In this document: positions 1-64,000 of the stretch, piece by piece
Layout: every line of letters begins with the position of its first letter
Numbering within the stretch: the first letter of the stretch is position 1
NCBI GenBank assembly: GCA_021647245.1
Contig: JAKIVC010000002.1
Span: 64,184 to 128,183 of the forward strand
Direction of reading: 5' to 3'
DNA length: 64,000 nucleotides
From: Gammaproteobacteria bacterium
Lineage (GTDB): Bacteria > Pseudomonadota > Gammaproteobacteria > RBG-16-57-12
Program-made: the position numbers and the translations under genes
The notes under the pieces: model-generated
What the model saw: the letters and a program-made list of their open reading frames with translations, nothing else
Database searches by the model: none
Told to the model about the DNA's origin: nothing

Positions 1-802
1 GGTTGATATGTTTTACCAGCTTATCGAGAATGGTGTGACGAAGGTTTTTGTCAAAATAGATCAAGACATTTTGGCAGAAGACAATATCCATCTTGTGGAT
101 AGTACTCTGATCCATCTCAAGCAGATTGAGCATATTGAAACAGACACGCTTGCGCACCGCCTCATCTACCTGGTACTTGCCGCCCTCTTTTTTTGTTAGA
201 TAGCGCGCTAAAAGTGGCTGTGGGAACTCTTTGACACGCAGCGCGTCGTACACACCTTTACGTGCTTTTGCCAGGGCTGGCAGGCTGATGTCGCTGCCGA
301 CGACGCCGTAGTAGATGTTGGGGTGAAACCTCTTCAGGTAGTCATCCAGTGCAATCGCTAGCGTGTAGCTCTCCTCTCCTGTGGCACAACCGACACTCCA
401 GGCTTGGAGGTGGTTTTCACCCAGGTGGCTCCTGATATAGTCGGGCAAGAAGGCTTCCGTTAGCAGTTTAATAGAGCTGGGGTGGCGAAAAAAACGTGTT
501 TCATGAATAGTCAGGCGATCAACCAGTGTGGTCCACTCAATCTTGCCATTACGCCCCGAGAGCAGGTACTGGTAGTAGTCGCTATAGCATGTAAAGTCCA
601 GCTCACGCATACGCAGCCGAACCCCGGTGGTAAGGAACGATTTGCGCGCATACCGGACATCCATGCCCGTACGCTGCTTGAGCAGACAGCTCCACCGCAG
701 GAACTCCTGGTCATCCATTTCATTGATGCTGTTCATCCAGTCGGGTGTCTCAGCCATAGTCTGTTGTTCAATCACGTTATAACCGATACCTGCCATCAAC
801 AT
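1..802 (-). CDS. pilK: CheR-type protein-glutamate methyltransferase of the Pil-Chp chemosensory cluster (PilK-like); 3' end cut by window edge
   Basis: Absent from the ORF track because it runs off the window. My own minus-strand translation from ATG 757 gives MAETPDWMNS..HETRFFRHP..WSVGCATGEESYTLAIAL..MDIVFCQNVLIYFDKNL, the CheR SAM-methyltransferase motifs. In-frame alternative ATGs lie at 796 and 802, with an upstream stop at 827-829. The gene lies directly downstream of pilJ. Confidence 0.8.
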   Translation of the reverse strand, partial: MLMAGIGYNVIEQQTMAETPDWMNSINEMDDQEFLRWSCLLKQRTGMDVRYARKSFLTTGVRLRMRELDFTCYSDYYQYLLSGRNGKIEWTTLVDRLTIHETRFFRHPSSIKLLTEAFLPDYIRSHLGENHLQAWSVGCATGEESYTLAIALDDYLKRFHPNIYYGVVGSDISLPALAKARKGVYDALRVKEFPQPLLARYLTKKEGGKYQVDEAVRKRVCFNMLNLLEMDQSTIHKMDIVFCQNVLIYFDKNLRHTILDKLVKHIN

Positions 803-834
803 AGCTGTGAAGTCTATATTAGCGTTTTATGCTG

Positions 835-2868
835 CTAACTCGGCAGTTTGAAGCCGGCCACGGAGCCGCGAAGGTCGTGTGCCAGATCGGCCAAATTGCT
901 AATCGAGGCTGAGGTTTCATTCGTGCCCGCCGCCGTTTGGGTGGTGAGATCCTGAATGACATTCATGGTTTCGGAGATATTGTTTGCTGCATTACACTGC
1001 TGTGTTGCCGCTACCGAGATGTTGTGACTCAGGTCATTGAGTTCGTTAGAGACCTCCTCAATTTCAGTCAGAGTATCTCCGGCGGTTTTGGCTAGCTGGG
1101 TTCCCCTAACCACCTCAGTGGTGCTTCGCTCCATTGAAGCAATCGCTTCATTGGTGTCACTTTGAATGGTTTTAACCAGTGCTTCGATCTGTTTGGTAGC
1201 ATCGGTGGAGCGCTCGGCTAGGCGTTGAACTTCATCGGCGACAACCGCAAAGCCACGCCCCGCATCACCCGCCATGGCGGCTTGAATTGCGGCATTCAAT
1301 GCCAGAATATTGGTCTGGTCAGTCAAGTCATTGATTAATTCGACAATTTCACTAATCTCCAGCGAGCTCTCACCTAGGCGCTTGATGCGTTTCGAGGTCT
1401 CTTGAATCTGCTCGCGGATATGCTCCATGCCGTTAATAGAGTCGTGAACAGCGGTGACGCCATCATGGGCGGTTTTGACGGATGTCTTGGCAACGGTGGA
1501 GGAGTTGAGTGCATTAGTGGAGACATCCTCAATCGAGGTGGCCATCTCGTTAATTGCGGTAACAACCGTGGCAATCTGATGTGCTTGGTGGTCGGTGGCA
1601 TCGGCCAGATGTATCGCAGTGGTTTGCGTCTCTGTTGCAGCAGAGGAGACTTGTGACACGGTATCATTAATGGTGTTGACCAAGTTGCGCAGTGCGCTGA
1701 CCACGTAGTTGATATGTTCAGCAATAGCACCCGTAAAGTCATTTGATACGGTCGCTTCTACGGTGAGGTCGCCCTCAGCTAAGCCACTGATTTCGTACAA
1801 TAGACGTTGAATCGCCTCTTCATGCTCCTGGTTGGCTTGTGCACTCTCCTCGATACGCTGGCGTGCATCGCGTAGCAGTGAGTAGGCGAGCCAAATCAAC
1901 ACGATAAGTGCGAAAAAGGCAGCTGCATAGCCCAGGTTTTCGGCGAGAGAGCGTGAAGTGCTGTTGTTCAAATTGATATAGGCGCGCAGCAGGTTGCTGC
2001 TGGCGTGCAGCAGGGCATCTGACTCGCGGTACATATTATTGGCTGCAACCTGTGCCTTGAATAGCTCAGGGGTTCGCTCCAGAATACGCTCCGAGAGGTC
2101 ACTGACGGCCTGATACATCAGATCCAAAACCTCAAGTTTATCTCTTGCAAGCTCATTTCGTATGCGGCTGACATCTTGAGCGGTATCGCCTTCACGCATA
2201 CCGGCCAGCACTTCACCAAACTGGGCAATATCACGCTTAAATTCAGCTGCCGCATTAGCGGCACCCGTGTCGGCATTGATCATTCGGACAAGGTTATACT
2301 CTATGCGCTGTGCCAAGGTAACTTGGTTTGCTGCGTGCTGAATCTGTTTTGGGCGGTATCCGAGTTCCACCATGATATCGACCACTTCGGAAGAGCTCGC
2401 CTGTATCTGGGGCATTAACTCTGCCAGTGCGGAGATAAACTCACTGAGTATGCGGGTAGTCCCTTCAGACTCCAGCGTAATCTCTATATTATTGCTGAAC
2501 TTTTCCCACTCAGTGGTGAGGGCATCGAGTTCCGCCTGGACCTCTTTGGGCGATGGTGGCAGGCCACTCTCGGGGTTGCCATTTTGCAGCTTCATTAGTG
2601 ATGCATTGAAAAGGTCGTGGGTCTCTTTTAGCTTACCGAAGGCATCCACATCGGCTTGTGACGCGGCGATTGCGTATTTCAATACGCGTTGTGAAAGTAG
2701 CCGCTGCTCCCCTGCCGTATTAATGTACTCTCTATCGTGTTGCTCTTTGATAGAGGAGTAACCAAAGAGTAATCCCATTAATACCACCAGCACAATGAGC
2801 AGAGCGATGGCGTAGGTGATTGGCTTATTGTTAGTGCCGCTTTCTGTCTGAATTGCTGATGTTGTCAT
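835..2868 (-). CDS. pilJ: type IV pilus methyl-accepting chemotaxis transducer (PilJ-like)
   Basis: 677 aa ORF with an N-terminal TM helix and a second TM region. The C-terminal MCP signalling hairpin reads NILALNAAIQAAMAGDAGRGFAVVADEVQRLAERS. It sits between pilI and pilK. Confidence 0.9.
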   Translation of the reverse strand: MTTSAIQTESGTNNKPITYAIALLIVLVVLMGLLFGYSSIKEQHDREYINTAGEQRLLSQRVLKYAIAASQADVDAFGKLKETHDLFNASLMKLQNGNPESGLPPSPKEVQAELDALTTEWEKFSNNIEITLESEGTTRILSEFISALAELMPQIQASSSEVVDIMVELGYRPKQIQHAANQVTLAQRIEYNLVRMINADTGAANAAAEFKRDIAQFGEVLAGMREGDTAQDVSRIRNELARDKLEVLDLMYQAVSDLSERILERTPELFKAQVAANNMYRESDALLHASSNLLRAYINLNNSTSRSLAENLGYAAAFFALIVLIWLAYSLLRDARQRIEESAQANQEHEEAIQRLLYEISGLAEGDLTVEATVSNDFTGAIAEHINYVVSALRNLVNTINDTVSQVSSAATETQTTAIHLADATDHQAHQIATVVTAINEMATSIEDVSTNALNSSTVAKTSVKTAHDGVTAVHDSINGMEHIREQIQETSKRIKRLGESSLEISEIVELINDLTDQTNILALNAAIQAAMAGDAGRGFAVVADEVQRLAERSTDATKQIEALVKTIQSDTNEAIASMERSTTEVVRGTQLAKTAGDTLTEIEEVSNELNDLSHNISVAATQQCNAANNISETMNVIQDLTTQTAAGTNETSASISNLADLAHDLRGSVAGFKLPS

Positions 2869-2924
2869 TATCGGCTCCAGGCCTTATTTGTTGGTGGTAA
2901 TATCATTATTTATGGGATGCCGCA

Positions 2925-3452
2925 TTAAGCGGCTATGTTCATGAATGCCTGTGATTGCGCCAGCTTTGGCAGGCTTAGCACATGGTACTCTTGTGAGTCG
3001 TCCATAAAACCTGCTGTCAGGTAGGGTACTAATTTTGGGTCATTCGAGGCGTGATTTTCGACCTTTTTTGTCTGGTCGAGATGCCTGAGGCCGTGAACCT
3101 CGTCGACCAGCAACCCCGCCATCAGTCCCGACTGGTTAATGACCAGTATACGGCTGTTTTTTTGGGCGGTAGGTGCGCGTAAATCGAGAAATGCGGCGAG
3201 ATCAATGATGGTGATTAAGCTTCCTCGCACATTGGCTACACCTCTCACCCATGGCTTAACACCAGGCAGCAGAGAAATATGAGGGCAGGGTGCCACCTCC
3301 TGTATCTCGGAAAGAGCGGATATTAGGTTGATTTTGCCAAAGCGGTAGCTGATACCGTGCCAGATTTTCCGTGCCTTATCGGGCTGTGGTAATGGGGTGG
3401 CATTTTCGTGAGCTCGCGCTGCAATTTCTTGTAGTAATTGAAAAAAATTCAT
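2925..3452 (-). CDS. pilI: CheW-like coupling protein (PilI-like)
   Basis: 175 aa with CheW-domain features (VRGVANVRGSLITIIDLAAFL, LLVDEVHGL). Its ATG overlaps the pilG stop (ATGA). Confidence 0.85.
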   Translation of the reverse strand: MNFFQLLQEIAARAHENATPLPQPDKARKIWHGISYRFGKINLISALSEIQEVAPCPHISLLPGVKPWVRGVANVRGSLITIIDLAAFLDLRAPTAQKNSRILVINQSGLMAGLLVDEVHGLRHLDQTKKVENHASNDPKLVPYLTAGFMDDSQEYHVLSLPKLAQSQAFMNIAA

Positions 3453-3850
3453 TGCGTAACCGCCCTCGGTACATGGTGTTTTACGGCATCCAGTAGTTCA
3501 TCTTTGGTAAAAGGCTTGGTCAGGTACTGATCCGAACCTACAATCCGCCCACGGGCACGGTCAAACAGACCATCTTTACTGGTGAGCATAACCACCGGAG
3601 TTGTTTTGAAGGTGTGGTTGTGTTTAATCAGGGCGCAGGTTTGATAGCCATCGAGGCGCGGCATCATCACATCAACAAAAATCAGATCGGGCTTGTGATC
3701 GGTGATGATAGAGAGTGCAGCAAACCCGTCGATGGCTGTGACAACATCACAACCCGCTTTTTGGAGGAGTGTTTCCGCTGTGCGGCGGATTGTTTTACTG
3801 TCATCAATGACCATCACTTTTACATTTTGAAACTGGGTTGTATTCGCCAT
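3449..3850 (-). CDS. pilG: single-domain CheY-like response regulator PilG
   Basis: 133 aa. KVMVIDDSKTIRRTAETLL..IFVDVMMPRLDGYQTCALIK..GRIVGSDQYLTKPF matches PilG as I remember it from P. aeruginosa better than PilH. It is divergent from gshA/gshB, as in Pseudomonas. Confidence 0.9.
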   Translation of the reverse strand: MANTTQFQNVKVMVIDDSKTIRRTAETLLQKAGCDVVTAIDGFAALSIITDHKPDLIFVDVMMPRLDGYQTCALIKHNHTFKTTPVVMLTSKDGLFDRARGRIVGSDQYLTKPFTKDELLDAVKHHVPRAVTQ

Positions 3851-4279
3851 GCGTTCGTCCTGTTATTTTCTTCGCCTTGATCGACTCGTTTCGACTGGCA
3901 GTAAAAGCGCACTAAAGCGAAGAAATTAAACCAATATTGTCAAAGTTGCACCTATTTTATTTTGCTCAAGATAACACTATTTTTGATTTTTTGAGACAAA
4001 TTTATCTGCTTTTCGCAGGGCGTGAAAAGGTTACCGGCGTTTCATGTTAAACTGATGGGCACCTGAACTTCGTTAGTTATCTTCAAATTTATTGTTTTAA
4101 GGTTTAATTGATTATCCCGCAAAAAACAACCGGGATTAGTGCTTTTTCGACGATTGTGTCAGGCTATTTCACTCTGAACATAGGGTGAAAGTATAGGCCG
4201 AACCAAGCGCCTATCAGTCGGTCGTACTCGTTGTATTTACTCGGTTTTTAGTGGTGGCCACAGTGATGAAGGAAAATTA

Positions 4280-5569
4280 ATGACATTTCAACAGCATGTG
4301 AGCGTACCGCACTTGACAACCGCCCTCACAGGACCTCTGCAACACATTGAGAGCCACCTGCTTGGGCATCAAGTCGAAATTGAGACGTGGTTCCGCAGTC
4401 AGTGGCTAAAGACCCCTGCCCCTTTTTATACCTCGGTTGATCTGCGTAATGCGGGTTTCAAGCTGGCGCCGGTCGATACCAACCTCTTCCCGGCAGGCTT
4501 TAATAACCTCAATAGTGCTTTCATGCCGCTCTGTATCCATGCAGTACAATCGGCCGTGGAGCGGATTTGCCCCACTGGGCGGCGAGTTTTATTGGTGCCC
4601 GAAAATCATACCCGTAACCTCTTCTACCTGGAGAGTCTGGCAACACTGGTGCAAATTATTACTGCGGCGGGTTTTGAAGTGCGCATTGGCTCACTGCTGG
4701 CAACACTGGATGAGCCCATGTGTGTGGAGCTGCCCTCGGGGCGAAGTGTGACGCTGGAACGCCTGATTCGCCATAACTCCCGCGTTGGTGTGGCCGGTTT
4801 TGACCCCTGTGCGGTGCTATTAAATAATGACCTCTCCGAGGGGTACCCTGAAATATTAGTGGGTATAGAGCAGTCTATTATTCCACCGCTGGCATTGGGC
4901 TGGTCAAATCGACTGAAATCGGGTCACTTTGCACACTATCGTGATGTTGCCGAAGAGCTCTCCGACTTGGTTGAAATCGACTCCTGGCTGATCTCTCCCT
5001 TGTTTCGCAACTGTGGTGAGGTCAGCTTTAAAAAGCGTGAAGGTGAAGATTGTTTACTGAAAAATGCGACCGCGCTATTTACCGCGATAAAGCTTAAATA
5101 TGAAGAGTATGGTTTAACCGATAAACCTTTTATTGTCGCCAAAGCAGATGCGGGCACCTACGGAATGGGAATAATGACCGTGGAGAGTCCAGAGGAGCTG
5201 GTTGAGCTTAATCGCAAGCAGCGCAATAAAATGGCTTCCGCCAAAGGGGGGCAAGAGGTGAGCCAGGTTATTTTGCAGGAGGGTGTTTATACCTTCGAGA
5301 CGTGGGGTGATGCGGTCGCAGAGCCGGTAGTTTATATGTTGGATCACTTTGTGGTTGGCGGGTTTTACCGGGTGCATAAAGGACGAGGTGTAAAAGAGAA
5401 TCTGAATGCACCAGGAATGCACTTTGAGCCGCTGGCTTTTGCAGAGTCTTGCAGCACCCCTGATCGCAGCGAGGCGCCGGATGCGGGTATTAACCGCTTT
5501 TACGCCTATGGCGTGATTGCTCGCTTGGCGATGCTGGCGGCAGCTCGTGAAATTCATCAACACAGTTAG
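4280..5569 (+). CDS. gshA: glutamate--cysteine ligase, short (~430 aa) non-E. coli type
   Basis: 429 aa. The N-terminal motif VDLRNAGFKLAPVDTNLFPAGFNNL and an ATP-grasp-like C-terminal half are remembered from the short GshA family. It ends 9 nt upstream of gshB. Confidence 0.75.
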   Translation: MTFQQHVSVPHLTTALTGPLQHIESHLLGHQVEIETWFRSQWLKTPAPFYTSVDLRNAGFKLAPVDTNLFPAGFNNLNSAFMPLCIHAVQSAVERICPTGRRVLLVPENHTRNLFYLESLATLVQIITAAGFEVRIGSLLATLDEPMCVELPSGRSVTLERLIRHNSRVGVAGFDPCAVLLNNDLSEGYPEILVGIEQSIIPPLALGWSNRLKSGHFAHYRDVAEELSDLVEIDSWLISPLFRNCGEVSFKKREGEDCLLKNATALFTAIKLKYEEYGLTDKPFIVAKADAGTYGMGIMTVESPEELVELNRKQRNKMASAKGGQEVSQVILQEGVYTFETWGDAVAEPVVYMLDHFVVGGFYRVHKGRGVKENLNAPGMHFEPLAFAESCSTPDRSEAPDAGINRFYAYGVIARLAMLAAAREIHQHS

Positions 5570-5578
5570 GGTCAGGTT

Positions 5579-6535
5579 ATGGGGATAAAGCTCGGCATTG
5601 TAATGGATCCGATTGACGCTATCACAACCTACAAAGATAGCAGTTTTGCGATGTTGCTGGAGGCGCAAAAGCGAGGTTATCAGCTCTACTACATGGAGAT
5701 GAAAGACCTCTCTCTACGTGATGGCAAGGCGTTCGGTCGTCTCTCCCCTCTGACGGTAGATGACAACCAGGAAGCATGGTTTACCTTAGGTGATGCGGTT
5801 GAGCAGCCACTGACAGAACTTGATGTTATTTTGATGCGTAAAGACCCCCCTTTTGATACAGAGTATATCTATGCCACCTACTTGCTCGAACGCGCTGAAG
5901 TGGAGGGTGTGCTGGTTGTCAACAAGCCACAGAGTCTGCGTGATGCCAATGAAAAGCTTTATACCGCATGGTTTAATCAGTGTACGCCCCCGACACTGGT
6001 GAGCCGCCGAGATGATCAATTGCGCGCTTTTTTGGTGGAGCAGGGTGATATTATTCTTAAGCCATTAGACGGGATGGGCGGAGCTTCGGTATTTCGGCTA
6101 CGTCAGCAGGATGCCAATATTGGTGTGACTATTGAAGTGCTGACCCAGCATGGCCAGCGCTATATCATGGCGCAACGTTTTATTCCGGAGATCACCTCAG
6201 GAGATAAGCGCATCTTGATGGTGGATGGCGAACCGATACCCTACGCACTGGCGCGCTTACCCGCTAAGGGCGAGGTGCGGGCCAACCTGGCGGTGGGTGG
6301 CCGGGGGGTGGGTGTCGAGTTAAGTGAAAGAGACCACTGGATCTGCCAACAGGTGGGGCCGGCGTTGCGAGAGAAAGGGTTGCTATTTGTGGGGCTGGAT
6401 GTGATTGGTGACTACCTGACAGAGATCAATGTGACCAGCCCTACCTGTATTCGCGAGCTAGATAATCAATACGGGATCAATATCAGCGGCAAACTGATGG
6501 ATGCCATTGAGCAGCGTCTGGCGGCGCGCACCTGA
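5579..6535 (+). CDS. gshB: glutathione synthetase
   Basis: 318 aa with a GshB N-domain plus ATP-grasp motifs (ILKPLDGMGGASVFR, GDKRILMVDGEP, GLDVIGDYLTEINVTSPT). Confidence 0.95.
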   Translation: MGIKLGIVMDPIDAITTYKDSSFAMLLEAQKRGYQLYYMEMKDLSLRDGKAFGRLSPLTVDDNQEAWFTLGDAVEQPLTELDVILMRKDPPFDTEYIYATYLLERAEVEGVLVVNKPQSLRDANEKLYTAWFNQCTPPTLVSRRDDQLRAFLVEQGDIILKPLDGMGGASVFRLRQQDANIGVTIEVLTQHGQRYIMAQRFIPEITSGDKRILMVDGEPIPYALARLPAKGEVRANLAVGGRGVGVELSERDHWICQQVGPALREKGLLFVGLDVIGDYLTEINVTSPTCIRELDNQYGINISGKLMDAIEQRLAART

Positions 6536-7563
6536 TGCGTTGGCTACTACTGCTTATGGTGCTGCTACTGGCTGGATGTGATCATCCGGATACCCACAGC
6601 CATAAACAGCAGATGTATGTTTTTGGTACCTTGGTGGAGGTGTTGATCTGGACCGATGAGGAGGAGGCTGCCAGTGAGGCGATGACACGGCTGAACGCGC
6701 AGTTTCAACAGCAGCACCAACAGTGGCACCCATGGGAGCCCGGTCTACTGCGCGCATTTAATCAACAGCTTTCGAGTGGTGATTCGGTTCCCATCCCTGA
6801 TGTGATATCTCCACTTCTGGCGCGCTCTATTGAGCTATCAATAGCCAGTGATGGTCTGTTTGACCCCGCCCTGGGGCGATTGGTAGAGTTGTGGGGCTTT
6901 TCGGATAATCTGGTTAACGCTTCCCAGCCACCAGATGCCGCCGCGTTAGCTGATTTTACTGAACATGCTCCGCGTATCAAAGACCTGGAAATCAACAGTG
7001 GCGTGGCGCAGAGTCATAATGCTCTTCTCTATCTCGATTTTGGTGGTTTTGCCAAAGGGTATGCGGTGGATCGTGCGATTGAGGCATTGCGTGAAATGGG
7101 ATTCGAAAATGCGATTGTCAATGCAGGGGGTGATCTGCGGGCGATCGGTAGCAAAGGAGAGTGGCCGTGGCGGATCGGAATTCGTAATCCACGGGGTGAA
7201 GGGTTGATTGCATCACTCCAGATTAGCGGCGATGAGAGTGTTTTCACTTCAGGTGACTACGAGCGGTTTTATGAATACCGGGGTAAGCGGTACCACCATA
7301 TTATCGACCCACGTAGTGGCTACCCGACGGCTGGTTTTAGCTCGGTGACCATTTTACATGGCGATGCGGCCACGGCTGATGCTGCCGCCACGGCGCTGAT
7401 GGTGGCCGGGCCCAAGCAGTGGCGTGAGGTGGCAAAAAAAATGGGGTTAAATCATGTGATGGTGATTACTCCCCAGGGTGACATCAGCATGACACCCGCC
7501 ATGGTTGAGCGTATTCGATTTGAGGTTTCGCCCGCGCCCCTCGTCAAGGTGGTAGATTGGTAG
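6535..7563 (+). CDS. apbE: FAD:protein FMN transferase (ApbE family) lipoprotein
   Basis: 342 aa with lipobox LLAGC and the motifs GGFAKGYAVDRA and SGDYERF..HHIIDPRSGYP. Its ATG overlaps the gshB stop. Confidence 0.9.
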   Translation: MRWLLLLMVLLLAGCDHPDTHSHKQQMYVFGTLVEVLIWTDEEEAASEAMTRLNAQFQQQHQQWHPWEPGLLRAFNQQLSSGDSVPIPDVISPLLARSIELSIASDGLFDPALGRLVELWGFSDNLVNASQPPDAAALADFTEHAPRIKDLEINSGVAQSHNALLYLDFGGFAKGYAVDRAIEALREMGFENAIVNAGGDLRAIGSKGEWPWRIGIRNPRGEGLIASLQISGDESVFTSGDYERFYEYRGKRYHHIIDPRSGYPTAGFSSVTILHGDAATADAAATALMVAGPKQWREVAKKMGLNHVMVITPQGDISMTPAMVERIRFEVSPAPLVKVVDW

Positions 7564-7925
7564 TGCTGCGTCGAGGTGATTATCTGGTACTGTTGGCCAC
7601 ACTACTGCTGTTGCCATGGCTCTATTTGACGCTCTGGGGTGATCAGCGTGCGGGTGAGTATGCACAAATTCTTGTGGGTGGTGAGCAGATGGCGTTGGTG
7701 AGCCTTCACCAACCGCGAACCCTTGAAGTGGAAGGATCTCTGGGGTTGAGTCTGCTCGAAGTGCTGGACGGTAAAATTCGTTTTGTAGCATCGGCCTGCC
7801 AAAATAAACAGTGTGTTCATCGCCGCTGGATCAGCTTGGGCGGCGAGGTGGTGAGCTGCTTGCCCAACCGGGTGAGTATCGCCATATTAGGTGGTGAGCA
7901 GCGTTTTGATGCGATTAACTTTTAA
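7557..7925 (+). CDS. small membrane-anchored protein, probably NusG domain II-like
   Basis: 122 aa with an N-terminal TM helix followed by a small beta-rich domain. The call rests mainly on its conserved position between ApbE and the Gx-type transporter. The start is ambiguous (TTG 7557 or GTG 7563). Confidence 0.5.
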   Translation: MVVLRRGDYLVLLATLLLLPWLYLTLWGDQRAGEYAQILVGGEQMALVSLHQPRTLEVEGSLGLSLLEVLDGKIRFVASACQNKQCVHRRWISLGGEVVSCLPNRVSIAILGGEQRFDAINF

Positions 7926-7931
7926 TCACCC

Positions 7932-8489
7932 ATGAATCAACTTGGCCACCGCAAGATTTTGACACAACCCAGTGACCATCGCATCGCTTGGTGGGCCGCG
8001 CTGGCGATCACCATTCATATTGTTGAGAGTGCGCTGCCCAGCCCGGTCCCGGGTCTTAAGCTGGGTTTGGCAAATGTGATTGTGGTGGCGGTGCTGGTGC
8101 TCTATGGCTGGCGAGATGCGGTTTGGGTGGCACTGTTACGGGTGTTGGTGGGGAGCCTGCTGGTGGGTACTTTCCTTACACCTACCTTTATGCTCAGTTT
8201 AAGTGGCGCGTGTGCCAGCCTGCTGGCGCTTGGCGCGGGATATTACTACAGTCGCCTGCTACCCAGTTGGGGGCTTGGGGCGCTGGGCTACAGTCTGTTG
8301 GCTGCCCAAGCGCATATGCTTGGGCAGTTTGCTATCGCCTATTTTGTATTGATTCCACACCCCGCGCTCTTTAAATTATTACCGGTATTGATGACGGCTG
8401 CATTGGTATTTGGCGTGATCAGTGGCATGATTGCAGTGGCAATGATTGATAAGGTACAGAAGCGAGTCAATGGTGGAACAAGTAGTTAA
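7932..8489 (+). CDS. polytopic membrane protein, Gx transporter family (often mis-annotated as heptaprenyl diphosphate synthase component I)
   Basis: 185 aa with about 5 hydrophobic helices and Gly/Leu-rich sequence. It is the usual partner of the two preceding genes. Confidence 0.55.
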   Translation: MNQLGHRKILTQPSDHRIAWWAALAITIHIVESALPSPVPGLKLGLANVIVVAVLVLYGWRDAVWVALLRVLVGSLLVGTFLTPTFMLSLSGACASLLALGAGYYYSRLLPSWGLGALGYSLLAAQAHMLGQFAIAYFVLIPHPALFKLLPVLMTAALVFGVISGMIAVAMIDKVQKRVNGGTSS

Positions 8490-9351
8490 AGCGACACCCA
8501 TTAAATCCTCAGATCGACTGAGTTTCACCATTTTTATCGCGGTGATTGTGCATTTGGTGCTGGTGTTGGGTGTTGTTTTTGAATATGAGCTGAATAAGCC
8601 GCCGGTACTCACTGAAATGGAGGTGATCTTCATTCAAAATAGCACGTCGAGTGAAGAGAGTGACGCGGACTACCTGGCACAGGTGACACAGCAGGGCGGT
8701 GGTAATACCGAAGACAAAGTACGTCCCACCAGCCCACCACCCTCCGAATTGCCCAGTGACAACCCTAATGAGGCACCTGCACCGCAAGTTGAAAGGGTGG
8801 CCAGCAACCCAGAGCCAACCCAGCAACAGTTGGCGGTGAGAGTAGCGCAACAGGCGGAGTTGATTGAGCAACAGGTGCGTGAGCTTGAATCCAAATTACA
8901 ACAAAACCTGACGGCACAGCAGCTGATTCAGCGTAGCCGGGAGATCGCCAGTCTTAATGCGGAAGTAAGCGAGGCGTGGGAGAGCTACTCGAAAATGCCG
9001 CGTAAGAAATATATATCAGCGGCAACCCAAGAGTATAGTGCGGCGGCTTACATGAGTGCCTGGCAGGATAAAGTAGAGCGCATCGGCAATATCAACTACC
9101 CGGAAGCGGCGCGGCACCAAAATATTTATGGCAGCTTGGTATTGGAAGTTAATATAAAGCCTGACGGCAGCGTACAAGAGATCAACGTGTTACGCTCATC
9201 AGGGGAGCGTTTACTGGATGATGCGGCGATTCGTATTGTGCGCCTAGCCTCACCCTTTGCACCACTTCCTGATGCATTGAGAGAGGGGGCTGATATTCTT
9301 GCTATTATACGTACTTGGCAGTTTCAGCAGGGCGGGCTGGCAACCAAGTAG
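8470..9351 (+). CDS. tonB: TonB family energy transducer
   Basis: N-terminal TM helix (FTIFIAVIVHLVLVLGVVF), a Pro/Glu-rich spacer (PTSPPPSELPSDNPNEAPAP) and a C-terminal TonB_C-like domain (YPEAARHQNIYGSLVLEVNIKPDGSV..I.RSSG). I prefer ATG 8470 to the TTG 8446 of the ORF track. Confidence 0.75.
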   Translation: MVEQVVKATPIKSSDRLSFTIFIAVIVHLVLVLGVVFEYELNKPPVLTEMEVIFIQNSTSSEESDADYLAQVTQQGGGNTEDKVRPTSPPPSELPSDNPNEAPAPQVERVASNPEPTQQQLAVRVAQQAELIEQQVRELESKLQQNLTAQQLIQRSREIASLNAEVSEAWESYSKMPRKKYISAATQEYSAAAYMSAWQDKVERIGNINYPEAARHQNIYGSLVLEVNIKPDGSVQEINVLRSSGERLLDDAAIRIVRLASPFAPLPDALREGADILAIIRTWQFQQGGLATK

Positions 9352-9440
9352 TCATCACGCTATTCAACCGCGCCATAAGAGCTTGCAGCCGAGCGACTGA
9401 ATAGATTACTTAAAATAATCAAGTCAACGATATTGAATCA

Positions 9441-10016
9441 ATGAACACAACAGACTCCTTAAAAAACAACCTTTTGATTGCCATGCCCGGTATGGAGGAT
9501 GGCAATTTCTCCAAAACGGTTACCTATATTTGTGAACATACAGACGATGGCGCAATGGGCTTGATTCTCAGTATTCCCCTCGATATTACTTTCCGCCAAG
9601 TGGTAGGGCAGGTGGATAAAACCTTGTCACAGCGTGAAATGGACAAGTGCATCGATGATATCCCGGTCTATCTGGGTGGCCCGGTAGAGCCTGAACACGG
9701 CTTTGTTTTGCATACACCACAGGGGGAGTGGAGTGCTTCTCTGAAATTGACAGATGACCTCATGTTAACCACTTCCAGCGATATTATCAGTGCCATTGCC
9801 ACCGGTGAGGGGCCTGATCAATACTTGGTGATGCTAGGTTACGCGGGTTGGGGTGGTGAACAGCTGGAGCATGAAATGGCGCAAAATGCCTGGCTCAATG
9901 TGCCGGCAGATATGGCCCCGCTATGGGGCGAGCCAGCGGAGAAGCGTTGGCAGAAAGCGGCCGCTTTGCTGGGTGTGGATTTGAGCCGCCTCTCTCCGGA
10001 TGTCGGGCATGCCTGA
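9441..10016 (+). CDS. YqgE/AlgH family protein
   Basis: 191 aa with the family pattern LLIAMPGMEDGNFSKTVTYICEH..GAMGLI..GGPV. It is syntenic with ruvX. Confidence 0.85.
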   Translation: MNTTDSLKNNLLIAMPGMEDGNFSKTVTYICEHTDDGAMGLILSIPLDITFRQVVGQVDKTLSQREMDKCIDDIPVYLGGPVEPEHGFVLHTPQGEWSASLKLTDDLMLTTSSDIISAIATGEGPDQYLVMLGYAGWGGEQLEHEMAQNAWLNVPADMAPLWGEPAEKRWQKAAALLGVDLSRLSPDVGHA

Positions 10017-10422
10017 GTCAACAGTGTTGGGGTTCGACTATGGCCGCCGCCGCATTGGCGTGGCTGTTGGCCAGACAATTACTCATACCAGCTCACCCCT
10101 GGCGACCATTCAGGCGGATCAGGGGAAGCCTGATTGGCACGCGGTACAGGCTCTGATCAATGAGTGGCAGCCGACAGTCTTTGTGGTAGGGATGCCGAAA
10201 AATATGGATGGCTCAGCACATCAGTTGACGGCGACGATTACCCGTTTTGGTAATCAGTTGCATGGGCGTTATGGCTTGCCGGTTCACTATATTGATGAGC
10301 GGTTGAGTTCCCGTGAGGCTGAGCGTAGCTTGATGCCGGGACAGGCCAAAAAGGATAAAGGCGTGATCGATCGGGTCGCCGCGCAACTCATATTACAAAC
10401 CTGGCTGGATCAAGAGAGATGA
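10000..10422 (+). CDS. ruvX: putative pre-16S rRNA nuclease / Holliday junction resolvase-like YqgF
   Basis: 140 aa with [16 protein letters not shown] at the N-terminus. An alternative ATG at 10009 overlaps the upstream stop. Confidence 0.9.
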
Positions 10423-10925
10423 GAGAAAATTTTGAGGTAACCACCCTGCTAGTGCAGATGGGCGAACAACTACAGGCACTCCTGAAGAAAAACGGGATTA
10501 GCGAAGCCAAGATGATTGGGATATACAGTGGTGGCGTCTGGGTAGCAGAACCACTGCACCGGCAGCTGGGTCTGGAGAGTCCGCTGGGTTGCCTCAACAT
10601 CTCCTTCTACCGGGATGACTTCACCCAGGTGGGCATGCACCCCGAGGTAAAGCCTTCGAACTTGCCTTTCGGCATCGATGGTGAAAACCTGATTTTGGTG
10701 GATGATGTTCTCTATACCGGACGAACGATTCGAGCCGCGTTGAACGAGATATTTGATTATGGCCGACCCGCATCGGTAACCTTAGTGGTGTTGGCGGATC
10801 GAAATGGCCGTGAGCTACCCATTCAGGCCGATGTGGTGGGCGTTAAGCTTGATCTGGACAGTCATGAACAGGTTAAGTTGAGTGGCCCCCAAAAACTCTC
10901 CCTGAATATTATCGAGTCCTTATGA
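10419..10925 (+). CDS. pyrR: bifunctional pyrimidine operon regulator / uracil phosphoribosyltransferase PyrR
   Basis: 168 aa with the PRTase motif [18 protein letters not shown]. It lies upstream of pyrB. Confidence 0.9.
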
Positions 10926-11902
10926 GTAGACGAAATATACAGCTGGATGAGCAACAGAAACTGCGCCACTTCATTGCCGTGGAGGGGTTGAAGCGACAGA
11001 TGCTGGTGGATATTCTTGATAGTGCAGAAAACTTTCTCGGACTCGGTGCACGCAAGGCAAAAAAAGTACCGCTGCTGCGGGGGAAAACCGTAGCCAATCT
11101 CTTTTTTGAAGCCAGTACCCGCACCCGCAGTACCTTTGAGCTGGCCGCACAGCGACTCTCTGCGGATCTACTGAGTATGGATATTAAAACCTCAGCTACC
11201 AGCAAAGGAGAGAGCCTGCTGGATATGTTGCAAAATCTGGAGGCGATGGGCGTGGATATGTTTATTGTGCGTCATGCTAGCAGTGGCGCGGCCCGCTTTA
11301 TTGCCGAACATGTGGCTCCCCATGTCAGCGTGATCAATGCTGGAGATGGTTGTCATGCCCATCCCACACAGGGAATGTTGGATATGTTTACTATTCGTCA
11401 GCAAAAGGGCGAGTTTGCGCCACTGACCGTGGCTATCGTGGGGGATATTTTGCACTCGCGGGTAGCGCGATCACAGATTCATGCACTGACCACCCTTGGG
11501 GTCACCGAAGTGCGGGTGGTCGCGCCGCGAACCCTGATCCCTGCGGATGTGGAGAGATTAGGGGTGCATGTTCATCATGAAATGGAGAGTGGCATTGAAA
11601 ATGCGGATGTAATCATTATGTTGCGCCTGCAAAAAGAGCGTATGCAGGGTGGGTTTCTACCCAGTGAAGCGGAATATTTCAAGCGCTATGGTTTGACCGA
11701 GGCACGTTTGAAGCTTGCAAAGCCTGACGTGACCGTGATGCACCCCGGGCCGATTAACCGTGGTGTCGAGATCGCCTCGGAGGTGGCTGATGGTCATCAT
11801 TCGGTTATCTTGCAGCAGGTTACCAATGGTATCGCCATTCGCATGGCGGTGATGTCGATGACTCTGGGGCGACCCACCTCTGCTGCGGGGGTAGCCAAAT
11901 GA
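10922..11902 (+). CDS. pyrB: aspartate carbamoyltransferase catalytic subunit
   Basis: 326 aa with the motifs [13 protein letters not shown] and HPGP. It overlaps pyrR and pyrC' by 4 nt each. Confidence 0.95.
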
Positions 11903-13173
11903 AAACCCATATTCAAGGGGGTCGCCTAGTCGATGCTTCACAGGGTATCGACAGCGTTTGTGATCTCTACCTTGCCAATGGCAAGGTGTTGGCGATAGGC
12001 GACCGCCCGGACGGCTTTGAACCGGAGCAGTGCATTGATGCCAGTGGAAAAATTGTCTGCCCAGGCCTGGTGGATATGCAGGTCTACCTGCGTGAACCGG
12101 GTAATAGCCACAAGGGAACCATCGCCAGCGAATCTGCCGCTGCGGTGGCTGGCGGTGTTACCTCGCTCTGCTGTCCACCCGATATCACCTCAGTCACCGA
12201 TACCACTGCGGTTGTAGAGTTGATTCGCTTGAAGGCCGAAAAGGCTGCCAAGGCACATGTCTATGTGATCGGTGCTTTGACAAAAGGGCTTAACGGCGAA
12301 GAGATCAGCGCCATGCAGAGCCTCAAGGAGGCTGGCTGCGTGGGTGTAAGCAATGGCCACTATCCGATTAAAAATAGCCAGGTCATGCGGCGGGCAATGG
12401 AGTATGCCCGCACCATGGATATGACGCTGTTTCTACATGCTGAAGATCCGTGGCTGAGCCAAGGTGGCTGTGCCCATGAAGGTGCGGTGAGTACCCGAAT
12501 GGGTTTGACGGGTATCCCCGCGTGTGCCGAGGAGGTGGAGGTGGCCAAGCTGCTGCAACTGGTTGAAATGACCGGTGCACGGGTTCATTTTAGTCAGCTA
12601 TCCACCACAAAAGCGGTGCGAATGATCAGCCGGGCACAGTTTGAAGGGCTACCTATCAGCGCCGATGTGGCCGCTCATCAACTCCATTTGAGTCATATTG
12701 ATATTGCTGAATTTAACAGCCTTTGCCATGTTCAGCCACCACTGCGTAGTGAGCGTGATCGTGACGGGCTACGTGAAGGTCTAAGAGAGGGGATAATCGG
12801 TGTGATCTGCTCCGATCATCAACCCCACGATAAAGACGCCAAACTTGCCCCCTTTGCTGAGGCAGAACCGGGCATTTCGGCACTGGAGAGCTTGCTCCCC
12901 CTAGCGCTGCGCCTATCTGACTCGGGCATGAGCCTGATGGATATTATTGGCTGCTTGACCACCACGCCAGCCAAAATTTTGGGTATTGCGGCAGGTAGCT
13001 TGGCAGAGGGTTGCTGTGCCGACGTCTGTATTTTTGACCCGCAAGAGTATTGGGTATTGAGTGAGCAAGCGATGGTCAGTCGGGGTAAGAATAATCCATT
13101 TGTTGGTCGGGAGTTAAAAGGGCGAGTGCACTACACCTTGCTGGCCGGTGCGATTGTCTACCACCTAGGCTGA
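11899..13173 (+). CDS. pyrC': dihydroorotase-like protein, probably the non-catalytic PyrC' partner of PyrB
   Basis: 424 aa amidohydrolase fold. The position of the canonical D-x-H-x-H metal motif reads [10 protein letters not shown], with no His pair. That is the situation known for the Pseudomonas PyrC' structural subunit. Confidence 0.8.
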
Positions 13174-13185
13174 TCGGGCAGGCTG

Positions 13186-13770
13186 ATGATTGAGCATATT
13201 AAGAGAGTATCTGCGAGCAACTATCCTGGCGGGTTTACACATTTACGCCTCGTCGCTGAGGGTATTGCAGAGAAGGCTCGGCCGGGGCAGTGGATTATCT
13301 GGGGCAGCCGCACGCTCTACATTATGCGTAGCGACCCTCAAACAGGCTGTATTGAGCTGCTGTTTACCGGTAAAACACCCCACCAAGATAAGATTGAAGG
13401 GCCTGGCGGAGACGCGCCCGTTCTTCCTGAGGTGTGCTTTCGCTCACTGTTGGTGGGTGGCGTTGAGGCGCTAGCGCAGCTGATTTTTTTTGCTGATTCA
13501 CTGCGCAAGCGCCGGAGTCACACCACGCTGTTGCTGCTGCAAGCGACTCAGCCGCTGCCCTTCACGCCCACTCCTTGCCGCATCATGATTCCAGGAATGC
13601 CTGCGGGTGTTATCGCAACCCTGCCGTTACTGAGTGATTGGGGGGTTGCGCTGCGAATCGCCTCTAATGATGGGCTTCCAGGTTGCTATCATGGCAGTGT
13701 GGATGAGCTGGCAGAGCAGTGGTTGAGCGCGCAGCCTCGACCGAGTGAAATTGCGTGTAGTCGGCTATGA
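13186..13770 (+). CDS. hypothetical protein with faint ferredoxin-reductase/PyrK-like layout
   Basis: 194 aa with coding-like codon usage. RPGQWI (barrel-like) and LLVGGVEALAQL (degenerate nucleotide-binding loop) are spaced as in PyrK-type proteins, but there are no Fe-S cysteines. Its stop abuts the convergent pilU stop. Confidence 0.4.
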   Translation: MIEHIKRVSASNYPGGFTHLRLVAEGIAEKARPGQWIIWGSRTLYIMRSDPQTGCIELLFTGKTPHQDKIEGPGGDAPVLPEVCFRSLLVGGVEALAQLIFFADSLRKRRSHTTLLLLQATQPLPFTPTPCRIMIPGMPAGVIATLPLLSDWGVALRIASNDGLPGCYHGSVDELAEQWLSAQPRPSEIACSRL

Positions 13771-14988
13771 CTCATCAGGGTTGAGCAATACGTAATCTGT
13801 CTGCTGCTTTTTTTTGGGTTCTTTCTCTTTAGGCTCACTCTCTGTATCCTCTTGTTGCTGCTCCGTTATGTTCCAGTCGCGCTCGTTTTCATCCCTATCG
13901 CCATCATGGTCAAGCTTAATCATTAAACGTAACTGATTAGCGGAGTCCGCATGGCGCAGCGCATCTTCATAGGTGATATCACCCGCGTCGTAAAGATCAT
14001 AAAGTGCCTGGTCAAAGGTCTGCATACCCCTATTTTTGGATTTCCCCATCACCTCTTTTATTTTGGCAATCTCACCTTTTTGAATGAGATCCGAGACGAA
14101 GGGTGTGCCGATCAGAATCTCCAGAGCGGCGCACCGACTATTGCCATCAACGCGGGTAATCAGCTGCTGGGCGATGATTGCTTTTAGGTTGAGTGAAAGA
14201 TCCAGCAGTATCTGCTCACGCCGCTCAAAGGGGAAGAAGTTGATAATGCGCTCGAGTGACTGGTTGGCATTATTAGCATGTAGCGTAGCGAGGCAGAGGT
14301 GCCCAGTTTCAGCAAAGGTAAGCGCGTGCTCCATGGTTTCGCGGGTACGAATTTCACCAATCAAAATAACATCGGGTGCTTGTCGCAGGGTGTTTTTAAG
14401 TGCGATGCCATAGCTTTCAGTATCAACACCCACTTCGCGCTGGGTGATGATACAGCCATCGTGTTGGTGAATATATTCGATGGGATCCTCAATGGAGATG
14501 ATATGACCATGCGAGTTACGGTTGCGGTGGCCGATCATGGCAGCCAGTGAGGTGGATTTTCCTGAGCCGGTTCCACCCACCACTAAAATTAAGCCACGCT
14601 TCTCCATTACCATCTCATTGAGCTGAAGAGGAAGCTTGAGCGCTTCTATTGTTGGAATTACCGTCTCAATCTTGCGTAACACCATGCCGATTTTCTGTTT
14701 TTGACAGAAGACACTGACACGAAAGCGCCCGACATTAGGTCGGTGGATGGCAAAGTTAGCCTCCTGTGTCTCATCAAACTGGCGGCGTTGCTCTGCATTC
14801 ATTACGCTATAGACCACATCCGTGGCCTGCTGCTGGCTGAGTGGGTTGGGTGAGACTGGGACATTTCGACCATTGATTTTTAGCGTGGGTGGCAAGTCTG
14901 CGGATACAAACATATCCGAGGCTTGTCTGCGCATCATCAGCTTGAGCAGGTAGTCAAAATTTTCAATCGATTGGGTGTTTTTTGTCAC
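13765..14988 (-). CDS. pilU: type IV pilus retraction-type ATPase PilU
   Basis: PilT/PilU family with Walker A GGTGSGKST, Asp box and His box. I place the start at GTG 14988, preceded by AAGGA and overlapping the pilT stop (TAGTG). The ORF-track ATG at 15072 lies inside pilT. Confidence 0.9.
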   Translation of the reverse strand: MTKNTQSIENFDYLLKLMMRRQASDMFVSADLPPTLKINGRNVPVSPNPLSQQQATDVVYSVMNAEQRRQFDETQEANFAIHRPNVGRFRVSVFCQKQKIGMVLRKIETVIPTIEALKLPLQLNEMVMEKRGLILVVGGTGSGKSTSLAAMIGHRNRNSHGHIISIEDPIEYIHQHDGCIITQREVGVDTESYGIALKNTLRQAPDVILIGEIRTRETMEHALTFAETGHLCLATLHANNANQSLERIINFFPFERREQILLDLSLNLKAIIAQQLITRVDGNSRCAALEILIGTPFVSDLIQKGEIAKIKEVMGKSKNRGMQTFDQALYDLYDAGDITYEDALRHADSANQLRLMIKLDHDGDRDENERDWNITEQQQEDTESEPKEKEPKKKQQTDYVLLNPDES

Positions 14989-16025
14989 TAGCGGAATAGA
15001 TCCTTGTTGACGGCTTTTGTGGCAGCATCCTGCTTGCTGACCAAACCTTTTTGTACCAGGTTTTGTAGGCACTGATCCAGTGTTTGCATGCCAATCGCCT
15101 GGCTGGTTTGAAGTACCGAGTACATCTGCGGCACCTTCGCTTCGCGAATAAGATTACGAATTGCGGGCGTACCAATCATTATTTCGTGGGCCGCTATGCG
15201 CCCGCCACCCATCTTTTTCAGCAGTGATTGGGAGATAACCGCTTGCAGTGACTCAGAGAGCATCGCCCGCACCATCTCTTTTTCACCACCAGGAAAGACA
15301 TCGATAATCCGGTCGATGGTTTTCGCCGCTGAGCTGGTGTGGAGCGTGCCAAATACCAAGTGCCCGGTTTCAGCGGCTGAAAGCGCTAAACCGATGGTTT
15401 CAGGGTCACGCATTTCACCCACCAGAATAACATCAGGGTCTTCACGTAGCGCAGAGCGCAGTGACTCGGAAAAGCCAAGGGTGTCGCGATGAACTTCGCG
15501 TTGATTGATGAGGCATTTTTTTGATTCGTGCACAAATTCTATCGGGTCTTCAATGGTTAGAATATGGCCAAACTCATTCTCATTTTTGTCATTTACCATG
15601 GCGGCGAGGGTGGTGGATTTACCCGAGCCGGTAGGGCCCGTTACCAGCACCAGGCCGCGTGGATATTGTGCAATCCTCTTGAATATTTCGGGGGCACCCA
15701 GATCGTCCAGCGTGAGTATTTTTGAAGGGATGGTTCGGAATACCGCACCGGCTCCCCGGTTTTGATTGAAAGCATTGACACGAAAACGCGCTAAGTTGGG
15801 TATTTCGAAGGAGAAATCAGTCTCAAAGAACTCCTCGAAATCTTTGCGCTGTTTATCATTCATGATGTCATAAATCAGGCTCTGCACCGTTTTGTGGTCG
15901 AGTGCTGGCACATTAATTCGGCGAATATCACCGTCAACACGAATCATCGGCGGCTCACCCGCAGAGAGGTGTAGATCAGATGCGTTATTTTTCACACCAA
16001 AAGCGAGCAGTTCTGTAATGTCCAT
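14988..16025 (-). CDS. pilT: type IV pilus twitching motility ATPase PilT
   Basis: 345 aa with MDITELLAFGVKNNASDLHL, Walker A GPTGSGKST and AHEIMIGTPAIRNLIRE. Confidence 0.95.
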   Translation of the reverse strand: MDITELLAFGVKNNASDLHLSAGEPPMIRVDGDIRRINVPALDHKTVQSLIYDIMNDKQRKDFEEFFETDFSFEIPNLARFRVNAFNQNRGAGAVFRTIPSKILTLDDLGAPEIFKRIAQYPRGLVLVTGPTGSGKSTTLAAMVNDKNENEFGHILTIEDPIEFVHESKKCLINQREVHRDTLGFSESLRSALREDPDVILVGEMRDPETIGLALSAAETGHLVFGTLHTSSAAKTIDRIIDVFPGGEKEMVRAMLSESLQAVISQSLLKKMGGGRIAAHEIMIGTPAIRNLIREAKVPQMYSVLQTSQAIGMQTLDQCLQNLVQKGLVSKQDAATKAVNKDLFR

Positions 16026-16183
16026 CTGTTATTCCCAATAATAAATTGTACCGAAGTCATCTTACCACCCTATGGTGTGGGTTGGTAAGCGGTTGATTAT
16101 TTGATGGTTGAGCATTGATTATAGCCGTGTATAGCGGCATTCTAGAAGAAAAACTTAGCCCCTGTAAGGCCTTTGTTCTCATT

Positions 16184-16265
16184 CCCAGATAGGGTCACGC
16201 ATACTGTACAAGCTCTTGATTCCACAGTGAAACCAAACGCTTACACACTAACCTGGGGATGAGGG
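16184..16265 (+). repeat. MITE-like repeat family A, short variant (copy A1)
   Basis: cccagatagggtcacgcatactgtacaagctcttgattccacagtgaaacc..cttacacac..ctggggatgaggg aligns with the ends of the full copies at 41.46 and 50.55 kb. It has one CACAGTGAAA box instead of two. It is intergenic, between pilT and yggS. Confidence 0.7.
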
Positions 16266-16333
16266 CTTTACGTGAAAGGTGGTTTCATCCTGCGGGGTGG
16301 TAGTATGAGGTGTCATATCCAACGGGAGAGGTG

Positions 16334-17044
16334 ATGGTGAGTTCGCGACAAAATCCACTGGCGGAGCGTTATGCGCAGCTGATAATGCGTATTCGGCATG
16401 CCGAGCAACAGGCTGGCCGCTCTGTCGGTTCGGTGCAGCTATTGGCTGTTAGTAAAACGGTGGCCGCTGAGCGGCTGGGTTATGCTGCTCTGCTGGGGCA
16501 ACAGGCGTTTGGTGAGAATTACCTACAAGAGGCGTTGAATAAACAGGTTTTACTTGCCGAGCTTGATCTCCAGTGGCATTTTATTGGGCCGTTGCAATCC
16601 AATAAAAGCCGGGCAGTTGCAGAGAAGTTCAACTGGTTGCACACACTTGATCGGCTAAAATTGGCACGGCGGCTCTCAGCTCAGCGCCCCGAAAATATGC
16701 CACCCTTGAATATCTGCTTGCAAGTGAATATCAGTGGTGAGCCGAGCAAGTCCGGTGTATTACCTGACGAACTCTCACCGCTGGCGGCTGATATTGCCGA
16801 GTTGCCGGGGTTGCAATTGCGGGGTTTGATGGCACTGCCGGCCCCTTGTGATAAGTTTGATGAACAGCGTCGCGTATTTGCCTCAGTACGCAAGCTTTAT
16901 CAGCAGTTGATTGATGAGGGGCACCCGTTGGATACGTTGTCCATGGGAATGTCGGCAGACCTTGAGGCAGCGGTGGCGGAAGGTGCTACCATAGTACGCA
17001 TAGGCAGTGCACTGTTTGGTGCTCGTGATCATAAGATGCAGTAA
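16334..17044 (+). CDS. yggS: YggS family pyridoxal-phosphate homeostasis protein
   Basis: VQLLAVSKT (PLP lysine) and HFIGPLQSNK. I prefer ATG 16334, which follows GGAGAGG, to the GTG 16310 of the ORF track. Confidence 0.9.
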   Translation: MVSSRQNPLAERYAQLIMRIRHAEQQAGRSVGSVQLLAVSKTVAAERLGYAALLGQQAFGENYLQEALNKQVLLAELDLQWHFIGPLQSNKSRAVAEKFNWLHTLDRLKLARRLSAQRPENMPPLNICLQVNISGEPSKSGVLPDELSPLAADIAELPGLQLRGLMALPAPCDKFDEQRRVFASVRKLYQQLIDEGHPLDTLSMGMSADLEAAVAEGATIVRIGSALFGARDHKMQ

Positions 17045-17056
17045 AGGGCTGGGTTT

Positions 17057-17881
17057 ATGGAACAGTGTAAAATTGTTTTTATCGGTGGCGGCAATATGGC
17101 CGGCAGTATTATGGGTGGTTTACTACAGGGTGGCTGCCAGGCAGAAAATATCTATATTTGTGACCCTAACCAAGAGCGGCTGACGGTTCTCCAGCAGCGC
17201 TATGGGGTGAATGTTTCGACCCGTAACGATGACTTTGTGGCGCTGGCGGATCTGTTGGTATTGGCGGTGAAGCCACAAGTGATGCACTCAGTGGTGGAAG
17301 GGATGGCCTCTAAAATAAGAGATGACACGCTACTGGTATCAGTAGTAGCCGGTATTCGTGGAAAGGATATTGAGTCTTGGCTGAAGGGTAATCACGCGAT
17401 TGTTCGTTGTATGCCAAACACACCGGCATTGGTGCAGAGTGGTGCCAGTGGCTTGTACGCAAATAGTCAGGTGAGCGATGCACAGCGTAACCTAGCCGAA
17501 TCCTTAATGCGGTCGGTAGGAATAGTCGTCTGGTTAGACCATGAAGAGCAGATGGATGCGGTAACAGCAGTTTCAGGCAGTGGTCCAGCCTACTTTTTTC
17601 TGGTGATGGAGGCGATGCAAAAGTCGGCAGAAAAACTAGGGCTTACCCCTGAAATGTCACGCCTGCTAACGGTACAGACTGCGCTTGGAGCCGCCAAAAT
17701 GGCGATGGAGAGTGAAGAGGGCGTGGCGGCACTACGGCACCGTGTTACCTCGCCAGGCGGTACCACTGAACAAGCAGTCAATACGTTACAGGCGGGAGGG
17801 GTTGAGGCTGCCTTTGATGATGCACTGCAAGCGGCTTGTCGTCGTTCAAAAGAGCTGGCAGAAATGTTTGGGGGTCGGTAA
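17057..17881 (+). CDS. proC: pyrroline-5-carboxylate reductase
   Basis: 274 aa with IVFIGGGNMAGSI (Rossmann), VRCMPNTPA and VTSPGGTT. Confidence 0.95.
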   Translation: MEQCKIVFIGGGNMAGSIMGGLLQGGCQAENIYICDPNQERLTVLQQRYGVNVSTRNDDFVALADLLVLAVKPQVMHSVVEGMASKIRDDTLLVSVVAGIRGKDIESWLKGNHAIVRCMPNTPALVQSGASGLYANSQVSDAQRNLAESLMRSVGIVVWLDHEEQMDAVTAVSGSGPAYFFLVMEAMQKSAEKLGLTPEMSRLLTVQTALGAAKMAMESEEGVAALRHRVTSPGGTTEQAVNTLQAGGVEAAFDDALQAACRRSKELAEMFGGR

Positions 17882-18468
17882 TGAGTGGCGAATATTTTGG
17901 CGCAGCCTCTATTTTTTTGGTGCGAACCCTGTTTGGACTTTACATCTTAGCGGTACTGCTGCGTTTTTTGTTACAGATGGTGCGTGCTGATTTTTATAAC
18001 CCAATTTGTCAGATTTTAGTTAAAGTGACGGATCCCGCGCTGCGGCCACTACGTCGAGTTATTCCAGGTCTCCTGGGTATCGATATGGCCGCTGTGGTAT
18101 TGCTGCTGCTGTTAAAGACGGCGGAGCTGTTTATCATTCAGCAGCTGGCAGGTGTGGGTGGCAATGTGATGGGTCTGTTTGTGCTGGGTATTGCTCAAAT
18201 GGTTGAGTTGACGCTGAATATTTTTTTCTTCTCGGTATTAGCCCAGGTGATTTTAAGCTGGGTTAATCCAGCTACAAACTATAATCCTGTGGTGGCACTG
18301 CTCCATGCACTGAATGAGCCGTTGATGCGGCCAGCCCGGCGCCTGCTACCCGCCATGTCAGGGCTGGATCTTTCACCGTTGCTGGTGATCATTGTGATAC
18401 AGTTGATAACAATGTTATTGGTGGCGCCACTCAATGATGTTGCACTGCGATTATTATCCGCAGCTTAA
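17881..18468 (+). CDS. yggT: YggT family membrane protein
   Basis: Start at ATG 17881 overlaps the proC stop (TAATG). It has the duplicated YggT pattern (FYNPICQILVKVTDPALRPLRRVIP.. and ..LNEPLMRPARRLLP). Confidence 0.85.
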   Translation: MSGEYFGAASIFLVRTLFGLYILAVLLRFLLQMVRADFYNPICQILVKVTDPALRPLRRVIPGLLGIDMAAVVLLLLLKTAELFIIQQLAGVGGNVMGLFVLGIAQMVELTLNIFFFSVLAQVILSWVNPATNYNPVVALLHALNEPLMRPARRLLPAMSGLDLSPLLVIIVIQLITMLLVAPLNDVALRLLSAA

Positions 18469-18597
18469 TCGCTTGATAGGCCATTATCTGCACGGTAAAA
18501 ATAAATTCTGTTAATACCCAGTAAATACAGACCGATACACTGTGATGTAAATGTAAAAAGGCAACTGGCCTTCTTCCCCAGGCGGATATGGAAAGTG

Positions 18598-20544
18598 ATG
18601 GAAACCAATACTTTATCAGAGAGATTACACTGCTATAACCAATGGAAAGATGACGTCGTCCATAAGCTTAAAGCTTATGAACAGGTTCTTAAGGATGCTG
18701 AACTTGACAGCGTAGAGCAGGAAATCCGCATCGACGATATGATTGCCAAGTTGCATGATGATCGTATTGTTGTGGCCTTTGTCGCAGAGTTTTCCCGGGG
18801 GAAAACCGAATTAATAAATGCTATTTTCTTTGCAGATTACAAACGCCGACTACTGCCATCTGAGGCAGGTCGTACCACGATGTGCCCAACCGAGCTATTT
18901 TACGACCATGAGAGTACGGATGCTTACATTCGGTTACTGCCAATAGAGACACGCCTAGACGACAGCAGCATCAATGAACATAAACAGGATCTGAGTTACT
19001 GGACAACGTTACACCTTGATATCTCTTCACCAGAAAAGATGGCAGAGAGCTTTAAAGAGGTTATAAAGGTTAAAAAGGTGAGCGTGAAGGAGGCGATTAA
19101 ACTCGGCCTCTACGACGAAACACTGGTGGATAATGAAGAGTCGGAGGTTGAGATCCCCATGTGGCGGCATGCCCTGATCAGCTTCCCCCACCCGCTGTTA
19201 AAAGAGGGACTAGTGATCCTGGATACACCCGGCTTGAACGCGCTGGGTACAGAGCCAGAATTGACCATGGATATGTTACCCAATGCACATGCAATCATGT
19301 TTGTTTTGGGTGCTGACACCGGTGTAACCCGCTCTGATATGGAAGTGTGGGATCAGCATGTGAGCAGTTTTAGCCGTGGCAGTAATCATTCAAACCTGAT
19401 GGTGGTGCTCAATAAAATTGACACATTATGGGATGAGTTGCTGGATGATGAGCAAGTGGCCGCCAATATCGACAGCCAGTGCCAAAATACCGCTAAAACA
19501 TTGAATGTCTCCCCCGACTCAATATTCCCTGTCTCGGCCCACAAGGGGTTGCTGGGGCGCGTGAAAAATAACCCAGAGCTGCTGGAAAAGAGTGGCATTG
19601 CATCGATTGAAAATATGCTTTCGGATACTGTTTTACCGGAAAAGCAGACCATTATTCGTGATCGGGTTATCGACGAAGTGGGCACTATGGTGGAGTCAAC
19701 GCTAAATATTATCCAGGCGCGACATAATTCAGTGCAAGAGCAGCTGGGCGAACTGCAAGGGATCGGCAACAAAAATGAGGCGATGATCAGCCACTTGATC
19801 AAGACCACCCATGCTGAAGCAATCGCCTATAAGGTGAGAGTCGACAACTACCACACCAGCCGTAATCTGCTTAACAGCAAAATCAAAGAGATCCTGGAAT
19901 ACGTTGACCTTAAAGTCCTCGATAGGGTGATTGATGAGGCTCGCAATGAGATGCAAGGCACCTGGACAACCGGCGGCTTGCGTAAATCAATGATGTTCTT
20001 CTTTGAAAATATGATGCAGATCATGTCGCAGGTGAACTACCTTGGCGAGCAAGCCAATGATTTGGTCAAGACATCTTACAAGCGCTTCCATGAAGAGTTT
20101 GGCTTGCCAAACATTCGCCCAACGCTGTTTTCCAACCAGGTTTATGTGCTGCGTATGGAGCGACTACTCAAGCGCTCCGAGGAGTACCGAACCAGCTCAA
20201 CCATGACCATGACCGAACAGAGCTTTGTTATTAAGCGTTTCTTTGTCTCGGTGGTGAGCCATGCCCGTGATGTTTTTTATAAAGCGAATGAAGAGTCTAG
20301 GCTGTGGTCAAAAAGTGCCTTGGCTCCTATCGCAACGGAGATAAAAGAGCGCAAGCGGGTAATGGATAAGCGGCTCAGTAACCTGAATCGAGTAAAAGAC
20401 TCCAAAGAGACATTAGAGAGCAAGCTGAACGAGCTGGCTGACGAACAGCGTGGCCTAGATAAACAGCTCAGCGAACTCAATGAGATCAATGAAATTATTT
20501 GCGCCCCCCTCGACAAAGAGAAGAGTGAGCCTAATAATCAATAA
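18598..20544 (+). CDS. bacterial dynamin-like GTPase family protein
   Basis: 648 aa from ATG 18598. G1 is EFSRGKTELINAI, G3 is LDTPGLNA and G4 is LNKID. It has a long helical C-terminal half with a coiled-coil tail. It is visibly AT-richer than its neighbours. Confidence 0.8.
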   Translation: METNTLSERLHCYNQWKDDVVHKLKAYEQVLKDAELDSVEQEIRIDDMIAKLHDDRIVVAFVAEFSRGKTELINAIFFADYKRRLLPSEAGRTTMCPTELFYDHESTDAYIRLLPIETRLDDSSINEHKQDLSYWTTLHLDISSPEKMAESFKEVIKVKKVSVKEAIKLGLYDETLVDNEESEVEIPMWRHALISFPHPLLKEGLVILDTPGLNALGTEPELTMDMLPNAHAIMFVLGADTGVTRSDMEVWDQHVSSFSRGSNHSNLMVVLNKIDTLWDELLDDEQVAANIDSQCQNTAKTLNVSPDSIFPVSAHKGLLGRVKNNPELLEKSGIASIENMLSDTVLPEKQTIIRDRVIDEVGTMVESTLNIIQARHNSVQEQLGELQGIGNKNEAMISHLIKTTHAEAIAYKVRVDNYHTSRNLLNSKIKEILEYVDLKVLDRVIDEARNEMQGTWTTGGLRKSMMFFFENMMQIMSQVNYLGEQANDLVKTSYKRFHEEFGLPNIRPTLFSNQVYVLRMERLLKRSEEYRTSSTMTMTEQSFVIKRFFVSVVSHARDVFYKANEESRLWSKSALAPIATEIKERKRVMDKRLSNLNRVKDSKETLESKLNELADEQRGLDKQLSELNEINEIICAPLDKEKSEPNNQ

Positions 20545-20550
20545 CCCCTC

Positions 20551-20588
20551 CCTTCCGCAGTAGACTCACCCTAAGTCCGACAGCCTCC
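20551..20588 (-). repeat. solo end of MITE-like repeat family B (copy B2)
   Basis: ccttccgcagtagactcaccctaagtccgacagcctcc is the reverse complement of the left end of the 33.6 kb element (ggagg-tcggacttagggtgaatctactgcggaa). It starts 7 nt after the dynamin stop. Confidence 0.6.
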
Positions 20589-20671
20589 TGGCGTGTGGAT
20601 AGCGCTCTCGCAATGAAGGGGGGCAATCGGTTATATTGTGCATAACTTAATCTATAAGTGATGTGCACCCT

Positions 20672-21730
20672 ATGCAAAATCGCGATACCTTGCCAGATAC
20701 CATTCGTATGACTGAATATAGCCATGGTGCCGGTTGTGGCTGTAAAATATCACCTAAGTTGCTGGATGATATTCTCAAAAGCACAACACCTAACCCCACC
20801 TTTCCAAAATTGTTGGTGGGCTACGACACCAAGGATGATGCGGCGGTATTCGATTTGGGTAATGGCAGTTCGGTCATATCAACCACTGACTTCTTCATGC
20901 CGATTGTGGATGACCCCTTCGAGTTTGGGCAAATTGCGGCGACCAATGCGATCAGTGATGTTTATGCCATGGGCGGCACGCCGTTGATGGCCATCTCTAT
21001 TTTTGGCTGGCCGATTGAGACATTAGGAGCTGATGTTGCCTCACAGGTTATTGAGGGTGGCCGTCGCGCCTGCGCACTGGCCGGTATACCACTGGCGGGA
21101 GGGCACTCCATTGACTCACCCGAACCCATTTTTGGGTTGGCAGTAACCGGGCAGGTGGAAAATCGCCACCTGAAGCGCAACAGCCAAGCAGAGGCGGGCT
21201 GCAAACTCTATCTGACCAAGCCACTTGGTATCGGTATTTTGACCACTGCACAGAAAAAAAAGTGCCTTAAGCCAGCACACCGCCGGATCGGCCCCGAAGC
21301 GATGTGCCAGCTTAACAGTGCCGGTACTCAGTTTGCTAAGCTCCCGGCGGTCAAGGCGATGACGGATGTGACGGGGTTTGGCCTGATGGGGCACCTCACA
21401 GAGTTGTGTCTGGGGAGTCATTTACAGGCGCAACTGATCTTTGATGCCGTGCCGACGCTACCGGAGGTTGAATACTATCTGGCGCTAGGGTGTACTCCAG
21501 GCGGCACGCTACGAAATTTTGAAAGCTATGGTCACCATATTGGTGGCATGAGTGAACAGCAACAGATGATTTTGTGTGACCCACAAACCTCAGGCGGCCT
21601 CTTGGTGGCTGTTGCAGCCGAGGGCGAAGCTGAATTTTTAGCATTAACCGAAGCGCTAGGAATGTCATTGAGTCCGATAGGCCAGTTGAGCACCCCCGTC
21701 GCGAATCATGCTCTGGTGGAGATTATATGA
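20672..21730 (+). CDS. selD: selenide, water dikinase (selenophosphate synthetase), Cys-type
   Basis: [26 protein letters not shown] matches the E. coli SelD N-terminus, with Cys rather than Sec at the active site. The rest is an AIR-synthase-like fold. Alternative starts are GTG 20663 and ATG 20708. Confidence 0.95.
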
Positions 21731-22842
21731 TGGAGCTTCCACAGGTTGACGACTATTCAGCGCTTTTTTTAGATGAAGTACCGATGATCGACCTGCGAGC
21801 CCCGCAGGAGTTTGAGCAGGGACGCTTTCAAAATGCGATAAACCTACCGTTAATGAACGATGAAGAGCGCAAGTTAGTGGGTATTTGCTATAAAGAACAA
21901 GGCCAGCAACAGGCGATTGCGCTGGGTCATGAGCTAGTAACCGGCGAGGTAAAACAGCAGCGCCTGGAGCGGTGGCTGCGGTTTGTAGAAGAGAATCCAC
22001 AGGGTGTTTTGTACTGCTTTCGTGGCGGACTACGCTCACAAATAACCCAGCGCTGGATCTATGAAGAGAGCGGCATCGTCTACCCACGAGTACACGGTGG
22101 CTACAAAACACTGCGCCGTTATTTGCTCGATGAGCTAGAGCGCTCCATTGCGCAGATACAGCCGACCATCCTCAGTGGACGCACTGGCACAGGCAAGACA
22201 CTGCTACTAAAGAAAATCAATAACAGCATCGACTTGGAAGGCGTCTATCATCATCGTGGTTCAGCATTTGGTCGTCACGCCACGCCACAACCGAGCCAGA
22301 TCGATGTGGAGAACCGGCTTTCAGTTGAGCTGCTGAAAAAAATCATATTAGCCGCTGAAGCAGCGCCCCAACTGCTGCTTGAAGATGAAGGGAGCAATAT
22401 CGGCTCACGCAACCTGCCCCACTCACTGATTGAGCGCATGGTGGCGGCACCCATCGTGGTACTGGAAATTCCACTAGCGCAACGGGTCGATATCGTATTC
22501 GATGAATATATTACGGCAGCGCTCTCTGAATATCAGCAGCTACTGGGCGACGAGCACGGCTTTACCACCTGGTCAGAAAACCTGCGCCAGGCACTTGGAC
22601 GGGTTAAACGTCGCTTAGGTGGAGAGCGTTACGGACTGCTTGATGCCGTGATGAGTGGTGCGATTTCTGACCAGCAACAACGGGGTGAAACATCGGCTCA
22701 CCGCGAGTGGATTCAGCGATTACTTAACGATTACTACGACCCAATGTATGACTATCAGTTACAGAAAAAAGCCGAGCGCATCACCTTTCGGGGCGATGAC
22801 AAAGCAGTAATTGAGTATCTTAATACTCAAAATATTACCTAA
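21727..22842 (+). CDS. selU: tRNA 2-selenouridine synthase
   Basis: 371 aa with an N-terminal rhodanese domain (active-site loop CFRGGLRS) and a P-loop GRTGTGKT. Its ATG overlaps the selD stop. Confidence 0.9.
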
Positions 22843-22849
22843 TTGCACA

Positions 22850-22887
22850 CTGGGGTCAGAGTAAACGTTACTTTACTCTGACCCCAG
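22850..22887 (+). terminator. perfect 16-bp stem-loop downstream of selU (possible terminator, no U-tract)
   Basis: ctggggtcagagtaaa-cgttac-tttactctgaccccag begins 8 nt after the selU stop. It is followed by cgtccactcc rather than a T run. Confidence 0.4.
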
Positions 22888-22998
22888 CGTCCACTCCCCT
22901 GCGACAACATGTCGCATTCTTTCTATGCCGGGATTCCAATACAATTTTGTCATTAACTGTTCCCTACCCGGTTTATTGACTAAATTATAGGAGTCTCC

Positions 22999-24663
22999 AT
23001 GGCTATTCATAATAAGCGTAATATTTTATGGTCGGCACTGCTGCTGAGTGGTGCTGTGGCATTGAGTGGCTGTAATAGCTCATCAGATGATAATACCGTT
23101 GAGGGTGCAGCAATCGAGGGCTCTATTTTTGCCGCCCCGGTGAGTGCTGCTTCGATATCTGTGTTTGACCTGAATGGTAATCGGGTGGCAGGTCCGGTGA
23201 CGAGTGGGGCAGATGGGCATTATCAAATCACAATTCCTGATGCACACCTTGCCAGTGACCTTAGCTTTATCAGCAGTGGCGGCACGTTTACAGATGAGGC
23301 GACGGGTGAGGCTAATGTCAGCGCAGGTCAAATGTCTGTTTATGTCGCGGCAGATAGCCTTGCGGCGGGTAGTGAAGTACACGCGACACCCTCTTCTACG
23401 ATTATGCACCAGTTGATTATGCAACATGGTCAAGGCTATGTAGAGGCGCAGGCGGCTTTTGAGAGTGCCTTTGGTTATCAGCCTGATTATACTGTGGCAC
23501 CAACGGATGCGACCGCACCGGCGGCCGATGCGACCGACCAGCAAATGTTGGCGGGACTGCGTGCCGCCAGTTTCAGCCAATTAGCCCAGGATTTGGGGAT
23601 GAGCGCCACTGATCAGTTTGCCTTGCTGGAGGCGTTGGCACTGGATTTGTCAGATGGTGAGCTTGACGGGCAGAGTACATCGGGTGCGGTTATTCTCCCG
23701 GCACCTGTCAACATACCATTGCAATTGCATATTCAGCATCAGTTTGCGATGGCACTGGAGGGGTTTCATCGGGGGGGGCGCAATGCAACCAGTTTAAATG
23801 CCAGTCAAATAGGCGTATTGCCCTTTGCTAAAGTGGCCAGCAGTGAAAGTTACCGCTTCGAATATCAGCCGGGCATGATGCCGGCAATGGAGGGGAAAAC
23901 CACATTCAAAATTGTGGTTACAGATGCGGCCACTGGGCAGCTGGCGCAGGGCGGATTGAACTTAATACTACAGGCAAAAATGTATATGGCGACAAAAATG
24001 CATGCCACACCAGTGGATGGTTGTAGTGAATCGGCAACAGCAGGTGTTTATGATTGTACTATTTTCTACCTGATGCCTTCGGTTATGAACGGTATGTCGA
24101 TGGGCTATTGGGAGTTGATGGTTACCACTGATAATAATGAAATGGTCAGCTTTTACCCGGGTGTTGGTATGGGCATGAACGGCAATGGTAAGCGCAGTTT
24201 GATGGCTCAATCAACGGGCACTGTGGTGGATGATGCCGGTTTGACTGTTCCTACCTACAGCGATTTTGTTATGAGTCCCACCTCGGCACGGAAGTACCTC
24301 CTGTTTAAAGACAGTATTGCAGCAGGCTCCATTTCAGGCCACAAAGTGCGCCTGTTTATTGCGGTAAAAGAGAGTATGGACTCATTTCCAGCGCTCTACA
24401 CAGGTGCTAGTTTTAATATGGCTAGTTTTACTGTCAGCTCAATTAACGCAGAATTTTCAGTGGATGGCGCTAGCTGGTCACCTATGACAGAAGAGGGCGC
24501 GGGTTATTGGTCTGTTGATAACGCACCGGGTTTAGTCGATGGTGTTGAAAACACGTTCTATATGCGCCTGCATGTCAATGGTGAACAGAAAACAGCCAAT
24601 GGTAGTGTGCCGGCACTGGATGGTAGTAACGATTACGCAATTTTTACAACTACCCTGAATTAA
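22999..24663 (+). CDS. large lipoprotein of unknown function with Met-rich YtkA/FixH-like segment
   Basis: 554 aa with signal peptide and lipobox ALSGC, and an AGGAG RBS. The N-terminal segment looks like a carboxypeptidase-regulatory-type beta domain (VFDLNGNRVAGPVTSGADGHYQITIP). Residues ~291-402 hold 15 Met (GMMPAMEGK, KMYMATKMH, LMPSVMNGMSMGYWELMV, GVGMGMNG). Confidence 0.7.
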   Translation: MAIHNKRNILWSALLLSGAVALSGCNSSSDDNTVEGAAIEGSIFAAPVSAASISVFDLNGNRVAGPVTSGADGHYQITIPDAHLASDLSFISSGGTFTDEATGEANVSAGQMSVYVAADSLAAGSEVHATPSSTIMHQLIMQHGQGYVEAQAAFESAFGYQPDYTVAPTDATAPAADATDQQMLAGLRAASFSQLAQDLGMSATDQFALLEALALDLSDGELDGQSTSGAVILPAPVNIPLQLHIQHQFAMALEGFHRGGRNATSLNASQIGVLPFAKVASSESYRFEYQPGMMPAMEGKTTFKIVVTDAATGQLAQGGLNLILQAKMYMATKMHATPVDGCSESATAGVYDCTIFYLMPSVMNGMSMGYWELMVTTDNNEMVSFYPGVGMGMNGNGKRSLMAQSTGTVVDDAGLTVPTYSDFVMSPTSARKYLLFKDSIAAGSISGHKVRLFIAVKESMDSFPALYTGASFNMASFTVSSINAEFSVDGASWSPMTEEGAGYWSVDNAPGLVDGVENTFYMRLHVNGEQKTANGSVPALDGSNDYAIFTTTLN

Positions 24664-24679
24664 TGTTTTAAGGTTTTCC

Positions 24680-25651
24680 ATGGCTAATCTCTCAACAAAG
24701 GCCGCCCTCTTTGCAGTGGCGGCCCTTACCCTTTCTCAGCCTTTATCTGCGGCATCATGCTGTGGCGGTGGCTCCTCTTCTGCCTTGGTTATGCCCAAAT
24801 TTGCTACGGGGATGGTCGACCTTTCGTTTTCCATGGAAAACTACGATGGCTATTGGAATAGAGAGGGGGAGTATACCGAAGACCCTGTGGGCTCTCGCTT
24901 GAAACAGTATCGTTTTAATGTTGGCTATGCCCACCGCTTGGGTAAACGCTGGCAGGCGAGTGTTGTCACCCCTTATGTCTGGAATGATAACCAATACAGC
25001 GGTGTCTCATCCGAAACCCAAGGGATGGGGGATACCACCATTAACCTTTGGTATGAAGGATTTGAGAATATCACCTGTGTCTGGAAAATAAAAAAGCCGG
25101 AGGATTGGATACCCGCCAGTTACTACGGGTTATCCATGACACTCCCCACGGGTGTCTCTCCTTATGACAATGTGGAGAATAGCTTTGATATTACCGGTCG
25201 GGGTTTTTATCGTGTGGATGCCAATCTGCTGTTGGATAAGACCATCTACCCCTGGAATGCGACACTGGCACTCTCTTACGGAAAGTATATAGAGCGTCCG
25301 GTTAATCGTGAATATGGCCGCTATGTGGCGCCGTATGATAAGCAGTTGGGTGACCGCTTTTCAGGCTCGCTCTCTGGGGGGTATACCCAGTTTCTTGATA
25401 ATATGGATACCCTGAGCTACACCCTCTCTTATGCTTATTTACAAGAGAGCCAAGGTGAAATTGATGGCATTACAGATACTACCACCGGAATGGAGAAGCA
25501 GACGCTATCCGCAACAGCAGCTTATGCCAGTATGGATCGGGACTGGGTCTTTAAACTAACCTTGAGCCACAGCCCTAAGCGGGATGGTTATGGTGAGAGT
25601 TTTCCCGTTACCAATGTGGTGACACTGGGGGTGAGCCATGTTCTTCGTTAA
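24680..25651 (+). CDS. putative outer-membrane beta-barrel protein with N-terminal Cys-Cys-Gly-Gly-Gly motif
   Basis: 323 aa. The signal peptide ends in ..SQPLSA and is followed by ASCCGGGSSS. Alternating amphipathic beta-strand patterns run to the C-terminus (WVFKLTLSHSP, VVTLGVSHVL). There is no terminal aromatic residue, so the barrel call is moderate. Confidence 0.55.
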   Translation: MANLSTKAALFAVAALTLSQPLSAASCCGGGSSSALVMPKFATGMVDLSFSMENYDGYWNREGEYTEDPVGSRLKQYRFNVGYAHRLGKRWQASVVTPYVWNDNQYSGVSSETQGMGDTTINLWYEGFENITCVWKIKKPEDWIPASYYGLSMTLPTGVSPYDNVENSFDITGRGFYRVDANLLLDKTIYPWNATLALSYGKYIERPVNREYGRYVAPYDKQLGDRFSGSLSGGYTQFLDNMDTLSYTLSYAYLQESQGEIDGITDTTTGMEKQTLSATAAYASMDRDWVFKLTLSHSPKRDGYGESFPVTNVVTLGVSHVLR

Positions 25652-26174
25652 ACTTGTTGGCCTACTCATGCTGTTGCTGTTAAGTGCCTGCCAAGATGAC
25701 CTGAATCCATCGGATAGCGATGAGCGGCCTGTGGTTCAGACCGGTATTATTGGCAATCAAGTAGGGCAAATTGCCCCTGACTTTACGGCAGGCTCAACAA
25801 CACTAAACACCGCCCACACACTCTCTTCTGATTTACAAACCTATGATGCAGTGGTGCTCTATTTCACCATGTGGTGTCCTATTTGTGATGAGCATATGAG
25901 CCATCTGCGTGCGACTTATGTGAGCAACTACCCCAATGTGCAATTTTTCCTGGTGGATTATGTGAGCGGCTCGCTGGAGGCTGCACGTAATACACAACTT
26001 GCCAGTGGTTATGGCGATATGAGAGTGCTGGTTGATGTAAACCGGGAGATTGAATTTCTTTATGAAGGCACCATGGGGAGTACGGTTGTGATTAATAACA
26101 GTGGTATTGTGCTTATGAACCAAGGCTATAGTGATGGTCGTCAACTGGGTCAGGTATTGGGGGAGCTGCCATGA
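25638..26174 (+). CDS. thioredoxin-fold lipoprotein (redoxin/AhpC-TSA-like, CPIC motif)
   Basis: 178 aa with lipobox LLSAC and the active-site-like motif FTMWCPICDEH. It overlaps the upstream gene by 14 nt. Confidence 0.75.
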   Translation: MFFVKLVGLLMLLLLSACQDDLNPSDSDERPVVQTGIIGNQVGQIAPDFTAGSTTLNTAHTLSSDLQTYDAVVLYFTMWCPICDEHMSHLRATYVSNYPNVQFFLVDYVSGSLEAARNTQLASGYGDMRVLVDVNREIEFLYEGTMGSTVVINNSGIVLMNQGYSDGRQLGQVLGELP

Positions 26175-26434
26175 GAGTGTGGTTACTCATCGCGCTATTT
26201 TTGCTCACCAAGCTGGCTTATTCTGAATCGGTCGAATTAAATGGCCAGCAGCTTTTTGAGGCTCGATGCAGTATTTGTCACCAACTGCCTGCACCCGATA
26301 TGTTGAATCATCGGCAGTGGCACCGGGTAATCAACACCATGCAAATTCGTATGCAACAAGCGGATATTGAGCCGCTGGATGAGGACGAAATTACCGCAAT
26401 AAAAGAGTATTTGCAGTGGTATGTAGATGATTAA
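26171..26434 (+). CDS. small secreted monohaem c-type cytochrome
   Basis: 87 aa with a signal peptide and a single CSICH (CxxCH) haem-binding motif. Downstream Met residues (INTMQIRM) are candidate axial ligands. It overlaps the upstream gene by 4 nt. Confidence 0.65.
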   Translation: MRVWLLIALFLLTKLAYSESVELNGQQLFEARCSICHQLPAPDMLNHRQWHRVINTMQIRMQQADIEPLDEDEITAIKEYLQWYVDD

Positions 26435-26942
26435 ATATTTGGCTTCAGCTGGCCTGTTGCTGCTTCTGAGCTTTCCGTTGCAGGCTGACCCTCTGGCAAC
26501 ATTTGGTGCGGAACCGGTGTCGGGAGCAGCAACGGCCTTTATCTTGCCGGACCTTGAGGGTGAAATTCATGCCTTGGCGCAGTGGCAGGGCAAGGTGGTG
26601 ATGCTCAACTTCTGGGCAACCTGGTGTGCCCCTTGTCGGGACGAAATGCCGGGAATGGAACGGCTTTGGCAACGCTATGGTGAGGATGGCCTAGTGGTAG
26701 TGGCGATATCTGTTGATGAGGGAATGGAGCGCCGGGTTGCCAAATTTGTTGAGATATTGAGATTAACCTATCCGATTTTACTCGACCCAGACTATGCGGT
26801 AGGTGACCTTTATCAAGTGAGCGGGCTGCCACACAGTCTATTGATTGACCGTGAAGGGCAGTTGATTGCAAAGGTTGTGGGCCAGCGTGAGTGGGATAGT
26901 GCAGAGTCTTTTGCGTTAATTGAGTCACTACTCTCCCAGTGA
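26427..26942 (+). CDS. TlpA/ResA-like periplasmic thiol:disulfide oxidoreductase
   Basis: 171 aa with a signal peptide and FWATWCAPCRDEMP. It overlaps the upstream gene by 8 nt. Confidence 0.85.
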   Translation: MIKYLASAGLLLLLSFPLQADPLATFGAEPVSGAATAFILPDLEGEIHALAQWQGKVVMLNFWATWCAPCRDEMPGMERLWQRYGEDGLVVVAISVDEGMERRVAKFVEILRLTYPILLDPDYAVGDLYQVSGLPHSLLIDREGQLIAKVVGQREWDSAESFALIESLLSQ

Positions 26943-26972
26943 GTAGCTGGCAGTCCACGGTGTGTGATCAGA

Positions 26973-27608
26973 TCAGCGTGTACCGCGAATAACCATGGTT
27001 TTCCCGCGAGCGGTGATCAACCCCTGCTCCTCCAGATTTTTTAATACTTTGCCTACCATCTCCCGCGAACACCCTGCAATGCGTCCTAACTCCTGACGGG
27101 TTATTTTGATCTGCATGCCATCGGGGTGGGTCATGGCATCCGGCTGCTTACTCAGGTCGAGCAGGGTACGGGCAACCCGTCCGGTCACATCCATAAAGGC
27201 AAGATGGCCTACTTTAAGGCTGGTGTTGCGTAGCCTGAGCGCCATCTGGCTGGCGAGGGAAAACATGATCTCGGGGTGCTCCTGGATAAGTCGACGAAAT
27301 TTATCGTAGCCAATCTCTGCCAACTCACAACTTACCCGTGCACGAATGATGGCGCTGCGCCCTTGTGACTCTTTATCAAACAGCCCCATTTCACCAAAGA
27401 AATCACCCGCATTAAGATAGGCGAGCACAATCTCGCGCCCATCCTCATCTTCTATATACACCGCGACCGAGCCTTCAGTAATGTAGTAGAGGGTCTCAGG
27501 GGTGTCACCCGCGTGGATAATCGTGCTCTTAGCAGCGTGCTTGCGACGGTGGCAGTGACTGAGAAAAAGCTCAATAACAGCATCCGGCTGTGGCGGGGTA
27601 AATTTCAT
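26973..27608 (-). CDS. crp: cAMP receptor protein family global regulator (Vfr/CRP)
   Basis: 211 aa with a cNMP-binding domain ([38 protein letters not shown]) and a C-terminal HTH ([21 protein letters not shown]). It is next to osmC and speD, as Pseudomonas vfr is. Confidence 0.9.
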
Positions 27609-27914
27609 ATCAGCACCTTTTGATTATGGCCTATCTCTTGATTATAGAACGATTTAGATGACAGCTGGAATAATTAATCTATTTAATATAGAGCCTATAT
27701 AGGCGTTGTGTGCTGGGCCATATTTAACACATTAAACCCCGTTAGCTGCAATCGATGAATGAAAGGTCTCGATAAGATAAACAAAAGAGCCGTTACCGCG
27801 CAGATAGTTCATAATTTCTCTCTTTCCGTCGCTGGTCATCATCTCGATTAATATTAATTTTTTTAAGTGTTGTGGTAAGCTTCAGGTTTTCCAACGTATC
27901 AGGATTATCAGTGA

Positions 27915-28340
27915 ATGAAGGCGCGGATTAAATGGGTAGAAGATGCCACTTTTCTGGGCGAGTCAGGTAGCGGGCATGCGGTTGTAATGGATGGCCCACC
28001 CGAGAGTGGTGGCCGCAACCTGGGTGTACGCCCCATGGAGATGCTGCTGCTGGGAATGGGCGGCTGCGCCAGTTTTGACGTGGTGAGTATCTTGAAGAAA
28101 TCGCGCCAGCCGATAACTGACTGTATTGCCGAAATCACAGCGCAACGGGCTGATGATGAGCCCAAGGTATTCACTCAAATACACATACACTTTATTGTGT
28201 CGGGTGAAGGGCTTAAAGAGAAGCAGGTGGCGCGGGCGGTCTCGCTCTCGGCAGAAAAATATTGTTCGGCCTCCATCATGTTGGGAAAAACCGCTAAAAT
28301 AAGCCACGACTATCAAATACGAGGTGGTGTTGATGAGTGA
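27915..28340 (+). CDS. OsmC family peroxiredoxin-like protein
   Basis: 141 aa with the two conserved Cys contexts of the OsmC family, GMGGCASFD and AEKYCSAS. Confidence 0.85.
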   Translation: MKARIKWVEDATFLGESGSGHAVVMDGPPESGGRNLGVRPMEMLLLGMGGCASFDVVSILKKSRQPITDCIAEITAQRADDEPKVFTQIHIHFIVSGEGLKEKQVARAVSLSAEKYCSASIMLGKTAKISHDYQIRGGVDE

Positions 28341-28734
28341 GTTACCCGTTCGTCCGAAGCCCACAGGGGGAATGCGCCATGTGGCACTTTTTCTGGAAAA
28401 CTTCGAAGCGTGTGAACAGTTTTACACTGAGTTAATGGGCATGAAGCTGGAGTGGCGGCCCGATCCGGATAACCTCTACCTGACCAGTGGCAACGATAAC
28501 CTGGCGTTACACCGCGCAAAAAATGTCGATATGAGTGGCTTTCAGCGGCTGGATCACATCGGCTTTATTATTGAATCTCCCGAGCAGGTACAGGTGTGGT
28601 ATGACTATCTGCTGGCACACGATGTCAAGATGAAAACCACCCCGCGCCAGCATCGGGATGGTGCCCATAGCTTTTACTGCTTCGACCCTGACGGTAATAC
28701 TGTGCAGATCATATATCACCCGCCTATTTCATAG
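28333..28734 (+). CDS. VOC (glyoxalase/bleomycin-resistance/dioxygenase) family protein
   Basis: MRHVALFLENFEACEQFY...LDHIGF...FYCFDPDGNTVQI. ATG 28333 overlaps the osmC stop. Confidence 0.8.
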   Translation: MSELPVRPKPTGGMRHVALFLENFEACEQFYTELMGMKLEWRPDPDNLYLTSGNDNLALHRAKNVDMSGFQRLDHIGFIIESPEQVQVWYDYLLAHDVKMKTTPRQHRDGAHSFYCFDPDGNTVQIIYHPPIS

Positions 28735-28837
28735 AATCAAAGGGCGGTCATAGCCGTAGGTCTGGGCAGTCTTGACCCTGTTTAGCGGCTCTTATTGTGT
28801 TGTTGGCATTTATGAGGATAGACGATTGGCCGAGTCA

Positions 28838-29635
28838 ATGAAGAAGTTGAAACTACATGGTTTTAACAACCTAACCAAAACCCTGAGCTTCAATATTTAT
28901 GATATCTGTTATGCCAAAACGTCGCAGGAACGCCGCGCTTACATTGAGTATATCGATGAAGAGTACAATGCTGAACGCTTGACTCATATTCTCACAGAGG
29001 TGACCCGTATCATTGGCGCTAATGTGCTGAACATTGCCCGCCAGGATTATGAACCGCAGGGTGCCAGCGTCACGCTGTTGGTCTCTGAGGAGTCAGACCT
29101 ATCGGACTTACAGAACAGCGAGGCCCCTGGCCCGCTGCCCAAGACGGTCGTTGCTCACTTGGATAAATCACACATTACCGTACACACCTACCCCGAGAGC
29201 CACCCTGATAATGGCATCTCAACCTTTCGAGCTGATATTGATGTCTCGACCTGTGGCCGCATCTCACCGCTGAAGGCGTTGAACTACCTGATTCACAGTT
29301 TTGACTCCGACATGGTGACTATGGATTATCGGGTGCGCGGCTTTACCCGTGATATTGATGGCCACAAACACTTTATCGATCACGGCATTAACTCCATCCA
29401 GAACTTCATTGCGGAAGATACCAAAGAGCTGTACGAAATGATTGATGTGAATGTCTATCAGGAAAATATTTTCCATACCAAGATGATGCTTAAAGAGATG
29501 CTGCTGCCCCGTTATCTGTTTGCTTCGGCGATAGAAGATTTCAGTAAGGAGGAGCTGACGATTATCCACCATAGCCTCAAGCGTGAAATGCTGGAGATCT
29601 TCTATGGTAGAAATATGAGTAACATGCCTGAATAA
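28838..29635 (+). CDS. speD: S-adenosylmethionine decarboxylase proenzyme
   Basis: From ATG 28838, [28 protein letters not shown] is nearly identical to the E. coli SpeD N-terminus. The longer TTG-initiated extension in the ORF track has no support. Confidence 0.95.
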
Positions 29636-29754
29636 ACCTTGTTATCCCCCCCCGCTTTCCGCGCTGACTCCTTGCCATGCGGCGGTCAGCAGCCTCCTCT
29701 AATTTCATGTAGAATACCCGACCTGCGTATATCTTAAAGACTCAAGGTGAATAA

Positions 29755-32319
29755 ATGATCGAAGCATATAATCAACACGTTGCTGAACGTGAAGCAGATG
29801 GCTTGCCCCCCTTGGCACTGAATGCGGAGCAAACAGCCGCACTCGTGGAATTGATTAAACAACCACCCGTGGGCAAAGAAGCATTTTTGGTGGAACTGCT
29901 GGTAGAGCGTGTGCCTGCCGGTGTAGATGATGCTGCTTACGTCAAAGCGGCCTTCCTTGCAGCCATTACAACGGGCGATGCCGTTTCACCGTTAATTGAT
30001 GCCGCCCGTGCCACTGAGTTGTTAGGCACTATGCTGGGTGGTTACAACATCGAGGCATTAATTGCAGCACTGGATAAGGATGCGATTGCACCGATTGCGG
30101 TCACCGCACTCTCAAAAACACTGCTGATGTTTGATGCTTTTAACGATGTGATCGCCAAGGCCAAGGCGGGTAACGGTTATGCCAAGCAGGTCGCGGATTC
30201 CTGGGCCAATGCTGAGTGGTTCACCAACAAACCTGAGATGCCAAAAGAGATTCAAGTCACCGTCTTCAAAGTGCCTGGTGAAACCAATACAGATGACCTC
30301 TCCCCCGCCTCAGAAGCGTGGAGTCGCCCGGATATTCCGCTCCATGCCAAGACCATGCTGGTGGCCAAAATGCCCGATGCAATGGAGAAGATTGCCGAAC
30401 TGAAAGCCAAGGGTAATCCACTCGCCTATGTGGGCGATGTGGTTGGAACCGGCTCTTCCCGTAAATCAGCCATCAACTCGGTGCTGTGGCATATGGGAAA
30501 TAATATCCCCTTCGTACCTAACAAGCGCCAGGGTGGAGTGATACTGGGTGGCAAGATAGCCCCCATTTTCTTTAATACGGCAGAAGACTCGGGCGCATTG
30601 CCGATTGAATGCGATGTCGCACAATTGAATATGGGTGATGTGATTACCATCAAACCCTATCAGGGCGTGATTGAAAATGAAGCAGGAGAGGTGATCTCCC
30701 GCTTTGATCTTAAGCCAGCCACGATGGCTGATGAAGTGCGAGCAGGGGGTCGTATCCCGCTGATTATTGGTCGATCGCTAACCGATAAAACCCGAGAAGC
30801 ACTGGACTTGTCGGCATCGACACTCTTCACCCGGCCAACACCCGCCGCAGAGACAGGGAAAGGTTATACTCTGGCGCAGAAGATAGTCGGCAAGGCGTGT
30901 AGTGTTGAGGGTATCCGCCCGGGCACCTATTGTGAGCCGCGTATAACAACGGTTGGCTCACAGGATACCACCGGCGCGATGACCCGAGATGAGCTGAAAG
31001 AGCTGGCATGTCTCGGTTTCTCTGCTGACTTGGTGATGCAATCGTTTTGCCACACAGCCGCCTACCCCAAGCCGGTTGATATTAGCCTGCAACACACCCT
31101 CCCCAGCTTCTTCAACAACCGTGGTGGTGTTGCGCTACGACCTGGGGATGGGGTGATCCACTCCTGGTTAAATCGGATGTTGTTACCCGACACGGTGGGG
31201 ACCGGGGGTGATTCCCACACCCGCTTTCCAATGGGTATCAGCTTTCCTGCAGGCTCTGGATTGGTGGCCTTTGCCGCTGCATTGGGCGTTATGCCGCTGG
31301 ATATGCCCGAGTCGGTTCTGGTGCGTTTTAAGGGCAAGATGCAACCAGGCATTACCCTGCGTGACCTGGTCAACGCGATTCCATTGGCAGCGATTCAGCA
31401 AGGTTTGCTGACGGTAGAGAAAACGGGCAAGAAAAATATTTTCTCGGGTCGCATTCTGGAGATTGAGGGTTTGGAGCAGATGAAGGTTGAACAAGCCTTT
31501 GAGCTATCCGATGCATCAGCCGAACGCTCTGCGGCCGGTTGTACAGTTAAACTGGATCAAGCACCGATCATCGAATACCTTAAATCCAACATCACACTGT
31601 TAAAGTGGATGATCGCCAATGACTATGCGGATGCCAAAACCCTCAGCCGCCGTGTTGAATCAATGGAGCAGTGGCTGGAAAACCCGGTATTGCTGGAGGG
31701 GGATGGTGATGCTGAATATGCAGAAATTATCGAGATTGATTTGGCCGAGATAAAAGAGCCGATTCTCTGCTGTCCCAATGATCCTGATGACGTTAAGTTG
31801 CTCTCAGAAGTGGCGGGCGAGAAAATTGATGAGGTCTTCATCGGTTCGTGTATGACTAATATTGGCCATTTCCGCGCAGCGGGTAAAGTGCTTGAAGCCT
31901 TTGGTGGCGCAGTTCCCACCCGCCTGTGGATCGCACCACCCACTAAAATGGACGAGCATCAACTAACGGAAGAGGGCTACTACAGCATCTACGGCAAAGC
32001 GGGAGCCCGCACTGAAATGCCTGGCTGCTCACTCTGCATGGGTAATCAGGCCCGCGTAGCAGACAGCGCAGTGGTGATGTCCACCTCAACCCGAAACTTT
32101 CCAAATCGCTTGGGTAAGGATGCCATGGTCTACCTGGGGTCGGCTGAGCTGGCGGCGGTTTGTGCGCAGATGGGCAAGATCCCCACGGTTGCTGAGTATC
32201 ATGAAGCGGTCAAAACTATAGAGCCACTGGCGGCTGATACCTATCGCTACCTCAATTTTCATGAAATTGAAGAGTACAAAAAGGTGGCCGATAAGGTGAT
32301 TCCAATTACCGCTGGGTAA
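29755..32319 (+). CDS. acnB: bifunctional aconitate hydratase 2 / 2-methylisocitrate dehydratase
   Basis: 854 aa with the AcnB-specific N-terminal HEAT-like domain ([22 protein letters not shown]) and aconitase Fe-S motifs ([14 protein letters not shown]). Confidence 0.97.
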
Positions 32320-32374
32320 TTGTCAGCACACCAATGTTGATAGCGGATCGATTATTGCAAAAGAAACACCTCTT

Positions 32375-33598
32375 ATGACGGTATGGGGAAATATGATGAG
32401 CTTTTTTGCTAAAAAAATGAAGTGGGGTGTTTGTGTCATTAGCGGCGCTACCCTAATGGTTGCAGGCTCGGCAGCATCGGCATCTGGAATCACTGAAGCG
32501 ATTAAAGGGGGTGAGGTCAGCGGTGATTTTCGTCTGCGAATGGAGACGGTGACTCAAGATAACGCCCTAAATGATGCAAATGCACTCACATTGCGCAGTC
32601 GGCTGGGTTATCGAACAGCGGACTACAAGGGATTGACTGGTTTTATGGAGTTTGAAAATGTTACCGCGCTGAATGATGATTATGAGCCGATGCCCAGTAA
32701 CCCGGCCAAAACAGAGTCAGTGGTGGCTGATCCGGAAGGCACCGAGGTTAATCAGCTCTATTTGAAGTATGTTTCGGGTGGTCACGCGATTACCGCAGGT
32801 CGCCAGCGGGTTATTCTGGATAATGCCCGTTTTGTGGGCAACGTTGGGTGGCGCCAAAATGAGCAGACATTTAATGCCATTGTCTTTACGGTAGATTCCG
32901 TTGCGGATACCTCACTTGTTTATGCTTACGTGGACGGGGTTAATACAATCCTCGGGGGTGAGTACGATACTTCCGCGTATATCTTTAACGCATCATATAC
33001 TGGCTTTAGTGCCGGAAAAATAACCGGTTACTCCTATGTTATTGAGCAGGATGATGTGCCTTCGGCCTCAAATTCAATCCTGGGTTTACGGTTTTCCGGG
33101 GCGACAGATGTAGCAGAAGCCAAGGTAAAATATACGCTTGAGTATGCGAAGCAGTCGGATTATGCCGAGGGCACTAATATTGATGCCCAATACCTGTTGG
33201 CTGAATTAGGCGCAGAATTCAGTGGTGTGGGTATCAAGCTGGGCTACGAAGTGTTGGGGGATGGTAAGGGTGCAAATGACGCTTCATTCAGCACGCCCTT
33301 AGCCACGAAACACGCCTTTAATGGCTGGGCAGATGCCTTTTTAACCACGCCTACCGATGGCCTGCAGGATATTTATCTCTCCGTTACCACCCAAATTGAA
33401 GGGGTAAAGCTGTTAGCCGTCTACCACGACTACTCCGCAGATACCGGCAGTGCCGACCATGGCTCGGAGATCAACCTGCTTGCCGCTAAAAAGTTTGCAG
33501 GCCACTACACTGCGCTACTAAAGTATGCAGATTACTCTGCGGGTGATAGTGGTACGGATACCAGAAAGCTGTGGTTGATGGGGCAGATGAAATTTTAG
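32375..33598 (+). CDS. outer-membrane porin-like beta-barrel protein (family uncertain)
   Basis: 407 aa with a signal peptide and beta-barrel repeats (GDFRLRMETV.., LTLRSRLGYRT). The C-terminal ..LMGQMKF has the terminal-Phe OMP signature. The start may be ATG 32393. Confidence 0.7.
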   Translation: MTVWGNMMSFFAKKMKWGVCVISGATLMVAGSAASASGITEAIKGGEVSGDFRLRMETVTQDNALNDANALTLRSRLGYRTADYKGLTGFMEFENVTALNDDYEPMPSNPAKTESVVADPEGTEVNQLYLKYVSGGHAITAGRQRVILDNARFVGNVGWRQNEQTFNAIVFTVDSVADTSLVYAYVDGVNTILGGEYDTSAYIFNASYTGFSAGKITGYSYVIEQDDVPSASNSILGLRFSGATDVAEAKVKYTLEYAKQSDYAEGTNIDAQYLLAELGAEFSGVGIKLGYEVLGDGKGANDASFSTPLATKHAFNGWADAFLTTPTDGLQDIYLSVTTQIEGVKLLAVYHDYSADTGSADHGSEINLLAAKKFAGHYTALLKYADYSAGDSGTDTRKLWLMGQMKF

Positions 33599-33600
33599 GA

Positions 33601-33758
33601 GGAGGTCGGACTTAGGGTGAATCTACTGCGGAAAAGCCATTCTGGCCCATTTCTCTGATCCTTTTCGTTGAATATGCCCAATATTCGCCTCAAACGACCA
33701 AAAAAATGGACTCAAAATGGCTTTCCCTCGCTACGATTACCTAAGCCCGACAGCCTCC
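33601..33758 (+). repeat. MITE-like repeat family B, full copy (B1)
   Basis: Terminal inverted repeats are ggaggtcggacttagggtga (33601-33620) and ttacctaagcccgacagcctcc (33737-33758). It begins 3 nt after the porin stop. The left end recurs inverted at 20551-20588. Confidence 0.65.
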
Positions 33759-33884
33759 TAGCCGAGTTTTACCACGGACAAAAAACAGCAAAAATTGTCG
33801 ACCCCTTCTCTTTTCTGATAAAAGCGCATTGCGAGGCCTATGGGGGCAAGGTAAGTTAATTATCTTGCTCCTGAGGTGAATGAG

Positions 33885-34967
33885 ATGTTCCGATATTTAG
33901 TAGTGGCTGCGCTGTTTCCTATGTTGTCCGGCTGTGGTGGAGATACCCCGGCATCATCCAGTGAACCAGAGCGTGTTGAAAAAATAGTCGCTCGAGAGAG
34001 TAACCGTAGCTGCCTTGCTCCGGCGGATGCTATCGATACCGCGACCCGGCTCTCCACCACAGGCTGTTTTACAGATGTTAGCAACCAGATAATGGCGGGT
34101 GGGGTGATCCCCTACACCGTCAATAGCGTGTTGTGGTCCGATGGTGAGAGCAAAGGGCGTTATTTTGCAGTGCCGGATGGCACGACCATCAGCTTAACGG
34201 TGGACGAATCTTCAATTGTTGCCAGTAATGGCACTAAAAATGGTGATTTCAACTTTCCGGTAGGCGCGGTGGTGATCAAACACTTCTATAGTGGCAGCCG
34301 TATCGTTGAGACCCGCTTGCTGATGAACCATGCCAATGATGGTTGGGGTGGCTACGCCTATCAGTGGGATGAGTCACAGAGTGACGGTACCCTGCTGGTT
34401 GGCTCAAATAGCATCACCACACCGGTCAGCCACTATTTCCCGAGCCGCGAAGAGTGTATGGAGTGCCATACGGATGCCGCTCGGGTGTTATTAGGGCCGG
34501 ATACTCTACAACTCAATTACCCCCTTTACTATACGGATGGCACAGAAGAGAACTATCTCGATGCTTTGGTTCGATTAAATTACCTCTCGGCACCGTTGCT
34601 GGCGGATTATAAGGTGGATCGGCTCTATGCAATTGACGATAGCGACGCACCATTAGAGCAGCGAGCCAGAAGCTATTTGCACAGTAACTGCTCGGGCTGT
34701 CACCGCACTGGCGCACCGCAAGGTGGCTTTGATCTTCGTTACACCTCATCGTTTGTAAACAATGTTTGTGGTATCGCTGCAGCAGAGCCGACCAGCCCCA
34801 CCGGAGGGTTGCTGATCGACCCCGGCAATGCTGATAACGCCACTATTCAGCAGCGACTCGCCTCTATGGGGAGCATTCAAATGCCACCTATCGGGCGAGA
34901 GCAAACCGACCCCGAAGCGGTTCAAGTGATGGCTGATTGGATCAATAGCCTGCAGGGCTGTGATTAA
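33885..34967 (+). CDS. putative dihaem c-type cytochrome lipoprotein
   Basis: Lipobox MLSGC and two CxxCH motifs (CMECH, CSGCH). ATG 33885 follows GAGGTG. Confidence 0.7.
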   Translation: MFRYLVVAALFPMLSGCGGDTPASSSEPERVEKIVARESNRSCLAPADAIDTATRLSTTGCFTDVSNQIMAGGVIPYTVNSVLWSDGESKGRYFAVPDGTTISLTVDESSIVASNGTKNGDFNFPVGAVVIKHFYSGSRIVETRLLMNHANDGWGGYAYQWDESQSDGTLLVGSNSITTPVSHYFPSREECMECHTDAARVLLGPDTLQLNYPLYYTDGTEENYLDALVRLNYLSAPLLADYKVDRLYAIDDSDAPLEQRARSYLHSNCSGCHRTGAPQGGFDLRYTSSFVNNVCGIAAAEPTSPTGGLLIDPGNADNATIQQRLASMGSIQMPPIGREQTDPEAVQVMADWINSLQGCD

Positions 34968-37612
34968 CCCAGCAACTTTTTTAACTCCGGCACACATGAG
35001 CCACAATTTGTGCCGGCATTCAGATAGCTACCAATCTCTTCCACACTTTTCAAGCCATGTTTTTGGATCGCCTCTCGAATACTGTTTTCACCTACCTTGA
35101 AACAGGCGCAGACCACACGCCCGGTATCAACCTGGCCGACCGGTGGCTTTCCAGTGAGCAGTGCACGGCGCTCATCATTATCCAGCACCTCTTTTTCAAA
35201 AAGTGAGGCGAGCCAACTGCGGGGTGGCAGCGCTTTGTCCGGGGCGATGAAAATACAGCTCTCCACTTGATCTCCTGTCATACGAATACCTCGATAGGTG
35301 TTTGCGCCGTTATCCAGCAGTTCGACCCAGTTGACATCATTATTTGAGGTGCAAAGATAACTTCTCGCCCATGCGGGGAGATCTTTGGAGCGTTGCTCAC
35401 CCGCCACTTCGTATCGATAGTGGTTATTGCCGGTTGCCCTTGCCCAGTAACAGACCCCTTCCAGTTTTAATGCGCGGCGCGAAAGGATAAAGCCGTGCCA
35501 TGCGGTTTGGTAAGGCTTAAGCTGCACCGGCGTATGTTTAAACTCAGGTTGGCCCGAAAGCGGGTCTACCGCAGGATTGACCACTGCGGAGGCTTTTCCC
35601 CTGCTGGAAAACTGCTCGCTCCAGTGCATCGGCGCAAACAATTCACCACGGCGCTGGCCGTTGTCCAAGCGTACTCGCCCGATCATCTCACCCCAGCGGC
35701 TGGTCACCGTGGCTAACGCATCCTCATTGATAGAGAGCGCCACGGCATCATCAGGATGAATGGCGATGTAGGGTTCGGGGCTATGCTCAGATAGCCGTGG
35801 CGCCTTTCCAGTGCGGGTCATGGTGTGCCACTGGTCGCGTACCCGCCCAGTATTCAGAATAAAGGGAAAGCTGTCACAGGGCATGTGTGCGGGTAGCCGT
35901 GGCTCAATGGCTTGAAACTGTGCCTTGCCTGATGGCGTGAAAAAATGGCCATCACTAAACATGCGAGCACTCCCCGCAGGCTGCTGTTGATTCACTGGCC
36001 ACTGGATGGGTGATAGCTGGTGGTAACTCTGTTGAGTTTGACTGCTCAGTGCCGAAAGGTCGAAGTCACGCTCTCCGTTGTTTCTATATCCGGAAAGAGC
36101 CGCGTGTTCGTTAAATATTTCGTAAGGGTGTTGATAATTAAAACCATCGCTATACCCCATACGCTTGGCCACCTCAGAGATTATCCACCAATCGGGTTTT
36201 GCTTCACCGGCAGCCGCCTGAAAAGCTCTCTGGCGTGAGATACGTCGTTCAGAATTGGTAACGGTGCCGCTCTTCTCCCCCCAGCCTTGGGCCGGTAATA
36301 AAATATTGGCACGGAGGGTGGTGTCGGTCTGCTTAACGCAATCGGAGACCACTACAAACTCGCACTGTTTGATCGCTTCTGCAACGTGGTCTGCATTGGG
36401 CATGCTGGCTGCGGGGTTGGTGGCCATGATCCATACAGCCTTGATCTTTCCCTTGGCAATATCATCAAACATATCTACCGCCTTGCGGCCGCTTTGTTTA
36501 GGAATGGCGGGTGAGCCCCAGAAGCTTTGTACTAAAGTACGGTGCGCGGGGTTTTTTATCTCCATATGAGCGGCCAACATATTGGCCAACCCGCCTACTT
36601 CGCGCCCTCCCATGGCGTTTGGTTGGCCAGTAAAAGAGAAGGGGCCCATGCCGGGGCGACCGATACGCCCGGTGGCCAGATGGCAGTTGATAATGGCATT
36701 GACCTTATCCGAACCACTGGTTGATTGATTAATGCCCTGAGAGTAGACAGTGACCACCCGCTCTGTGCGGGAGAAGAGTCGATAAAACGCTTGAACCACA
36801 GACACTTCGAGGCCACAGCGTAGTGCCACGGAGTCGACGCTAGGCGCGGTTTTTTCTGCCATGCGGAGTGCGGTCTCAAACCCCTCGGTATAAGCATTCA
36901 AATAACTGTGGTTTATTTCACCATCCCGCTGCAGATAACTTAGCAAGCCATTAAACAGTACGGTATCGGTACCAGAACGCAGGGGCAGGTGGAGGTCGGC
37001 AATGTCACAGCTGGGGGTCTCTCTGGGGTCGATTACTACCACCATCAGATCGGGGTTGACCCGCTTTGCCTGGTTGATTCGCTGAAACAGTACCGGATGA
37101 CACCAGGCTGCATTGGTGCCGGCCAGTACAATCAGCTTTGCTCGTTCCAGATCTTCATAACAGCAGGGCACGGTGTCTGACCCAAAAGCGCGTTTATGGC
37201 CTGTGACAGAAGAGGACATGCAGAGCCGCGAGTTGGTATCAATATTGGCTGTGCCGATATAACCTTTGATCAGCTTATTGGCGACATAGTAATCTTCAGT
37301 CAAGAGTTGCCCCGACACATAAAAAGCGACCGCGTCAGGGCCGTGCTGCTCAACGGTTGCTAAAAACCTCTCCGCGACCTCCCCAAGCGCCTGATCCCAG
37401 CTGGCGGGTATTCCCTCAATTTCGGGCTGGAGCAGCCGCCCCTCCAGTCCCAAGGTTTCGCCCAACGCCGACCCTTTGGAGCAGAGCTTGCCAAAATTAG
37501 CGGGGTGCAGCGGGTCACCTTGGACTGTGTAGCCGCCATCAGCATTCGCTGCTACCAGCACTCCGCAGCCAACACCACAATAGGGGCAGGTTGTTTTTGT
37601 CATCTTGGACAT
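34964..37612 (-). CDS. nasA: assimilatory nitrate reductase catalytic subunit with C-terminal BFD-like [2Fe-2S] domain
   Basis: 882 aa. The N-terminal TCPYCGVGCGV 4Fe-4S motif is typical of NasA/NarB, followed by a molybdopterin oxidoreductase body. The C-terminal CACFKV...CGSCVPE is a BFD-type cluster. Confidence 0.9.
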   Translation of the reverse strand: MSKMTKTTCPYCGVGCGVLVAANADGGYTVQGDPLHPANFGKLCSKGSALGETLGLEGRLLQPEIEGIPASWDQALGEVAERFLATVEQHGPDAVAFYVSGQLLTEDYYVANKLIKGYIGTANIDTNSRLCMSSSVTGHKRAFGSDTVPCCYEDLERAKLIVLAGTNAAWCHPVLFQRINQAKRVNPDLMVVVIDPRETPSCDIADLHLPLRSGTDTVLFNGLLSYLQRDGEINHSYLNAYTEGFETALRMAEKTAPSVDSVALRCGLEVSVVQAFYRLFSRTERVVTVYSQGINQSTSGSDKVNAIINCHLATGRIGRPGMGPFSFTGQPNAMGGREVGGLANMLAAHMEIKNPAHRTLVQSFWGSPAIPKQSGRKAVDMFDDIAKGKIKAVWIMATNPAASMPNADHVAEAIKQCEFVVVSDCVKQTDTTLRANILLPAQGWGEKSGTVTNSERRISRQRAFQAAAGEAKPDWWIISEVAKRMGYSDGFNYQHPYEIFNEHAALSGYRNNGERDFDLSALSSQTQQSYHQLSPIQWPVNQQQPAGSARMFSDGHFFTPSGKAQFQAIEPRLPAHMPCDSFPFILNTGRVRDQWHTMTRTGKAPRLSEHSPEPYIAIHPDDAVALSINEDALATVTSRWGEMIGRVRLDNGQRRGELFAPMHWSEQFSSRGKASAVVNPAVDPLSGQPEFKHTPVQLKPYQTAWHGFILSRRALKLEGVCYWARATGNNHYRYEVAGEQRSKDLPAWARSYLCTSNNDVNWVELLDNGANTYRGIRMTGDQVESCIFIAPDKALPPRSWLASLFEKEVLDNDERRALLTGKPPVGQVDTGRVVCACFKVGENSIREAIQKHGLKSVEEIGSYLNAGTNCGSCVPELKKLLG

Positions 37613-37924
37613 TATTATTGCCTTTTACATACAGATAAACATTGTTGAGCAAATTTTGCGCCATATTCACATTGTGGTGGTCAAGGGGGTAAATGACGAC
37701 ACAGCGTATCTGGTTTGTGGCTTGGCCACTTTTTCCACACCCTTTTGGTGCGACATTGCCACCATATGCCTATATTAGGTGCGGCTAATACTCTGTTTTC
37801 AGGAGAAAATTAGCCCCTCAAAATAAAATAATATGCCCTTGAGGTAATTGATATAGGGGTTGCAGGCTATAGAAGAGTCTGCTTATACTGCGATAGTGCG
37901 CTTTTAACTGTGGTGAGTACTTGG

Positions 37925-38010
37925 CTCCTACCCTATCTTCATGTAGGAGTGTAAAGCACTGTGGAATCAATCTCTTGCACAGTATACGCACTTCTATTTG
38001 AGGGTTAGGG
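37925..38010 (-). repeat. MITE-like repeat family A, short variant (copy A2)
   Basis: gtgtaaagcactgtggaatcaatctcttgcacagtatacgcacttctatttgagggttaggg aligns with the reverse complement of copy A1 and with the end of copy A4. It lies in the nasA / haemoglobin divergent intergenic region. Confidence 0.6.
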
Positions 38011-38162
38011 TTTTAGTCAAAAGCAAGTGAAGCAGTTTGCCGTATACCGTTGTAACTTGATAACGATCTGATAATCGTTAATAAAGTGTTATTTTTTTAG
38101 TGTATTTATGTTTAACTGCACAAGGTAAGAGACAAAACTATTTTCTTTATAGGAGAGAACAC

Positions 38163-38519
38163 GTGAGTTCATTATTTGATCGTTTGGGTGGTAATGCGGC
38201 TGTAGATGCAGCGGTAGATATTTTTTACGCTAAGGTATTGGCAGATGATCGTATCAACCAGTTTTTTACAACGGTTGATATGGAGACACAAGCGGCCAAG
38301 CAAAAAGCCTTTTTAACCATGGCTTTTGGTGGTCCGAATAGCTATACCGGGCTGGATATGCGTGAAGGGCATAAACATATGAACCTGAACGAAGGTCATT
38401 TTACTGCGGTGGTTGAAAATCTGGCCGCTACACTGAAAGAACTGGGTGTTTCTGATGCCGATATTGCCGAAGTTGCTGAAGTTGCCAATAGCGTAAAGGA
38501 TGATGTGCTAAACCGTTAA
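38163..38519 (+). CDS. group I truncated haemoglobin (trHbN-like)
   Basis: From GTG 38163, after AGGAGA: SLFDRLGGNAAVDAAVDIFYAKVLADDRINQFF...QKAFLTMAFGGPNSYTG.DMREGHKHM. This is the 2-on-2 globin pattern. Confidence 0.85.
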   Translation: MSSLFDRLGGNAAVDAAVDIFYAKVLADDRINQFFTTVDMETQAAKQKAFLTMAFGGPNSYTGLDMREGHKHMNLNEGHFTAVVENLAATLKELGVSDADIAEVAEVANSVKDDVLNR

Positions 38520-38541
38520 GAACAGCTGCTACGGATAATAG

Positions 38542-38574
38542 CGCCTCAACACATGCTGTGTTGAGGCGTTTTTT
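38542..38574 (+). terminator. rho-independent terminator after the haemoglobin gene
   Basis: cgcctcaacac-atgct-gtgttgaggcg followed by tttttt. Confidence 0.85.
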
Positions 38575-38682
38575 ATTGCAAAATATTACTCGTTTCTATA
38601 TTTATTAAAATGGGTTTGATTGAGGCCTCTTTACGAGATCTCTTTAAGATAAAAATACCTTTTACTGCCAAGGTGGGCGTAA

Positions 38683-39231
38683 GTGTCAAAATTACTCAAA
38701 ATATTTGAGAAGCTCGCGGGCGAGCGGCGGGGCCGAGTGCGTCACGTTGAGATTCTGATCGCAACGGTGGCGGCGTTAACTGCACTTTTGATGGTGGGGT
38801 GGATTAGTCGCTCGGTTGCGGGTGATCAGGCTGGCCTCTATTTAATGGCCTCAATGGGCGCATCAGCGGTATTGATTTTTGCTGTGCCTGCTACTCAAAT
38901 GGCAAGGCCGTGGGCCTTCTGTTGCGGGCACTTTGTCTCTGCCTTTGTGGGTGTGAGTTGTAGTTTGTTGATAGGGGATCTGGTTTTAGCGGCGGCACTC
39001 GCGGTCTCGATCTCTATCTTTTTGATGAGCTACCTGCGTTGCCTGCATCCGCCGGGTGGCGCTGCGGCAATGATTCCTATTGTTAGTGGCGAGTCAGTTA
39101 CTGCAATGGGCTACAGTTTTCTACTTATCCCTGTTGGCATTAATGTATTGGTGATGCTGCTGTTTTCACTGGCTTACTTTCGCTGGATGGCACAGCGGGA
39201 GAAGCGGTTTATGGCGCAGCGATCCAAGTAG
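38683..39231 (+). CDS. HPP family membrane protein
   Basis: 182 aa with four hydrophobic helices and the eponymous motif CLHPPGGAAA. Start is GTG 38683. Confidence 0.75.
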   Translation: MSKLLKIFEKLAGERRGRVRHVEILIATVAALTALLMVGWISRSVAGDQAGLYLMASMGASAVLIFAVPATQMARPWAFCCGHFVSAFVGVSCSLLIGDLVLAAALAVSISIFLMSYLRCLHPPGGAAAMIPIVSGESVTAMGYSFLLIPVGINVLVMLLFSLAYFRWMAQREKRFMAQRSK

Positions 39232-39241
39232 CGGCTCTTAG

Positions 39242-40189
39242 CTACTCCGCCAGTTGCAGTATAAACATCTCGACTACAAGCAAGGTACTTAAGAAGGTGG
39301 AAAATAGACTGATGTAGAGTGTTTTGTATTGGTTGTCATACTCTTTTTCGAGGGTATTGCTGAGTTGTTTCATGAGTGAGTTGAGCTGCTTGAAGCTAAG
39401 GCCGATGGCATCACTGGCAATAGCAAAATAGTGATCAGGTTTGATCATAATTTTTTTTGCGCTCAGGAATTCCCTGTCTAGAGTGCTCAAAAACAGCGCA
39501 ATACTTTTCTGGCATTGGGTGAAATCCAACATGTTTTTATCGATTTTTTGATGCCTTAAAATGGTAATTGTCTCATCACATACCAGTGAGGCCTTTTGAT
39601 GAAGATAGCCCAACTTACTCCGGCTTTGTGTATTTAGACGGGCTTGAGTTGCGGCTCCAGTGCCAATTCCCCTTGCCTGACCCAGCACTTCGGTAACAAA
39701 GGGGAGTATGTTGATACCGATCTCCAGCAGTCCATGCAGCTGCTTGTCATCACTGTTGTCCAGCTTGCTCAGGCTGCCGGTATCACTAATTAGATTAAGT
39801 AGTTTTGAGATAATGGCGGTGTGCAGGGAGAAGCTCTCCTCAGCACTGAGTGATGAGAAGTTTTCAGTTACTTTATGCCAGCCCTTCTTAACCTCAAGAT
39901 AACCGGGTGAGCTTGAAAATTCAGGGTAATCGTTACTTATTTTCTGTAGCTGCCGGCCTATTTTTTTTTGGTGCGCATAGCACTTCTCCTTGAAAGCTGA
40001 GTTGCCTTTCAGTAGCGCATTGCTCATGCCGCGATGCTGGGGAATGCTCTCTAGTAACTGGAAAAGCTGGCGGATAACCAATAATCCTGCCTGCCGCCGA
40101 GCTGAAAAACGCCGTTGAACCACCACAGAGCGTAACCACGCCACTGAGATAAAAAATAAAATGAGAGAGACCAGAGTAAGCGTCAGCAT
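39242..40189 (-). CDS. stand-alone membrane-bracketed NIT (nitrate/nitrite-sensing) domain protein
   Basis: 315 aa. It has an N-terminal TM helix ([16 protein letters not shown]), a ~250 aa helical domain opening with ..[21 protein letters not shown] (NIT-type Q-x-x-R-G-x-S motif), and a second TM helix at the extreme C-terminus ([21 protein letters not shown]). There is no output domain. Confidence 0.65.
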
Positions 40190-41340
40190 GGTGACTTCTC
40201 TTGTGAACGGGATAACTTGACCAGATAGCCGGCTGTTTCGGATGCCTCTTGGATCACTTCGGTGGTCTGTTGAGCCATCTGATTTATTTTTTCGATATTG
40301 ATGGAGATTTCGCTACTGCTGCTATTCTGCTGGTGAATTGCCAGGCTGATATTTTCCATTGCCGCAACGGTGGATTTCGCCCCTTGTTTAATTGACTGAA
40401 GGGCGTTGTGGGTCGAATCAGAGAGCCCAACACTGTTATTGATGGCGTTGATGATCTGCTCCATACCGTTGCTGACATTCTGCACATCTTGTTGAATAGC
40501 GGATATTTGTTGATTAACTTTGGAGGCCGCCTGCTGGGAGCGTTGCGCCAACTGCCTTACTTCATCAGAAACCACAGAGAAGCCACGGCCATGTTCACCT
40601 GCACGAGCTGCTTCGATGGCTGCATTCAGTGCCAGCAGGTTAGTCTGGTTTGCTATATCATTGATGGTGTCGATGATTGAGCTGATCTCTTGCGAGCGTG
40701 ATAGCAGGCCGTTGATCTGTTCGGTTGATTGATTAATTGAATGAGAGGCCGTCTGGATTTCGGTCGCCATGGTTTTAACAATGTCATCACCTTCAGTCGC
40801 ATAGGTGTCCAACATTTTTGAGGTGCTGTCGGCTTCGTCAGCAAGCCCCGAGATGGTATCGATATTACCGCTTAACTGCTCCATCTCATTTAAAATGCTA
40901 GCCACCGAAGTCTGTTGAATGGTCATCATTTCAGTCGAGTGCCCATTCATTTTTGCTAAATCAAGTGCCGCACTGTGTAGCTCTTCGCTGGCGCTTTTAC
41001 TCTTTTCGTCCAAGCGTTCAACCGCAACCCGCTGCTGATGAAATGCGCTGAATATGGGGTTAAACTCATTCTCTTTATAGCAAGCGGTCTCCCCCTTTGT
41101 CAGGCGGCGTATAGTGTGTAGCTGATAGTGGTGATAAGCAAAAATCAGGTAGAGGGTGATGCTCAGCGTTATGATGACAAGGAGTGTCAGGTCAAATTGC
41201 AGTGCGGGTTCAAGCGTCGGGATAAGATAGAGCAGCGCAGAGGCTAAGGGCAGTACGGTAAGTGATACGATAAAAATCAGTTTTTGGCGTAGTGAGAGTC
41301 GTTCAAAAAGAGCGGTGACGGGTTTGAATAATTGATCCAT
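40183..41340 (-). CDS. methyl-accepting chemotaxis protein with minimal membrane hairpin (no periplasmic sensor, no obvious HAMP)
   Basis: 385 aa. Two closely spaced TM helices (residues ~20-70) are followed directly by the MCP signalling domain ([35 protein letters not shown]). Its stop overlaps the start of the NIT gene (ATGCTGA, 7 nt). Confidence 0.9.
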
Positions 41341-41455
41341 TCTGCTATTCCTCGTTTTCCTCGTCTATCAGGTAGCCCAGAATAACATTATGATGCGGGT
41401 TTCGAGTTACTCCGTACTACTACCTATAAGGGGTTTGGAACAAGTGAGGGTAATT

Positions 41456-41603
41456 CCCCTAATCCCTAGGTAGCAACACGTATGCAGGCCCTTGATTCCA
41501 CAGCAAAGCAAAAAATCGTCACCGAACCTACGGGTGCTACTCCTATTTTTTATTTCACTGTGAAACCGATATCTTACATATCATTACGTATTTTTATCTG
41601 GAG
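41456..41603 (+). repeat. MITE-like repeat family A, full copy (A3)
   Basis: The left end is cccctaatccctaggtagcaacacgta and the right end is tacgtatttttatctggag, forming imperfect terminal inverted repeats. Two internal CACAG(T/C)..AA / CACTGTGAAA boxes are present. About 140 nt align with the reverse complement of 50553-50707. Confidence 0.75.
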
Positions 41604-41751
41604 TTTATGCTGAGCCTAAACCTACCCAAACTTGTTTAAAATCTCCTTAACGGATAGCGTTCTATGCTTGCAGATCTTTAACATTTTTTTCATGAATGGT
41701 CTTGGGCTGGCCGGCTGGTTTTTGGTGGTTGGCCCCCAAAAATCACTCTGG

Positions 41752-43164
41752 CTACCCCTCTACAAGTTCGCGGGCATACTCTTTTAATGTATCCAGTATG
41801 GCTTTTTCGCTGTCACCGTATTCAGGGGTGGCGCGCAGTTCATTTAGCTCAGCCAGATAGCTGGCTAGATCAAGGCGACTCAGGCGGAATGTTTGCCAGC
41901 GTGCCTGCTCCTCTTCGGTCAAGGTGTCGAGGTAGTTGCGAGCACGCATGCGAAACAGCATTTCGGGCAGGCGGCTATCATCAAAAGGTGGCTCATAGCC
42001 TACCAGCTCTTGCGGGGTCATGGTATGGATCTGTGCCATGCGGGACTTATCGTCCGGGCTAAAAAAACCGCCCCCATAGAGCATCTGGTCGGGGTCGGTT
42101 CGTTTTTCGAACTGGCTCTCCGAGAGCACCTGCTGCACTTTCTTGGCGAGTCCTTTTGCCTCTTGCAGAACGGCCAGGTTTTGGCGGCAGAGGTTAAGGT
42201 CGATGCCATACTTTTTGGCCGCCTTGCCATCGAGGGACATAAATGGGGCAATCACCGGGCATTTGTTTATATGTACCGTTTTTAGTGGGATGCGCTCAAC
42301 CCCCTCGGGTAACTCATCACTGCGAGTAAAGAGGCGCTGGTGGATCTTCTTCGCACTGAGGTTGATTAAATCAGCCGGGTCAACGCTTAGATCGTACACC
42401 ACCACGCCATTTTTGTTGGTGGGGTGCTCGGCAATCGGCACCACTATGGCCATATTTCCTTTCTCTACCGGGTACATGCCCGAAACATGAATTACCGGCT
42501 TCTGCTCACGTAAATCAAGCAGCTTGCTCAATTTGCGCTTGTTACGGTTGTTGTATACGTATTCGAACAGCTTGGGCTGTTTCTCTTTAATGAGCTTGGC
42601 CATGGCGATGGTGGCGTAGACATCAGAGAGCGCATCGTGAGCCGATTCATGTGCGATACCATTTGCTGCGGTAAGGTCTTCTAGTCGGACCGAGGGCCGG
42701 CCCTCTTCGGTGGTGGGCCACTCAATGCCTTCAGGGCGCAATGCGCGGGTCATGCGTACCACATCTAAAAGGTCCCAGCGGCTACAGCCATTTTGCCACT
42801 CCCGTGCGTAGGGGTCCATTAGGTTGCGGTAGAGCGTATAACGGGTAAACTCATCATCAAAGCGCAGGTTGTTATAACCCAGCACGCAGGTATTAGGCTC
42901 GCTAAACTGCTCATTGATCAGGCGGATAAACTCAACCTCAGGCAACCCGGCTTCAAGTGCCATGGGTGGTGTGATACCAGTGATTAAGCAGGAGCTGGGG
43001 CTGGGGAAAAAATCATTGGCAGGCTTACAATAGATCATTAATGGATCGCCAATAATATTGAGATCCTCATCGGTACGCACCCCGCCAAATTGTGCAAGGC
43101 GGTCATTCATTGGGCTGAGGCCAAAGGATTCGTAGTCGTACCAATAGAATGTTTTTTTGCTCAT
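41752..43164 (-). CDS. sbcB: exodeoxyribonuclease I
   Basis: From ATG 43164: MSKKTFYWYDYESFG (DEDDh exonuclease motif I), then HDALSDV, then an SH3-like/helical C-terminal part. The 54-codon N-terminal extension in the ORF track overlaps the neighbouring gene and is rejected. Confidence 0.9.
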   Translation of the reverse strand: MSKKTFYWYDYESFGLSPMNDRLAQFGGVRTDEDLNIIGDPLMIYCKPANDFFPSPSSCLITGITPPMALEAGLPEVEFIRLINEQFSEPNTCVLGYNNLRFDDEFTRYTLYRNLMDPYAREWQNGCSRWDLLDVVRMTRALRPEGIEWPTTEEGRPSVRLEDLTAANGIAHESAHDALSDVYATIAMAKLIKEKQPKLFEYVYNNRNKRKLSKLLDLREQKPVIHVSGMYPVEKGNMAIVVPIAEHPTNKNGVVVYDLSVDPADLINLSAKKIHQRLFTRSDELPEGVERIPLKTVHINKCPVIAPFMSLDGKAAKKYGIDLNLCRQNLAVLQEAKGLAKKVQQVLSESQFEKRTDPDQMLYGGGFFSPDDKSRMAQIHTMTPQELVGYEPPFDDSRLPEMLFRMRARNYLDTLTEEEQARWQTFRLSRLDLASYLAELNELRATPEYGDSEKAILDTLKEYARELVEG

Positions 43165-43204
43165 GATCGTCTGCTCTTTAGAATAATTATAACGTGCTGC
43201 AAGG

Positions 43205-43684
43205 TTATCTAGACTCTCTGTTTCTGAAGCCAAGGCGCTGGCTGCTGGGGTCGGCTGGGCGGATCGCGACTTCACAGCTAATCTGACAGCAATGGGTGCC
43301 ATCTGTTCGATAAAAGCCGTAACCAAAGTGTGGGGTATGACTGCCCTTTTCGGCCAGTGCGGCTGCTATCTGTTGCCGTAGCGGTTCGGGAAAATCGAAT
43401 TGTAAAACTAGATCCTCACTGCCTGGGCGTAAAAAATCCAGCTGCAAACGCTTTGTCCACACCGTGTAATCTGGGAAGCCGTTGGCACAAGCCAGTGCCG
43501 CAATCGGATCCGCCAGGGAGGCCATGGCACCGCCAAACAGGGTGCCACCGGGATTAAGGTTTTGTGGCTCCCGCGGCAGCAAAATACGTACCCGCTGCCA
43601 CTGTTCGCTCAGTTCCAACACTTTTATATTCATCGATTTAAACGGTGGATAGCTTTCCAGGCGTTGTGCGGCGTGTTGTGACAC
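43205..43684 (-). CDS. hotdog-fold thioesterase (PaaI-like)
   Basis: 159 aa with the NPGGTLFGGAMASLADPI pattern of PaaI-type thioesterases. Confidence 0.65.
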   Translation of the reverse strand: MSQHAAQRLESYPPFKSMNIKVLELSEQWQRVRILLPREPQNLNPGGTLFGGAMASLADPIAALACANGFPDYTVWTKRLQLDFLRPGSEDLVLQFDFPEPLRQQIAAALAEKGSHTPHFGYGFYRTDGTHCCQISCEVAIRPADPSSQRLGFRNRESR

Positions 43685-43750
43685 GATGAGTTCCCGATGA
43701 CTGATGGATCAGGTTATGATAGCAGCTCCTGATAAGTCATGTAATCTACG

Positions 43751-44512
43751 ATGTCTCACACTACTGTTGCTATTATCGCTACTCATCCAGCACGTCAGCC
43801 AGAGGCGGATATGCTTGCCCATCATTTGGCGCTGCCTTGTGGCGAGTCGCCACAATTTAATTTGGAGTTTACGGGTGACCGGTTGCAGCTGTGCCTTAAT
43901 GCGGTGGCGGCTCCCGGCCCCATCTATGTCGACTTTGTGGGGGGTAAAGCGGCTCATCGCCGCCACTTTGGTGGTGGACGTAACCAGCCCATGGTGAGGG
44001 CTGTGGGGTTAAAGCCGGGTATAAACCCACACATTTTCGATGCGACGGCGGGGCTGGGGCGGGATAGCTTTGTCTTCGCCAGTCTGGGTTGCCAAGTGAC
44101 GATGGTAGAGCAAAATCCGCTCATCGCCGCACTGCTTGAAGATGGTTTACAGCGAGGTCAGGGCACCCTGCCCGAAATCTGCCAGCGGATGACGCTGGTT
44201 AATATGGATAGCGTAGAGTACCTACAGCACTGCAGTGAAACCCCTGATGTGATCTATCTTGACCCGATGTACCCGCATCGGGATAAATCGGCTTTGGTAA
44301 AAAAAGAGATGCGCCTGTTTCAGCTGCTGCTCGGGGAGCCAGTAGATAGTCGTGATCTAATGGTGGCAGCGCTAAATTGTGCCAGAAAACGCGTGGTGGT
44401 AAAGCGCCCCAAGGGGGCCGAACGGATATCAAAGCATTTACCGACCATGAGCATTAACAGTAAAAATACCCGCTATGATGTTTATGTTATTGCGGCAATG
44501 CACACAAAATAG
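43751..44512 (+). CDS. rsmJ: 16S rRNA (guanine1516-N2)-methyltransferase
   Basis: 253 aa. FDATAGLGRDSFVFASLGCQVTMVEQNPLIAALLEDGLQRG closely parallels E. coli RsmJ. Confidence 0.85.
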   Translation: MSHTTVAIIATHPARQPEADMLAHHLALPCGESPQFNLEFTGDRLQLCLNAVAAPGPIYVDFVGGKAAHRRHFGGGRNQPMVRAVGLKPGINPHIFDATAGLGRDSFVFASLGCQVTMVEQNPLIAALLEDGLQRGQGTLPEICQRMTLVNMDSVEYLQHCSETPDVIYLDPMYPHRDKSALVKKEMRLFQLLLGEPVDSRDLMVAALNCARKRVVVKRPKGAERISKHLPTMSINSKNTRYDVYVIAAMHTK

Positions 44513-44687
44513 TGAGCGCATTCGCATAGTGCTGGACATTCGTTAAAACCCAGTGCTATGCTGAGGTTTGGCCGTTGGTGAGTTAACGGTCAACTGTATG
44601 TCCTCATTATATGCGCTGGATGCTTTTGGTGTACGGTGAAATTTAGAGTTCAAAATTAGCGTAATCAACGAAGAGAAGGATAATCCC

Positions 44688-45167
44688 ATGAAAAAGACAA
44701 TTCTGGCGGGCGTAATGGCCTTGGCAATGGCTCCAATGGCATCTCAAGCTGAAACAGGTGCAGGTTGTGGTCTGGGTTCAATGTTATTGGAAGGTCAGCA
44801 GGGGCTGGTTTTTAATGTACTGGCAGCAACTGTCAACGGTACATCGGGCAATCAAACCTTCGGTATGACTTCTGGCACCTTGGGTTGTGATGGCGAAGGT
44901 ACGGTCACTTTCGCAGCGGCGGGTGAATATCTGGATGCCAATATGGAGCAGGTTGCTCGCGGTATGGCAACGGGTGAAGGTGAAGCGATGGATACGTTGG
45001 CAAGTCTGATGGGTGTTTCAGCAGCAGATAAAGCTGCTTTTGTTCAAGTTTCTAAAGCTAATTTCTCAGTTATTTTTAGCAAAGAGAATGTAACCAGTGC
45101 TGATGTGATGTCATCACTGACTCAAGCTATGGCAGCTGATCAGTCGCTATCAAAGTATATCTCTTAA
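44688..45167 (+). CDS. secreted DUF3015 family protein
   Basis: 159 aa with a signal peptide and the motifs GCGLGSML and TSGTLGCDG, which I associate with DUF3015. Confidence 0.7.
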   Translation: MKKTILAGVMALAMAPMASQAETGAGCGLGSMLLEGQQGLVFNVLAATVNGTSGNQTFGMTSGTLGCDGEGTVTFAAAGEYLDANMEQVARGMATGEGEAMDTLASLMGVSAADKAAFVQVSKANFSVIFSKENVTSADVMSSLTQAMAADQSLSKYIS

Positions 45168-45260
45168 TTGAGAGCTTGCTTTGAGTGGTCGCCTTTCGGC
45201 GGCCGCTCTTCCCCTCGTTTTTTCTTTATTCCAACACCCCCTATCCAAAAAGTGTCCAAT

Positions 45261-47159
45261 GTGACAAGACTCCTGTTTACCTTGTTAATAGCGCTGTTTT
45301 CTCTCAATAGCAATGCCACAGAAAATAGCTACCTGAACCAATTAATTGCAGCGAGCCACGAGCAGCAATTGGCGCAGAATGCTGGCTGGTGGTCACTACT
45401 CCACTACCGAAAAGAAGTGCTGGGAGGCTATCCGCTAAGTGAGGCTGATGATGAGCGTTTTTTCTTCTCTGCGGAGGGTAGCCGCGATGCCGAACTTGAG
45501 TTGGCAGCGACGCTAAGTGCCTTTTTTACGCCACTGATAGGCGATTTGAGTGAACACCCTCAGTGCCGCTTTCCGGCACGTTATTATTGGCTGTCACAAC
45601 AGCTGGATATCGCTACAGAGCGGTTGCCACAGCCCCCTTGTGATGAGTTTAACCAGTGGATGGAGACCATTAATCCTGGCAGTGCCACACTGGTCTTTCC
45701 GGCCGCCTACCTCAATAGCCCCTCCTCGATGTTCGGTCATACATTGCTACGGATTGACCCCGCTGATAAGCGCAGTGAGACGCCGCTGATCTCTTATGCC
45801 CTCAATTATGCGGCCGCAATCACTGGAGAGGAAAATGGGTTTGTTTTTGCTTATAAAGGCATCTTTGGTGGCTACCCCGGTAGCTTTGCGCTGGTGCCCT
45901 ATTATGAAAAGATAAAAGAGTACAGCGATATGGAGAATCGCAATATTTGGGAGTACCAGCTTAATTTAAGTGGTGATGAGGTACGCCAGCTGATGCGCCA
46001 TACATGGGAAGTAAGTAAGATTCGCTTTGACTACTATTTTTTCGATGAAAACTGCTCCTATCGTCTGCTTACATTGCTGGATGTCGCTCGCCCGGGACTT
46101 GGTTTGGCTGAGCCGTTCTCCGCCACGGCGATCCCCGCAGATACGGTACGTGCGGTTGAGCAAAAAAATCTATTCAGTGGTATTAATTACCGCCCCTCAA
46201 CGACTACCACGCTCAACCATCGCTTGAATCTGTTGGATGAGTCGCAGCAGCGGCAACTGCTCATGTTAATTACCGATGACACGGCACACCAACAGAGTGA
46301 ATTTTTATCTTTAAATGAATCATTGCGGGCCAAGCTTTTGGAGTTAGCTTATGATCTGCAACTTTATCGCATCCGCGCAAGCGGCTTACAGCGTGATCCA
46401 CGGGCATCTCATGCTTATCAGCTGTTATCACAACGCAGCAAGCTGGCATCATCAGCAGAGTGGCCGGAAGTGCCGATTCCCGGGGTACGCGCAGAGCAGG
46501 GGCACCTCAGCTCGCGCATCGCACTCTCTCTGGGTAGCCGTGAAAAGCAGTTGTTTACAGCACTGCGCTACCGCCCCGCTTATCACGATATTCTTGACCC
46601 GGCACAGGGCTATGGTGTGGGCATGCAGATCAACTTTTCCGATCTTAATCTACGTTACTATCCAGAAGAGCAGCGCGTAGAAATTGAAGAGTGGAAAATC
46701 ATCAATATACTGTCGCTCTCACCCCGCAATGATTTTTTTCAGCCTATCTCCTGGGGTATCGATTTGGGTTTTCAGCGGCAGCGGTTTAATGGGCAGAGCG
46801 TTTTACCACTACAGGTGACGGGAGAGGCGGGTGTCAGTTACCGGCTGGGCAAGCAGTGGCTTGCCAGCACCCTGGCTCAACTACAGTTTGCTGCGCACCA
46901 CGATTTTGACGAAAAAATTAAAGCGGGAGTGGGGCCGAACTTGAAACTGCTCTATCATTCAAATCAGGTGCACAGCCTGCTTTTAGTACAAATGATGCAC
47001 TTCCCTCAAGGGGATGAATATCAAACATGGCAGCTGAACTGGCAGTTAAACCTCCCCTTGCCAAGCGAGCAACAGGGGCTACGTTTCAGTGCTAAACGTG
47101 AGTGGCAGGAGGGTAATGCCTTTAATGAGTTTGAGATTGCCTGGCAGTGGTATTTTTAA
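45261..47159 (+). CDS. DUF4105 (Lnb N-terminal-like) domain protein with C-terminal beta-barrel-like half
   Basis: The hallmark SMFGHTLLRIDP is present. The C-terminal ~200 aa show alternating strand patterns ending in ..FEIAWQWYF (OMP-type terminal Phe). I prefer GTG 45261, just before the signal peptide, to the ORF-track TTG 45168. Confidence 0.75.
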   Translation: MTRLLFTLLIALFSLNSNATENSYLNQLIAASHEQQLAQNAGWWSLLHYRKEVLGGYPLSEADDERFFFSAEGSRDAELELAATLSAFFTPLIGDLSEHPQCRFPARYYWLSQQLDIATERLPQPPCDEFNQWMETINPGSATLVFPAAYLNSPSSMFGHTLLRIDPADKRSETPLISYALNYAAAITGEENGFVFAYKGIFGGYPGSFALVPYYEKIKEYSDMENRNIWEYQLNLSGDEVRQLMRHTWEVSKIRFDYYFFDENCSYRLLTLLDVARPGLGLAEPFSATAIPADTVRAVEQKNLFSGINYRPSTTTTLNHRLNLLDESQQRQLLMLITDDTAHQQSEFLSLNESLRAKLLELAYDLQLYRIRASGLQRDPRASHAYQLLSQRSKLASSAEWPEVPIPGVRAEQGHLSSRIALSLGSREKQLFTALRYRPAYHDILDPAQGYGVGMQINFSDLNLRYYPEEQRVEIEEWKIINILSLSPRNDFFQPISWGIDLGFQRQRFNGQSVLPLQVTGEAGVSYRLGKQWLASTLAQLQFAAHHDFDEKIKAGVGPNLKLLYHSNQVHSLLLVQMMHFPQGDEYQTWQLNWQLNLPLPSEQQGLRFSAKREWQEGNAFNEFEIAWQWYF

Positions 47160-48004
47160 TGCTACGCCGGCTTACACTAATAATAATTTTGCTGCTTACC
47201 CTTAGCGGCTGCACACAGCTTTTTTTCCAGCCCTCACAGGGGTACCTCATAACACCAGATCAGCTTGGTCTCAGTTATCAAGAGATCATATTCAATAGCC
47301 CTGATGGTCTTGAACTTCACGGCTGGTGGCTTCCGTCGGTAGGCGAGGCGCATGCCACGGTGCTTTTTTTGCACGGCAATGCTCAAAATATCAGCAACCA
47401 CCTTGGTAGCGTCTATTGGCTGCCTAAAGAGGGGGTCAATCTATTTATTGTGGACTATCGTGGCTATGGACAGTCGGAAGGCGTGCCTTCCCTGCCTGGG
47501 GCGATGCTGGATATCGAAGCCGCACTACAACAGGCACTCACCTTGACGGATAATACCCCGCTGGTTGTGGTCAGCCATAGTCTGGGTGCCAGTATGGCAA
47601 TTCATGCCTTGGCTGAAAGCCCAAATAAAAGCAGCCTCTCTGGTGCGATTTTCGCAGCCCCTTTTAGTGATTATCGTCAGGTGGTGCGGGAGGTTGTGGC
47701 AAAGGTGTGGTTTCTGTGGCCGTTTCAGTATCCACTCTCCTGGAGTATCAATAATGACTTTGCGCCTATTGAGAGTGTTGCTAGGCTCGCACCACTTCCT
47801 CTGCTCTTTTTACATAGCTCTGCTGATACGATTATCATACCCCGGCACAGCGAACAGTTATTTGCGGTGGCGAGAGAGCCGAAACAGCTGCAGCTGCTGA
47901 AGGGGGGGCACAATGAGCTGTTTACCCCGCAAGAGAATCGGCAACTCATACTCGACACCATCTATCGCTGGAGTAATAGAATCCTAATCACCACAAACCA
48001 TTAG
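47159..48004 (+). CDS. alpha/beta hydrolase lipoprotein
   Basis: Lipobox LTLSGC, the nucleophile elbow VVSHSLGASMA and HGNAQN. ATG 47159 overlaps the upstream stop (TAATG). Confidence 0.8.
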   Translation: MLRRLTLIIILLLTLSGCTQLFFQPSQGYLITPDQLGLSYQEIIFNSPDGLELHGWWLPSVGEAHATVLFLHGNAQNISNHLGSVYWLPKEGVNLFIVDYRGYGQSEGVPSLPGAMLDIEAALQQALTLTDNTPLVVVSHSLGASMAIHALAESPNKSSLSGAIFAAPFSDYRQVVREVVAKVWFLWPFQYPLSWSINNDFAPIESVARLAPLPLLFLHSSADTIIIPRHSEQLFAVAREPKQLQLLKGGHNELFTPQENRQLILDTIYRWSNRILITTNH

Positions 48005-48025
48005 TTCTATGCTTCAATACCGCTT

Positions 48026-50527
48026 ATGACACTTCCTATCGATGCGGTACTGCCACAGCTACTTGAGCACCTCTCACAGCAGCCCAATGTGGTATTGCAG
48101 GCGGCACCGGGGGCAGGAAAAACCACCCGTGTGCCGCTGGCGCTGATCGGTGAGCCTTGGCTCCGCCAACAGAAAATAATTATGCTGGAACCCCGTCGTC
48201 TAGCGGCGCGCAATGCGGCCATCTATATGGCCTCTCTGCTGGGCGAAAAGGTGGGAGAGACCATTGGTTATCGTACCCGCCTGGATAGCAAAATAGGCGC
48301 AACGACTCGCATTGAGGTGGTTACTGAGGGCATTTTGACGCGGTTGATTCAGCAAGACCCTGAGCTCACTGCTTATGGGTTAGTTATTTTTGATGAGTTT
48401 CATGAGCGTAGCCTGCATGCCGATCTGGGTCTGGCGCTTACTCTGGAGACACAAGCGGCGCTGCGGGATAACCTGAAAATAGTAGTTATGTCGGCCACTC
48501 TGGATGCTGAGCCGGTTGCAAAACTATTGGGCGATGCACCGATTATAACCAGTGAAGGGCGCTGTTACCCGGTAACGATCATCTATGGGCAGCGCCCTGA
48601 GTGGCGACACCTGATTGAGGTGGTGAGTCGAGCCATCCTTAATGCACTCACTGATGAGTCAGGTGACCTGCTGGTATTTCTGCCCGGTGCGGGAGAGATA
48701 CAGCGCGTCAAACAACAGCTCGAAGCGGCTGATCTGGCCACTCATATCACCATATGTCCGCTCTATGGTGATCTCCCCCGTGATGCTCAGGAGAGGGCGA
48801 TCTATCCCAGCACTGAGGGCGAGCGTAAGATTGTGCTCGCGACCTCCATCGCCGAAACTTCGCTCACTATTGAAGGGGTTCGCGTGGTGATTGATGCGGG
48901 TCTACAGCGCCAGCCAAAATTTAACCCGCAAAGTGGTTTGAGCCGCCTAGAGACCACGGCGGTAACGCGGGCCTCTGCAACGCAGCGTAGCGGTCGAGCG
49001 GGTCGTCTGGAGGCGGGTGTCTGCTACCGGCTCTGGAGTAAAGAGCAGCATGCGCGGCTGTTGGCGCATGGTCAGGCGGAGATTATGGAGGCTGACCTGG
49101 CTGGGCTAATGCTGGAGTTGGCACGCTGGGGCGTCAGTTGTCCTAAGCAGTTAAGCTGGCTGGAGGAGCCACCAGCTGCCGCGTGTGACCAAGCCCGGGA
49201 GCTGCTGCAACAGCTGGCCGCATTGGATGAAAAAGGACGTATTAGCCGACACGGCAGCGCAATGGCGCGTCTCGGTATGCACCCGCGCTTGGCACATATG
49301 GTGTTGATGGGTGAGCAGATAGGGCTCGGTAGCCTCGCTTGCGAGGTGGCGGCTCTGCTGGGTGAGCGGGATATTATCAAAGGTAGCTATCGTGATGCTG
49401 ATCTGCGCCAGCGTATTGAATTGCTACACAATAACCCGCGCTCATCGCAACTTAACCGGGGTGCGGTGCAGCGAGTGCAATTGACTGCCCGGCGCTGGCA
49501 GTGGCAACTAAAAACCGGCGAAGTGCAACAGCCCGCTAGCCATTGCGGGTTACTGCTGGCCTTCGCCTATCCCGATCGCATTGCGCAACGTCGAGGGGGC
49601 GTGGAGCCTCGTTATCGGCTGAGTAGCGGCAAAGGGGCTTGCTTTCAGGATCATCAAAGTATGAGTGACGCGCCTTATTTGGTGGTGGCAGAGCTGGGGA
49701 GCGCCGGACGGGAGTCGCATATCTACCTTGCAGCCCCTGTGGCACTCGCTGAGTTGGAGCAGCACCTGCCAGCCAGAATAGAGCCGCACACCTTTGTCGG
49801 TTGGGATAGTCGCAGTGAAAGTGTAGATGCCCGGCAGCAGCGAAAGCTGGGTGCGCTGATCATAGAGGAGCACCGGCTAAAAGAGGTGCCCGCCGCACAG
49901 CTGAGCCAGGGCTTGATCGATGCTGTTCGCCAAAAAGGGTTGCAAATATTGCCTTGGAATAGTGAGGTAGAAAACCTGCGTGCGCGGCTGATGTTGTTAC
50001 ACAACCATCAAACCCGCATGGCAGGTGACGAGGTGTGGCCGGATATGAGCAAACAGGCGCTGCTCGATAATATGGAGAGCTGGCTATCTCCCTATCTACC
50101 GGGGCTAAGCCGGCTTGCCCAGTTACAGAAGCTAAAGCTTAAAGAGATACTGATCAATCAACTCAGCTGGCAACAGCAACAACAGCTCGAGCGCGAAGCC
50201 CCTAGCCATATACAGATACCCAGCGGTTCACGGATTAAAATTGATTACAGCCAGTCGTCGCCAGTACTGGCCGCCCGCCTGCAAGAGCTGTTTGGTATGC
50301 TGGAAACGCCGCAGATTATGGGTGGAAAAATCAGACTCACCATCCACCTGCTCTCGCCAGCACAGCGTCCCATTCAAGTTACCCAGGATCTTGCCAGCTT
50401 CTGGGCCAATACCTACCAAGAGGTTAAAAAGGAGCTTAAGGGGCGCTACCCCAAACACTACTGGCCAGATGACCCCTACCAGGCAGAGGCGACTCGTCGG
50501 GTTCGTCCCCACCGCCCTGCGCGCTGA
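48026..50527 (+). CDS. hrpB: ATP-dependent RNA helicase HrpB
   Basis: 833 aa with Walker A AAPGAGKTT, the DEFHERS box and an HrpB-specific C-terminal domain. Confidence 0.95.
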   Translation: MTLPIDAVLPQLLEHLSQQPNVVLQAAPGAGKTTRVPLALIGEPWLRQQKIIMLEPRRLAARNAAIYMASLLGEKVGETIGYRTRLDSKIGATTRIEVVTEGILTRLIQQDPELTAYGLVIFDEFHERSLHADLGLALTLETQAALRDNLKIVVMSATLDAEPVAKLLGDAPIITSEGRCYPVTIIYGQRPEWRHLIEVVSRAILNALTDESGDLLVFLPGAGEIQRVKQQLEAADLATHITICPLYGDLPRDAQERAIYPSTEGERKIVLATSIAETSLTIEGVRVVIDAGLQRQPKFNPQSGLSRLETTAVTRASATQRSGRAGRLEAGVCYRLWSKEQHARLLAHGQAEIMEADLAGLMLELARWGVSCPKQLSWLEEPPAAACDQARELLQQLAALDEKGRISRHGSAMARLGMHPRLAHMVLMGEQIGLGSLACEVAALLGERDIIKGSYRDADLRQRIELLHNNPRSSQLNRGAVQRVQLTARRWQWQLKTGEVQQPASHCGLLLAFAYPDRIAQRRGGVEPRYRLSSGKGACFQDHQSMSDAPYLVVAELGSAGRESHIYLAAPVALAELEQHLPARIEPHTFVGWDSRSESVDARQQRKLGALIIEEHRLKEVPAAQLSQGLIDAVRQKGLQILPWNSEVENLRARLMLLHNHQTRMAGDEVWPDMSKQALLDNMESWLSPYLPGLSRLAQLQKLKLKEILINQLSWQQQQQLEREAPSHIQIPSGSRIKIDYSQSSPVLAARLQELFGMLETPQIMGGKIRLTIHLLSPAQRPIQVTQDLASFWANTYQEVKKELKGRYPKHYWPDDPYQAEATRRVRPHRPAR

Positions 50528-50552
50528 AGAGATTTTTTCAATAAACGGTTAA

Positions 50553-50707
50553 CTCTAGATAGAAGCGCGAGATGATGTGTAAGATACGGGTTTCACAGTG
50601 AAACTAAAAATATTAGTCGCACCCGCAGGTTCGGCGGCTATTTTTTGTTTTACTGTGAAATCAATGACTTGTACAGAATACGTGCTTCTATCTGGGGATT
50701 AGGGGTT
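50553..50707 (-). repeat. MITE-like repeat family A, full copy (A4)
   Basis: The ends are ctctagatagaagcgcga and tacgtgcttctatctggggattaggggtt. The interior has tttcacagtgaaac and ttttactgtgaaatc boxes around agtcgcacccgcaggttcggcggc. A 9-nt direct repeat GGTTAACTC lies at 50547-50555 and 50704-50712. Confidence 0.75.
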
Positions 50708-50772
50708 AACTCCAAACTGGCACTTAACAGATGTCTGTGTTAAAAAAAGCAACTAACTTTTTAGAGGATAAA

Positions 50773-51141
50773 ATGATGCGTAAATCAATTATTGCAATGG
50801 GTGCCCTGATCGCACTGACACTGGCCAGTGGCTCGGTGTTGGCAGCAGAGAAAAAGAGCGTTGAACAGGTTAATAAAAACAGCCAGGCGTTAAGTGGTCA
50901 GCAGGTTGAGCTGCGCGGTGAAGTAACCAAGGTCAATAACGGTATTATGCGCCGCAACTTCATACACATCAAAGATGGCACGGGTGCGGGTAACAGCGGT
51001 AGCCTGATCGTGACCAGCAAAGATACCGCGCAAGTGGGTCAGACAATAACAGTGGTGGGTACCGTTAAACTGGGTACCGACTTCGGCATGGGCTATACCT
51101 ATCCGCTACTGGTTGAGAATGCCACCATCACTGTCGAGTAA
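50773..51141 (+). CDS. small secreted protein of unknown function
   Basis: From ATG 50773, after GAGGAT: a signal peptide MMRKSIIAMGALIALTLASGSVLA, then about 100 aa of beta-rich domain. I do not recognise a family. Confidence 0.5.
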   Translation: MMRKSIIAMGALIALTLASGSVLAAEKKSVEQVNKNSQALSGQQVELRGEVTKVNNGIMRRNFIHIKDGTGAGNSGSLIVTSKDTAQVGQTITVVGTVKLGTDFGMGYTYPLLVENATITVE

Positions 51142-51155
51142 ACCGCCCTTCCACA

Positions 51156-53240
51156 TTAAACTTCGGCAAATTTAAGCCCCTTTCCAATCCAACGCTGAAT
51201 GAGTGGTTGGATGAGTTGGGGGTAGCGCCGTTGAATCAACTCACTGGCTGCTTCAACCTGTGGTAATAGCTGTTCATCACGTAGTAGGTCGGCGATTTGC
51301 AGGGTTATATCTCCAGTTTGGCGTGTGCCAAGCACGTCACCGGGGCCGCGTATCTCAAGGTCTCGGCGAGCGATGAGGAATCCATCGTTGGTTTCACGCA
51401 TTATGGAGAGGCGGGACTTTGCAAGCCGTGAGAGGGGGCTGTGGTACATCAGTAGGCAGCTGCTGCGGGTGGTACCACGACCTACCCGGCCTCGCAGCTG
51501 GTGTAGCTGCGCGAGACCTAGCCGCTCGGCGTTTTCAATGACCATCAGAGATGCATTGGGCACATCGACCCCCACTTCGATTACAGTGGTGGCCACTAAA
51601 AGGTCGATTTCAGCGCGTTTGAAAGCATCCATTACCTGTTTTTTCTCACTGGGTTTCATGCGCCCATGTACTAGCCCGATCCGCACCCCTGACAATAGGT
51701 TACGCAACTCAATCTCGGCATCCTCGGCCGCTTGACACTGCAATACTTCGGACTCTTCAATGAGCGTGCAGACCCAATAAACCTGTCGTCCGCTCTGGCA
51801 GGCAGAGTAGATGCGTTGAATGACCTCAGGGCGACGACTGTTGGGTACCACTACGGTCTCCACAGGGCTACGCCCGGGGGGTAGTTCATCGATGGTGGAA
51901 CAGTCGAGGTCGGCGAATACCGACATGGCGAGGGTGCGAGGAATTGGTGTGGCAGTCATGATCAGCTGGTGAGGTACCCGATTATCAGCGGCTCCTTTCT
52001 CCTTGAGCGCCAACCGTTGATGGACACCAAAACGGTGCTGTTCATCAATAATAACTAACCCTAAGCGTGCAAACTCAACGCCCTGTTGAAAAAGTGCGTG
52101 AGTACCCACGATCATTTGTGCCTCACCAGATTCTAAGTCTGATAGCACCCCCTGACGCTGTTTTCCCTTTAATTTTCCCGCCAGTAAGGTGACTTGCAGG
52201 TCGAGGGGCGTTAGCCACTCACTAAAGTTGCGGTAGTGCTGCTCTGCCAGTAGCTCGGTGGGTGCCATTAAAACGGCTTGGTGGCCGGCTTCAATTGCGC
52301 TAAGGGCGGCCATCGCTGCGACCACTGTTTTACCCGAGCCGACATCACCCTGCACCAGTCGCTGCATCGGATAGGGTTGGCTTAGATCCTGGTTAATCTC
52401 ACCGATGACACGTTGTTGCGCACCCGTCAGCTGGTAAGGGAGGCGCTGTGTGAATGTTTTTCGGAGTGCACCGTTGCCGTTAAGAGGAGGCCCCCCTTGT
52501 TGTCTGACGTGGCGGTGAAGTTCGCGCAGTGAGAGCTGGTGGGCCAGTAGCTCCTCAAATGCGAGGCGTTGCTGAGCGGGATGAGTCCCCGCTTCTAATT
52601 CGGCTTGTGAAACCTCGGGTGGCGGGTAGTGGATAAACTGTATCGCCTCAGCTGTTGTGGGGTAGTGATGCGCTGATCGCGTCTCGGCGGGGAGCAGTTC
52701 GCTGAGACTCTCCGCACTGTTTTCCAGCAACACCAGTGCCTGTGTAACCAGTTTTCGCAGGGTCGGTTGTTGCAGCCCTTCTGTGGCTGGGTAGATAGGC
52801 GTGAGGGCGTCGTCGAGGGTCTCAGTGAGGCGGTTGCTGTTGATTAATTTTATTTCGGGGTGGATGATTTCAAGCGTTGCTCCGCCCCCACGAATTTCAC
52901 CAAAACAACGCACGCGCTGTCCCTGACTAAGGCGGTTTTGCTGTCCACTATTGAAGTAGAAAAAACGTAGCGTTAACAAGCCGCTGCCATCACTGATGCG
53001 TGATAGAAGCATGCGTCGCCTGCCCATTTTGATCTCGGTGTGTTGAACATCGCCCTCAACCATCACATTGTCGCCAGGGCGTAGCGTGCCGATGGGGGTG
53101 ATGCGGGTACGGTCTTGGTAGCGGGCGGGGAGGTGAAACAGCAGATCACGAACGGAGTGAATACCGAGTTTGGCCAGCTTCGCTTCCATGCGAGGGCCGA
53201 CCCCTTTTAAGAGGGTGGTTGGCTGGCTATCCAGTGCCAT
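51156..53240 (-). CDS. recG: ATP-dependent DNA helicase RecG
   Basis: 694 aa with a wedge domain, Walker A GDVGSGKT, DEQHRFG and the TRG motif region. Confidence 0.97.
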   Translation of the reverse strand: MALDSQPTTLLKGVGPRMEAKLAKLGIHSVRDLLFHLPARYQDRTRITPIGTLRPGDNVMVEGDVQHTEIKMGRRRMLLSRISDGSGLLTLRFFYFNSGQQNRLSQGQRVRCFGEIRGGGATLEIIHPEIKLINSNRLTETLDDALTPIYPATEGLQQPTLRKLVTQALVLLENSAESLSELLPAETRSAHHYPTTAEAIQFIHYPPPEVSQAELEAGTHPAQQRLAFEELLAHQLSLRELHRHVRQQGGPPLNGNGALRKTFTQRLPYQLTGAQQRVIGEINQDLSQPYPMQRLVQGDVGSGKTVVAAMAALSAIEAGHQAVLMAPTELLAEQHYRNFSEWLTPLDLQVTLLAGKLKGKQRQGVLSDLESGEAQMIVGTHALFQQGVEFARLGLVIIDEQHRFGVHQRLALKEKGAADNRVPHQLIMTATPIPRTLAMSVFADLDCSTIDELPPGRSPVETVVVPNSRRPEVIQRIYSACQSGRQVYWVCTLIEESEVLQCQAAEDAEIELRNLLSGVRIGLVHGRMKPSEKKQVMDAFKRAEIDLLVATTVIEVGVDVPNASLMVIENAERLGLAQLHQLRGRVGRGTTRSSCLLMYHSPLSRLAKSRLSIMRETNDGFLIARRDLEIRGPGDVLGTRQTGDITLQIADLLRDEQLLPQVEAASELIQRRYPQLIQPLIQRWIGKGLKFAEV

Positions 53241-53254
53241 GCTGTCTCCTGAAA

Positions 53255-53638
53255 TTAGTTTTGCAGTATGAGTATGCCATCCATTTCCACCTCGGCATCA
53301 CGGGGTAGTTGAGCAACACCAACCGCAGCACGAGCCGGGTAGGGCTGTGTGAAGTACTCTTCCATCACTTCATTAACCGCAGCAAAATTAGCGAGGTCGG
53401 TCAGGAAAATATTGAGTTTGACTACATCGGAAAAGCGCCCGCCCGAGGCTTCGATAACCGCTTGCAGGTTTTTAAATACTTGGTGGATCTGCGCTTTGAT
53501 GTCACCTTCAATCATCTGCATGCTGTCAGGCAGCAGCGGTATCTGGCCTGACAAATAGACCGTATTGCCAACTTTTACCGCTTGAGAATAGGTACCAATT
53601 GCTTTGGGTGCATTGTCGGTGTGGATGATCTGTTTCAT
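53255..53638 (-). CDS. ridA: RidA family reactive-intermediate deaminase
   Basis: From ATG 53638: [34 protein letters not shown]...[18 protein letters not shown]. Confidence 0.9.
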
Positions 53639-53664
53639 TCTGTTTCTCAGTGTCGTTAATAGGT

Positions 53665-55773
53665 TCACCCACGGGTGCGGGTGATTTTTGCCACATTGGG
53701 TAGTGCGCGCAACTTGCGGATAATCGCGGCCAAGTGGATTCGGCTGCGCACGGTAATGGTGTAGAGGGTGGAGTGATGGGTACCATCATGTTCGGCGGTA
53801 TAGACCTTTTCGATGTTGGACTCCTGCGAGGCAATGGCCGACGCAACCGTCGCCATTACGCCACGGCGATTGAGCGCATCGACGCGAATGCTTACGGCAA
53901 ACTCCCCCTCTACGCTGCTATCCCACTGAACATCCAGGCTCTGTTCCGGGCGGTTGCGGAACTCAGCAGTATTGTTGCAAGATTCGGTGTGAATGACGAT
54001 ACCCCGCCCAATACTGATATGACCACAAATGGGGTCTCCAGGAATGGGGTGACAGCACTTTGCAAAGGTTACCACCATCCCTTCGGTGCCACGGATCGCG
54101 AGTGGCCGGGTGAGTCCATTGGTGTCACCTTCAGGCTGCTGATCCGCAATCAGCTGACGTGCGGTGATAAGGGCAACACGCTGACCCAAGCCAATGTCAA
54201 CCAGTAGGTCGTCAAGCGACTGACACGCTTGCTCCTCCAGGTAACGCTGCACGGATTGTTCGGAAACTTGCTCAATCGAGCTGGAAAAAGCGCCAAGCGT
54301 TTTATTGAGCAGGCGCTTGCCCAGCGCCAGTGCCTCATCATATTGCAGGTTTTTAAGTGCGGAACGAATGCTGGTACGCGCCTTTCCGGTAACGGCAAAA
54401 TCGAGCCACACAGGGTTGGGGTGTGAGTTTTTGGTGGTGATAATCTCTACGGTTTGACCATTTTGTAACCGGGTGCTGAGCGGCACCAGTTTGCGGTCTA
54501 TTTTGGCGGCAACGCAGCGATCACCAACAGCGGTATGTACGGCATAGGCAAAGTCAACGGTGGTGGCACGCCGTGGCAGCTCCATGATCTCCCCTTTGGG
54601 GGTGAAGACATAGACCTCATCCGGAAAGAGGTCGATTTTGACATTTTCAAGGAACTCTAATGAGTCACCCACGCTATTTTGAATATCCAGCAGCTCCCGC
54701 AGCCACTCCTGTGCCCGCACCTGGCTACCCGACTCACTGGCATCCGATTTATAGAGCCAATGGGCGGCAATGCCCGCCTCAGCCACTTCATCCATGCTGG
54801 TGGTTCTGATCTGAATTTCGATGGGCACACCGAACGGGCCAAAAAGAATGGTATGCAGGGATTGGTAGCCATTGGTTTTGGAGATGGCGATATAGTCTTT
54901 GAACTTTCCGGGCACCGGCTTATAAAGATTGTGCATGGTACCGAGAATGCGGTAGCAGCTATCCACACTATCCACCACAATACGAAAAGCATAGACATCC
55001 ATCACTTCAGAGAAGTTGAGATGGTTGCGTTTCATTTTCTGGTAGAGGCTGTAGATGTGTTTTTCGCGGCCAAAAACCTGGCATGGGATGCCCTCCTGAT
55101 CAAGACGCTCCTTAATTGCCGTTTCAATTCTCTGGAGTATCTCCTTGCGGTTTCCCCGTGCGTTGAGTACCGCTTTTTTAAGCACCTTATAGCGGTTTGG
55201 GTAGTAGGCTAAAAAGCCAAGGTCTTCCAGGTTAAGTCGCAACTGGTTCATACCCAGTCGGCTGGCGATAGGTACATAGATTTCGAGGGTTTCACGGGCG
55301 ATACGGCGGCACTTGTCTGGTCGCATGACACCCAGGGTGCTCATGTTGTGTAGGCGATCTGCCAGCTTGATCAGGATAACGCGAATATCCTTGACCATGG
55401 CCAAAATCATTTTACGAAAATTGGCCGCCTGGGCCTCCACTTTGCTTTCAAAGTGGATGTGGGTCAGCTTGGAGACACCATCCACTAGCTCGGCAACTTC
55501 GTTGCCAAACTCAGTTTCTAGTTGTGCCTTATCAACACCGGTATCTTCGATAACATCGTGCAGAATGGCCGCCATGAGCGAGCGATAATCCATGCGCATT
55601 TCGGCAAGAATAGTGGCCACTGCAAGCGGATGGGTAATGTAGGGCTCGCCGCTTTTACGGTATTGCCCTTCATGGGATTCGGCGCTAAACACATAGGCGC
55701 GATAAACCTCGGTGATCTGGTACGGCTCAAGATACTCTTCGAGCTGCTGGCATAATGTGCTGATGCTGGACAT
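53665..55773 (-). CDS. spoT: bifunctional (p)ppGpp synthetase/hydrolase
   Basis: 702 aa with an HD domain (HPLAVA..HDVIEDT), a RelA/SpoT synthetase domain, and TGS and ACT domains. Confidence 0.95.
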
Positions 55774-55797
55774 TGGAGGTAAATATCGAGGCTAAGC

Positions 55798-56061
55798 TTA
55801 AAGTTCTTGCTGTAGCTCTTCGTCACTTACTTTTGACTCGAGGGCATGCTCTTTGGCAATAACCCCTTCGAGCATTTCACGCTGGTCGATTTTACCCGCA
55901 GCAATCTCACGCAGTGCAACCACGGTGGGTTTGTCATTTTCCCACTCAACCAATGGTTCTTTGCCATTGCTGATTTGGCGCGCACGCTTTGCGGCCACTA
56001 ATACTAAATTGAAGCGGTTGTCCACGTGGTCAAGACAATCTTCTACTGTGATGCGAGCCAT
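55798..56061 (-). CDS. rpoZ: DNA-directed RNA polymerase subunit omega
   Basis: From ATG 56061: [29 protein letters not shown]. The longer form in the ORF track is rejected. Confidence 0.95.
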
Positions 56062-56122
56062 TTGCGTTACCTTGTGTTGTTCGATTGACGAAAAGGAGTC
56101 GATTCTACTTAATTTGTATGTA

Positions 56123-56758
56123 CTATGACAATAAATTGTCCAATAATTGTTCATTGCGCTGTTGTTGGGGCAGCATGCGTAGCCGCTGGCTGAGGATTAC
56201 AGTGCGTAGCTCTGCAAGCGCGGTATTGAAATCATCATTGATAATGAGATAGTCAAACTCACTATAGTGCGTAATCTCGTTAATAGCGTCACGCATACGA
56301 CGTGCAATGATCTCATCGCTATCTTGTCCGCGCCCCTTGAGTCGCTTCTCCAGCGCTTGCCGAGAGGGGGGTAGAATGAAAATTGAGAGGCACTCCGGCA
56401 TCATCTTGCGAACCTGTTGCGCCCCTTGCCAATCTATCTCAAGAATGACATCAACACCCTTATTCTGCTGTTTTGTCACCCAGTCACCACAGGTTCCGTA
56501 GTGGTTATCAAAAACCTGGGCATGTTCCAAAAAGGTGGCTCGGCCAACCATCTCTTGGAAGGTATTGCTGTCGACAAAGTTATAGTGCACCCCGTTGATT
56601 TCACCAGGTCGAGCATCCCGGGTGGTGTGTGAGACGGAGACCTTAATATCATCACAGGACTCAATTAGCGCCTTCACAAGTGAGGTTTTACCCGCACCAG
56701 AGGGTGCTGAAATAACAAAAAGAGTGCCTCGGGCGGTGTTTGGAGTGATATCTGCCAT
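56123..56758 (-). CDS. gmk: guanylate kinase
   Basis: 211 aa with P-loop [10 protein letters not shown] and TTRDARPGE. Confidence 0.95.
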
Positions 56759-56836
56759 AGTGATGTTGTTCTCAATGGTTGCTTGTGTTTGACGCAGCCC
56801 CCGGCTGCTCAGTGCGTGTCCTGCTTCAATGAATAG

Positions 56837-57910
56837 CTAAAACAGCTCAATTTCAGACTCGACAACTTCTGGTGTGGAGACCTTTAAGAGGCCTTGCGCG
56901 ACCAGCTCGGTATGAAAGCAGACGCGGTTTCGGCCATTATCTTTGGCGTAGTAGAGCGCATCATCCGCATGCCCCAAAACAATCGCTGAAATGCCTTGGT
57001 CTGCTATCTCCACGTAGCCAATACTGACGGTGACAGAGCCAATTTGCGGGAAGTCATAGTTTTCCATGGTTGCGCGAAAACGCTCGAGTGCGGCGGCGGC
57101 TCCTTTTTGGCTGGTAGCACGAAGTAGCACCACGAACTCTTCACCACCAAACCGAAATAGTTTGTCGTAGCTGCGAAAAGTGCTTCGCATAATATTGGCC
57201 AGTAGCAGTAATACCTCATCACCGTAGAGGTGGCCATACTGGTCATTTATTTTCTTGAAAAAATCGATATCAATGACCGCTAGCCAGTTACCCACACTCT
57301 CTTCATTGCAATGGCGTCGCTGCGGATGTTGGCTCTCCTCTCTGTCCTGGTCATTGGGGTGCTTCCATTCACCCAGGATGCGTTCAAGGTCGCGGTCAAA
57401 GGTGCGACGATTGAGTAATCCGGTCAAGGTGTCATGTTCACTATCATCGAGCAGGCAGGCGTAGTTACGATAAATCTGGAAATAACCTGTTAGCAGTTTT
57501 TTATGGGTACTTTTTGAGAGACCTTCCCCACAGATAACAAATGAACTAATGATCACGCCCGCACGATTGGTGAGGGGATAAACATAGGTATCCGGCTGCT
57601 CTTTAGTGCTCTCAACAAACACCGGCTCTCTGCTCTCAATACACTGGCTGAGGCCGGTGATTTGGTGTATGAGGAATTGTGAGGAGGGTGTGCAAGGGTC
57701 GTGGAAGGTTAAATTGCCATCTGTTATATCGGTTGTGATAAGACAGCGTTGCTCACCATATTCTGAAATGATTTTATAGAGTGAAATTCTTTTTAATTTT
57801 AATAGCTCAAAGAGTGTGCTCATCAAGCTTGCTTCAAGCAGCTCGCGATCTGCCTGAGTCGTGACATGAGCAATGGACTCTATTATTTTGTCTGCGGTAT
57901 ATTCCGACAT
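56837..57910 (-). CDS. diguanylate cyclase (GGDEF) with unassigned N-terminal sensor domain
   Basis: The C-terminal GGDEF domain has an intact RFGGEEF active site and an upstream RxxD-type region. The N-terminal ~170 aa are GAF/PAS-sized but unrecognised. I prefer ATG 57910 after GAGGG. Other in-frame starts lie at 57934 and 57943. Confidence 0.85.
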   Translation of the reverse strand: MSEYTADKIIESIAHVTTQADRELLEASLMSTLFELLKLKRISLYKIISEYGEQRCLITTDITDGNLTFHDPCTPSSQFLIHQITGLSQCIESREPVFVESTKEQPDTYVYPLTNRAGVIISSFVICGEGLSKSTHKKLLTGYFQIYRNYACLLDDSEHDTLTGLLNRRTFDRDLERILGEWKHPNDQDREESQHPQRRHCNEESVGNWLAVIDIDFFKKINDQYGHLYGDEVLLLLANIMRSTFRSYDKLFRFGGEEFVVLLRATSQKGAAAALERFRATMENYDFPQIGSVTVSIGYVEIADQGISAIVLGHADDALYYAKDNGRNRVCFHTELVAQGLLKVSTPEVVESEIELF

Positions 57911-57927
57911 GTGACCCTCATCTCTGT

Positions 57928-58740
57928 TCAGCATGGTGTACAAGGCAGGCTAAAGAGTGCCCGATCTTCAATACGCAGTGCTGTCAGGCTTCCGCCCCAT
58001 AAGCAGCCGCTATCCAATGAAATAACATTACTACCCTGATGTATGCCCAGCGTTGACCAGTGCCCAAATAGGATCGTGAACTCGCGGCTGTTTCGTGCCG
58101 GGTGCTCAAACCAGGGTAGGGCTCCGGTGGGTTGTGTGCCGGGGGCTCCTTTGGGTTTCATGAGGTAGTGCCCCTCGTTATCACAATAACGCAGCCGGGT
58201 GAATGTGTTAGCGATAAAGCGCAATCGATCCCATCCCGTCAGCTTTTCAGACCACTTATCGGGCCGGTTGCCATACATGTTATCAAAAAAAAGCTTATAC
58301 CGGTCACTCTTTATCATGTTGCTCAGTTCATCCGCGCAGCTTAGAGTGGTGGCCAAGTCCCATTGCGGGCAAACACCCGCATGTACCATAAGGGTATTAT
58401 ATTTTTGATTGTAGTGCGCGACGGGTTTTTTTCTGAGCCACTTCATCAATTTTTTACAATCATCTGCTTGAAAAATGGGGTAGAGAGAATTATCTGGATC
58501 AGGGGTTGTACCCTGATAATAGCGCGCCAGCAGATGAAGGTCGTGGTTGCCCAACACGGTGATGGCACGCTTCCCTAAGGCACGTACGTAACGCAGCACT
58601 TCAAGGGATTTCGGTCCTCGGTTAACAAGGTCTCCACAGAACCATAGGGTGTCCTGGCTCTGATCAAACTTGATTAGCGCCAACAGCGCCTGAAGCTCAT
58701 CAAAACAGCCTTGTATGTCGCCGATTGCGTAGGTTGCCAT
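57928..58740 (-). CDS. apaH: symmetrical bis(5'-nucleosyl)-tetraphosphatase
   Basis: 270 aa with MATYAIGDIQGC, GDLVNRGP and GNHD. Confidence 0.95.
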   Translation of the reverse strand: MATYAIGDIQGCFDELQALLALIKFDQSQDTLWFCGDLVNRGPKSLEVLRYVRALGKRAITVLGNHDLHLLARYYQGTTPDPDNSLYPIFQADDCKKLMKWLRKKPVAHYNQKYNTLMVHAGVCPQWDLATTLSCADELSNMIKSDRYKLFFDNMYGNRPDKWSEKLTGWDRLRFIANTFTRLRYCDNEGHYLMKPKGAPGTQPTGALPWFEHPARNSREFTILFGHWSTLGIHQGSNVISLDSGCLWGGSLTALRIEDRALFSLPCTPC

Positions 58741-58789
58741 AATTTAATTCAAAACTATCCGAAAATGTAGTATCTCGACTAGTTTAACG

Positions 58790-59230
58790 CTATTTTGCCT
58801 GTAACCAAAAGGTAACCGGGCCATTGTTGGTCAGTGAGACCTGCATATCCGCCGCAAATTCTCCTGCTGCAACGTCTGGGTGTTGTTGCTGAGCTTGCTG
58901 TACAAAGTAGTGGTAGAGGCGTGCCCCTTGATCGGCTGCGGCTGCGGGCGTGAGGCTGGGTCGAGTTCCCTTGCGGGTATCTGCGGGCAGGGTGAATTGC
59001 GGCACCAGCAATAGACCGCCATTGACCTGTTGCAGGCTAAGGTTCATTTTCTTTTCGTCATCCTCAAATACTCGGTAACTGAGCAGGCGTTGCAGTAGTC
59101 GGTCTGCGCTACTTTCATGATCGCCTCTCTCAATGCCGAGTAGCACCAGCAGGCCGTGCTCTATTTGCCCAACCACCTCACTATTAACCTCTACTTTTGC
59201 GTAGCTAACACGCTGTAATAGCCCAATCAT
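58790..59230 (-). CDS. dtd: D-aminoacyl-tRNA deacylase
   Basis: 146 aa with MIGLLQRV..., SQFTL-type (PQFTLPAD) and NNGPVTFWL. Confidence 0.95.
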   Translation of the reverse strand: MIGLLQRVSYAKVEVNSEVVGQIEHGLLVLLGIERGDHESSADRLLQRLLSYRVFEDDEKKMNLSLQQVNGGLLLVPQFTLPADTRKGTRPSLTPAAAADQGARLYHYFVQQAQQQHPDVAAGEFAADMQVSLTNNGPVTFWLQAK

Positions 59231-59268
59231 GGTTATTTATCCTTGGATTATTGGCGATGTGCAGGCAT

Positions 59269-59312
59269 AAAAAAACACCCGCCACCCAGATGATAACATC
59301 GGGTGGCGGGTG
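59269..59312 (-). terminator. rho-independent terminator downstream of typA
   Basis: On the minus strand: cacccgccaccc-(13 nt loop)-gggtggcgggtg followed by ttttttt. It starts 17 nt after the typA stop. Confidence 0.85.
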
Positions 59313-59328
59313 CTTTCAGGTGAGCAGC

Positions 59329-61146
59329 TTATTTGCCGGAACGACCAGCACGTTTGCGCTCATTTTCGGTGAGTAGCTTCTTGCGTGGGCGAATATGGTT
59401 GGGTGTTACTTCAACCAGTTCATCATCATCAATAAACTCCAGCGCCTGCTCTAGGGTATGGGTAATAGGGGTGACCAGTGATTGCGCCTCATCCGTACCC
59501 GATGCGCGCACATTGGTCAGCTGTTTGCCTTTTAGTGCATTAACGACCAAATCGTTAGTACGGCTGTGAATACCGATGATCATCCCTTCATAAACCTCAG
59601 CCCCGTGACCAATTAACAAGCTGCCACGAGCTTGTAAGAAGAACAGTGCGTTGGTCAGTGCTTTACCCGCGGCATTGGCAATCAATACGCCATTCATGCG
59701 GGTGCCATATTCGCCTTTCTTTAATGGGCCATAATGATCGAAGATGCTGAACATTAAGCCGGTGCCCTGGGTTGCTGTTAGAAACTCGGTACGAAAGCCG
59801 ATCAAACCACGTGAGGGGATGATAAAGTCGATACGAACACGACCCTTACCGTCCAGCTCCATGTTGCTCATCTCTCCACCACGGCTACCCAGCTTCTCCA
59901 TGATGGTGCCCTGGTGTTGCTCCTCAATATCGATGGTTAACTGCTCGTAAGGCTCCTGTTTTTTGCCGTCAATTTCGCGAAAGATAACTTCAGGACGGGA
60001 GACACCCATCTCAAAACCTTCACGGCGCATGGTTTCGATCAACACAGAGAGGTGAAGCTCGCCACGTCCTGAAACCCGGAATTGATTGGCATTTCCAGTC
60101 TCTTCAACCCGCAGTGCCACATTGTGAATTAACTCTTGATCCAGGCGCTCTTTAATTTGACGTGAGGTGACAAACTTACCGTCAAGGCCTGCAAAGGGAG
60201 AGTTATTAACCTGGAATGTCATGCTGACGGTTGGCTCATCAATGCTCAATGGCGCCAGGGCTTCAACAGCAGCAGGGTCACACAGCGTATCAGAGATGCT
60301 TAACCCATCAATACCAGTGAAGCAGATGATGTCACCCGCCTGCGCCTCTTCAACCTCGATGCGCTCTAACCCCATAAAGCCCATGAGTTTGAGTATGCGT
60401 GCGTTGCGACGCTCGCCGTCGGGACCTACCACGGTCACTTGGGTGTTGGTTTTGATACGGCCACGGGCGATACGACCGATACCGATAACACCGACATAGC
60501 TGTTGTAATCAAGCTGTGAAACCTGCAACTGGAAAGGATCCTCAATCTCAACTTGTGGTGGGTGAACCTTGTCGACGATGGTTTGCAGCATTGGCGTCAA
60601 ATCACCGTCGCGGACACTGTCTTCAAGGCCAGCAAAACCATTTAGACCAGAGGCGTAGACCACCGGAAAGTCGAGCTGCTCGTCGGTAGCACCCAGGTGG
60701 TCAAATAGATCGAAAGTTTGATCCAGCACCCACTGTGGGCGCGCACCTGGACGATCAATTTTATTGATTACCACGATGGGCTTAAGACCGCGATTCAGTG
60801 CTTTTTGCGTTACAAAGCGTGTCTGGGGCATTGGTCCTTCGACGGAGTCAACCAGTAGTAGTACGGAGTCAACCATAGAGAGTACACGTTCTACCTCGCC
60901 GCCAAAATCAGCATGTCCCGGAGTATCCACGATATTGATGTGGTACTTACCCCATTTAATTGCGGTTGGCTTTGCCAAGATGGTAATACCACGCTCACGC
61001 TCTTGATCGTTGGAGTCCATAGCGCGCTCTTCCAGCTGAGTGCGTTCGTCCAATGTATCCGATTGCTTGAGTAGTTGGTCGACCAGGGTGGTTTTGCCAT
61101 GGTCAACGTGGGCAATAATGGCGATATTACGTAAATTCTCGATCAC
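59329..61146 (-). CDS. typA: translational GTPase TypA/BipA
   Basis: From GTG 61146: [23 protein letters not shown], which matches the E. coli BipA N-terminus. The rest shows EF-G-like domains. The 27-codon extension in the ORF track is rejected. Confidence 0.97.
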
Positions 61147-61296
61147 AGTAGTAAGCTCGATGATTAATTGAATTGAATTGAATGGCGCGGATTGTACAGT
61201 AAGTGGACAGATTGTTCCTAGTCCCATAGGTGATTATTTGACGATTTAACTATGAAAAGGCATGATCCCAGCAATATTCTGTGAAATATCGATAAG

Positions 61297-62178
61297 ATGA
61301 GCCAAAAAGACGCCCCCTTTAAAGTTTTTGTAATTAAATGGCTACTGCACCTTTTCGCCTTGCTGCCACTACGTGCGGCGCATGCTGTTGGCCATCTATT
61401 GGGGCTGTTTTTATGGCGCTTTTCAGCAACCACTCGTCGGGTGGTGTTAAAAAATATCGCACTCTGTTTTCCTGATATGAGTAAGTCATCACAAATGAAA
61501 CTGGCTAAAGCGAATCTGCTTGAAACCGGTAAAAACATCACTGAGTTGGGGGCGATTTGGCTCTGGCCAGCAGAAAAAACACGACAACTGGTAAAGCAGG
61601 TGAGTGGCGCTGAGCTAATTGAGCAAGCGAATAAACAGCAGCAGGGGATTATATTTGTCGCACCTCACCTCGGGTGCTGGGAGTTAATTGGCCTATACCA
61701 GCCGATGCTCTGCCTCTATCGGCCACCGCGAATGAAACAGCTAGACCCCGTCATCAGAAAAGCACGCACTCGAAATGGCACTCGCTTGGCACCCACCGAT
61801 GCCAGAGGTGTGCGTGCGATACTGCAAGCGCTGCGCAAAGGTGAGGCAACCGGAATTTTACCTGATCAGGACCCGGGGCGTGGCCATGGCCTGTTTGCCC
61901 CCTTTTTTGGTGTAGAGGCAAACACCATGACTCTGGTATCCAAATTGGCAATTAAGAGCAAGGCAAAAGTGATCTTTACCTATGCAGAGCGGTTACCAAA
62001 AGGTGAGGGTTACCACTTACACTTTATACCGGCGAGCGATGAAATTTACGGTGATCATTCCGCCGGTTATATGAATCAGCAAGTCGAGCAGTTGATACGT
62101 CAAACACCGAACCAATACATGTGGAGCTACAAGCGCTTCAAGAGCCGGCCAGAGGGTGAAAGGGGTGTATATGATTAA
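61297..62178 (+). CDS. lpxL: lipid A biosynthesis late acyltransferase (LpxL/HtrB family)
   Basis: 293 aa with an N-terminal hydrophobic anchor, the acyltransferase H-x4-E motif (APHLGCWEL) and ILPDQD. Confidence 0.8.
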   Translation: MSQKDAPFKVFVIKWLLHLFALLPLRAAHAVGHLLGLFLWRFSATTRRVVLKNIALCFPDMSKSSQMKLAKANLLETGKNITELGAIWLWPAEKTRQLVKQVSGAELIEQANKQQQGIIFVAPHLGCWELIGLYQPMLCLYRPPRMKQLDPVIRKARTRNGTRLAPTDARGVRAILQALRKGEATGILPDQDPGRGHGLFAPFFGVEANTMTLVSKLAIKSKAKVIFTYAERLPKGEGYHLHFIPASDEIYGDHSAGYMNQQVEQLIRQTPNQYMWSYKRFKSRPEGERGVYD

Positions 62179-62203
62179 GCTCGAACAGTTAAAAAATATG
62201 GCT

Positions 62204-62320
62204 CTATGTGAAATAGAGCGGGTAATTGAACTTTAGTTTTCCACAAAGAAAGTAAACCATATTGATGAAATTATCGATATTACGATAGCCTCTTGCTCGA
62301 CGTTTGGCGAGCTGAACCTT
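62204..62320 (-). pseudogene. 3' remnant of a DDE transposase gene (family uncertain, ISL3-like C-terminus)
   Basis: The minus-strand translation KVQLAKRRARGYRNIDNFINMVYFLCGKLKFNYPLYFT* resembles the conserved ..K.....K..A.G(Y/F)RN..NF......  tail of IS transposases. No upstream body is present. Confidence 0.4.
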
Positions 62321-62321
62321 G

Positions 62322-62341
62322 CTCCCAAATCCCCAGATAGG
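62322..62341 (+). repeat. solo terminus related to repeat family A
   Basis: ctcccaaatccccagatagg compared with the family A end cccctaatccccagataga. The 12-mer atccccagatag is identical and the flanks are similar. Confidence 0.4.
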
Positions 62342-62789
62342 ACTCCCTCCGACCTCTAAGAACCATTAACGAGGCTGTAGAAAAACCCACCCAGAGCCCC
62401 TTCCTACCTGCCCAGTGTCTATTCCACATCACTTTCAATGATAATCATCTTGTAGTCCGACATTGACCTGCCAATAGCGGTATTGGCGGCTATTGAGGGC
62501 TTTATTTGGCCTTTTCTTTACACTCAGTGGATTAGTTGTCCATAGTTGGCCAGCTTCTCTATATAGTGCACTATAAGCAGTAGCCTTGTACTTTGCTTTT
62601 TCCTCTCAGGCTAAAACGATTGAGTCCTTTATTGCTGCACATATTGGCGAATACGGGCTGACCGCCATGGACGCAAATGTGCCTTAGATTCTTAAAGATC
62701 AAGCCATATAGAAAACAATAGACCTCTAAATACATTATGTACAGACTTGACCCCTTTACTTTATCTGACCCCTTTATAAAATAAAAAGA

Positions 62790-63080
62790 ATGGTCAGCCA
62801 AAAAGTTGCCGTTGAAGAAGTGTCACCAACAAAAACAGAGGCTTATAATGAGGCCTCTGCACGTTTTATCCTTCACATTGATGGTTATGCTCACAACACA
62901 TCAATGACGCGATGCTTTGGTGGGTACATGTTTGAATACATTAATGTTGAGTTAATTGATGTAAGAACAAATGAAACAGCTTTACACTATTCAAATTCTG
63001 GCTATTCTGAAAACTGTCCGCCTTTATCAGGTACAATTTTTACTGATGTAGTTGAATTGGTCTCCGAAGTATGGGAATAG
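62790..63080 (+). CDS. orphan small protein (candidate integron-cassette ORF)
   Basis: 96 aa ORF in an AT-rich region with no recognisable family. Its stop lies 1 nt before the attC-like site, which is the typical cassette geometry. Confidence 0.4.
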   Translation: MVSQKVAVEEVSPTKTEAYNEASARFILHIDGYAHNTSMTRCFGGYMFEYINVELIDVRTNETALHYSNSGYSENCPPLSGTIFTDVVELVSEVWE

Positions 63081-63081
63081 C

Positions 63082-63172
63082 ACATAACACGGCGCTACAC
63101 CTGACTGCCCAAAGCGGCGCCGCTCGTGCCTCGCTCTGCCACTTTGGGCAGCAGGTGAGCTAAACGTTATGT
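63082..63172 (+). mobile_element. integron attC-like recombination site
   Basis: R'' is ACATAAC (63082-63088) and R' is GTTATGT (63166-63172); they are perfect reverse complements. The spacers acggcg / taaac are unpaired. L'' gctAcacctgActgcccaaagcgg pairs with L' ccactttgggcagcaggtgagc, leaving two unpaired extra A residues in L''. A central variable loop completes the R-box / unpaired spacer / L-box with extrahelical bases / variable-loop architecture. Confidence 0.7.
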
Positions 63173-63844
63173 GTTTTTACATGGTCGGGGCCATGAAGAA
63201 ACAAGCCCATCAATGTGCTCGTGAAGATCTGGATTTATATTGTTCCACATGGGGTCAAGCACAAAGTCAATACCTTCTCTACGTGCGAGTTTTGCGGCAG
63301 GAACAAAATCACTATCTCCAGCTATGAGAATTATTTGGTCAACCGATTTTTTGTATGCCAGTGAAGAAATATCTAGGCCAATTTTCATATCAACACCTTT
63401 TTGCCTAGCCTCGTATTTAACATCGCCTTCGGAAAGTTCATCGATTGAAATTTTGCTATTTAGCAGTTCTTTAGTTTTCTTCGCATTTATTACCCAATGA
63501 CCATCATCGGCTATTCTCCCGAATCGTAGGGCTACTTTCCTGAATCGCTTTAATTCTTGGTGAAATTCATTGCGAAATTTCGCTTCAGGAGTATCCCCAA
63601 AGCTAAATCCTTTTTTGGTAACAGGATTCTGCGCCCGCTTCGCAAGAGGAGGGCAGTCATAGAAGAAAATCCGATATAGCTCCTTCTTTTTGACTCCCTT
63701 GCTATTTACTTGTCGTAAATTACGCAGAAGACCGCTATAGAGGTCTCTTGCAACTTGGTTTGGAGATTTATCGCGCCAACCTGGATAGAGTGCTCGATAT
63801 CGTTTAATGAAGTAACTGCCGTCCACAAGTATCGCTGATTTCAT
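63167..63844 (-). CDS. NYN (LabA-like, PIN-related) domain protein
   Basis: 225 aa with AILVDGSYF (N-terminal Asp), QKGVDMKIGLD and ILIAGDSDFVPAAKLAR, the NYN acidic motifs. Its stop codon (TTA on plus, 63167-63169) is the TT-A of the attC R' core. Confidence 0.8.
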   Translation of the reverse strand: MKSAILVDGSYFIKRYRALYPGWRDKSPNQVARDLYSGLLRNLRQVNSKGVKKKELYRIFFYDCPPLAKRAQNPVTKKGFSFGDTPEAKFRNEFHQELKRFRKVALRFGRIADDGHWVINAKKTKELLNSKISIDELSEGDVKYEARQKGVDMKIGLDISSLAYKKSVDQIILIAGDSDFVPAAKLARREGIDFVLDPMWNNINPDLHEHIDGLVSSWPRPCKNT

Positions 63845-63866
63845 ATAAGCCTCTGTTTTTAGGCAT

Positions 63867-63924
63867 AAAAAAGCCCCGGATTTCGTGAGCCTCGCTATTG
63901 TTGGAGGCCCGTACTTTCCAGGGC
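63867..63924 (-). terminator. terminator-like structured element 22 nt upstream of the NYN start codon
   Basis: On the minus strand, GCCCTGGA...(inner hairpin GCCTC-CAACAATAGC-GAGGC)...TCCGGGGC is followed by TTTTTTA. RBS AGAGG and the ATG come next. Confidence 0.4.
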
Positions 63925-64000
63925 GCTATTCAACTTTGATTATGGTATATACACTATTCATAGTCAATGAACAAACATAATCGGGTAGCCAAGGGTCTCT

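What the first reader, a model, noticed from the sequence alone, without database searches (positions are those of the whole stretch)
63167..63844. Reverse-oriented NYN nuclease-domain gene filling a cassette from its first base
Seen: a 225-aa NYN/LabA-like protein is encoded opposite to the cassette orientation. Its stop codon coincides with the TTA of the attC core, so the ORF ends at the exact cassette boundary. Established: NYN domains are PIN-like RNases. Reverse-oriented cassettes typically carry their own promoter, as toxin-antitoxin cassettes do. Integron cassettes have recently been shown to carry anti-phage genes. Inference: a self-expressed single-gene nuclease cassette is a candidate toxin or defence effector. 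No partner gene is visible inside the window.
Basis: partly seen in the sequence, partly recalled or inferred. Interest (0 to 1): 0.5.

Follow-up and report, generated by a model that had tools for sequence, protein, structure and literature searches.

The report
RNA-guarded NYN nuclease integron cassette
A backwards-facing integron cassette carries a predicted RNA-cutting enzyme with its own promoter and a conserved folded leader RNA that precedes this enzyme family across many bacterial phyla, phages and plasmids, so the "missing partner" is probably an RNA.

Summary
A 225-aa NYN-fold protein (63167-63844, minus strand) lies antisense to a genuine attC (63082-63172), and its TAA stop is the TTA of the R' core. 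The far cassette boundary is also visible: the next attC begins at 63975 (ACATA) and is split at 63980 by a group IIC-attC intron on the minus strand, which independently fixes cassette orientation. No integrase is in the window, so this is a CALIN-like array beside housekeeping genes.

New here: the gene carries a sigma-70-like promoter and a 66-nt structured leader (63865-63930). The leader has two covarying helices, a sarcin-ricin-type internal loop and a U-tract terminator. It sits directly upstream of the NYN gene in 157 of 167 loci from at least eight phyla. It is a remote homologue of the orphan Staphylococcus aureus sRNA Teg147 (Rfam RF03535), which I show also lies 18 nt upstream of a NYN gene.

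There is no conserved protein neighbour. Homologues occupy the rexAB position of a lambdoid phage, other prophage cargo sites, a BREX-related locus, conjugative plasmids and genomic islands. Most homologues are not in cassettes.

Best reading: a self-contained, RNA-guarded nuclease conflict module captured as a cassette. The mechanism is inferred, not shown.

The parts
62790..63080 (+). 96-aa ORF of the preceding, forward-oriented cassette; function unknown
   Evidence: Listed as an ORF. No Pfam, NCBIfam, PADLOC or PHROG hit. It ends 1 nt before the attC.
63082..63172 (+). attC site. R'' ACATAAC is at 63082-88 and R' GTTATGT at 63166-72; the crossover lies between G63166 and T63167.
   Evidence: The ssDNA fold has z=-5.6, with two extrahelical bases on the '' arm and an unpaired central spacer.
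63167..63844 (-). NYN-domain (PIN-like) nuclease gene, 225 aa. The stop codon is 63169-63167.
   Evidence: phrog_5783, E=1e-83.
63850..63854 (-). Shine-Dalgarno-like AGAGG, 5 nt upstream of the ATG
   Evidence: Read directly from the sequence.
63865..63930 (-). Teg147-like leader RNA: P1 (8 bp), an AGUA/GAA sarcin-ricin-type internal loop, P2, then U6, forming an intrinsic-terminator-like end
   Evidence: Model R1 gives 64.1 bits, E=1e-14. MFE is -32 kcal/mol, z=-3.7. Covariation is shown. There is a sub-threshold Rfam TEG147 hit.
63939..63967 (-). sigma-70-like promoter TTGACT-17-CATAAT. It places the transcription start at about the first base of the leader motif.
   Evidence: 10 of 12 matches. 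Similar promoter spacing is visible in homologous loci.
63975..63979 (+). Left part (ACATA) of the R'' box of the NYN cassette's own attC, cut by the intron
   Evidence: Nucleotide homology to the 96%-identical relatives stops at 63976. A class 1 integron intron has the same junction, CCCGAT|TA.
63980..64000 (-). Last 21 nt of a group IIC-attC intron (domain VI end). The intron continues beyond the window.
   Evidence: Rfam Intron_gpII scores 49 bits against a cut-off of 40 on L001 200-269. The IEP C-terminus is about 80% identical to ltrA of integron introns. Context is shown. Nucleotide identity is 81% overall, with only 3 mismatches in the last ~80 nt, which include domains V-VI.

Best explanation
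The locus is a self-contained expression module that has been captured, in reverse orientation, as an integron cassette. The module consists of a promoter, a Teg147-like leader RNA with a built-in terminator, and a NYN ribonuclease gene.

Shown:
- The cassette anatomy.
- The NYN fold with intact acidic residues.
- The leader's conserved, covarying structure.
- The near-universal coupling of the leader to this NYN family on phages, plasmids, islands and chromosomes.

Inferred:
- Transcription from the cassette's own promoter mostly stops at the leader's P1 stem plus U-tract. This would yield an abundant ~60-65-nt RNA, as seen for Teg147 in S. aureus, and little NYN mRNA.
- The sarcin-ricin loop RNA is the nuclease's partner. 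It keeps the enzyme silent in cis by attenuation, and in some phyla by sequestering the ribosome-binding site.
- It probably also acts in trans by binding, in the way a type III toxin-antitoxin RNA does.
- When the RNA or the read-through balance is disturbed, for example by phage-induced transcription shut-off or loss of the element, the nuclease cuts cellular or invader RNA and arrests growth. That would give exclusion or addiction.
For: Anatomy.

NYN fold and residues.

Leader structure:
- In seed alignment A3, 85.9% of cells are paired against 68.8% in shuffles.
- All 15 pairs show compensatory changes.
- The covariation score is 0.584 against 0.254 (0 of 500 shuffles reach it); slid controls give at most 0.224.
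- An independent set gives 90.7% paired and 0.503 against 0.183.

Specificity of the leader:
- Across 1.37 Mb searched on both strands, 78 of 84 sources have the motif directly upstream of the NYN gene on the same strand. There was one stray weak hit.
- In loci not used for training, 79 of 83 have it.
- It is also upstream of the gene in phage phiE202, Streptococcus phage Javan85 and a Xanthomonas plasmid.

Link to Teg147:
- In S. aureus, Rfam TEG147 (86.6 bits) lies 18 nt upstream of the NYN gene.
- Teg147 is listed as a bona fide 60-nt sRNA (PMC5826253) and is placed on a genomic island (PMC3053349).
- Its loop is scored as a sarcin-ricin motif by JAR3D (PMC13085918).

Partner and context:
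- No conserved protein neighbour was found.
- Conflict or mobile-element contexts appear.
Against: - There is no experimental evidence for toxicity, RNA binding or phage defence.
- PADLOC gives only weak partial hits.
- About 90% of nearest neighbours in 80 genomes are ordinary metabolic or housekeeping genes.
- The leader is a single copy, not the tandem repeats of type III antitoxins.
- The protein is unusually conserved for a toxin: 50-80% identity across phyla.
- E. coli phage and Campylobacter plasmid relatives lack the sarcin-ricin loop and carry only a plain or degenerate hairpin.
- The same architecture fits simple cis autoregulation.
Confidence: 0.45

Rival explanations
1. The enzyme is a cis-autoregulated accessory RNase with no toxin or defence role. 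The leader is only a feedback site where the NYN protein binds or cleaves its own 5' UTR, as RNase E, RNase III and PNPase do. The gene is a benign RNA-processing enzyme that happens to be mobile.
For: - The leader and gene are strictly 1:1 and adjacent in cis.
- The protein is highly conserved.
- Most neighbours are housekeeping genes.
- No defence-model match was found.
Against: - In the known autoregulated RNases, as I recall them (own knowledge), a strong intrinsic terminator built into the conserved structure is not part of the leader; here it produces a discrete small RNA, as reported for Teg147 in PMC5826253.
- The gene recurs at prophage immunity or cargo sites, in a BREX-related locus and on conjugative plasmids.
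- Its distribution is patchy, and its chromosomal position varies.
Confidence: 0.3
2. It is a counter-defence or establishment gene that benefits the mobile element. The nuclease would be made briefly when a phage, plasmid or cassette enters a cell, to degrade host or competitor RNA. The leader would limit expression afterwards.
For: The family is present on 168 plasmid records, mostly conjugative, near the relaxase and an SNF2 protein in Campylobacter pTet, and on 65 phage records.
Against: In the lambdoid phage the gene lies downstream of cI on the same strand, at the rexAB position. In λ, genes at that position are expressed in the lysogen (own knowledge). In the window it sits in a chromosomal array.
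Confidence: 0.1
3. The leader is a small-molecule riboswitch whose ligand stabilises or opens the terminator stem.
For: It has a conserved internal loop, covarying helices and an expression-platform-like terminator.
Against: - The whole element is a single interrupted hairpin with no separate aptamer.
- The conserved loop is a standard sarcin-ricin protein-binding module (PMC13085918).
- The motif is tied to one protein family rather than to a metabolic regulon.
Confidence: 0.07
4. It is not a cassette. The palindrome would be a chance repeat or terminator, and the NYN gene an ordinary chromosomal gene.
For: - No integrase is present and only one complete attC lies in the window.
- Homologues are almost never cassette-borne.
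Against: - The element has canonical attC architecture with extrahelical bases.
- A second R'' box is split by a group IIC-attC intron at the same junction seen after the catB3 cassette of a class 1 integron (PMC3001079).
- GC content falls from about 0.50 to about 0.41 from roughly 62250 onwards.
- The 96% relative also ends in ACATAAC, diverges immediately after it, and lies next to an intI pseudogene.
Confidence: 0.03

Closest known systems
Staphylococcus aureus sRNA Teg147 (Rfam RF03535 TEG147)
   Same: It has the same architecture: P1, an AGUA/GAA sarcin-ricin loop, P2 and a U-tail. It has the same position, 18 nt upstream of an orthologous NYN gene on the same strand at the edge of a genomic island. 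TEG147 is the top Rfam hit at the motif in three distant loci.
   Different: The window's leader scores 25.4 bits against a gathering score of 56.1, so it is not a member by Rfam's threshold. Teg147 is catalogued only as a Staphylococcus small RNA. None of the papers found in the nine library searches run links it to the NYN gene or reports its spread across at least eight phyla.
Type III toxin-antitoxin systems (ToxIN, CptIN, TenpIN)
   Same: The order is promoter, structured RNA, intrinsic terminator, then an endoribonuclease gene. The elements are mobile, and a single protein gene has no protein partner (own knowledge of ToxIN; anatomy).
   Different: The RNA is a single hairpin rather than tandem repeats. 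The protein has a NYN/PIN-like fold, not a ToxN/AbiQ fold. Processing and inhibition are untested.
LabA-like / NYN-domain proteins (VPA0982, PDB 2QIP; MARF1 NYN, 5YAA and 6FDL)
   Same: They share the fold and the acidic active-site pattern.
   Different: No sequence-level match to any PDB chain was found. About 100 residues lie between strand 1 and the part of the protein matched by the Pfam NYN model (residues 114-192). The family forms its own distinct 225-aa clade (phrog_5783).
Reverse-oriented, self-promoted toxin-antitoxin and anti-phage cassettes of chromosomal integrons
   Same: The gene is antisense to the array, has its own promoter, and is a compact single cassette. The general pattern is from my own knowledge.
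   Different: There is no protein antitoxin and no integrase nearby. The family is overwhelmingly found outside integrons.
Lambda rexAB and other lysogen-expressed exclusion genes
   Same: In phage ev099 the NYN homologue lies between cI and N, which is the rexAB position.
   Different: It is unrelated in sequence and has one gene rather than two. The E. coli phage version carries a plain hairpin terminator rather than the sarcin-ricin leader.
Group IIC-attC introns (S.ma.I2-type) of class 1 integrons
   Same: The intron at 63980 onwards has a near-identical 3' end including domains V-VI, an IEP tail about 80% identical, an antisense orientation, and the same insertion point in R'' (PMC3001079).
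   Different: Only its last ~270 nt are available. The host is an uncultured gammaproteobacterium, not a clinical plasmid.

Membership tests
Integron gene cassette | An attC with inverse-core R'' (RYYYAAC) and core R' (GTTRRRY) that pair | tested here: met
   ACATAAC and GTTATGT at 63082-88 and 63166-72
Integron gene cassette | Bottom-strand hairpin with an unpaired spacer and extrahelical bases on the '' arm | tested here: met
   The ssDNA fold gives -28.8 kcal/mol, z=-5.6, with two bulged bases on the 3' arm of the bottom strand
Integron gene cassette | A second attC closing the cassette | tested here: inconclusive
   Only ACATA of R'' (63975-79) is visible before the intron. Both known contigs end inside the intron.
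Integron gene cassette | An integron integrase and attI next to the array | tested here: not met
   tblastn with an IntI fragment found nothing in the window. The left flank carries typA and a lipid A acyltransferase. The array is therefore CALIN-like.
NYN domain nuclease (PF01936) | Profile score above Pfam's gathering threshold | tested here: met
   43.4 bits against 24.2
NYN domain nuclease (PF01936) | PIN-like NYN fold | tested here: met
   pLDDT 89.6; the top hits 2QIP and MARF1 NYN have probability 1.00
NYN domain nuclease (PF01936) | Conserved acidic active-site residues | tested here: met
   D8, D152, D177 and D179 are invariant in 25 homologues. Their mapping to catalytic positions is inferred from motif position, not from coordinates.
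NYN domain nuclease (PF01936) | Metal-dependent ribonuclease activity | not testable with these tools
   Requires a biochemical assay
Rfam RF03535 TEG147 | Covariance-model score at or above the gathering score (56.1 bits) | tested here: not met
   The window locus scores 25.4 bits, L011 27.4 and L060 20.2. The S. aureus locus scores 86.6.
Rfam RF03535 TEG147 | Same secondary structure and same position upstream of an orthologous gene | tested here: met
   Model R1 hits the S. aureus TEG147 site (32.1 bits, E=2e-7), and both lie upstream of NYN genes
Type III toxin-antitoxin | An RNA gene and terminator immediately upstream of an endoribonuclease toxin gene | tested here: met
   Architecture only
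Type III toxin-antitoxin | The antitoxin RNA is made of tandem repeats | tested here: not met
   No tandem repeat lies in the leader; there is one motif per gene
Type III toxin-antitoxin | Toxin of the ToxN/AbiQ-type fold that processes and binds the RNA | tested here: not met
   The fold is NYN. Processing and binding cannot be tested here.
Known anti-phage defence systems (PADLOC-DB 2.0) | Full-length match to a system component model | tested here: not met
   Only 45-residue partial hits, to NYN PDLC01154 (E=6e-6) and HEC-09 (E=8e-4)
Group IIC-attC intron | Domains V-VI, an integron-type IEP, and antisense insertion in R'' of an attC | tested here: met
   PMC3001079. The 5' part of the intron lies outside all available contigs.

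The most novel reading that the evidence does not exclude
The Teg147-like RNA and the 225-aa NYN protein form a previously unrecognised, pan-bacterial class of RNA-protein toxin-antitoxin or abortive-infection module. In this reading a single sarcin-ricin-loop hairpin RNA, made in excess because its own stem is the terminator, binds and neutralises the nuclease. The RNA might do so by mimicking the nuclease's natural target, such as a ribosomal bulged-G loop. The module would spread as a single unit on phages, plasmids, genomic islands and occasionally integron cassettes.
Probability: 0.2. Interest if true: 0.85.

Novelty: new variant of a known kind. Interest (0 to 1): 0.65.

Why it matters
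- It would give a function and a partner to two orphans at once: the S. aureus sRNA Teg147, and a very large family of stand-alone NYN proteins (phrog_5783). That family has more than 8000 clusters at 90% identity. Members are found in Stx2a-converting phages, Campylobacter pTet-type and Xanthomonas plasmids, and beside the ssl toxin genes of S. aureus.
- If the RNA restrains the nuclease, this is a new RNA-protein toxin-antitoxin or defence architecture built on a sarcin-ricin loop.
- It shows that a ready-made, self-regulated module can be packaged as a reverse integron cassette.
- It shows that 'single-gene' cassettes may hide RNA partners.
- The group IIC-attC intron beside the cassette, a close relative of those in clinical class 1 integrons, links environmental cassette arrays to the clinical integron pool.

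Tried and rejected
- **Home-made attC detector.** A scan for R''/R' pairing plus fold energy was too unspecific at first: about 20 hits per 64 kb, the same as in shuffled sequence. After tightening, it found a real attC next to the gene only in the window's own locus. It may miss divergent attCs.
- **Conserved protein partner.** I clustered the four genes on each side in 86 loci. The largest neighbour cluster covered 7 loci. Pfam gave 142 families for 147 neighbours. A conserved protein partner is rejected.
- **intI or attI in the window.** None was found. The region 62179-62789 remains unexplained.
- **Upstream side of the 96% relative (L085).** I read it for an attC and saw no hairpin; only an intI pseudogene is there.
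- **Sequence search of the PDB.** It returned nothing, even at E=10.
- **Literature.** Searches combining NYN with integron, type III toxin-antitoxin, riboswitch, anti-phage or prophage exclusion found no description of this family or of the RNA-gene link.
- **Alternative readings of the leader.** I considered a k-turn and rejected it because the 5' strand has no GA. I considered reading the conserved 5' 'AU' as a -10 box and rejected it because the T at position 6 is not conserved.
- **Sequence beyond the window.** Both known contigs stop inside the intron.

Full report
**Observation**

The ORF 63167..63844 on the minus strand encodes 225 aa starting at ATG. It matches Pfam NYN (PF01936) at 43.4 bits against a cut-off of 24.2. 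An AlphaFold2 model built on 25 homologues has mean pLDDT 89.6. Its best PDB matches are NYN structures: VPA0982 (2QIP) and the MARF1 NYN domain (5YAA, 6FDL), all with probability 1.00. D8, D152, D177 and D179 are invariant across homologues of 58-85% identity. No PDB sequence matches, even at E=10.

**The attC and cassette orientation**

- Directly downstream of the stop lies a 91-nt imperfect palindrome, 63082-63172.
- Its terminal heptamers ACATAAC and GTTATGT pair with each other.
- Folded as single-stranded DNA, the minus strand gives -28.8 kcal/mol, z=-5.6.
- The fold shows an 8-bp R box, a 4+4 unpaired spacer, and two bulged bases on its 3' arm.
- In the canonical attC (own knowledge), the extrahelical bases lie on the '' arm of the bottom strand. 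The minus strand is therefore the bottom strand and the plus strand is cassette-sense.
- The 96-aa ORF 62790-63080 is the forward gene of that cassette.
- The recombination point G|TTATGT puts the first cassette base at 63167.

**The far boundary and the intron**

The exact protein occurs on contig JAKITL010000019 of a Gammaproteobacteria MAG. That contig extends 249 nt past the window.

- Rfam finds group II intron domains V-VI there (49 bits against a cut-off of 40) on the NYN strand.
- The intron ends at window position 63980.
- It is preceded by the C-terminus of an intron-encoded protein.
- That peptide is about 80% identical to ltrA of introns on enterobacterial resistance plasmids.
- In plasmid pIMP4 the corresponding intron sits antisense, immediately after the catB3 cassette of a class 1 integron.
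- The two introns are 81% identical over 269 nt, with only 3 mismatches in the last ~80 nt, which include domains V-VI. They share the junction CCCGAT|TA.
- PMC3001079 states that group IIC-attC introns insert into the bottom strand of attC sites, opposite to cassette transcription.

On the plus strand the window reads AACAAACATA|intron. The NYN cassette's own attC therefore begins with R'' ACATA|AC at 63975, and the intron independently confirms that NYN is antisense to the array.

Nucleotide homology to the 96%-identical relatives L085-L088 runs from 63183 to 63976 and stops there. At the other end, those relatives also finish in ACATAAC and diverge immediately afterwards.

No integrase is in the window. 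The left flank carries typA and a lipid A acyltransferase. GC content drops from about 0.50 to about 0.41 from roughly 62250 onwards. The array is therefore CALIN-like, at least on this side.

**The family**

The protein belongs to a very large family of ~225-aa proteins. More than 8000 clusters at 90% identity were found in each of two searches. It corresponds to phrog_5783, of unknown function.

In 80 species genomes from Proteobacteria, Acidobacteria, Bacteroidota, Verrucomicrobiota, Planctomycetota, Spirochaetes, Firmicutes and others, the neighbours are almost all different:
- The largest neighbour cluster covers 7 loci.
- 147 nearest neighbours hit 142 Pfam families, mostly housekeeping ones.
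- Only a handful hit defence models.

There is no conserved protein partner. An attC next to the gene was found only in the window's own locus among 184 loci, using a crude detector.

**The leader RNA**

Upstream regions of nearly all homologues share a motif:
- a conserved AU, then an 8-bp helix P1;
- the sequence CAGUAM;
- a variable hairpin P2 that begins with GC;
- GCCGAR, then the P1 return strand and a U-run;
- 0-40 nt later, the start codon.

Evidence for the structure and its specificity:
- On a 54-sequence MAFFT alignment, all 15 pairs show compensatory changes.
- 85.9% of cells are paired against 68.8% in shuffles.
- The covariation score is 0.584 against 0.254 (0 of 500 shuffles reach it), and at most 0.224 for slid partners.
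- A covariance model found the motif directly upstream of the gene, on the same strand, in 78 of 84 sources across 1.37 Mb. There was one stray weak hit. The window hit is 63865-63930(-) at 64.1 bits, E=1e-14.
- In 83 loci not used for training, it found the motif in 79. There, 90.7% of cells are paired and covariation is 0.503 against 0.183.
- Frequent G-U pairs on the sense strand indicate an RNA transcribed with the gene.
- In the window the leader folds at -32 kcal/mol, z=-3.7.
- A TTGACT-17-CATAAT promoter at 63967-63939 places the transcription start at about the first base of the motif. Comparable spacing is visible in many other loci.

**Identity of the leader**

No Rfam family reaches its gathering score on 20 loci. 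However, the top sub-threshold hit at the motif is the same family, RF03535 TEG147, in three distant loci.

I fetched a S. aureus member of the protein family. There, TEG147 scores 86.6 bits and lies 18 nt upstream of the NYN gene. My model hits the same site. The locus has a GmrSD gene upstream and ssl genes downstream.

What the literature says about Teg147:
- It is listed as a bona fide 60-nt sRNA of unusually high GC content (PMC5826253).
- It is assigned to a genomic island (PMC3053349).
- It was added to Rfam in a teaching course (PMC7779021).
- Its internal loop is scored as a sarcin-ricin motif by JAR3D (PMC13085918). This agrees with the AGUA/GAA pattern I read in the alignment.

No paper found links Teg147 to the NYN gene.

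**Contexts on mobile elements**

| Element | Position of the NYN homologue | Calls |
|---|---|---|
| Phages overall | 65 records, 48 of them Stx2a-converting | 79 |
| Lambdoid phage ev099 | Between cI and N, the rexAB position | 82 |
| P2-like phage phiE202 | After the portal gene and a toxin-antitoxin pair, before the integrase | 83 |
| Streptococcus phage Javan85 | Between integrase and repressor | 84 |
| Metagenomic prophage | Near the Cro/repressor genes | 52 |
| Type-2 BREX-related locus | Between DUF3780 and the DUF1156 methylase | 26; PMC12839542, |
| Nitrosomonas-like contigs | Downstream of a type I restriction gene and a VapBC pair | 51 |
| Plasmids | 168 records, mostly conjugative | 80, 85, 86 |

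The sarcin-ricin leader is present in phiE202, Javan85 and the Xanthomonas plasmid. The more distant E. coli phage version has a plain long hairpin plus U7. The Campylobacter version is degenerate.

**Interpretation**

Shown: the anatomy and the RNA-gene coupling.

Inferred: the P1 stem plus U-tract acts as an intrinsic terminator, so most transcripts end as a ~60-65-nt RNA and little nuclease is made. In phyla where the ATG follows the U-run directly, the purine-rich P1 return strand lies at Shine-Dalgarno distance. It would be sequestered by P1.

The conserved protein-binding loop points to recognition by a protein, most economically by the NYN enzyme itself. Promoter, RNA, terminator and RNase is the layout of type III toxin-antitoxin loci. 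However, the RNA here is not repeated and the protein fold is different. The module is therefore not a member of that family.

I favour an RNA-guarded conflict module at 0.45 over a purely cis-autoregulated benign RNase at 0.3. The data cannot separate cis action from trans action. No toxicity or defence has been shown.

Noticed in passing
window 63980-64000 (-), continuing in L001 1-269: This is the 3' end of a group IIC-attC intron closely related to those of clinical class 1 integrons. It is inserted in the R'' box of the NYN cassette's attC. It is probably why both known assemblies break here.
   Followed up: yes
window 62790-63080 (+): The 96-aa cassette ORF has no hit in Pfam, NCBIfam, PADLOC or PHROGs. 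Its left cassette boundary is unclear: the candidate cATTATGT at 62733-40 has A where G is expected. A Logan contig ends at 62729.
   Followed up: partly
window 62179-62789: This 611-nt non-coding, low-GC stretch lies between the acyltransferase gene and the first cassette. No attI or intI remnant was recognised. A 20-mer, AACGAGGCTGTAGAAAAACC (62368-87), recurs with one mismatch at L085 2169-88, downstream of the 96% NYN relative, among CTGTAG-containing direct and inverted repeats.
   Followed up: partly
L085 234-1075: An integron-integrase pseudogene lies upstream of the 96%-identical NYN module on the same strand. It has an N-terminal SAM-like domain, an internal deletion, and a C-terminal HxxR..Y region in another frame. 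No attC lies between the pseudogene and the module.
   Followed up: partly
L004 5373-5460 (-) (same contig as L098): Rfam sRNA-Xcc1 (RF02221, 76 bits), described in the literature as integron-associated (own knowledge), lies about 370 nt upstream of the 77%-identical NYN homologue. The locus also carries a type I restriction gene and a VapBC pair.
   Followed up: no
alignment A4, columns 1-6 versus 52-57 (window 63930-63925 and the P2 loop): The hexamer before P1 and the hexamer before the P2 3' strand both contain a near-invariant AU. They tend to be identical within a sequence (AAUAGC and AAUAGC in the window). At the three variable positions they match 1.45 times on average against 0.92 expected, and 0 of 2000 shuffles reach that. 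They could be two binding or cleavage sites.
   Followed up: partly
L076 7554-7620 versus NYN at 10001: In one Methylomarinum genome the leader lies 2.4 kb upstream of the gene, which suggests an insertion between leader and ORF.
   Followed up: no
L043, L052, L056, L069 (Flavobacteriales): The leader has a different, longer inner hairpin that the covariance model missed but that is visible by eye. This points to a sub-family of the motif.
   Followed up: no
L083 8281-9795: In the 86%-identical relative, a HerA/DUF87 ATPase gene lies immediately upstream of the leader and NYN gene. This is seen in that genome and in a matching Logan contig (L084).
   Followed up: no
L187 4868-4994 and L186 2340-2420: In E. 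coli lambdoid and related phages, the longer NYN homologue (285 aa, 40% identity) at the rexAB position is preceded by a long perfect hairpin plus U7 instead of the sarcin-ricin leader. A terminator therefore lies between cI and the nuclease gene.
   Followed up: partly
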